DNA of 32,029 nt, from positions 1-32,029 of IMG/VR virus record IMGVR_UViG_3300032307_000479, one strand, 5' to 3'. The notes under the pieces were generated by a model, which saw only the letters and a list, made by a program, of their open reading frames with translations, was not told the DNA's origin and did no database searches. Below are positions 1 through 32,029 of the stretch, piece by piece. Within the stretch, counting starts at the first letter, position 1, and every line of letters begins with the position of its first letter. The DNA comes from a virus (taxonomy: Duplodnaviria > Caudoviricetes). The position numbers and the translations under genes are program-made.

Positions 1-10
1 GGCGCGACCC
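1..10 (+). other. left genome end / putative cos (cohesive end) site
   Basis: Positions 1-8 (GGCGCGAC) equal the last 8 nt of the window. The joined ends give GGGCGCGACCC, similar to lambda cosN GGGCGGCGACCT, just upstream of TerS and a GpA-type TerL. Confidence 0.65.
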
Positions 11-93
11 CGGAAAAAAGTGACAGAAAAACGCAGTTTTCTAGCGGGGAAAGGGTATTCCCGCCAAGCGGCCAAAACTAAATGATTTTTTAA

Positions 94-774
94 ATGACGG
101 ACCGCCCAAAACTTTCAAATAAACAGATTGCCGATCATTTCGGGTTTACGACCGCAAGGGCGGCGGCGCTCATTCGCCAGGGTATGCCGGTGGATTCCCT
201 GGAGGCCGCCGAATCCTGGAGGCACGCCAGATTACTCCGCGGCCAACGCGGCGGCGTCGAGCAGCGGGCGGCAATCGTCGTAAACCCGGACGACGTCTCG
301 CCCGATCTGGATTTCGAGGATACGGTCGTTAGACACCGCGAGCTTAAGGAGGCGGCCCGACAAGCTTACATTGCGGCCCGCAACGCCGGGGATACCCAAG
401 CGCCCAAGCTATATACGACGTACCAGTCCATCGTCCAAAGCCTGGTAAAGCTGGAACGGGAATCCCTGGCCCGTAAGATCGAATCCAAGGAGCTGATTAA
501 GACGGCGGCAGCAATCGAGCGATTTGGCCGGGTTATCGCCGAGATTAAGGCCGATATGCTGGCATTCGCTAACGCGGTCGCCAATCAGGTTAACCCGGAT
601 AACCAGGGTAAGGCGTATAAGGTTATCGACGAAAAGGTTAATAGCTTATTGGCGAAATGGGCCAATAGCGCCGAGACGGTGATCGAGGAAACCCTGGAGG
701 CCCAGGTTAGCGGGGAACGCCCCGATTTCGACAATATGCCAATCGAGGAGGAAATGCCCCCGAATGAGGGTTAA
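94..774 (+). CDS. terminase small subunit (Nu1-like)
   Basis: N-terminal HTH (LSNKQIADHFGFTTARAAALIRQGMP) followed by a helical region (KLERESLARKIESKELI); overlaps the start of TerL. Confidence 0.8.
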   Translation: MTDRPKLSNKQIADHFGFTTARAAALIRQGMPVDSLEAAESWRHARLLRGQRGGVEQRAAIVVNPDDVSPDLDFEDTVVRHRELKEAARQAYIAARNAGDTQAPKLYTTYQSIVQSLVKLERESLARKIESKELIKTAAAIERFGRVIAEIKADMLAFANAVANQVNPDNQGKAYKVIDEKVNSLLAKWANSAETVIEETLEAQVSGERPDFDNMPIEEEMPPNEG

Positions 775-2596
775 CGGTTTCGAGAGGGATTTACGTCGTA
801 TCCTGGCCCCGAACCCCTACCGGCGTCCGGTGGATTTCCTGGAGCAATTCCTTACCCGGATTCCCTATTCGGCCCGCGGTAATGGCGGGGGTTTCTCAAT
901 CTCGTCCGCGCCTTGGCTGCGGGAACCCCTGGAGGCCATATTCGACCCGGAGGTCCAGGAGATCGGCGTCCAGGCCGCGGTCCAGCTAGGCAAATCCCTT
1001 TTGATTGAGGGGGCGTCCTGCATTATCCCAGTAAACGATCCGGGGCCGACCCTTATCCTTACGGATATCGACCGTAACGCTAAAGATTACCTGGAATCCC
1101 GCCTAACCAGGGTATGGAACGTATGCGAACCGACGCGGGCGCAGCTTCCCGCCGGTATCCCCAAGGAGGGGGTTATTAACTTTGCGTCGAACCCCTGCTG
1201 GGTCCTGGGGGCCAAAAACGATTCCAATTTGCACGGGCGCTCAATCCGATACCTATTCGGCGACGAGGTATGGCGATGGGACGCCGGGGCCTTGGCGAGG
1301 GCCGAGCGCCGCGTATCGGCGAATAAGGCCCGGAGTAAGGTCGTATTCGTTTCCCAAGCCGGACTAGACGGAGGGGAATGGGCATTTTGGTGGTCCGGAA
1401 CCGATCAACGGGTTTGGACCTGGGTATGCCCAAGCTGCGGGACGGCGCAGGGATACGAATGGGACCAGGTTATTTTCCCCAAGGAGGCCAAGAAATCGAC
1501 GGGTTGGGACCTTAACGCGGTAAAGAAGGGGACGACGTACCAATGCAAGGGTTGCAAGGTCCATTTCCCCGACCGGGTTTCGGTCCGTACCGATCTTAAC
1601 TTAACCGGCCGATACGTCGCCCAAAACCCCGACGCCTCCCGCCGCGGTTACCATTGGAACGCCCTATGCGCCCAGGAGCTTGGTTTATCCTGGGGCGAGC
1701 TGGCGGTCGAATGTATCGAGAGTAAACGCCATTATTCCGAGAATGGGGATAACAGTAAACGCCGGGATTTCCTTATGCAGCGCCTGGCCCGGACGTATAA
1801 GGAGGAGGCCGACGAAATCCAGATCGGGGCCGCGGAGGGTAAGTATCAGCTCGGCGACGCCTGGGACGACGAGGGCGGGTTCGTTATGGGTAAGCCGCGG
1901 GTCGCCAAGGACATTACAAGCGATATGCGGGCCGCGCCGGATTTCGTTAAAATGCGGTTTATGGGTATCGATTTCCAGCAATCGGGCTTTTATTGGGTCG
2001 TGCGATCTTTCTCCGGGGACGGTCGATCCCGTTTGGTTGGCTGCGGGTTTACTTTAACCCTGGGGGAGCTGGTGGATATCTCCAAAAAGAATGAGGTCCA
2101 TCCTGCTAATGTATTCCTGGATTCGGGTTATAAGCCCGACGACGCCCTTATGGCGTGCGCCGCGCACGGTTGGACGGCGACCCGCGGGGACCAACGTAAC
2201 GAATTCCCTTGGAAAATCCGTACGCCGATGGGGAATAAGGTCGAAATGCGGGCGTATTCGACGCCGGTGGTCGAGGCCGTCGGGCAAAAACGGTGCAAAC
2301 GGTTTTATTTCTCCAATCTGCGGACCAAGGATACCCTTTCGCTGCTTATCCGTAAGGGGTTGAATACCTATGCGTCGGACGCCCCGGACGAATACCTTAA
2401 GCAAATGCAATCCGAGCGCCGCGAGGTTAAGACGGGGGGACGACCGTTATGGGAACAGATCGACCGGAGGCCGAATCATTTTTGGGATTGTGAGGTAATC
2501 ATTACCTTGCCCGCAATGGCCTGGAGGTTGATTGGCAAGGCGGCGCAGCTGGCCGAGGAACCGACGCCGGAGGCCGAGGAGGCCCAAGAGGGTTAA
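764..2596 (+). CDS. terminase large subunit, lambda GpA family
   Basis: Walker A-like AAVQLGKS, Walker B YLFGDEV, Zn-ribbon CPSC...CKGC, nuclease motifs GIDFQ and NHFWDC. Confidence 0.95.
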   Translation: MRVNGFERDLRRILAPNPYRRPVDFLEQFLTRIPYSARGNGGGFSISSAPWLREPLEAIFDPEVQEIGVQAAVQLGKSLLIEGASCIIPVNDPGPTLILTDIDRNAKDYLESRLTRVWNVCEPTRAQLPAGIPKEGVINFASNPCWVLGAKNDSNLHGRSIRYLFGDEVWRWDAGALARAERRVSANKARSKVVFVSQAGLDGGEWAFWWSGTDQRVWTWVCPSCGTAQGYEWDQVIFPKEAKKSTGWDLNAVKKGTTYQCKGCKVHFPDRVSVRTDLNLTGRYVAQNPDASRRGYHWNALCAQELGLSWGELAVECIESKRHYSENGDNSKRRDFLMQRLARTYKEEADEIQIGAAEGKYQLGDAWDDEGGFVMGKPRVAKDITSDMRAAPDFVKMRFMGIDFQQSGFYWVVRSFSGDGRSRLVGCGFTLTLGELVDISKKNEVHPANVFLDSGYKPDDALMACAAHGWTATRGDQRNEFPWKIRTPMGNKVEMRAYSTPVVEAVGQKRCKRFYFSNLRTKDTLSLLIRKGLNTYASDAPDEYLKQMQSERREVKTGGRPLWEQIDRRPNHFWDCEVIITLPAMAWRLIGKAAQLAEEPTPEAEEAQEG

Positions 2597-2624
2597 TACC
2601 GTGGACATTTTGGCCCTAGGCGGG

Positions 2625-2653
2625 TTGACAGATTGCAGAAACGAGGCAAATTT
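2625..2653 (+). promoter_or_regulatory. possible sigma70-type promoter
   Basis: Perfect TTGACA at 2625-2630 in the terL-gpW gap; the -10 is weak (CAAATT/AAATTT at 16-17 nt spacing). Confidence 0.35.
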
Positions 2654-2696
2654 GGATTGCGCCTCTACCGTTCGGGCTTGTTCGCGGGGGTGGCAT

Positions 2697-2738
2697 CGGT
2701 CCTCGTATCGCATAGGGTACGAGGATCGCCCGTTTTTT
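2697..2738 (+). terminator. intrinsic terminator-like hairpin
   Basis: 12-bp stem CGGTCCTCGTAT/GTACGAGGATCG (two G-U pairs) followed by CCCG and T6. Confidence 0.55.
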
Positions 2739-2751
2739 GACTCCCGCGTTG
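2737..2751 (+). promoter_or_regulatory. conserved 15-mer TTGACTCCCGCGTTG, putative late promoter (copy 1)
   Basis: Exact copy; 4 nt before the ATG at 2756. Confidence 0.75.
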
Positions 2752-2755
2752 GCAT

Positions 2756-3022
2756 ATGGCACGTCCGACGGGTTGTTTCCTTATTCTTTCCCAGGCTCGA
2801 ATCGAGGCCCTGGTCGAAAAGGCATACGAAAACCTGGCATCGGGCCGCGTCCTAATGAGCTATTCCGACTCCGGGACGTCCGTAAGCAAGGATTGGCCGA
2901 TGACGGTCGAGCAAGTCTTGGTCGAATGCCGCTACGCCCTCCAAATCAAGGACCCCCAACAGTATGGGGGTATCGACCGCGTCCGCGTCTATAACGGCCT
3001 TTGGAATTTCCGGGGCCTTTAA
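2756..3022 (+). CDS. head-tail joining protein (gpW-like position and size)
   Basis: 88 aa between TerL and portal; helix / beta-hairpin (VLMSYSDSGTSVSK) / helix pattern like lambda gpW. Confidence 0.65.
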   Translation: MARPTGCFLILSQARIEALVEKAYENLASGRVLMSYSDSGTSVSKDWPMTVEQVLVECRYALQIKDPQQYGGIDRVRVYNGLWNFRGL

Positions 3023-3030
3023 TTTGATCT

Positions 3031-4617
3031 ATGGCCCCCCAAAAGCAGGAATCCCTAAAGAAAAAGGTCCGCAAGGCGGTCCGCGACGTTAAGGAGCTTG
3101 CCAAGCGCAAGGGCCTAAAGGCCAAGGCGTTTTCCGGCGGCGGCGGGGGATCGGGCATTTTTTCCCAGTTTGAGGGGGCCAAGTATAGCAATAAGCGCCA
3201 ATGGGTTAATACTCCCTGGCCCGCCGACCAGAAGCGGGTAATGACGACGTTCGACCGCCAGGAGCTAACGCGGAAAATGCGTTGGTTGGCGGTTAACGCG
3301 GGGTTGGTCCGGCAGCTTATCGCCGATATGGCGATGTATTCGGTCGGTCCTGGTATCCGCGCCCAGGCCGCAACCGGCGACGCCAAGATCGACGAGCTTT
3401 ACGACGCCTATTTTTTCGATTGGGCAAACAAACCTTGCGAGATCACCGGGCGCTTTAACTTTTGGGAAGCTCAAACGCTAATGTCCCGCCGGGTCGATAT
3501 CGACGGCGAGATTTTCGTCCTTAAAACGTACAGCTCGTCCGGCGCTCCCCTTATCCAGCTTATCGAATCCCACCGCGTCGGGGCCTCCTCGACGGCCCAG
3601 GGCCAGGTAGACGGGGTTTACGACGGTATCATTTTCAATAAATTTGGGGCCGTGGTCGGGTATAATGTCATTCGATCCGATGGTACGAACCGCAATGTTT
3701 CGGCCAATTCTATCCTCCACGTCTACCACCCGGAAAGCGCCTCCGGCGCACGGGCATACAGTCCGCTGCAACATTCGATCAATAATTTGATCGATATCCT
3801 GGAGGTCCTATCCCTCGAAAAGGTTGCGATGAAGGTCCAGGCCGACGTCGTACGCACGATTACCCGCGAAAATCCGCAATTCGACGGGTCCTCCGCGGAT
3901 TTCGAGGCGTTCGGTATGCGTCCCCAGGATTACCCTAACCAGGTTTACCAAAACCCGGAGGAGGTCGGCGCATTTATTGGCGGTAAAACCGTCGCTTTGG
4001 CCCCCGGCGAGGACCTTAAAATGGTCGAATCAAACCGCCCTGGCCCGAATACGGTGGCGGCGATTGAATATTTGGAGAAGGATAGCTGCGCCGGTTTCCT
4101 CCCTTGGGCCTTTTCGGGCGATCCCACTAAATCGGGCGGCAGCGCAACCCGCCTGGTTGTCGCTAAAACCGAGCGCACGGTAAATTCCCGCCAGGATATG
4201 CTTATCCATAGGGCGCTTAACCCGATCTATGGCTACGTTATCGGTACGGCCATTGCCCGCGGCGAGCTTCCGGCGAATGATAATTGGACAAAGGTTAACT
4301 GGGTAACGCCCCGCCGTATCTCGGTGGACGCGGGCCGCGAGGCCGCCGCCAACCTGGCCGACATTACGACCGGCCTTAAGACCCTCTCGGACCATTACGC
4401 CGAGCTTGGTATGGATTACCGCCAGGAGGTCCGACGCCGAGCTGCCGACGCCAAGCTTATTAACGATACCGCGGACGAATTCGGCGTACCTCCGTCGTCG
4501 ATCTTTGCCCCGGCCAATACTCCCCTTGCCGACATTAACCAGGCCGCCGCCTCCGGTGGCAAACCTGGTCCCGGCGCAACCGATTTCCAACCCCTTTTCG
4601 AGGGCGAACCCTCTTAA
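3031..4617 (+). CDS. portal protein, lambda family
   Basis: 528 aa; motifs RWLAVNAGLV, VGPGIR, DIDGEIF, IQLIESHRV, W..P....VDAGREA; synteny. Confidence 0.93.
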   Translation: MAPQKQESLKKKVRKAVRDVKELAKRKGLKAKAFSGGGGGSGIFSQFEGAKYSNKRQWVNTPWPADQKRVMTTFDRQELTRKMRWLAVNAGLVRQLIADMAMYSVGPGIRAQAATGDAKIDELYDAYFFDWANKPCEITGRFNFWEAQTLMSRRVDIDGEIFVLKTYSSSGAPLIQLIESHRVGASSTAQGQVDGVYDGIIFNKFGAVVGYNVIRSDGTNRNVSANSILHVYHPESASGARAYSPLQHSINNLIDILEVLSLEKVAMKVQADVVRTITRENPQFDGSSADFEAFGMRPQDYPNQVYQNPEEVGAFIGGKTVALAPGEDLKMVESNRPGPNTVAAIEYLEKDSCAGFLPWAFSGDPTKSGGSATRLVVAKTERTVNSRQDMLIHRALNPIYGYVIGTAIARGELPANDNWTKVNWVTPRRISVDAGREAAANLADITTGLKTLSDHYAELGMDYRQEVRRRAADAKLINDTADEFGVPPSSIFAPANTPLADINQAAASGGKPGPGATDFQPLFEGEPS

Positions 4618-4628
4618 TCCCTACTTTT

Positions 4629-6053
4629 ATGCGTAATCTCTCAAACGATATCCGGGCCAATCGCCCCGTCCTTATCCAACCGATTATCGCCAAGGCATTC
4701 CTTGAGCGCTGCGCCGATATTAAGCTCCCCCTGGGGGCCAAGGCGTCGGATATGTCGGATATGCTGGCCGCGATTTTCGGCGCTAAATCGGCGCTGGAGA
4801 AATTCCCGCCCTTTGCAATCGTCCCGATCAAGGGCGTAATCGGTCGCAACCTTTCCGACCTGGAGGCCGCTTGCGGCGCTTGCGATCTGGAGGCCGTCGA
4901 GGAAATGTTGGAGGACGCGGAACGGGACCCCTCAATTACGACCATTATCCTGGACGTCGATTCCCCCGGCGGGTCCGCGGTCGGCGTGCCGGAGCTTGCC
5001 AAACGGGTCCGCGAATGCGGTAAGCGCACGGTTTCCTTTACCTCCGGCGATTGCTGCTCGGCGGCCTACTGGATTGCTTCCCAGGCGTCGGAATTCTACG
5101 CAACCCCCTCGTCCACCGTGGCAAACGTCGGTTGTTATATCGTCTTTAACGATATGTCGGCGGCCTATGCCCAGGAGGGCGTCGCAGTTGACGTTATCCG
5201 ATCCGGCAACCTGAAGGGCGCAGGAACGCCGGGGACCTCGCTATCCAAGGAGCAGCGGGACGATCTCCTGGCCGGTGTCCTTGAGATCGCCGCCAATTTC
5301 AAGGCCGACGTTAAGCTGGTCCGCGAATTCGTCCAGGACGCGGATATGGAGGGCCAATGTTTCTCCGGGGCCAAGGCCGCCGAAAAGGGGTTCGTTACCG
5401 CCCTAACCAACGGGTTCGACGAGCTTATGCAAAGCCTGGACGCCGAGGTTGCGGCGCAGATCGAGGCCAACGAGGCAAACGACGCCCGCGCCAATGTCGG
5501 CGGCGAGGCCGAGGAATCCGACGAGGAGGAGGGTATGGGCCGTATGGCTGCCGCCCGCGCCCTCAAGGGTATCCCTGGCGGTATCCGCGCCCTTATGGCA
5601 AAGGCCGAGAAATCCCCGGACGAGGAGGAGAAGGACGGTTCCGAACCGATGCCCAAGAAGGGAAAGAAGTACGGTAAGGCCAATTCCGACGAGGAGGACG
5701 ACGAGGACGAAACCCCGTCCGATCCCATTACCGACGACGACCAGGATAAGGATAAGCCCGAATCCGAGGAGGATAAGGACGAACCCAAGGCCGAGGACGA
5801 GGAGGAGGATGCCGACCAGCAACCCGAATCCGAGGACGAGGAAAAGGAACCCAAGGCCGAGGATAAGGACGAGGAAAAGCCCGAATCCGAGGACGAGGAC
5901 GATAAGGAACCCAAGGCCGAGGACCAGGATAAGGACGACGCCGACGCCAAGGAAAAGGCCGAGGAGGAATCCGACACCGGCGATAAGGCCGTCGAAACCG
6001 ACGAGGAACCGGAAAAGAAGGGCGTCCGCAACCGATCCCGCGGCCTCGCTTGA
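4629..6053 (+). CDS. prohead protease, S49 (SppA/lambda gpC-like), with acidic low-complexity C-terminal extension
   Basis: LDVDSPGGS, CCSAAYWIASQA and VANVGCY motifs; the last ~170 aa are D/E/K-rich repeats. Confidence 0.9.
   Translation: MRNLSNDIRANRPVLIQPIIAKAFLERCADIKLPLGAKASDMSDMLAAIFGAKSALEKFPPFAIVPIKGVIGRNLSDLEAACGACDLEAVEEMLEDAERDPSITTIILDVDSPGGSAVGVPELAKRVRECGKRTVSFTSGDCCSAAYWIASQASEFYATPSSTVANVGCYIVFNDMSAAYAQEGVAVDVIRSGNLKGAGTPGTSLSKEQRDDLLAGVLEIAANFKADVKLVREFVQDADMEGQCFSGAKAAEKGFVTALTNGFDELMQSLDAEVAAQIEANEANDARANVGGEAEESDEEEGMGRMAAARALKGIPGGIRALMAKAEKSPDEEEKDGSEPMPKKGKKYGKANSDEEDDEDETPSDPITDDDQDKDKPESEEDKDEPKAEDEEEDADQQPESEDEEKEPKAEDKDEEKPESEDEDDKEPKAEDQDKDDADAKEKAEEESDTGDKAVETDEEPEKKGVRNRSRGLA
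5750..5975 (+). repeat. imperfect tandem coding repeats (KPESEDE / EPKAED units)
   Basis: Recurring CCCGAATCCGAGGA and GAACCCAAGGCCGAGGA units inside the protease tail. Confidence 0.7.
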
Positions 6054-6064
6054 CTCCCGCGTTG
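6050..6064 (+). promoter_or_regulatory. conserved 15-mer TTGACTCCCGCGTTG (copy 2)
   Basis: Exact copy overlapping the protease TGA stop; A at 6069, ATG at 6082. Confidence 0.75.
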
Positions 6065-6081
6065 GTCTAATTCGTAACCGT

Positions 6082-6543
6082 ATGACCCTTGAACAATCCC
6101 TTAAGGCCCTAAAGGCCGCATTCGGCGCTAAATCTACCGAGGCCGAATCCGCGTCCAAGGAGCTTTCGGCGTCCAAGGCCAAGGTCGCCGCCCAGGCTGC
6201 GGAAATTTCCGATCTCTCGGAAAAGCTCGCCGCCGTTGCCGGTGTCGTCGCCGAAAAGGAATCCCTGGCCGCCAAGGTCGAGGAGCTTACCAAGGCGCTT
6301 GCCGCCGCTAACGAGCTTAAGGCCCAGGCCGCCGCGCAGATCGAGACGGTTGGCAAGGTCGCCGCCAAGATCGCCTCGTCGGTCGGCGTTGCCCCCGCAG
6401 AAATCTCCCCGGCCGATAACGTCGTCGCCAAGAGTAACGACGAAATTTGGTCCGAATATTGCGGCATTTCCAATCCCTCCGAAAAGGTCGCTTTTTACAA
6501 TAAGCACCGCGCCGCGATTGTCGCCCATCTAGGCATTAAATAA
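6082..6543 (+). CDS. capsid scaffolding-like coiled-coil protein
   Basis: Likely start is ATG 6082 (MTLEQSLKALK...), 153 aa, Ala/Lys/Glu coiled coil, directly before the major capsid gene. Confidence 0.7.
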   Translation: MTLEQSLKALKAAFGAKSTEAESASKELSASKAKVAAQAAEISDLSEKLAAVAGVVAEKESLAAKVEELTKALAAANELKAQAAAQIETVGKVAAKIASSVGVAPAEISPADNVVAKSNDEIWSEYCGISNPSEKVAFYNKHRAAIVAHLGIK

Positions 6544-6576
6544 CCCCCTTTCCCCCTAATCTCACCCTAAACTAAT

Positions 6577-7494
6577 ATGTCCAACTCCGTCCTTAATCAG
6601 GGTTTGGCCCCCCAGTTCGTCGCCGCCGAAACGCTGCGTACCCTGGTCCCGGTCCTCGCCCCCCTCAATAAGATCGTCACGACCGATTTCAGCGCCTACG
6701 TCGCCGAAAAGGGCCAGGTCGTCCATACCCGTTACGCCGACGCCTTTACGGCCTCGACGTACGACCGCGCTACCGGTTTCGTCGCCGAGGACGCCGTCTC
6801 TAACGACGTTGCGATCACTCTCTCGGACCATAACTACGTTATGACGTCCTTCACCGATACCGAGGTCGCCACGATCTCCCTCGATATGCTGCGCCGCGTC
6901 TTTATCGCCCCGATGGCTAACGCCACGGTTACCAGTATTTTCGACGGCGTTATCGGCCAGACCACCGCGGCCGCCTACCCTGGCACGCCCTTCTATTCCG
7001 GTACCAAGGCCAATTTCAACCGCCTCGCCGTTGCCGGTGGCGCTACCAATATGACCAAGGCGAACCTTCCGTTTAACGACCGTTCGCTCCTCCTCACCCC
7101 CGACGCTTTCGGCCAGCTCCTCCAGGACCCGTCCGTTGCCCAGTATCTCTCTATCGGTGATACCTCGGTTATCCGCGACGGTAAGGTCGGTCGCCTCCAC
7201 GGTATCGACATTTACGAGGTTAACACCTGGAGCGCTGCTCCTGCTGGCGAACACCTTAACGGTATCGCCTCCTGCCGCGAGGGCCACGTTATCGTTACCC
7301 GCGTCCCGGCCGCCCCGACGACCGGCGGTGGCGAACAGCTCACCGTCCAGGACCCGGATTCCGGTTTCGCCTTCTCCCTGCGTAGCTGGTACGATTGGAC
7401 CAAGGGCCTGTCGAATATCTCGGCCTCCTGGATTATCGGCCAGTCCGTTGGTAACCCCAACGCCGCCCTCCGCGTCGTTATCTCGGACCTCTAA
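6577..7494 (+). CDS. major capsid protein (HK97 fold, P22-coat-like)
   Basis: 305 aa; KGQVVH, R.LLLTPD and GKVGRLHGIDIYE motifs; strongly biased codon usage; followed by a strong terminator. Confidence 0.88.
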   Translation: MSNSVLNQGLAPQFVAAETLRTLVPVLAPLNKIVTTDFSAYVAEKGQVVHTRYADAFTASTYDRATGFVAEDAVSNDVAITLSDHNYVMTSFTDTEVATISLDMLRRVFIAPMANATVTSIFDGVIGQTTAAAYPGTPFYSGTKANFNRLAVAGGATNMTKANLPFNDRSLLLTPDAFGQLLQDPSVAQYLSIGDTSVIRDGKVGRLHGIDIYEVNTWSAAPAGEHLNGIASCREGHVIVTRVPAAPTTGGGEQLTVQDPDSGFAFSLRSWYDWTKGLSNISASWIIGQSVGNPNAALRVVISDL

Positions 7495-7517
7495 TCCTAA
7501 CGGGTTAGTCCGAAAGC

Positions 7518-7546
7518 AAGGCCCCCAATCGGGGGCCTTTTCTTTT
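7518..7546 (+). terminator. rho-independent terminator after the major capsid gene
   Basis: AAGGCCCCC-AATC-GGGGGCCTT followed by TTCTTTT. Confidence 0.9.
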
Positions 7547-7588
7547 GGGTAGGGCCGTAGACCCCTCCAGGCGGCCCGTAGCGGGCTT

Positions 7589-7603
7589 TTGACTCCCGCG
7601 TTG
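7589..7603 (+). promoter_or_regulatory. conserved 15-mer TTGACTCCCGCGTTG (copy 3)
   Basis: Exact copy; 4 nt before ATG 7608; preceded by hairpin GCCCG-TAG-CGGGC-TTTT. Confidence 0.75.
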
Positions 7604-7607
7604 CCAT

Positions 7608-7949
7608 ATGGGCCTTTACGACGCCGAATGGGCTGCCGACGCCGCCACGATCCTTGCGGAAATCCCCAAGGCCGTAACCGTTCGTCGCGGATCGGGCGCT
7701 CCAACCGCCTTTAACGTCCTAATGGGGCCGCCAATGGTCCAGCAAAACCTCGAAACCGGTGGTTTCCTTAATACCACGGCGTTCGACGTTAAGTTTTTAA
7801 AGGCCGACGCCGATCTCCATCCTGGGGTAATCGTATACGGTAACCTGGTGAATTATAACGGCCTTAATTACCGAATCGTCGCCATTAACGACCGTCCTCC
7901 GTCGGCCTGGGTTATCGTCCGCGTCGAGGGCGCAGCTGGTCCGGCATAA
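7608..7949 (+). CDS. head-tail joining / head closure protein (FII-like)
   Basis: 113 aa, beta-rich (YGNLVNYNGLNYRIVAI), first gene after the capsid gene. Confidence 0.6.
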   Translation: MGLYDAEWAADAATILAEIPKAVTVRRGSGAPTAFNVLMGPPMVQQNLETGGFLNTTAFDVKFLKADADLHPGVIVYGNLVNYNGLNYRIVAINDRPPSAWVIVRVEGAAGPA

Positions 7950-8845
7950 TGGCGACCACGGCCCGAAAAAACGTCCAGGTAGACGCCTCGGCGCTAATGG
8001 ACCATTTGCACGATTTTGCCTTGGTTATGGGCAAAAGCTTGGGCGAGGTCGTCCGCGACCAGGCGGCGCTATTCTGCCAGGATATGATCGCCTACTCCCG
8101 GCCCTTTTCCGGCAAAAAGCCCGGATCGGGGGCGACCGGCCAGGCCAAGACAACGGGTAACGATAACGTCAAAAATTCAATCCGTAAGATTTTCCGACCC
8201 GTCGATCTGGCGACCAAGGAGCAAATTGCCGCGGTCGGTAAGTACGAGGTTTTTAAAATGTGGACCAAGCGCAAGGGCGAGAGGGTCCAGGGGAAAGGTA
8301 AGGCCATTCGCTGGCAAGCTTTCCAACAGAAATACGGCGGCGGCCCTTCTATGGCGTTCGTCGATTCCGGCGACCTTTCGACCCTGGGGCGCATTCACCG
8401 ATCCCTGCGTACCGACAACGGACGCGGTTCCCTTTCGTCTACGGCCCGAAACGCATCGGAACCTTTTGCGATTGTCGCCAAGGATCGGGATATCGAGCGC
8501 TATATCCGGCAGCAGCAGAAAGACATTGGTACGCTAAAATCCGCGTATTACTTTGCCGGGGTCCAGATTAAGGGGAAAATCAAGGCCCCGGCCTGGGCGA
8601 AACAGGCGGGCGGGCGGGAAAATGCCATTGCCCAGGATAAGATCGGCCAACCTATGAAACCGGAGGTTACCATTGGTAACCTTATTGGCGGCAAGGCCGG
8701 TAACGATAAATTCGTTAAAATGGCGATTTCCCATCGGGCGTACGCTATGCGGGTTAAAATGGCCGCCGAGCTGAATAAGCAAAAGGTCCCCCTTTGGGTC
8801 GCCTCGGCCCGCGGCCAAACGGTCCGAACGGCCAAATATTTTTGA
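7949..8845 (+). CDS. putative neck / tail completion protein
   Basis: Basic 298 aa ORF between head closure and tail terminator; start overlaps the upstream stop (TAATG). Confidence 0.5.
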   Translation: MATTARKNVQVDASALMDHLHDFALVMGKSLGEVVRDQAALFCQDMIAYSRPFSGKKPGSGATGQAKTTGNDNVKNSIRKIFRPVDLATKEQIAAVGKYEVFKMWTKRKGERVQGKGKAIRWQAFQQKYGGGPSMAFVDSGDLSTLGRIHRSLRTDNGRGSLSSTARNASEPFAIVAKDRDIERYIRQQQKDIGTLKSAYYFAGVQIKGKIKAPAWAKQAGGRENAIAQDKIGQPMKPEVTIGNLIGGKAGNDKFVKMAISHRAYAMRVKMAAELNKQKVPLWVASARGQTVRTAKYF

Positions 8846-8849
8846 TCTT

Positions 8850-9287
8850 ATGCCTACCCTCTACGGAATCCGTACCATTGCCGAGCAATCGGCGCTTGCC
8901 TGGTTTACCCAAAACGCCGCGTACCTCCCTGGCGTCGAGCTGAATGCGGGCCAAACGGACGAAATCCGGTCCGTCCCGATTGTCATTTTGCACGCGGAAA
9001 GCGCCCGCGCTCACCCCGATCTTGGCGCTAACCCCCTGGGCAATTTCGAGATTACCCTTAAAATCTACGTCTATTCGTCCGCGGACGATTCGACATTGGC
9101 GCAGCACCGGGAACGGGTCGAGGCCGTCCAGGGGATTATGCAGGATGCCGACGGCCTTGCCGCAGCTTGGACCCAAGGGACCTTATACGCCTCTTGGGTC
9201 GTCTCGGACGACGAGGGGGTCGCAGATCGCCGGTACGGTAATATCGTCGAATATACCCTCGTCGCGGCCTATCCGGCCCAAACTTGA
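8850..9287 (+). CDS. putative tail terminator protein (gpU-like)
   Basis: 145 aa acidic alpha/beta protein immediately before the tail tube gene. Confidence 0.55.
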   Translation: MPTLYGIRTIAEQSALAWFTQNAAYLPGVELNAGQTDEIRSVPIVILHAESARAHPDLGANPLGNFEITLKIYVYSSADDSTLAQHRERVEAVQGIMQDADGLAAAWTQGTLYASWVVSDDEGVADRRYGNIVEYTLVAAYPAQT

Positions 9288-9298
9288 CTCCCGCGTTG
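9284..9298 (+). promoter_or_regulatory. conserved 15-mer TTGACTCCCGCGTTG (copy 4)
   Basis: Exact copy overlapping a TGA stop; A at 9303, ATG at 9320. Confidence 0.75.
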
Positions 9299-9319
9299 AT
9301 TCAATAACCGACCGACCTT

Positions 9320-9658
9320 ATGGCCCTCCCCCAAACTTTTGGCGTTTCCCACGTTTTCGGCGTCCTGGAATCTGGCATTTTCGTTACGATTCAAACGGAC
9401 TCCGTCGATCAGAAACCGGCGCTCGACGTTGAGGTTATGGACGAAACCGGCGTGGTTATTACGGACCGCCTGGACGACCAGCGCCTCGAAACCACGGTTT
9501 CTGGCGTCCTTAAGACGGGTACGACGGTCCCGACCGCGGGCGACCAATTCAATTACGACGGGGTTAATTACATTATCAAGGGCGTTACAAACGACGGTTC
9601 CAATAACGCTTTCCGCAAGGTTACCCTTAAGCTGGTTAAATACCAGGAGATCGCCTAA
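9320..9658 (+). CDS. putative major tail (tube) protein
   Basis: 112 aa, beta-rich, T/V/D-rich; has its own upstream 15-mer; precedes chaperone and tape measure. Confidence 0.6.
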   Translation: MALPQTFGVSHVFGVLESGIFVTIQTDSVDQKPALDVEVMDETGVVITDRLDDQRLETTVSGVLKTGTTVPTAGDQFNYDGVNYIIKGVTNDGSNNAFRKVTLKLVKYQEIA

Positions 9659-9676
9659 CCCGCGTAACCGACGCCC

Positions 9677-10276
9677 GTGGCCTCCCGTTGGACACAGGCC
9701 GCGACAATCCTGCGCCCCGAAATCGAGGTTTGCGGGGTTCGTCTATTGCCATTTTGCCTCCGGCATCGGGTTGCTTTGGAGGCAATCGAAAGCCCGATCT
9801 TGGATACGTCCAAGCCGCTTACCGCAAAGCATATGATTGCCGCGGTCCGTATCCTCTCGACGCACGACCTGGAACATATCCGGCGCCCCCATACCCTCCG
9901 CGAATCCTGGTGGATTGGCCGGTTGACGTTTTCCAATACCGTCCTTGCCCAGGAGGCCGCCAAGCTGCTGGCGTACCTGGAGGCGCAATCCCTTTGGCCG
10001 CGTTTCTGGACCAAGGACGAAAGCGAGGGCCGATCTGGCGGGGTCCCCTGGCCCTTGGCGATTGTCGCCAATCTAACGCGGAACGGTTGTTCCTTAACCG
10101 AGGCGTGGACGATGCCGGAGGCCGAGGCCGTTTGGCTGCACGTCGCCAATACCATCGCCTCCGGGGCCAAGGTCGAGCTAGTATCCGACGTCGAATGGGC
10201 CGCAATGGAGCGATATAAGGCCGAGGAGGCCGCCAAAGCTGCCGCCGCCCAAACCCCAGGAGATCGCAAAAACTAA
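9677..10276 (+). CDS. putative tail assembly chaperone
   Basis: GTG start; lies between tail tube and tape measure; C-terminal AWTMPEAEA resembles the T-segment of G/GT chaperones. Confidence 0.55.
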   Translation: MASRWTQAATILRPEIEVCGVRLLPFCLRHRVALEAIESPILDTSKPLTAKHMIAAVRILSTHDLEHIRRPHTLRESWWIGRLTFSNTVLAQEAAKLLAYLEAQSLWPRFWTKDESEGRSGGVPWPLAIVANLTRNGCSLTEAWTMPEAEAVWLHVANTIASGAKVELVSDVEWAAMERYKAEEAAKAAAAQTPGDRKN

Positions 10277-10278
10277 TT

Positions 10279-11514
10279 ATGGCAAACGACGTAAAAGTTA
10301 AATTTGGCGGGGATTTCACTGACATTGCCAAGGGGGCGGGCGAGGCGGTCAACCGCGCCGGGGCCTCCCTAACGGCCTGGTTTAACGATTTTAGGAAATC
10401 GACCGAGGCGTCGATCCTCTCGTCCCTGGCGCTTTCCAACATTTTTTCCAATTTCGTAAAGGGGGCCGCCGAAACCCTCCAGTATTTCCGCGAAATGGAT
10501 TTGGCCCTTAAACGGTTCGGGGGATCGGGGGACGCCCAATTTCAACAGCTTGCCAAATATGGCAAGGAGGTAGGGGTATCTATGGAAACCGTCGCCCGGA
10601 CGACCAATCATTTTAATAAGGTCCGCGCCGAGGCCGCCAAGGGTAACCAAACCTATATCTCCATTCTTAAGCAATTTGGGTTTACTCAAAAGGAGATCAA
10701 TTCCGGCAACATTTCCTCGATTGAGGTCCTTGGTCGATTGGCCGACGCATACGATAAAACCGGTTACGAGGGCCTGGTCGGCGAACGTGCGATGAATCTA
10801 TTTGGTATCCGCGGCAAGGAGCTTTCGGCGATCTTTAAGAATGGCCGGGAATCCCTGGAGGCGTTTACCAAATCAATGGCGACGATGTCGCGGGAATCCA
10901 TTACCAAGCTGTCGGAAACCCAGGCAAAGGTCGAATATTTGCAACGTAAGTTTAAAGAGACGTTCCAACAGGCCCCATTAGAAGGATACGCCGGATACCT
11001 TACCAGGCAACAGGCTGTTTCCGAAATTACCCGCGCCAGGGATCGGGCATTTGAAACCAATTTTTTCGGTATGCGTTCGGATAAAACCTCCGGCGGGGGG
11101 ACGATTGCCCAGCAAGCTAAATCGGACGCGGGTATTATTGTCAGCCAATTTGAGGGGTTCCTGCCTGGCATTAAGGAGGCGGCGGCAATTGCCAGCAATA
11201 AGGGGAGCTGGGAGGGCCAAAGCGAGAAGATCGTTAAATATATGGAGGAATTGGGCAAATCCCTTAACCTTTACGTTAAGCAAATGGAGGCTGCGCCAAA
11301 GGACAAAAAGGCGGGCCTCGAAATCCCCTTGGTTAAGGAGCTGCTTACGTCGTCGTCCCTCCAGGCAATCGGGGGCGGGGACATTTCCTCGGTGCTTTCC
11401 GGCACGGTCCAGGCCAGTATGCTAACCGCAATGCAGGAAACCGCGGCCAATACCGGCAAGCTCGCTGCGGAATCAGGCCAACCCGATCCCAACCCGCCTA
11501 ACGTCGCCAAATAA
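10279..11514 (+). CDS. tape measure protein (short)
   Basis: Helical 411 aa protein; N-terminal VKVKFGGD, AMNLFGIRGKEL, C-terminal SSLQAIGGG; synteny. Confidence 0.75.
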   Translation: MANDVKVKFGGDFTDIAKGAGEAVNRAGASLTAWFNDFRKSTEASILSSLALSNIFSNFVKGAAETLQYFREMDLALKRFGGSGDAQFQQLAKYGKEVGVSMETVARTTNHFNKVRAEAAKGNQTYISILKQFGFTQKEINSGNISSIEVLGRLADAYDKTGYEGLVGERAMNLFGIRGKELSAIFKNGRESLEAFTKSMATMSRESITKLSETQAKVEYLQRKFKETFQQAPLEGYAGYLTRQQAVSEITRARDRAFETNFFGMRSDKTSGGGTIAQQAKSDAGIIVSQFEGFLPGIKEAAAIASNKGSWEGQSEKIVKYMEELGKSLNLYVKQMEAAPKDKKAGLEIPLVKELLTSSSLQAIGGGDISSVLSGTVQASMLTAMQETAANTGKLAAESGQPDPNPPNVAK

Positions 11515-11515
11515 T

Positions 11516-12376
11516 ATGCCAGATCCCTCCGCAACCCGTAAAAGCTACGGTAATCCGTTAGTCGCCGCTACCGCCCTTCCCGTTGGGACGATTAGCGTAG
11601 ACGGATTCGGCCTCGCCCAGGCGCAGCAAAGTTTTACCATAGACTCTAACGACGCCGCAATCGGGGTTGCGTTAGAATCCTTCTCAAATGGGGAGATTTA
11701 CCCCTATGGTAACGGTATCCAAATGAAATCGTATAAGGTTTCCGCGTCCTATGGTAAGGGCGGGGTCGCTACCTTGGTCGTCGATTATATGGGCGTCGTG
11801 CCGGTTAGTGGGTATACGAGGCCGCAGATCACCGGGATTGCCACGTCCACGGCGCAGCCAATCGAGGCGCATCCTAACTTTACCAAGGTAACGTCCGAGG
11901 CCGCCGGTGGCGTCGTCCTGGCGGGATACCCCCCCTCCAACCTAGTTACGAACAATAAACCTATTTTCGTCCAATCGACCGATCCGTACGCTACTTGGAC
12001 GTTCCGCGGGTTCGGGCTGCGTACCGACGGCGAGGTAAACATTAAGGCCGGTATCCGGCAATATCTCGCCCCCCTGGCGACCCTCCGCGGGCAGATTTTC
12101 TTGGATTACTCAATGTCTAGCTCGGCCTCGGTTTTCCTACAATCCGTCGGGAAGCGCCTAACCAACGCCGACGTTTCCAAGCTCGTACAACCCTCCAACC
12201 TTGCCGGGGCGTTGGAATCCGAGGACCAAAATTACGCCCTCCTTTCGGCGGCAAACGCGGAATGCATCGGGAACCCCGACAACCTGGCGGCCATTAAAAT
12301 TACTTACGACATTATGGTCGGCGGCGAGATCGGTTGGGATAAAGACATTTACGGCCTAGCGCCGTCGATTCTCTAA
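11516..12376 (+). CDS. tail tip / distal tail structural protein
   Basis: 286 aa beta-rich ORF after the tape measure; PIEAHPNF motif. Confidence 0.55.
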   Translation: MPDPSATRKSYGNPLVAATALPVGTISVDGFGLAQAQQSFTIDSNDAAIGVALESFSNGEIYPYGNGIQMKSYKVSASYGKGGVATLVVDYMGVVPVSGYTRPQITGIATSTAQPIEAHPNFTKVTSEAAGGVVLAGYPPSNLVTNNKPIFVQSTDPYATWTFRGFGLRTDGEVNIKAGIRQYLAPLATLRGQIFLDYSMSSSASVFLQSVGKRLTNADVSKLVQPSNLAGALESEDQNYALLSAANAECIGNPDNLAAIKITYDIMVGGEIGWDKDIYGLAPSIL

Positions 12377-12377
12377 T

Positions 12378-13085
12378 ATGAATGACGCGGGTTTTAACGG
12401 AACCGGCTCCCGGTTTAACTCTCGTTTCGAGGCCGGTTCGCCGATCTACGCAAAGCAGCTTAACGATCTGGCGACCGGCATTCAATCGGCCTTGCCCCAA
12501 CCTTACGTCGGGTACGGCCCGTCGGTTTCCTTTACCCCTGGCGGCGGCATTATCGCGGGCGCTATGGAGGATACGCCGGTCGCCCCCGCCAAGGCGTATT
12601 GCCCATTTGAGATTTACGACCTCCGGAAATCGACCGAGGAGGGGACCGCGGGTAACTATTATATCAATATCGCCCCCGGAATGGTTAACAACCTGGTCGT
12701 TAAATCGGACGACGGCGAGCTGCTTACCAAGGACCCGCCCCCCAATATCCAAGTTTTTTCGGACGGGATTACCGCGCAAGGCGTAATTAATTACATCTAC
12801 GTCCGTTGCGGCAACAGCCAGCAGGGGGCGCAATACCCCGCCCGATCTGGCGAGGGATACCCGTCGGTCCGCGTAAGCGCCGAGCAGGACAAAATCAACG
12901 ACGAGGAATATTCGTATATCCTTATTGGGGCCGTGGTAGGCCAAAAGGTCCTTATCCCCGATACGGACCCGCCGGAATACCAGGAAATCCTCAATATTAA
13001 CCAGCTGATTGGCTGCAATTCGCTTTGGAGCGAAAGGTTTAAATGCGGGGCCGATCCGGTGGTTTACTGGTGGAGCGCCGTTTGA
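12378..13085 (+). CDS. virion tail structural protein
   Basis: 235 aa, tightly coupled within the tail operon. Confidence 0.5.
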   Translation: MNDAGFNGTGSRFNSRFEAGSPIYAKQLNDLATGIQSALPQPYVGYGPSVSFTPGGGIIAGAMEDTPVAPAKAYCPFEIYDLRKSTEEGTAGNYYINIAPGMVNNLVVKSDDGELLTKDPPPNIQVFSDGITAQGVINYIYVRCGNSQQGAQYPARSGEGYPSVRVSAEQDKINDEEYSYILIGAVVGQKVLIPDTDPPEYQEILNINQLIGCNSLWSERFKCGADPVVYWWSAV

Positions 13086-13086
13086 T

Positions 13087-14058
13087 ATGGCCCTACCTAA
13101 TCGAAAAGGGGTCGTTTATGTCTACCTGGCCGATCCTGATCGTTACCCGCAAGGCCAATCTGTGTTAAACGATACGGTTTTCGGCGACGAACAAAAAACA
13201 TATACCCCGCCCGATTCTCCTCCGCGCCCGCCTAAACAGGGGGATTTTTATTCTTATCGGGAGTTTTTTCCAGGATACCCGCCTGGGTTGGTCGTAAAGG
13301 TAGCGAGCAATATTCCTATTAACGGTCATTTTATCCAATTTGAATACAAGGTAGATATCGAGATTAAGTATCCTACCGGGGCCGAGGTCGCTTATAACCC
13401 GACCCCGCCGCCCGACGGCCCAGGCCAGCTCCCGCCCGACCCAAATGGAGAAACCGCAACGTACGAGGAGGACGTCCCTTGGTTAAATCTATTTATTACC
13501 CCGCGGTATTTTACCGACGAACCTTTTAGTTTTTCGTCCGGCGCAAATTACGATTGGTACGCCGGATCGGTTGTCCCCCTTAAAGACAATTCCTACCTGG
13601 CAAGCTCGGAAGGGACCGGCGCTCCCCGCAGCCCAATTACTTGGGAGGCCACCGTCGAGAATCTATTAACCAGGGTCCTAAACCTTGAGACGGACGAATA
13701 CGAGGAATACCCATATAAACAGGCGACGACCGATCTAAAGGTTAACGTCAAGGTACGGCCCAAGAAAATCGATAACAACATTTGCTGCTGGAATAAGGGG
13801 ACGGTTATTAACGGAAAGATGGCAATTTGGACAATCGACCTAACGACCAGGACGAACCCGGAAACGGGTTATTTTTGGGCCGGAATGTGGTACGATACCG
13901 GATCGACGTTTTCCCCTAATACCGAGCTTGATTGGTCGGTTACAATCGACGAGGGGTTTACCCCCGCAGAAATAGAAATCCCCCGGATTGCGGGTAAGGC
14001 GGCGTTTATTAACGATATTTGGATTACCTCGGTTACCCCGCCCGGACCCCCCGCATAG
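13087..14058 (+). CDS. virion tail structural protein (Pro/Tyr-rich)
   Basis: Likely start is ATG 13087 (MALPNRKG), 1 nt after the upstream stop; more AT-rich than its neighbours. Confidence 0.5.
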   Translation: MALPNRKGVVYVYLADPDRYPQGQSVLNDTVFGDEQKTYTPPDSPPRPPKQGDFYSYREFFPGYPPGLVVKVASNIPINGHFIQFEYKVDIEIKYPTGAEVAYNPTPPPDGPGQLPPDPNGETATYEEDVPWLNLFITPRYFTDEPFSFSSGANYDWYAGSVVPLKDNSYLASSEGTGAPRSPITWEATVENLLTRVLNLETDEYEEYPYKQATTDLKVNVKVRPKKIDNNICCWNKGTVINGKMAIWTIDLTTRTNPETGYFWAGMWYDTGSTFSPNTELDWSVTIDEGFTPAEIEIPRIAGKAAFINDIWITSVTPPGPPA

Positions 14059-14063
14059 GGGGT

Positions 14064-14078
14064 TTGACTCCCGCGTTG
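14064..14078 (+). promoter_or_regulatory. conserved 15-mer TTGACTCCCGCGTTG (copy 5)
   Basis: Exact copy; 4 nt before ATG 14083; preceded by hairpin CCCCC-GCATA-GGGGG-TTT. Confidence 0.75.
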
Positions 14079-14082
14079 GTCT

Positions 14083-14397
14083 ATGGCGTCCCCGACGGTA
14101 TCCTGGAAACGTGGCAGCACATTTGCGGCCTCGGTCGCCTATACCCCAGGCGCAGGGGACCCGGCCAGCTTGGCGGGGGTAACCGTCGAATGTTCCGTTA
14201 TGGACCATAGGGAGGTCCGATACCCCCTTATCGTCTCGATCCTGCCGGATAACCTCTCGTTTAACATCCTTTACCCTAGCGACACGTCCGAATGGGCCGC
14301 CGGGACCGCGGCGCTGGATTACCGATGCCTGGAGAATGGGGTCGTTTTTTATTCCACGACGGCCCGGTTTACAATCGAACCGCAAATTACCCTTTAA
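14083..14397 (+). CDS. BppU-N-like fibre adaptor protein
   Basis: 104 aa beta-sandwich pattern (KRGSTF...TSEWAAGTAALD...STTARFTIEPQIT) immediately before the fibre. Confidence 0.55.
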   Translation: MASPTVSWKRGSTFAASVAYTPGAGDPASLAGVTVECSVMDHREVRYPLIVSILPDNLSFNILYPSDTSEWAAGTAALDYRCLENGVVFYSTTARFTIEPQITL

Positions 14398-16410
14398 ATG
14401 GCAACCCTTACGACGACCATTCGTTATTCCGAACCCGCGGGTTCGATCATTACGTCCTTGGGCGTCCCAGGTCCTGCGGGTCCTGGCGTGCCGGTCGGGG
14501 GAGCTGCGGGCCAGATTTTGGCGAAAATCGACGGGCAAAATTACAATACCCATTGGATTAACCCCCAAGACGATTCCGCGGTTTGGGGCCAGATTACCGG
14601 GGAAATTGCCAATCAGCTCGACCTCGCCTCGGCGCTATCCCTTAAGCTCGACGCCTCGACCGCGGCCTCGACGTACCAAACCCTTTCGGGTATGTCGGCC
14701 TACCTTTCCAAGGCGGGCAACCTAGCGGGCCTTACCGATCTGGCTGCGGCCAGGAATAACCTCGACCTTGGGGTCCTTAATTCCCCGACCTTTGCCGCCC
14801 TTACCATCCAGGGGTCCGGGTCCAACGTCGGCCAGCTTGGCGCAACGTCCCTGTCCCTAAACCATTCGGTTTACGGTCAATTTACAATCTCGCCGTCGTC
14901 GGGCATTACGTTTCCCGATTCTACGGTCCAAGTTACGGCCTATACCGGCGATAACGCGGTATCCTGGGGCGAAATTACCGGGCAAATTTCCAGCCAGGTC
15001 GATCTCCAGGAGGCCCTCGATTCCAAATACCCCGCGTCCAACCCCTCCGGGTTTATCGACGCATCGGCGCTTGCCCCCTACCTTACCAGCGCCGACGCCG
15101 CCTCGACGTACGCGGTAACCGCCCGCGGCCTCCCCGCTGGAGGGATTACTGCCCAGGTATTAAGCAAGGCCAGCAATTCCGATTTTTCCTCGACCTGGAC
15201 GACGATTATCCCCGGAGATCGTTACCTTACCAGCTCGACGACGCCCAATACCATCAATAACCAGGATAAGACGTTTATCGTCGGGACGGGCCTATCCTAT
15301 ACGACGCAGCAGGACGCGGTCATTTCTTACGATACCGCAAACCATATGCACGTCCGGGTTTTGGCGTACAACCCGACGACCGGCCAGCTCGACGTAAACG
15401 TCCTATCCCATACCGGATCGGGGACGTATTCCTCTTGGGTCGTTAACGTCGGGGGTACGGTTCCCGTTGCAACGGTGGCCTGGGGTTCGATCACCGGCCA
15501 AATTACGGCGCAGCTGGACCTCCAGGCGGCCCTCGATACCAAGCTTAATGTTACGACGGCGGCCTCGACGTACCTTACCCAGGCCAACGCGGTTTCGACG
15601 TATCAAACCCTTTCGGGTATGTCGGCCTACCTTACGACGTCCGCGGCTGCCTCGACGTACTTTACGATCTCGGCGGCGGCGGGTAAGGCGAACCTATCGG
15701 GAGCGACGTTTACCGGCAAAATTAATACGACAGTAACGGCCACGACCGCCCCGATTAACATCGCCCCCCAGGGTACGGCCCCCTCCTCGACCGTTGCGGG
15801 GGACGTTTGGATTGGTAATTTCAATATGTTTTTCCGGGACGCCAACGGAAACCAGCGCACGATCCCGACGCAATCCACGTCGAACGTGTTTTCGTCCCCC
15901 CAGGTCGTCGATACGACGGCCTCGACGGCGGCCCTCCGCGTTACCCAAAAGGGGACCGGCAACGCTATCGAGGTCGAGGACAGTACGACCCCGGACGCAA
16001 CGCGGTTCGTCGTCGATCAGTTTGGCAAGGTCGGCGTCGGCGTCGCCCCCGATACGAACGCAGCCATTAACCTGGACGCAAACGGATTGCGGACGTCCGA
16101 CGGGACCAACGTCGCTATGTTAAACCCTACTGCGGTTATTATTACCGACGGAAACCATAGCGCATCCTTTGGAAGCACAGGTTTATCTTTTTCGCATCCT
16201 ATCCCCTATGTCGGTGGGGTCGTTTCTGGTATCCAGCAGCTCCAATTTCTCGACGGTACGACGCAAGTAACCGCGCCGACGCCTGGAATCCCCGATGCCC
16301 CCCAAGACGGAAATTATTATGCCCGCCGCAATGGCGCTTGGGAAGCCCTCCAAACGGCTTCCGTATATGACATTAACGGAAACGCCGTATCCGCATTTAT
16401 TTTCCCTTAA
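14398..16410 (+). CDS. tail fibre protein with internal repeats and C-terminal foldon-like motif
   Basis: Short GPAGP segment, three WG.ITG.I..Q.DL repeats, several AASTY repeats; C-terminal GIPDAPQDGNYYARRNGAW. Confidence 0.8.
   Translation: MATLTTTIRYSEPAGSIITSLGVPGPAGPGVPVGGAAGQILAKIDGQNYNTHWINPQDDSAVWGQITGEIANQLDLASALSLKLDASTAASTYQTLSGMSAYLSKAGNLAGLTDLAAARNNLDLGVLNSPTFAALTIQGSGSNVGQLGATSLSLNHSVYGQFTISPSSGITFPDSTVQVTAYTGDNAVSWGEITGQISSQVDLQEALDSKYPASNPSGFIDASALAPYLTSADAASTYAVTARGLPAGGITAQVLSKASNSDFSSTWTTIIPGDRYLTSSTTPNTINNQDKTFIVGTGLSYTTQQDAVISYDTANHMHVRVLAYNPTTGQLDVNVLSHTGSGTYSSWVVNVGGTVPVATVAWGSITGQITAQLDLQAALDTKLNVTTAASTYLTQANAVSTYQTLSGMSAYLTTSAAASTYFTISAAAGKANLSGATFTGKINTTVTATTAPINIAPQGTAPSSTVAGDVWIGNFNMFFRDANGNQRTIPTQSTSNVFSSPQVVDTTASTAALRVTQKGTGNAIEVEDSTTPDATRFVVDQFGKVGVGVAPDTNAAINLDANGLRTSDGTNVAMLNPTAVIITDGNHSASFGSTGLSFSHPIPYVGGVVSGIQQLQFLDGTTQVTAPTPGIPDAPQDGNYYARRNGAWEALQTASVYDINGNAVSAFIFP
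14677..15633 (+). repeat. exact 30-nt direct repeat pair (14677-14706 and 15604-15633)
   Basis: CAAACCCTTTCGGGTATGTCGGCCTACCTT occurs twice, 927 nt apart (in frame). Confidence 0.85.
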
Positions 16411-16414
16411 TCCA

Positions 16415-16552
16415 ATGCTTATCGCAATCCTTTCGTTTCTGGCCGGTGTCGCCGTCGGCGTCCTCGTAATGAGGAAACACGCAGCCAAGGCCGCCGCCTT
16501 GGAATCCAAGGGCCGATCACTCCTCGCGGCCCTCAAGGGTAAGGACGAATAA
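16415..16552 (+). CDS. small single-TM membrane protein
   Basis: MLIAILSFLAGVAVGVLVMRKH..., 45 aa; N-terminal TM and basic tail. Confidence 0.7.
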   Translation: MLIAILSFLAGVAVGVLVMRKHAAKAAALESKGRSLLAALKGKDE

Positions 16553-16555
16553 GCT

Positions 16556-17338
16556 ATGCGCCTCCCCCTGGCATTGGTCGCCCTATGCCTAGCGGGTTGC
16601 GGCACGGCCAAAAAGGACCCGGCCCCGCCGGTCGTGGTCCAGCCTGCGGTATCCCAGGGGGCGCTTAAGACGGTCGGCGAGAAGATCGACCAAGCCGATT
16701 CCCGCGTCGCTGCCGCCGTCCAGGTCGCCGTCGAGAATAAGGATAAACCCGCCGTCGTCGAGGCCGAGGGTAAGCTGGCCCTTTCATACTTACCGGAGGC
16801 CGCCCCCGGCGATCTCGCATACGCCCGCCAAAGGGCCACGGCCCAGGACGCAAAGGCGTACGCCGACCAAATGGCATACGCCAAGGCATTCCTTGCCAAG
16901 ATCGACGCGGAATGGAAAGCCGCCGAGGCCCAGTCCAAGCGCAACGCAACCGACCTGGCCGCCTCCCTTACCAAGGTTAACCAGCTGGAGGCCCGCGTCG
17001 CCGCCGTCCAAAAGGAGGCCAACGACCGAATCCGTAAGATCGAGGCCGAGGCGTCCCGCAATGTTTGGACCCTAACCGCGGCTGCTTTGGCCGTCGCCGG
17101 GGCCGCCGCGTCGGCGTTCCTAGGGTTCCGGACCGGCGGGGTCCTCCTCGTATGCGCCGCCTTTTGCGGGGCGCTCCCTCATATATACGAATCGGAGTTT
17201 TTCCCTTGGGCGACGGGCCTTACCCTGGCCGCCGCAGCGGGCCTTGGCCTATGGCGGTTGTTCGATTACGTCCGCGATCTTAACGCCGATAGGGGTAACG
17301 TCCCCTCCCCTCCCCCCGATGTCCCTCCGGCGTCCTAA
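16556..17338 (+). CDS. lipoprotein with coiled coil and C-terminal TM segments (u-spanin-like)
   Basis: Signal peptide with lipobox LAG|C, ~150 aa helical region, then 2-3 hydrophobic segments. Confidence 0.6.
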   Translation: MRLPLALVALCLAGCGTAKKDPAPPVVVQPAVSQGALKTVGEKIDQADSRVAAAVQVAVENKDKPAVVEAEGKLALSYLPEAAPGDLAYARQRATAQDAKAYADQMAYAKAFLAKIDAEWKAAEAQSKRNATDLAASLTKVNQLEARVAAVQKEANDRIRKIEAEASRNVWTLTAAALAVAGAAASAFLGFRTGGVLLVCAAFCGALPHIYESEFFPWATGLTLAAAAGLGLWRLFDYVRDLNADRGNVPSPPPDVPPAS

Positions 17339-17606
17339 AGTTATCGTCCGCAAGCTAGGCCGCGAGGGGGCCTGGGGCCAATGCCATTACGACCCTACCG
17401 CCCCGACCGTGGAAATCGACCCCCGCCTTGGGGCAAAACGTCGTTTGGAGGTTTTGGTCCACGAGGCCGTCCATTTATTTTTCGGTCCCGATCTGCCGGA
17501 GGCCAAGGTAGACGCAGCGGGTAAGTATATCCGCGACGTCCTATGGTCGCAGAATTACCGCCAGGTCCTCCTTGAGCCTAACGCCAAACCTCCCCGCATT
17601 ACTTGA
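17319..17606 (+). CDS. small zincin-like (HExxH) metallopeptidase-domain protein
   Basis: AWGQC...VEIDPRL...LEVLVHEAVHL; ATG at 17319. Confidence 0.6.
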   Translation: MSLRRPKVIVRKLGREGAWGQCHYDPTAPTVEIDPRLGAKRRLEVLVHEAVHLFFGPDLPEAKVDAAGKYIRDVLWSQNYRQVLLEPNAKPPRIT

Positions 17607-17980
17607 GCGCCTCGCCAATCAGTCCGGACGACGTCCCGCAATCGGTCAAGGACGGGCTTACCGCGTCGGTCCTCGGCGGGTTGGCAATGGCGGGGCGTCT
17701 ACTTTTGTCAGAAACGCCGGTGTCGGCGGGTTGGGTAATTCGTCGGATACTGGCCGCGGCGATCACGGCGCTATTCGTCGGATTCTACGCCCAGGATAAT
17801 ATCGAATCGGTTGCGTTGCGGTATTCGGTCGTCGGGGCCGCGGGGTATAGCGCCCCCGAATGTCTCGACGCCCTTTTACGGTTCGTCCGCAAACGTGCCG
17901 AGGCCGAGCTTGGCAAGGCCGCCGGAAAAGTAGGAATCAAAAAACCGAATGCCAAACGAGGAGCGAAAAAGAAACGGTGA
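17603..17980 (+). CDS. putative holin
   Basis: TTG start; about 3 TM segments, GAAGYSAPE motif, highly basic C-terminus. Confidence 0.7.
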   Translation: MSASPISPDDVPQSVKDGLTASVLGGLAMAGRLLLSETPVSAGWVIRRILAAAITALFVGFYAQDNIESVALRYSVVGAAGYSAPECLDALLRFVRKRAEAELGKAAGKVGIKKPNAKRGAKKKR

Positions 17981-18272
17981 TCGAAATCTCTTGGTCGTCG
18001 TTTGCGTCGTCGTCGCTTCCGCTGCGGTCGTCGCCGTAACGACGTCTTGGATTTGTTCGTACGTCCTCGACGGGTTCGCATCGTCCGAGACGATGGTCCT
18101 TTTGATAACCGATGCGGGTTTGAAATCGGACGATAAAAAATTGGAGGGCCAGCTAACGACGGCGACGATTGCGTTGCGTACTTGTCGGGACCTCGCAATG
18201 GCCCTGGCGGTCGGTTGCGGTATGGTCGGGGCCGCGGCGGGTTGGCGGGTTTTCGGTCGGAGGTCGGACTAG
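17949..18272 (+). CDS. two-TM membrane protein (lysis cluster)
   Basis: Hydrophobic N- and C-terminal helices flanking a short soluble loop. Confidence 0.55.
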   Translation: MPNEERKRNGDRNLLVVVCVVVASAAVVAVTTSWICSYVLDGFASSETMVLLITDAGLKSDDKKLEGQLTTATIALRTCRDLAMALAVGCGMVGAAAGWRVFGRRSD

Positions 18273-18333
18273 TATATAAGGAGGAGGCGCAGATCGGTTG
18301 CGGGACGGCCCGCCCGGATTGTGCGTATTTACT

Positions 18334-18411
18334 GGGGTTTTCGTATGAAAATACCCCCTCGCATTTATTTTGAAAAATACTCTTGAACGAATGCAAATCA
18401 CTCCCCATAAC
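18334..18411 (+). promoter_or_regulatory. early sigma70-like promoter with upstream inverted repeat
   Basis: TTGAAC (18383) - 17 nt - CATAAC (18406); AT-rich upstream tract; inverted repeat GGGGTTTTC-GTAT-GAAAATACCCC at 18334-18357; sits at the late/early module boundary. Confidence 0.55.
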
Positions 18412-18431
18412 TGGCCTCGTACCCAAAACAT

Positions 18432-18977
18432 ATGAACACGCCCAATACCAAGACCACCGTCCCCCGCCTCGCCCTCAAGGGTTTCAAAACCGTCCGATGG
18501 ATGAGCGAAGAGACGATCTGTTTCACCGCCACGCTCCTCCTCGACGGAAAGCCGGTCGCCGTCGCCTCTAACGAGGGCCACGGTGGTTCGACGTTCCTCC
18601 ATTACTCCAATAAGGACGCCGAGGCGGTCGTCGATTCCATCGCCTCGTCCCTTGAACCCGCCGAATACGGTTGGGGTTTCCTTAACCAGTATGGCAAAAA
18701 GCTTTCTGCCGCCGACGTCGTCGATATCCTCGTCGAGATCGAGGACAAAAAGAAGGGCCTCGAAAAACTCCTTAAGAAGATGCGCAAGGCGGGCGTCGAA
18801 TGCCTTGCCTATATCAATACCGATTCCAAGGCGGGCGAATACCGTGCCTTTAAGAAGGGCGTGGTTACCGACCTTAACCGCCAAAAGTATATCGACGGTA
18901 TCAAGGCCAAGCCCGATTTTAAGGCGTTCGTTACCGACCTTACCGACGCCGAAATCCTCGCCCATTTCGTCTCGTAA
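18432..18977 (+). CDS. hypothetical early protein
   Basis: 181 aa ORF with good codon usage; SEETICF...ASNEGHGGST segment. Confidence 0.75.
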   Translation: MNTPNTKTTVPRLALKGFKTVRWMSEETICFTATLLLDGKPVAVASNEGHGGSTFLHYSNKDAEAVVDSIASSLEPAEYGWGFLNQYGKKLSAADVVDILVEIEDKKKGLEKLLKKMRKAGVECLAYINTDSKAGEYRAFKKGVVTDLNRQKYIDGIKAKPDFKAFVTDLTDAEILAHFVS

Positions 18978-19003
18978 TCCCAACCGATCACAACCCGACC
19001 CAT

Positions 19004-19111
19004 ATGCCTCTCGCATTTACCGACGCGGACCTCCGCGATTTCCTGGACGTCGTCCTTGGGCCGATCTTGGTCCTCGGCCTTATCCTCCTCGCCCCCAAGG
19101 TATTCAAGTAA
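19004..19111 (+). CDS. 35-aa membrane peptide (not in ORF track)
   Basis: MPLAFTDADLRDFLDVVLGPILVLGLILLAPKVFK; CCCATATG start context like other genes; fills the gap. Confidence 0.6.
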   Translation: MPLAFTDADLRDFLDVVLGPILVLGLILLAPKVFK

Positions 19112-19191
19112 CCCGACCGACATATCGGCGCAGGGGGTTGATTTTCATTTCGCCCGCTGCGTCGGTTTGTCCAAATCATTCCCCTATCCCT

Positions 19192-20490
19192 ATGCGCTAT
19201 GTATCCGTTTGCTCCGGAATGGAGGCCGCGACCGTTGCTTGGCATCCACTAGGCTGGACCCCGCTGGCCTTTTCCGAGATCGAACCCTTCCCAAAAGCTC
19301 TACTCCAACACAAATACCCAAATATCCCTAATTATGGCGACCTCACCAAATTCGACGAATGGCCCTTACCAGTTGGAAATGTGGACCTCGTCGTCGGGGG
19401 AACCCCCTGCCAAGCCTGGTCCGTCGCTGGAAAGCGATTGGGCCTCGACGATCCTCGCGGCCGCGTCGCCCTCGCATATGCTGGATTTATTGAAAAGCAC
19501 CGCCCCCGATGGATTGTATGGGAAAACGTGCCAGGCGTCTATTCTGCCGGTAAACCAGGGGGATCAGATTTCGCCGCCTTTGTCGGGACGTTGGCTAAAT
19601 TCGGGTATCATATCGCCTACCGAACTCTTAATGCTGAATACTTCGGAGTCCCGCAGCGACGCCGCCGATGCATACTTGTCGGATATCTTGGAGATTGGCG
19701 ACCTGCCGCGGCGGTACTTTTTGAGCCCGAAAGCTTGCGCCGGGATATTAAGAAGGGCCGAAAGAAGGGGGAAGGAATTGCCTCCGGCCCTCAAGGCGGC
19801 CCTGGTCCAAGCGTCGAATACTTCGATTTCCAAGCTATCGGAAAATACGGAAACGACGGATCGGCCTCGACCCTAATGGCCCGCGATTATAAGGACGCCA
19901 AGGACCTCGTTGTTAATCCCGTTTGCGCCACCGGGGAAACGACCCATTGCCTTACCTCGTCGCATCGCGGGTCCGAGGATGGAACGGGCCGAGGTACGCC
20001 TATCGTTATAGATCGGGCGGCCTTTAACCAAGGGGTTAATGCCCAATACGAGCCGCATATCGAGGCAACCGAAACGATGGATACCCTTATTTCCAAGGGT
20101 CCCCACGCCGTTGGCTGTTATCCTATTAATACCTTAACGCTAGGAGGCCGCCCCGACCCCGTTAATGATCGACGTATGACAATGGGCGTTGGAAACAATG
20201 GCGACCCTCAATTTACTCTCCAGGCCGCCCATTCCCACGCGGTCGCAACCGTTACCCCTATGGCCGTCCGTCGTCTAACGCCGGAGGAATGCGAGGCCCT
20301 CCAGGGGTTCCCCAAGGGGTATTCCCGAATCCCCTGGAAAGGTAAACCCGCCTCGGAATGCCCCGACGGCCCGCGGTACAAAGCTTGCGGCAATTCTATG
20401 GCCGTCCCTGTTATGCGCTGGGTCGGCGAACGCATCGCCCTCGTCGATAAACTCATTTCCCAATCCCAACCCGAACAACCCAAACCCTAA
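19192..20490 (+). CDS. DNA (cytosine-5) methyltransferase
   Basis: Motif I SVCSGME, IV GGTPCQAWS, VI WENVPG, VIII PQRRRR, IX RRLTPEECEALQGFP, X YKACGNSMAV; start at ATG 19192. Confidence 0.95.
   Translation: MRYVSVCSGMEAATVAWHPLGWTPLAFSEIEPFPKALLQHKYPNIPNYGDLTKFDEWPLPVGNVDLVVGGTPCQAWSVAGKRLGLDDPRGRVALAYAGFIEKHRPRWIVWENVPGVYSAGKPGGSDFAAFVGTLAKFGYHIAYRTLNAEYFGVPQRRRRCILVGYLGDWRPAAAVLFEPESLRRDIKKGRKKGEGIASGPQGGPGPSVEYFDFQAIGKYGNDGSASTLMARDYKDAKDLVVNPVCATGETTHCLTSSHRGSEDGTGRGTPIVIDRAAFNQGVNAQYEPHIEATETMDTLISKGPHAVGCYPINTLTLGGRPDPVNDRRMTMGVGNNGDPQFTLQAAHSHAVATVTPMAVRRLTPEECEALQGFPKGYSRIPWKGKPASECPDGPRYKACGNSMAVPVMRWVGERIALVDKLISQSQPEQPKP
19334..19876 (+). CDS. nested +1-frame ORF, putative methyltransferase beta subunit (M.EcoHK31I-like arrangement)
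   Basis: 180 aa, entirely inside the MTase gene; contains LSDILEIGDLPRRYFLSPKACAGILRRAERRGK. Confidence 0.65.
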   Translation: MATSPNSTNGPYQLEMWTSSSGEPPAKPGPSLESDWASTILAAASPSHMLDLLKSTAPDGLYGKTCQASILPVNQGDQISPPLSGRWLNSGIISPTELLMLNTSESRSDAADAYLSDILEIGDLPRRYFLSPKACAGILRRAERRGKELPPALKAALVQASNTSISKLSENTETTDRPRP

Positions 20491-20505
20491 TCCACCGTTA
20501 CCCAT

Positions 20506-20766
20506 ATGGGCAAACTCCCGACCATCCACCGGCTTAACGCCGGTAACCATAAGCAGATTAAGCTTATTACGCCGATCTGCGATTACCGCGCCCGAAAGAT
20601 CGAGGCCGTCCTGCCGCAGCTTATCGCCCTTAATAAGGCCGAAAAAACCCAGGTAGACGCCGCCGAGGTCCTCGGCCTTTCGGTTAATACCCTCCGCAAT
20701 TACCTCGACGTCGCCCGTATCGAATGGCGCAACGTCCGCAAATACACCGTTAACCGTATCCGATAA
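20506..20766 (+). CDS. HTH DNA-binding protein
   Basis: KTQVDAAEVLGLSVNTLRNYL, a Fis-like HTH. Confidence 0.75.
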   Translation: MGKLPTIHRLNAGNHKQIKLITPICDYRARKIEAVLPQLIALNKAEKTQVDAAEVLGLSVNTLRNYLDVARIEWRNVRKYTVNRIR

Positions 20767-20787
20767 CCCAACCCTCCTCCTACCAAT

Positions 20788-21048
20788 ATGCCCGACCCCC
20801 TCGCTCATCCTCTCGAAATGACCAATCCCCCGGCCCTCAAAATCCACGCCCTCCCGCGTTTCTGGTGGCTGTGGCCCTGGCCCGTTGTCCGCGAGCTTTA
20901 CACAACCCTTAAGTTTTACGGTATGATCGCCGACCTCGACGACCGGATTATCCGTCGCCAGGAGCGCCAGATTAAGGACCTTAACGACGGTATCGAACGC
21001 CTGGCCCTTATCGTCCGGCGCAACCGAGACGTCCCTTACCGCGAATGA
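20788..21048 (+). CDS. hypothetical protein
   Basis: 86 aa; Trp-rich patch and C-terminal coiled coil. Confidence 0.6.
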   Translation: MPDPLAHPLEMTNPPALKIHALPRFWWLWPWPVVRELYTTLKFYGMIADLDDRIIRRQERQIKDLNDGIERLALIVRRNRDVPYRE

Positions 21049-21350
21049 TTCAGGCCGACCTTTTCGACCGCGACGACGGGGCCGTAACCAAGATCGTCGC
21101 AAAAGCCTGTTACGCCTTTGTTTGCGTAAATTACCGCGTCCTTACCGGGGATATCATATCCCCCAAGGCGGGCCTCCCCCTGGCGAAATCCATATGCAAG
21201 GATTACGCAAAGGAGCTAAAGGCAGCGGGGGCGACCGACGTCGATCTTTCCCCCTTTGTCGCCGCCGGGGGTTGGGTCGGCCTTATGTATACCTATCGGT
21301 TCAATAACCGCCTCCAATCTTTCTCGGTCGTACCGCGACCAATGGAATAA
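21045..21350 (+). CDS. hypothetical protein
   Basis: ATGA coupling to the upstream gene. Confidence 0.6.
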   Translation: MIQADLFDRDDGAVTKIVAKACYAFVCVNYRVLTGDIISPKAGLPLAKSICKDYAKELKAAGATDVDLSPFVAAGGWVGLMYTYRFNNRLQSFSVVPRPME

Positions 21351-21352
21351 CG

Positions 21353-21784
21353 ATGCGCCGCCTCCTCCTTTCCTTGGTATCCTTTATCCCGGCCTTTACC
21401 TTGGCCGCCGAGGAAACCCGCCTGTTATACGCAATCGCCCAGGTCGAAACCGGCGACAACCCTGCCGCCGTCGGGGATCGGGGCCAAAGCTTGGGGCGGT
21501 TCCAAATGGGGGCCAAAGCCTGGGCCGAGGCAAACGATTGGTTAGCCCGACGCGGACGTTGCCCGGTCCCCCGATCATCCTGGCGCAACCCGACCGCCCA
21601 AGAGATTGCCGCCAAGGCATTCCTCGGCGTATGCCGCGAACGGTTCGCCGCCTATGGTATCAAGGACCCGACCCCGGCGCAGCTTGCGACCGTATGGAAC
21701 GTCGGGTTTACCGCAGCCAGGTCCCGCGGGTTCCGGCCTACCGATTACGGTTACCGCGTAAGTAATTTATATTTTGCGAGGTAA
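21353..21784 (+). CDS. secreted lysozyme-like / lytic transglycosylase
   Basis: Sec-type signal peptide (MRRLLLSLVSFIPAFTLAA); catalytic Glu motif AIAQVETG, GQSLGRFQM, WNVG. Confidence 0.75.
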   Translation: MRRLLLSLVSFIPAFTLAAEETRLLYAIAQVETGDNPAAVGDRGQSLGRFQMGAKAWAEANDWLARRGRCPVPRSSWRNPTAQEIAAKAFLGVCRERFAAYGIKDPTPAQLATVWNVGFTAARSRGFRPTDYGYRVSNLYFAR

Positions 21785-21788
21785 TCCG

Positions 21789-22277
21789 ATGCGGGACAAA
21801 ACCTTGGCCGTGGCTGCCGCCGATCCTATTCTTATCGCCGTGGACCCTGGCGTATCGGGCGCTTTCGTTTGGTCGGAATCGGGCCGCGTCCACGTTGTCA
21901 AAATGCCCCCGACCGCAAACGATATCGCCGACCTAATCCGGTCCTTTGCCATTAAATCGTCCTTGGTCGAATTGCATTTGGAAAACCCGTCGAAAGGCGG
22001 TTGGGGGTCGGTTTCGTCCGATACCATCGGAAAGCTTTTTGAGCAGATCGGGGGCATTCGATACTCCGGCCTGGTCGTCGGTTGGAAGGTAAACCTAGTC
22101 GCCCCGCAAACCTGGCAAGCTGCTATCGGCCTTAAGCGCAACCGAAAGGAAACGCGGACCGCCTGGAAAAACCGTTTAAAGCAAAAGGCCGAGGAGCTGT
22201 TCCCCGATCATCCGGTTACCCTTTGGAATGCCGACGCATTGCTCCTTTATCATCTGGCTGCCCGCCGCCTCGTATGA
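21789..22277 (+). CDS. RuvC-like Holliday junction resolvase
   Basis: IAVDPGVSGA, LHLE, VAPQTWQ and ADALLL motifs. Confidence 0.8.
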   Translation: MRDKTLAVAAADPILIAVDPGVSGAFVWSESGRVHVVKMPPTANDIADLIRSFAIKSSLVELHLENPSKGGWGSVSSDTIGKLFEQIGGIRYSGLVVGWKVNLVAPQTWQAAIGLKRNRKETRTAWKNRLKQKAEELFPDHPVTLWNADALLLYHLAARRLV

Positions 22278-22576
22278 TCGACGACGAACCCGACAGTTAC
22301 CTCGACCAGCTTTACCAGCAAAACGAGATTTTAGAAATGGAAATACAAACCCAATGCGACGAGAAGGAGAAGCTCCTCCAGGAAATCGAGCGCCTTAAAT
22401 CCGCGGCAAAACATCGTATTAAGGAGCTGCGGGCCGTTAAAGCCGCCGGTCGCCGTATGTATGATTTTATCGAGGAGGGGATTAGCGCCGACCTATTCCA
22501 CGACGAGGTCCTCGACGCCGCCAACCTGGCACAAGAAAAATGGTACGATATCGATACCAATCGTTTTAAAAAATGA
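22274..22576 (+). CDS. hypothetical coiled-coil protein
   Basis: ATG 22274, ATGA-coupled on both sides. Confidence 0.6.
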   Translation: MIDDEPDSYLDQLYQQNEILEMEIQTQCDEKEKLLQEIERLKSAAKHRIKELRAVKAAGRRMYDFIEEGISADLFHDEVLDAANLAQEKWYDIDTNRFKK

Positions 22577-23250
22577 ACGTCCTCGACCTATTTGCCGGAC
22601 TGGAGGGTTGGTCCACGCCATTCCGGGAACGCGGCCACCGCGTATTTTCTACCGATTTCGACCCCCAGTTTAAGGTCGATCTAGTTAAGAATATCCTGGA
22701 GGTTACCCCCGACGATATCCCTTTCCGTCCCGATATCATCCTGGCGTCCCCGCCTTGCGAGGCGTTTTCCGTAATGAATATCGGAAAGAATTGGACCGGC
22801 CCCGACGCCGACCCGCCCCATCAACCCAAGACAGATCGGGCCAAGCTCGGCCTCCAAATATTGGAAAGGACCATTTGGTTGGTCCAATGGCTGCGCCCGT
22901 CGTACTTCATTATCGAAAACCCGCGGGCGAAAATGCGTAAAATGCCCATTATGCAACAGTTTGAACGCCGGACGGTAACCTATTGCCAGTATGGTATGCG
23001 TTGGCAAAAGCCGACCGATCTATGGGGCGGGTTCCCTCCTTCCCTAGTCCTCCGGGATATGTGCCAACGCGGCGCCCCCTGCCACGAGGCCGCCCCCCGC
23101 GGTTCCTCAACGGGTATCCAGGGTAAACATAGCGCCGAGCAGCGGGCCGTCGTACCTCACCAGCTTTCGGAACAAATTTGCATCGCCGCCGAGGCCGACC
23201 TGGCCGCCGGTCGTCCTTACCGACCCCTTTACCTTTTCCCTACCGAATGA
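22573..23250 (+). CDS. second, compact DNA cytosine methyltransferase-like protein
   Basis: VLDLFAGLEG, ILASPPCEAFS, IIENP, YCQYG...KPTDLW. Confidence 0.85.
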   Translation: MNVLDLFAGLEGWSTPFRERGHRVFSTDFDPQFKVDLVKNILEVTPDDIPFRPDIILASPPCEAFSVMNIGKNWTGPDADPPHQPKTDRAKLGLQILERTIWLVQWLRPSYFIIENPRAKMRKMPIMQQFERRTVTYCQYGMRWQKPTDLWGGFPPSLVLRDMCQRGAPCHEAAPRGSSTGIQGKHSAEQRAVVPHQLSEQICIAAEADLAAGRPYRPLYLFPTE

Positions 23251-23858
23251 AAACTAAACCTATGCCCACCGATCCCACCCCTCCCCCCGCGTTGAGCGCC
23301 GCAACCTCCCTGGTTAACGCCCTCGCCGATCTCGAAAACGTCGCTGCCAATAAGACGGTTAAGGCCAATTTTACGGCCCGGTACGTTTCCCTCGACGTCC
23401 TTTTGGACGCAATCAAACCAATCCTCCACCGGCACGGGTTCGCCTTGCGCCAGGTCCTGGTATCCGAGGAGGGCCGCGTCGGGGTCCATACCTCTTTCCT
23501 GCATATCTCCGGGGAGGCATTCGACGCCGGTAAGCTTATGTTCAAGGCCGACGGCCTTACCCCGCAGCAGATCGGTAGCGGACTAACCTATGTGCGACGC
23601 CAAAGTATCCAAACGGCCTGTTTGGTAAGTACGGACTTGGACGACGATGGGGCCTCCGCGTCGAAACCGGCCAAGCCCGCCGCCCCGCCCGCCCCCTGGT
23701 ATTCTTTCCTTACCGCGGTCGAGGCCGAAAGGGCGCACGCCTACCTCGTCGCCAAGAAATGGCTGCCGGAATCTGCGGACGATCTCGCCGAGCTGGCAAA
23801 GGATAAGATCGATATGATTCTGGCGAATAAGGACCAATTCCTTAAGGCAATCAAATGA
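23247..23858 (+). CDS. ERF-family ssDNA-annealing protein
   Basis: YVSLDVLLDAIKPILHRHG, HISGE, QQIGSGLTYVRRQS...DLDDDG. Confidence 0.88.
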   Translation: MKTKPMPTDPTPPPALSAATSLVNALADLENVAANKTVKANFTARYVSLDVLLDAIKPILHRHGFALRQVLVSEEGRVGVHTSFLHISGEAFDAGKLMFKADGLTPQQIGSGLTYVRRQSIQTACLVSTDLDDDGASASKPAKPAAPPAPWYSFLTAVEAERAHAYLVAKKWLPESADDLAELAKDKIDMILANKDQFLKAIK

Positions 23859-24055
23859 GCAACCGAGCGCCGCACGGGGCCGCAAAGGCCGCCGCCTATA
23901 TGGCATACGAACAAAACATTATCGCCCGCAAGGCCGCCCAGGCAATGGGGGTCCGGACTAATTCGGTATACCACGCCGCCCGACGTTGCGGTATCCCCCT
24001 GAAGCCCGCAACGGCCAAACCGACCAACGCCTGGAGGAATGGCGGCCGCGTATGA
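23855..24055 (+). CDS. small HTH protein
   Basis: ARKAAQAMGVRTNSVYHAARRCG. Confidence 0.6.
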   Translation: MSNRAPHGAAKAAAYMAYEQNIIARKAAQAMGVRTNSVYHAARRCGIPLKPATAKPTNAWRNGGRV

Positions 24056-24294
24056 GCGATAACCAATGGGACGCCGCCGGTTACCTGGACGGTAAGATCG
24101 CCAATCTGCGGGCCGAAAACGCCGATCTTACGGCCAAGGTCGAGGCCCTCCGGAAATCCGTTTCGGCCCTTTCCGAGGCCGGGGACGACCTTTGGTACGC
24201 AATTCGCCATTATGGCCGCCAAGACAAATCCGAGCGCCTCGACGCAATTGAGGATTGGATTTACGCCAAGGATAAGGCAAACCGTAACCGTTAA
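24052..24294 (+). CDS. hypothetical coiled-coil protein
   Basis: ATG 24052, ATGA-coupled; IANLRAENADLTAKVEALRK. Confidence 0.6.
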   Translation: MSDNQWDAAGYLDGKIANLRAENADLTAKVEALRKSVSALSEAGDDLWYAIRHYGRQDKSERLDAIEDWIYAKDKANRNR

Positions 24295-24297
24295 CCT

Positions 24298-24543
24298 ATG
24301 CTCGACCAAAACAACATCCAACGCCTTGGGTTTACCGCCTGGGCCGACAACCTAATCGTTAACGCTATCGAGGACCTAGGGGACAAACGCCCTTACGATT
24401 ACGACGTCGAATCCGAGGACGTAACGATTGTCCTGCGCCAGATCGGCGACGAGATTACCGCGACCGTTCGGGCCTATGTCCCTGGCAAGGGTTGGCATTA
24501 CCACGACCGAACCCTTAACCTCAAGGAGGGGAAGCAGCCTTGA
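24298..24543 (+). CDS. hypothetical protein
   Basis: 81 aa, tightly packed in the operon. Confidence 0.6.
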   Translation: MLDQNNIQRLGFTAWADNLIVNAIEDLGDKRPYDYDVESEDVTIVLRQIGDEITATVRAYVPGKGWHYHDRTLNLKEGKQP

Positions 24544-24971
24544 GTATGGCGAAAAGGTATCGCATCGTCGTGTCGGTCCAGGATAACGAAAAAGGCGAAT
24601 ACGTCCTTTACGAAGATTATGCCCGCATCAAGGCCGAGGTCGAGATGCTGACGGAAGCGTGGGTAGATAAGAAGATGCAGGAAGATAGGGACGCATTGCT
24701 TCAACAGGTCGAGCGGCTGACCAAGGAACGTGATAAGGCTCTTACGGACTTCTGGTATATTCACGAAGGATACTTTAGATTGCAAGCAGAAGTAAATAGG
24801 CTGACGGCCTTCACCACCCGCACCATCATCCCGAACGAGGAACTGCAAGCACAGGTCGAGCGGCTGACCAAGGCCGGGGACAACCTTGTCTATGTGGTCA
24901 CCGAGCACCCGGTCGCTGAACCATTCGTAAAGGCTTGGTTCGCCGCCAAGGAGGGCAAGCCCCGTGCCTGA
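24540..24971 (+). CDS. hypothetical coiled-coil protein with internal QVERLTK repeat
   Basis: 143 aa; 23-nt direct repeat; word composition atypical for this genome. Confidence 0.6.
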   Translation: MSMAKRYRIVVSVQDNEKGEYVLYEDYARIKAEVEMLTEAWVDKKMQEDRDALLQQVERLTKERDKALTDFWYIHEGYFRLQAEVNRLTAFTTRTIIPNEELQAQVERLTKAGDNLVYVVTEHPVAEPFVKAWFAAKEGKPRA

Positions 24972-25218
24972 TCGAGAAGCTAACCCGCCGGGTATGATGG
25001 CCCATATGGCCGCCAAAATGCCCCGCGAATCATTCGCCCTTTTCCTGGTGATCGACGGACGGGTCGAAAACCCCGAATTCGTCGTTTGGGATCGAGACTC
25101 ATACGCCTCCGAGCTTTGGAAATGGAAACGCAAGGAGGTCCGCGTAGACGGTCGAAACGTCGAGTTTTGGGCCAAGAAGGGCCGCCGGTTTTACCGTATC
25201 AACCCGAACGCCGTATGA
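24964..25218 (+). CDS. hypothetical protein (paralog A)
   Basis: 84 aa; aligns by eye with the next ORF. Confidence 0.6.
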   Translation: MPDREANPPGMMAHMAAKMPRESFALFLVIDGRVENPEFVVWDRDSYASELWKWKRKEVRVDGRNVEFWAKKGRRFYRINPNAV

Positions 25219-25466
25219 AACCAGTCCGGCCCCAACCCCCGATCCCTGGGGCCATTATCAAACGGGCTGCCCAGGTCCCCCAACCCTGCGCCCTCTTTAT
25301 CCTCCTCGACGCAATCCCTTATTGCGAGATTGCGGAACGCAACCCCAAGGAGTACGAGCTGGCGTTCGTCGATTGGAGGCGCTCGATACTTAATACCCTG
25401 GCACGGTCGAACGTCCGTTATTTCGTCCGTAATTTAGATTTTGGAATCGTCGAGGTAAGGCCGTAA
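25215..25466 (+). CDS. hypothetical protein (paralog B)
   Basis: ATG 25215, ATGA-coupled, 83 aa. Confidence 0.6.
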   Translation: MKPVRPQPPIPGAIIKRAAQVPQPCALFILLDAIPYCEIAERNPKEYELAFVDWRRSILNTLARSNVRYFVRNLDFGIVEVRP

Positions 25467-25475
25467 CCCTCTCGT

Positions 25476-25823
25476 ATGACGAATAAGGATTCAATCCGTC
25501 GGCATTTGTCCGGCATAAAGGAGGACCTGGATTCTATGGAGTACGAATGCGATACCGAGATCGTCGGCGACGATACGCGGCATTTGCTTACCGATATCCG
25601 GGCGGCGCAGCGGGACCTTGCCTCCCTCGATCCGGATACGATTAAATCAGATTACGATATCGAACCCCTGGCGGCCCGCGCCCGTCGCATTTACTCCTCG
25701 ATCCGCGTCCTCCGGGGAACCCTTAACCGAATCGAGGGCCTTATGGAAAACCTTACCTCCCGCCTGGATTCAATCGCATCGGCGACCGAGGAATCCCGCC
25801 CCGATACCGACGAAACGATCTAA
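25476..25823 (+). CDS. hypothetical helical protein
   Basis: 115 aa acidic helical ORF. Confidence 0.6.
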   Translation: MTNKDSIRRHLSGIKEDLDSMEYECDTEIVGDDTRHLLTDIRAAQRDLASLDPDTIKSDYDIEPLAARARRIYSSIRVLRGTLNRIEGLMENLTSRLDSIASATEESRPDTDETI

Positions 25824-25828
25824 CCTTT

Positions 25829-25884
25829 AGGGTCGGGACCAACCGCAAGGCGTCCAAGGTATTGTCCTACCTATTGTCGGCCCT
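25829..25884 (+). ncRNA. candidate structured cis-regulatory RNA (three-way junction)
   Basis: P1 AGGGTCG/CGGCCCT; P2 GGAC/GTCC capped by CC-GCAA-GG; P3 AGGTA/TACCT; fills the gap before the exonuclease gene. Confidence 0.45.
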
Positions 25885-25905
25885 CTCTTTCCTAACCTAA
25901 TACCT

Positions 25906-26715
25906 ATGCCTAAAATCCAAACCCGCCAGGATTACGACGCCGTTTCGGCGCTTAACTACAGCCTTGCGAAACAGCTATTAATTTCGCCTTTGCACGCCCG
26001 CCAATACCTCGACGCCCCCCGCGAGGAAACCAAGGCCCTCCGCATCGGTTCCGCTATCCATTGCGCCGCCCTGGAACCCGAAACCTTCTCCAATAAGTAC
26101 GTTTGCGGTATCGACGTGGATAAGAGGACCAAATCCGGGAAAGAGGCATACGAGGCGTTTATCGCCGCCGCCGGGGATAAGATCGTCCTTACGCCCGACG
26201 AATTCAGCCTGGTCGCCAACGTCGCCCTTGCCGCCAATAAGGCGCTCCAAAAGATCGGCGTTACCCTGGTCGAAACGGAAACGATGTATACCGTAGATTA
26301 TTGCGGCGTCCCCCTTAAATCCGCAATCGACGCCGTCGGGGACGACGATTATCTGTACGATCTCAAAAGCTGCGAATCCGCGGCCCCGACGTTTACCGGA
26401 GCCTTGGGGGCGATCAAGGGGTATAAATACAACCTCCAGGCCCATTTTTACCGGACCGTTTACGAGCTGGCGACCGGCAAGCGCCCCAGGGGTTTCCGGC
26501 TAATTTTTATCGAGAAAGAGGCCCCCTGGGCGACGGCCATATACGAAATCGGCCCCAACCTTATGAGCTACGCGGTCGCCGATTTTGAAAAGGCCGTTAA
26601 GCTTTACGAGGCCGGTATCGCTTTCGATTCCTGGCCCGGTTACCCGTCCGACCCCCAAGTTATCGATATCGGGTCCGAACCCGCCAAGGCCGCAACACCT
26701 ATTAATTTCGCCTAA
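25906..26715 (+). CDS. PD-(D/E)XK exonuclease, RecE/exonuclease VIII-like
   Basis: LNYSLAK, GSAIHCAALEP, LKSAID...YDLKS, YNLQAHFY, FIEKEAP. Confidence 0.88.
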   Translation: MPKIQTRQDYDAVSALNYSLAKQLLISPLHARQYLDAPREETKALRIGSAIHCAALEPETFSNKYVCGIDVDKRTKSGKEAYEAFIAAAGDKIVLTPDEFSLVANVALAANKALQKIGVTLVETETMYTVDYCGVPLKSAIDAVGDDDYLYDLKSCESAAPTFTGALGAIKGYKYNLQAHFYRTVYELATGKRPRGFRLIFIEKEAPWATAIYEIGPNLMSYAVADFEKAVKLYEAGIAFDSWPGYPSDPQVIDIGSEPAKAATPINFA

Positions 26716-26724
26716 TCTACCCAT

Positions 26725-27156
26725 ATGGAACCGCAAAACGACCAACCTCCCCTCCGCGACATTACCGAATCCGGCGTTTACCGCCTGAAAATGTCGCTGC
26801 CCAAGTTTGAAAAAATCCGTTTTAACGACGACGGAACCCTGTGGGCCAAGCTTTTCTTTAAGGCCGCCGACGGCGCTTGCCTGTCCACGATCTACGGGAC
26901 CAAGTATCCCAAATCCCTGGCAATCTTGGTCGGAAAGCTTTCCGGCAAGTTTATGGAGGAAAAGGATTTCCTCCCGACCAATGCCTCCGCGGCCGATTTT
27001 ATCGAATACCTTAAGCCCGCGACCGGCAAATACGCCGAGATCGGCGTCGAGGTTACCCCGAACGGCCAATACCATAAGTATAAGCTTACTTTTTCCCGCG
27101 GTTCGCAGAAACCGACGACCCCGCCCGCCTCGTCCCAGGAGGCCCCGCCCTTCTAA
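26725..27156 (+). CDS. putative single-stranded DNA-binding protein
   Basis: Follows the exonuclease; GVYRL start of a beta-rich core; flexible tail ending EAPPF like SSB C-termini. Confidence 0.55.
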   Translation: MEPQNDQPPLRDITESGVYRLKMSLPKFEKIRFNDDGTLWAKLFFKAADGACLSTIYGTKYPKSLAILVGKLSGKFMEEKDFLPTNASAADFIEYLKPATGKYAEIGVEVTPNGQYHKYKLTFSRGSQKPTTPPASSQEAPPF

Positions 27157-27746
27157 TGGCGCAGCCAACCCTTATCCTAATCACCGGGTACGCCAGGTCC
27201 GGCAAGGATACCCTTGCCGAGGGCCTCGTCCGCGGGGCCTCCGGCGCTTTCCCGATCCTCCGGCGCAATTACGCCGATTCCCTCAAGGCCGCTGCCAATA
27301 CGTTTCTCCAGGAGATCGGTATCCTTAACGAATTCGTTAATTTTAATAACGAAACCTTTAAGACGAAACATAGGGATATCCTCGTCGCCCTTGGGGCCGG
27401 GGCCAGATCGGTAAACGCCTCGGTGTTCGCAGATATCCTTATCGACGATTGCCTGGGTTTCGAGGCCGACCAAAGGGACGGACGGCCTCCGGTGGTCATT
27501 ACCTCGGACTGGCGTTACATTAACGAGCTATACGTCGCCCGCGGACGCCTGGAGGAATTGGGTTGGCGCATCGTTACCGTAATGGTCCAAACCCCCGGTA
27601 TCGAGGCCGCCAACCAGGAGGAGGGCCTTTCCATTGGAGAAATCGTCCGTAATATCGCCCCGGACCATACTTATGTCTTTCGACCCCAATCCGCGTACCA
27701 AATCCACGTCGAGGGAAAGCAGCTCGCCGCCAAGCTCGGTATTTGA
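27156..27746 (+). CDS. deoxynucleoside monophosphate kinase-like P-loop protein
   Basis: ITGYARSGKDT, YADSLK, VVITSDWRYINE. Confidence 0.8.
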   Translation: MAQPTLILITGYARSGKDTLAEGLVRGASGAFPILRRNYADSLKAAANTFLQEIGILNEFVNFNNETFKTKHRDILVALGAGARSVNASVFADILIDDCLGFEADQRDGRPPVVITSDWRYINELYVARGRLEELGWRIVTVMVQTPGIEAANQEEGLSIGEIVRNIAPDHTYVFRPQSAYQIHVEGKQLAAKLGI

Positions 27747-27753
27747 CGAGGCA

Positions 27754-28101
27754 ATGGTTTGCCTACTCCAGGAGATCAAAAGGACCGATTTCGAGGAGCG
27801 CCGACGTCTATTGGGCCTTTCCGTCGAACGTGCCAGGTTTTTGGCCGCCTGTTCCCATAATGACGACGGGACCGGCAAAGCCCGATTCCGATGCAATACC
27901 GACCAAACAATCCCTTACGACGATCTGCCTTTACTCCAGGAGGCGCATCGCCTGGGGATCGGCCTTAAGGATACCGCGGATATGTTCGGTATGACCGTCG
28001 CCAAGGTCGCCAGCTATGGCATACCTTTTAGGCAAAAAACCATTATCCCGCGTACGACCGGGACCCGGCCTTATAACCTATTCCAACCCGAAAATGCCTA
28101 A
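27754..28101 (+). CDS. hypothetical protein with C-terminal HTH-like segment
   Basis: Probable ATG at 27754; GIGLKDTADMFGMTVAKV. Confidence 0.5.
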   Translation: MVCLLQEIKRTDFEERRRLLGLSVERARFLAACSHNDDGTGKARFRCNTDQTIPYDDLPLLQEAHRLGIGLKDTADMFGMTVAKVASYGIPFRQKTIIPRTTGTRPYNLFQPENA

Positions 28102-28894
28102 ATCCCAAATCGTCCGGTTCGTCGCTGCCGGGGACGTCCACGGCGATATGGCCGACCCGGAGGCCCTGGAGGCCCTTTACGCCTATTGCGCCGAATACCT
28201 CGGACCCGACGATCTGCGGATTTGCCTAGGCGACGCATTCGATTTCCGATCCCTGCGCCGAGGCGTTGGAGCTGCGGACGCCGAATCCGCGGAATCCCTT
28301 AAGGCCGATATCGAGGCCGGTATGGATTTCCTGCGCCGGTTCCTGCGCCCTGGGTCGGTTTACCTTTGGGGTAACCACGAACACCGCCTGGACCATATGA
28401 TCGCCACGTCGGGGTCGGCGATCTACCGCGATTATTGCCAGGACATTAAGGACGCAATCAACGCAACGGCCCGGAAAGCTGGCGCTAGGGTAATCCTGCC
28501 TTACCACGCGGAAAAAGGGGTTTACCGCCTCGGACCTATCGCAATGGTACACGGTTACGCCCACGGCGTCCAGGCCGTCCACGACCAGGCAAAACATTAC
28601 AGCGACCGCGGCGGCGCTTTAATCTGCGGCCATATCCACCGCCTGGAGCAAATTAATACCCAACGCCACGGGGGAGGCGCTGGGTTTTCCGCTGGCTGCT
28701 TATGCGTAAAGGAGGCAATGTCCTACGCCTCGTCCAGATTGGCGACAAGCCGCTGGGGTACGGGCTTTGCGGCCGGTTGGGTCGATCTAAAGACAAACCA
28801 ATGGAAAATCTGGTTAGTCCACCGTATTTCGTCCAACCCCTCGAAATGGATTTGGCAAACCGATCTTAAAACCTGGACGCCGCGTAAGAAATGA
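28094..28894 (+). CDS. calcineurin-like metallophosphoesterase
   Basis: GDVHG, LGDAFD, GNHE, VHG, GHIHR. Confidence 0.9.
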   Translation: MPKSQIVRFVAAGDVHGDMADPEALEALYAYCAEYLGPDDLRICLGDAFDFRSLRRGVGAADAESAESLKADIEAGMDFLRRFLRPGSVYLWGNHEHRLDHMIATSGSAIYRDYCQDIKDAINATARKAGARVILPYHAEKGVYRLGPIAMVHGYAHGVQAVHDQAKHYSDRGGALICGHIHRLEQINTQRHGGGAGFSAGCLCVKEAMSYASSRLATSRWGTGFAAGWVDLKTNQWKIWLVHRISSNPSKWIWQTDLKTWTPRKK

Positions 28895-29391
28895 GACGCC
28901 TAGATAAAGCGATTAAGGAGCTTACCCTGGCCGTAACCAAGCCCGACGGGCAGCCAAATATGCCGGTCCCAAAGGGTTGGCTGACCATTCAGGAAATGCA
29001 AAGGCATTACGGCCACCGCTGGAGGCATACCACCAGCTACCGCGCCGCATCTATGGCCCAACGCGGCCTTTTAGGCCGTAAACTGATACTCCGGAAAAGC
29101 GATGCGATGCATTACCGGGAATTTGTCTACCGCGTACTCCCCCCGTCCAAATCCCTCGCCGACGCCGATCTTAAATACCTAGGGGTCGGCCAGGATAAGG
29201 TCCCCAAGGGTTGGGCGTCCGCAAAGCAGCTGGCCCAAAGGTTTAAGATTTCGCAGCAAGCGATCTGGCAAATGGCCCAACGCCACGACGTACCCTCCCG
29301 ATTCTACCGAATCCAACGCGGCCTTTCCGGCGTTGTCTCGACCCGTCATTTTCAAATTGGCCCAATGCTGCGCCTCCACGATAAGCGATAA
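28891..29391 (+). CDS. basic protein with duplicated HTH-like units
   Basis: VPKGWLTIQEM... and VPKGWASAKQLAQRFKISQQAIWQM. Confidence 0.6.
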   Translation: MRRLDKAIKELTLAVTKPDGQPNMPVPKGWLTIQEMQRHYGHRWRHTTSYRAASMAQRGLLGRKLILRKSDAMHYREFVYRVLPPSKSLADADLKYLGVGQDKVPKGWASAKQLAQRFKISQQAIWQMAQRHDVPSRFYRIQRGLSGVVSTRHFQIGPMLRLHDKR

Positions 29392-29429
29392 CCAAGGCCG
29401 CCGCCCGACGGCCTTTAACCAATCATCCT

Positions 29430-30755
29430 ATGCAAAAACTTACCGCATCTACCGACGCGGAACGGTTCCTAATCGGTTCCGTACTCCGCGACGGCCTACC
29501 ATTCCCCAAGGACCTAATCCCATCGGATTTCGTCGAACCAAAGCACCAGGAAATTTGCGCCAGTATCCTCTCCCTGGAGGCCGAATCGATCACCGCAGAC
29601 GAGCTTACGGTATCTATGCGCCTCCGGGATATGAAGGCCACAACCGAGGCCCATTACGTCTCGGATACGACCTCCTGCGTCGGCGCTACCCCCTTTAATC
29701 CCGCCTGGGCCGACGAGGTCCGACGCCTCTCGGTCCTCCGGCATATCCGGACCACCGCGACAAAGGCCGCCGAGATTGCCGCCGATCCCGCCGCCGACCC
29801 CCAGGCAATCCTCGCCTTTACCGAGGGCCAGTTTAAGGCAGCCAACCGCCACGACGCGGCCAAAACGCCGTCGGTCGCAATGGGCCTCGACGATCTCCTC
29901 GCATTCGACCGCAAAAACGACCCCAATTCGGTAATCGGTAACCGTTGGTTATGTAAGGGCGGGTCCCTTCTTCTCGTATCCCAGTCCGGCGTCGGCAAAT
30001 CCAGCTTCTCCCTCCAGTTTATGGTAACCCTGGCGACCAAGCGCCTAGGCGGGTTTTTCGGGATCGAGGCCAAACGCCCTTTAAGGGTCGTTTTTTGTCA
30101 AAACGAGAATGATTTTGGAGACGTCGGTGAGGCCCTCCAGGATATAACCGACGGCCTTATGCTGCATCCTCCCGAAATGGAGGCCCTCCGCGAGAATCTC
30201 CATATCTACCGCCTAAAGGGGGCGACCGGCCAAGATTTCCTCGACGAAATGCGCCGCCTCATAAAGCTCCACGCCGCCGATGTATTCGTATGCGACCCTC
30301 TTATGGCGTTCGCAGCAATCAACGTAACCGATCAACAGGAGGTAACCAATTTCTTTCGCAATGGTATCGATTCGGTCCTTTCCGAATCCGGGGCCGTCCT
30401 CGTCGCCGTCCATCATACGACCAAACCTAGGTCGTCCAAGGACACGGCGGGCCAAACCTCCGCGGACCTGGCATATAGCGGGGGAGGCCATAGCGAGATT
30501 ACAAATTATATGCGAGAGGTCGCCGTACTTACCCGCTGCCAGGGGGACGACCCGATATTTAAGTTTTCCCTGACCAAGCGCCGAGGCCGATCTGGAATGA
30601 AGGACGACGCGGGCTTTTTCGCCGGGGATATCTACGTCCGGCATTGCCCGACCCGCGGCGTTATCCGTTGGGAACGGTCAACCCCTCCCGACGATCCCAA
30701 CGCCAAGGCCGATTCTAGACCCGCCAAGGGGTCGCCACGGGCTTTCGAGAGGTAA
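29430..30755 (+). CDS. replicative helicase: DnaB N-terminal domain + RepA/AAA_25 ATPase
   Basis: AERFLIGSVL...DFVEPKHQEI (DnaB-N), Walker A SQSGVGKS, Walker B VFVCDP, VHHTTK. Confidence 0.88.
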   Translation: MQKLTASTDAERFLIGSVLRDGLPFPKDLIPSDFVEPKHQEICASILSLEAESITADELTVSMRLRDMKATTEAHYVSDTTSCVGATPFNPAWADEVRRLSVLRHIRTTATKAAEIAADPAADPQAILAFTEGQFKAANRHDAAKTPSVAMGLDDLLAFDRKNDPNSVIGNRWLCKGGSLLLVSQSGVGKSSFSLQFMVTLATKRLGGFFGIEAKRPLRVVFCQNENDFGDVGEALQDITDGLMLHPPEMEALRENLHIYRLKGATGQDFLDEMRRLIKLHAADVFVCDPLMAFAAINVTDQQEVTNFFRNGIDSVLSESGAVLVAVHHTTKPRSSKDTAGQTSADLAYSGGGHSEITNYMREVAVLTRCQGDDPIFKFSLTKRRGRSGMKDDAGFFAGDIYVRHCPTRGVIRWERSTPPDDPNAKADSRPAKGSPRAFER

Positions 30756-30803
30756 TCCCTCCCCTCGTCCTCACAACCCGCCCAAGCGCCCTTTTCCCGT
30801 GCG

Positions 30804-30888
30804 GTATATTTCCAGGCATATTTCCGTAATATCCCCTAAAGGGGATATGCAATCTCTCCCCCTCCCTAGGGGGTCGGGGGTCGATTGC
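30804..30888. repeat. short direct repeats plus two adjacent inverted repeats (candidate origin or control site)
   Basis: ATATTTCC x2; perfect ATATCCCC-TAAA-GGGGATAT (30829-30848); GCAATC...CCCCC...GGGGG...GATTGC (30849-30888). Confidence 0.5.
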
Positions 30889-30920
30889 CTCACAACCCCC
30901 ATTTATCGGGTCGTACCCTA

Positions 30921-31274
30921 ATGGGAAAACAATTCCGACCGCGTAAGCTTAACGCCGCCCAGGTCCGGCGTATGCGTACCCTAATCCGCTGGAAACAGCT
31001 ATGGGACGAACAACCCGACCGAATGGAGCAAATCCGAAAGGCCGCGACCAAGATTGCCGCCGACAAGCGCCATAAGCGAAACCTCGCCCTTAAGGATATC
31101 CTATCATCCTGGCCCAAAACCCTATCCCCGGACGAATTCCGGCAGCAGATCGATATCCTTGCGCCCAACCTTAACCCCAAATCGGTCGTTAACCGCGTCC
31201 GACGCCTGGGATACCTTACGTTCGACCCGACGCAATTAGCGTGGATAAATCATACCCGCCAAACTGTTGATTAA
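30921..31274 (+). CDS. hypothetical basic protein, possibly winged-helix
   Basis: ATG 30921; C-terminal SVVNRVRRLGYLTFDP...W pattern. Confidence 0.55.
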   Translation: MGKQFRPRKLNAAQVRRMRTLIRWKQLWDEQPDRMEQIRKAATKIAADKRHKRNLALKDILSSWPKTLSPDEFRQQIDILAPNLNPKSVVNRVRRLGYLTFDPTQLAWINHTRQTVD

Positions 31275-31998
31275 AAGGGGGATATCTGGATTATGTCCTT
31301 ACTTGACCAAACCGCCGTCCATTCCGGCCCAATATGCTTCCTGGTGGAGATCACTAACGGCCCAGGATAGGCGTCTCTTAATCGCTAAAAAGCTATTCGA
31401 CCCGTCCGACCTGGCCGGGGATAAGCGCCAAGATCGGTCCCGCGTTAACGATGGTCATTTCGATTTCAGTAGGTCCGAGGAGGAGAATACCTATAACCGT
31501 CCAGGTAAGCAGGGTAACCTAACGACCATATCCAAATCCGCGGCCGAGGAGGTATGCCAGTCCGAGGAGGTAACCCTGGCCTCCCTCGACCCGCGTATCG
31601 AGCAGCTGGACCTTGCCTCCTTCCGGTTGCGGGCAATGCTGGAGTTTCTCCTGGACGGACTGGACGCCTCGACCGATCCCGCAATGCGCCTTAAGGCCGA
31701 CGTTATCCGCATCGTCGTCGGGGAGGGCCGCCCTCCTCGTATGTCGGAGCTGGCAAAGGTCCACGGCCTTACCCGATCCGCGGTTTCCCTCCAATGTCGG
31801 AAACTATTGCGCCGTATGGGTCTACCTCCGTCGCGGTATATGCGTCCAGAGGATGAGGTTACGACGATGCGGGTCGCCTACCTGGTCCGGCAAGCTGCCT
31901 CCAATCATAAAGAGGGCGACAAAATCGAGAAAAACGGCAAAAAAGGGCGTTTTTCTGCGGTACGGCCCCCCCGTACCCCCGGTAAGGAATCTATTTAA
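31267..31998 (+). CDS. sigma70 region-4-like HTH protein, putative late transcription regulator
   Basis: RMSELAKVHGLTRSAVSLQCRKLLRRMG; last gene before cos and the late genes; the true start may be TTG 31303. Confidence 0.6.
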   Translation: MIKRGISGLCPYLTKPPSIPAQYASWWRSLTAQDRRLLIAKKLFDPSDLAGDKRQDRSRVNDGHFDFSRSEEENTYNRPGKQGNLTTISKSAAEEVCQSEEVTLASLDPRIEQLDLASFRLRAMLEFLLDGLDASTDPAMRLKADVIRIVVGEGRPPRMSELAKVHGLTRSAVSLQCRKLLRRMGLPPSRYMRPEDEVTTMRVAYLVRQAASNHKEGDKIEKNGKKGRFSAVRPPRTPGKESI

Positions 31999-32020
31999 AT
32001 GACTGGAAATGACGCCACGC

Positions 32021-32029
32021 GGGCGCGAC
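32021..32029 (+). other. right genome end / putative cos duplicate
   Basis: GGGCGCGAC; 32022-32029 is identical to 1-8. Confidence 0.65.

Follow-up and report, generated by a model that had tools for sequence, protein, structure and literature searches.

In the usual view, bacterial RNA polymerase depends on a −10 element together with a ~17-bp spacer. How, then, does transcription start at the late genes of the freshwater phage analysed here, the host of which is likely a member of the Verrucomicrobia? In this phage and its relatives, TTGAC(T/A) sits 19–22 bases before late genes, compared with the usual 36 or more. We examined a 32,029-nt stretch of DNA (hereafter the window) together with related phage and prophage loci, and describe the sites, their conservation and a likely reader that is new here, the product of ORF 31303–31998.

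Five boxes at late gene starts

The initial annotation had described five exact copies of a 15-mer, all on the + strand, and a scan of both strands of the window recovers exactly these: (i) box 1 (2737–2751), whose predicted +1 is the A of ATG 2756, heads a gpW-like gene that is followed by portal and protease genes; (ii) box 2 (6050–6064) has its predicted +1 at 6069 and a 13-nt leader (6069–6081) before ATG 6082 of a scaffold-like gene, after which comes the major capsid gene (6577–7494); (iii) box 3 (7589–7603) has its predicted +1 at the A of ATG 7608; (iv) box 4 (9284–9298) has its predicted +1 at 9303 and a 17-nt leader (9303–9319) before ATG 9320 of a tail-tube-like gene; and (v) box 5 (14064–14078) has its predicted +1 at the A of ATG 14083. 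As had been noted, each box is followed by four nucleotides and then an A, which opens the start codon at boxes 1, 3 and 5, and the leader lengths at boxes 2 and 4 are likewise as first described. The early region contains no exact copy, also in agreement with the initial annotation. The next-best matches, at 17416 (+) and 18785 (−), have three mismatches each and there are no others. Under an order-2 Markov model 2e-5 exact copies are expected against the five observed, and none of 100 shuffled windows reaches seven matches. The hexamer TTGACT occurs five times on the + strand (0.8 expected), each time in a box, and never on the − strand. Single 15-mer matches in unrelated contigs were rejected since the box spacing is absent there.

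The module labels given to these genes need qualification. Named PHROG/Pfam matches exist for terS, terL, portal, protease, capsid, tape measure and a tail protein, but not for the five box-headed ORFs, whose labels (gpW, scaffold, neck, tail tube and adaptor) reflect gene order only. Neither an RNA polymerase nor a sigma factor is annotated among the 47 ORFs scanned, as claimed for RNA polymerase, and a consensus promoter scan finds none of the five boxes, which bears out the view that they depart from sigma70 geometry. Shine-Dalgarno sequences are mostly absent from the late genes of the window.

Two of the boxes follow terminator-like hairpins on the + strand. The first hairpin (2697–2738) has a T-run that extends into the TT of box 1; the second (7518–7549) follows the capsid gene and is separated from box 3 by 40 nt. 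A conserved promoter-like site of canonical geometry (2625–2652, +; TTGACA, 16 nt, CAnnTT) occupies the terL–gpW gap, and downstream of it a candidate noncoding RNA of ~80 nt (about 2659–2738, +) ends at box 1. An Rfam search of 2560–2800 gave no match.

Conservation of the box and its spacing

The box is present in all 209 distinct ortholog upstreams of the five box-headed genes (34/34, 52/52, 48/48, 46/46 and 29/29 for boxes 1–5, respectively), the relatives not being independent of one another, compared with 3 of 404 ortholog upstreams of eleven other late genes. The fixed spacing, which the initial annotation had proposed to check in relatives, is conserved: it is exactly 19 nt in 102 of 111 leaderless sites, and all 102 have a pyrimidine at −1. 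In leadered sites an A occupies the predicted +1 place in 88 of 98; there the ATG lies 29–40 nt from the box and the constant distance is that from the box to the pyrimidine-A step. The 15-mer had been called invariant, which is true within a phage but not across relatives, where at least 30 variants occur (the commonest being TTGACTCCCGCGTAG) and the constants are TTGAC(T/A), the distance and the pyrimidine-A start.

Compared with a sigma-70 promoter, a TTGACA-like −35 hexamer is present, with TTGAC invariant and T or A as the sixth base in close relatives. A 16–18 bp spacer followed by TAnnnT about 7 nt before +1 is not found, the start codon being reached at 19 nt. Position −11 is C in 85 of the 102 leaderless 19-nt sites, neither an A at −11 nor a shared −10 word was found in distant clades, and the stretch from −12 to −1 is G+C-rich and lacks a usable −10 in many clades. 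Two other readings were rejected: (i) TAnnnT at positions 13–18 as a −10, for which T at 18 is present in only 50 of the 102 leaderless sites and +1 would fall inside the gene; and (ii) a sigma-54-like site, for which TGGC/TTGC of the familiar consensus is absent and the distance is wrong.

Akkermansia phage Moulinsart has neither the box nor a homolog of the candidate reader. One metatranscriptome run, in which 5% of the words were present, yielded ten short contigs and no start information. A literature search covering mainly openly accessible texts found no report of TTGAC or late promoters in Verrucomicrobia phages, of their start sites, or of leaderless, motif-bearing phage late promoters that use host RNA polymerase.

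A candidate activator encoded before terS

ORF 31303–31998 (+), a candidate late activator gene with a TTG start at 31303 chosen by alignment to homologs, is the last gene before terS. The genes of the late activators Q, RinA and ArpU are typically sited just before terS. The protein itself has no PHROG or Pfam match, to Q or otherwise, and no match among named Atlas clusters, and neither it nor a prophage homolog has a match in the GenBank phage collection. It belongs to no known family and is the likely new reader of the boxes. The family comprises 950 clusters and occurs in Verrucomicrobiota prophages.

The conserved domain (about 31570–31905, +) is a predicted sigma-region-4-like helix-turn-helix (HTH), and one homolog of 122 aa consists of the HTH domain alone. 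The recognition helix reads TRSAVSLQC in the window (31771–31797, +) and T-R-A-A-V-S-K-R-C in consensus, each position being kept in 99–142 of 144 family members. The domain model has a pLDDT of 95. In a Foldseek search with it, sigma chains (judged by entry titles) make up 36 of the 44 rows listed, with a weak best E of 0.05; a VIA fold comparison is also weak (best Z 5.6, rmsd 4.8, 78 aligned), with AlpA in the second row (Z 5.4, rmsd 4.6, 81 aligned). Among the 144 members, Pfam finds MarR_2 in 27 and Sigma70_r4 in 19. Sigma region 2 is matched in one of the 144 (P0227), seemingly an assembly chimera. Against PDB sequences, the family profile scores best with the cluster A mycobacteriophage repressor HTH (7r6r, TRQAVSW; E 0.0032), over 22 residues only. 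The full-length model is poor (pLDDT 64.5), and a wide fold search with it returned generic helices only. An N-terminal YASWW, reminiscent of YATWW in region 2.3 of the host sigma, was given no weight because it is spaced differently in the prophage clade and is missing from short homologs.

Co-occurrence of box and protein

All 11 of the capsid-gene loci with sufficient upstream DNA have a homolog. Conversely, in 120 loci found with the protein, TTGAC lies 19–22 nt before 77 of 826 ORFs downstream of the homolog versus 8 of 828 upstream. Where a regulator locus extends 8 kb or more downstream (62 loci), a crude first-ATG gene caller finds no box in 21, and at least 7 of these 21 show boxes in another scan. 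In about a dozen loci with both, variants of the downstream half of the box do not match recognition-helix variants one to one. A 52-nt TTGAC peak in the scan of these 120 loci was set aside: six of the eight examples listed place it within the regulator gene itself, where the coding sequence ends.

The motif is confined to phage late genes, as for the sites of late activators. Host ORFs show no excess (TTGAC at 18–23 nt in 3 of 366, 3.2 expected), while in prophage windows the geometry precedes 5–7 of 73–76 ORFs (0.4–1.1 expected). In four whole genomes (G001–G004) there are 74 matches at 19-nt spacing versus 22 at 16 nt and 32 at 25 nt, and in G001 22 of 30 matches at 19 nt lie in prophages. 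The fourth prophage of G001 has boxes 19–21 nt before five late genes and no homolog within 80 kb; three homolog copies elsewhere in that genome may serve it in trans. One further locus (L368) has four boxes at 20–22 nt, and the 2.2 kb that precede its terL contain no homolog.

A group of loci related to the cultured phage P8625 (NC_029047) links spacing to the protein. P8625 has TTGACA 36 nt before four genes and lacks the homolog. A terminase search gave 39 P8625-like loci; in 30 of them TTGACA precedes one orthologous gene by 36–43 nt, and in 5 by 21–22 nt. The homolog is absent from all 11 canonical-spacing loci with at least 2 kb upstream of terL, and is present before terS in all three compact loci with enough upstream DNA (E 2e-7 to 2e-6). 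Since all compact loci form one clade, the switch represents a single event. P8625 promoters share with the boxes TTGACA before the same late genes and a start at or near the ATG, but differ in their 36–43 nt spacing, A/T-rich −10-like region and lack of the protein. This suggests that the compact form is a canonical promoter minus its 17-bp spacer, because the same gene has TTGACA at 36–43 nt without the homolog and at 21–22 nt with it.

Proposed mechanism and alternatives

The boxes are probably activator-dependent compact late promoters. TTGACT would be the −35 word at −19 to −14, with no spacer; the predicted sigma-region-4-like protein of ORF 31303–31998 would act at the boxes and switch them on; and host RNA polymerase would begin transcription at the A that lies 19 nt from the first base of the box, the products being three leaderless mRNAs and two with short leaders. 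The initial annotation had proposed a compact late promoter with the A as +1, and this stands as the best reading because of the fixed spacing, the pyrimidine at −1, the A in leadered sites, the hairpins before two boxes and the canonical −35 in P8625-like orthologs. The functional core, however, appears to be TTGAC(T/A) plus spacing, not the whole 15-mer. For the further suggestion of the initial annotation, that host RNA polymerase is redirected by a phage factor, ORF 31303–31998 supplies a candidate.

We somewhat favour direct binding of TTGAC by the phage HTH, in place of sigma region 4, because the recognition helix is near-invariant in a very divergent family and TTGAC is the sole word common to all boxes. 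By analogy with Q of phage lambda at its pause site, the phage protein may instead shift the host's own sigma region 4 onto TTGAC, which we put a little below an even chance. A broader version of direct binding is offered tentatively: the family would be a free-standing sigma-region-4 substitute that binds a −35 word beside the melting region, host RNA polymerase would initiate without spacer or −10, and phages would have gained or lost this new class of bacterial promoter by deletion or restoration of a 17-bp spacer.

Known late activators of host RNA polymerase (Mu C, P2 Ogr, P1 Lpa, RinA/ArpU and T4 AsiA-MotA) keep the sigma-70 −10 and replace the −35. The present phage likewise has no RNA polymerase of its own and combines a small, predicted DNA-binding protein with a set of conserved, probable late promoters, but it keeps the −35 word, 17 bp closer, has lost the −10, and its protein falls in no PHROG/Pfam family. 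In lambda, Q holds sigma region 4 on a −35-like site (TTGACT) directly upstream of region 2, and its gene lies just before the late genes (PMC9388147). That system relies on a single pause site in early elongation, accompanied by a −10-like element and a Q-binding element, and involves terminator read-through. Each genome here instead has five sites, which lie at predicted starts and lack a −10-like word, and the only match of the protein to Q is one sub-threshold row (E 0.17). Cluster A mycobacteriophage stoperators are also many, oriented, asymmetric, intergenic and uniform per phage, and CTTGACA appears on the opposite strand of the L5 consensus GGTGG(c/a)TGTCAAG (PMC9283540, PMC5712189). 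By the same sources they number about 24, repress, and have no fixed distance to start codons, whereas the five boxes lie at a fixed distance from the start. The late promoters of Thermus phage Lalka27a are likewise many and phage-uniform in a phage without RNA polymerase or sigma genes, but these share a −10 element, TAGGGT, placed 6 nt ahead of the mapped starts, and no displaced −35 word is described (10.64898/2026.04.20.719267).

Compact late promoters could also have a different reader, be it an alternative sigma or activator of the host or another phage protein, with ORF 31303–31998 just travelling with the late module or acting, for example, as a repressor. We consider this unlikely. 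The repressor HTH match, a second sigma-70-type gene in G001, and the fact that the fourth G001 prophage and L368 have boxes but no homolog agree with it; the lack of excess in host genes, the gain of the homolog together with compact spacing in the P8625 group, and the position directly before terS do not.

It is improbable that the boxes are instead RNA-level elements, i.e. processing or translation-start signals by which longer late transcripts acquire 5′ ends a set number of nucleotides from UUGAC. Such a role would suit the strict link to start codons, the scarcity of Shine-Dalgarno sequences and the G+C-rich −12 to −1 stretch, but a plain ribosome-binding signal is ruled out because the distance in leadered genes is fixed to the pyrimidine-A and not to the ATG. 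The terminator-like hairpins before two boxes, the canonical −35 at the orthologous P8625-like site and the predicted DNA-binding HTH of the co-occurring protein also argue against it.

Pause or loading sites for a Q- or AlpA-like antiterminator on transcripts from upstream, e.g. from the promoter-like site at 2625, are very improbable. In favour are TTGACT one base before a hexamer, which recalls the lambda PR′ pause geometry, the AlpA row of the VIA comparison, and the conserved promoter-like site, candidate short RNA and terminator-like hairpin ahead of box 1. The layout of such a cassette, in which a single promoter, a pause element and then a terminator lead into the late operon, is not seen: each genome has five boxes, which sit at gene starts and show an exact pyrimidine-A step; boxes 1 and 3 are downstream of (not before) terminator-like hairpins; there is no −10-like pause word; and four of the five boxes have no second TTGAC(A/T) nearby.

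Implications

If the proposed mechanism is true, a −35 word at −19 and a protein of 120–230 residues would alone define a new route of transcription initiation and would provide a very small orthogonal switch usable in synthetic biology. A large family (950 clusters) that now lacks annotation would also gain a function, late-gene regulation, in the phages of a phylum that is both abundant and little studied.

Conservation of the box and its predicted start point

All annotated genes of the window record (97% complete, 32 kb) lie on the + strand: terS (start 94), terL (764), portal (3031), protease (4629), capsid (6577), tape measure (10279) and a tail protein (14398), followed by methylases, Erf, an exonuclease and a helicase. 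A long C-terminal tail of the head protease is acidic and repetitive (5450–6050). We confirm five exact copies of a 15-mer (boxes 1–5) at 2737, 6050, 7589, 9284 and 14064 (2e-5 expected under an order-2 model), each followed by four bases and then an A. The initial annotation was also right that no phage RNA polymerase is encoded (no RNA polymerase or sigma factor among the 47 window ORFs scanned), while its names for the boxed genes (gpW, scaffold etc.) derive from gene order only.

We then compared 78 related loci retrieved with the capsid protein, counting distinct upstream sequences per orthologue, among which close relatives are not independent. TTGAC precedes the orthologues of the five boxed genes in 34/34, 52/52, 48/48, 46/46 and 29/29 upstream sequences, and those of eleven other late genes in 3/404. 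The proposed fixed spacing holds in these relatives: at the three leaderless genes (ATG at 2756, 7608 and 14083) the first T lies 19 nt from the ATG in 102/111 sequences and 20 nt in 5, with a pyrimidine before the ATG in 102/102 sites. At the two leadered genes (ATG at 6082 and 9320) the TTGAC-to-ATG distance varies, mostly 29–40 nt, and position 20 is an A in 88/98 sites and position 19 a pyrimidine in 90/98 (in six of the 98 the script took an inner TTGAC as its anchor). Constancy measured to a pyrimidine–purine step, rather than to the codon, is expected of a transcription start.

The 15-mer, described as invariant, is nearly so within a phage (mean difference 0.49 nt, 251 pairs; identical copies in 13/23 loci with at least four sites) but not between phages (2.42 nt for copies at one gene, 4079 pairs). 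Close relatives share the consensus TTGACT-SCC-GCGTWG-NNN-Y, followed by A. Two hairpins resemble terminators, one ending at box 1 and the other ending 40 nt upstream of box 3. The base preceding TTGAC (window 2736, 6049, 7588, 9283 and 14063) is T in 102/102 leaderless and C in 90/98 leadered sites, which could stem from the T-runs of terminators or from a tuning of strength. Two C5 cytosine methyltransferases are encoded at 19192–20490 and 22573–23250, and box methylation is conceivable because the box contains CCCGCG.

In the terL–gpW gap (2625–2738), a second TTGAC(A/T) lies 120–139 nt upstream of the gpW-like ATG in 34/40 relatives, with a canonical −10 (A at position 24 in 37/40, T at position 28 in 38/40). 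Judged from sequence, this site would drive an ∼80-nt RNA with no conserved peptide and no Rfam match, whose first hairpin has a GGCAU-type core conserved in 37/40 and whose second has a T-run entering box 1 (median folding z −2.1, 36 sequences). It is a candidate small RNA or put-like element.

The candidate reader protein

The final gene ahead of terS, ORF 31303–31998 (+), matches no PHROG or Pfam family. Its homologue is present in 11/11 capsid-gene loci that reach its position, and the remaining loci appear to stop short. A profile search yielded 950 clusters at 50% identity. The titles of 80 genome loci with the family name Verrucomicrobia in 76 cases, Kiritimatiellae or Lentisphaerales in two and Thiodictyon in one; a verrucomicrobium is therefore the likely host of the window phage.

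The conserved C-terminal domain is modelled as five helices (pLDDT 95). Sigma chains make up 36/44 of the Foldseek rows listed, the best being sigma-A domain 4 (4g8x_A, E 0.05) and none reaching E ≤0.001. VIA also matches the domain, weakly in both cases, to a primary sigma (Z 5.6; rmsd 4.8 over 78 aligned) and to AlpA (Z 5.4; rmsd 4.6 over 81 aligned). Among 144 members, Pfam assigns MarR_2 to 27 and Sigma70_r4 to 19, and each position of the recognition helix T-R-A-A-V-S-K-R-C is kept in 99–142; the corresponding helix reads TRERIRQ in host sigma and TREAIRL in the homologue of L348, a compact P8625-like locus. Sigma region 2 is missing from these members, save in one probable chimera, and the protein therefore does not qualify as a sigma factor. 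By sequence, the PDB entry that matches best is the repressor HTH of a cluster A mycobacteriophage (E 0.0032, 22 residues). One strand of the L5-type site of this repressor reads CTTGACA (PMC5712189) and a helix arginine contacts a guanine (PMC9283540); we treat the resemblance as a lead only. Six members (P0131, P0133, P0150, P0153, P0154 and P0266) have a tandem double HTH domain with a degenerate first copy. The word GGTAAGGAATC near the record end (31981–31991) accounts for the PGKES tail of many homologues. It recurs in 14/284 loci, a similar one precedes the late region of the prophage locus L396, and it is a possible packaging (cos) site.

Co-occurrence of box and candidate reader

Phages that are otherwise different encode distant homologues (23–30% identity), and their late genes carry TTGAC(A/T) 19–22 nt upstream of the ATG but share no −10 word. 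Across 120 homologue loci, the box precedes 77/826 ORFs downstream of the reader gene versus 8/828 upstream. At least one box occurs in 41/62 loci having at least 8 kb downstream, a count based on crude gene calling (first ATG), and at least 7 of the 21 loci scored as lacking a box do have boxes on separate inspection. In 480 kb sampled from two genomes, host ORFs show no excess of box geometry (3/366 versus 3.2 expected), and four prophage windows show it in 5–7 of 73–76 ORFs versus 0.4–1.1 expected. Four whole genomes (G001–G004) contain 74 matches at 19-nt spacing, compared with 22 at a 16-nt and 32 at a 25-nt spacing. In G001, 19 of the 30 matches at 19 nt fall within 40 kb of three homologues, 3 more in a fourth prophage and 8 outside these regions, versus 5–7 in control spacings.

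Several observations count against the reader model. The fourth G001 prophage (L396 and L404, 3.89–3.93 Mb) has boxes 19–21 nt upstream of five late genes and no homologue within 80 kb; the three other prophages do have one, and these copies could act on it in trans. Locus L368 has four boxes and no homologue in the 2.2 kb upstream of terL, and downstream-half box variants do not cleanly track recognition-helix variants. The two loci that lack a homologue favour the rival view that another factor reads the boxes, which nevertheless seems unlikely to us.

Canonical and compact spacing in the P8625 group

The cultured phage P8625 (NC_029047; Puniceicoccales host) resembles the window in gene order but differs in having TTGACA exactly 36 nt, not 19 nt, upstream of four genes. 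It has no reader homologue (best E 0.006–0.011, an unrelated HTH). We retrieved 39 P8625-like loci with the P8625 terminase and thus independently of the reader. TTGACA lies upstream of the gene preceding portal at 36–43 nt in 30 (canonical) and 21–22 nt in 5 (compact); this gene is missing in 4. Of the canonical loci, 11 extend 2 kb or more upstream of terL and none of these has the homologue; 3/3 compact loci with enough DNA encode a 122-aa homologue directly upstream of terS. As 36 − 19 = 17, the compact form corresponds to the canonical leaderless promoter minus its spacer. The compact P8625-like loci form one clade, and the switch therefore is one event there; in a terminase tree of 22 sequences, both states are interleaved over several lineages. 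The canonical late promoters of P8625 (upstream of 5448, 10772 and 15594) carry a GTATC ... GATAC inverted repeat spanning the spacer and −10 region, which suggests a different regulator in this group.

Possible mechanism

We consider that the boxes are probably activator-dependent compact promoters read by host RNAP. With a predicted +1 at position 20, TTGACT would occupy −19 to −14, one base upstream of the −12 to −7 window; the start region that would have to melt is G+C-rich. The Q-lambda loading complex has sigma region 4 off the flap tip and on a −35-like site directly upstream of region 2, with region 3 displaced by the relocated region 4 (PMC9388147). The compact geometry is thus physically possible, although this precedent is a paused elongation complex only and the boxes are predicted start sites. 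The phage HTH would sit on TTGAC itself, which we slightly favour over host sigma region 4 being repositioned onto it. An RNA-level signal is improbable, and an antitermination site is very improbable.

We found no paper on a compact TTGAC late-promoter element, within incomplete literature coverage. The candidate reader and its boxes would form a variant of the known pairing of a phage late activator with phage-specific promoters; if initiation without a spacer and −10 were shown, they would represent a new promoter class.
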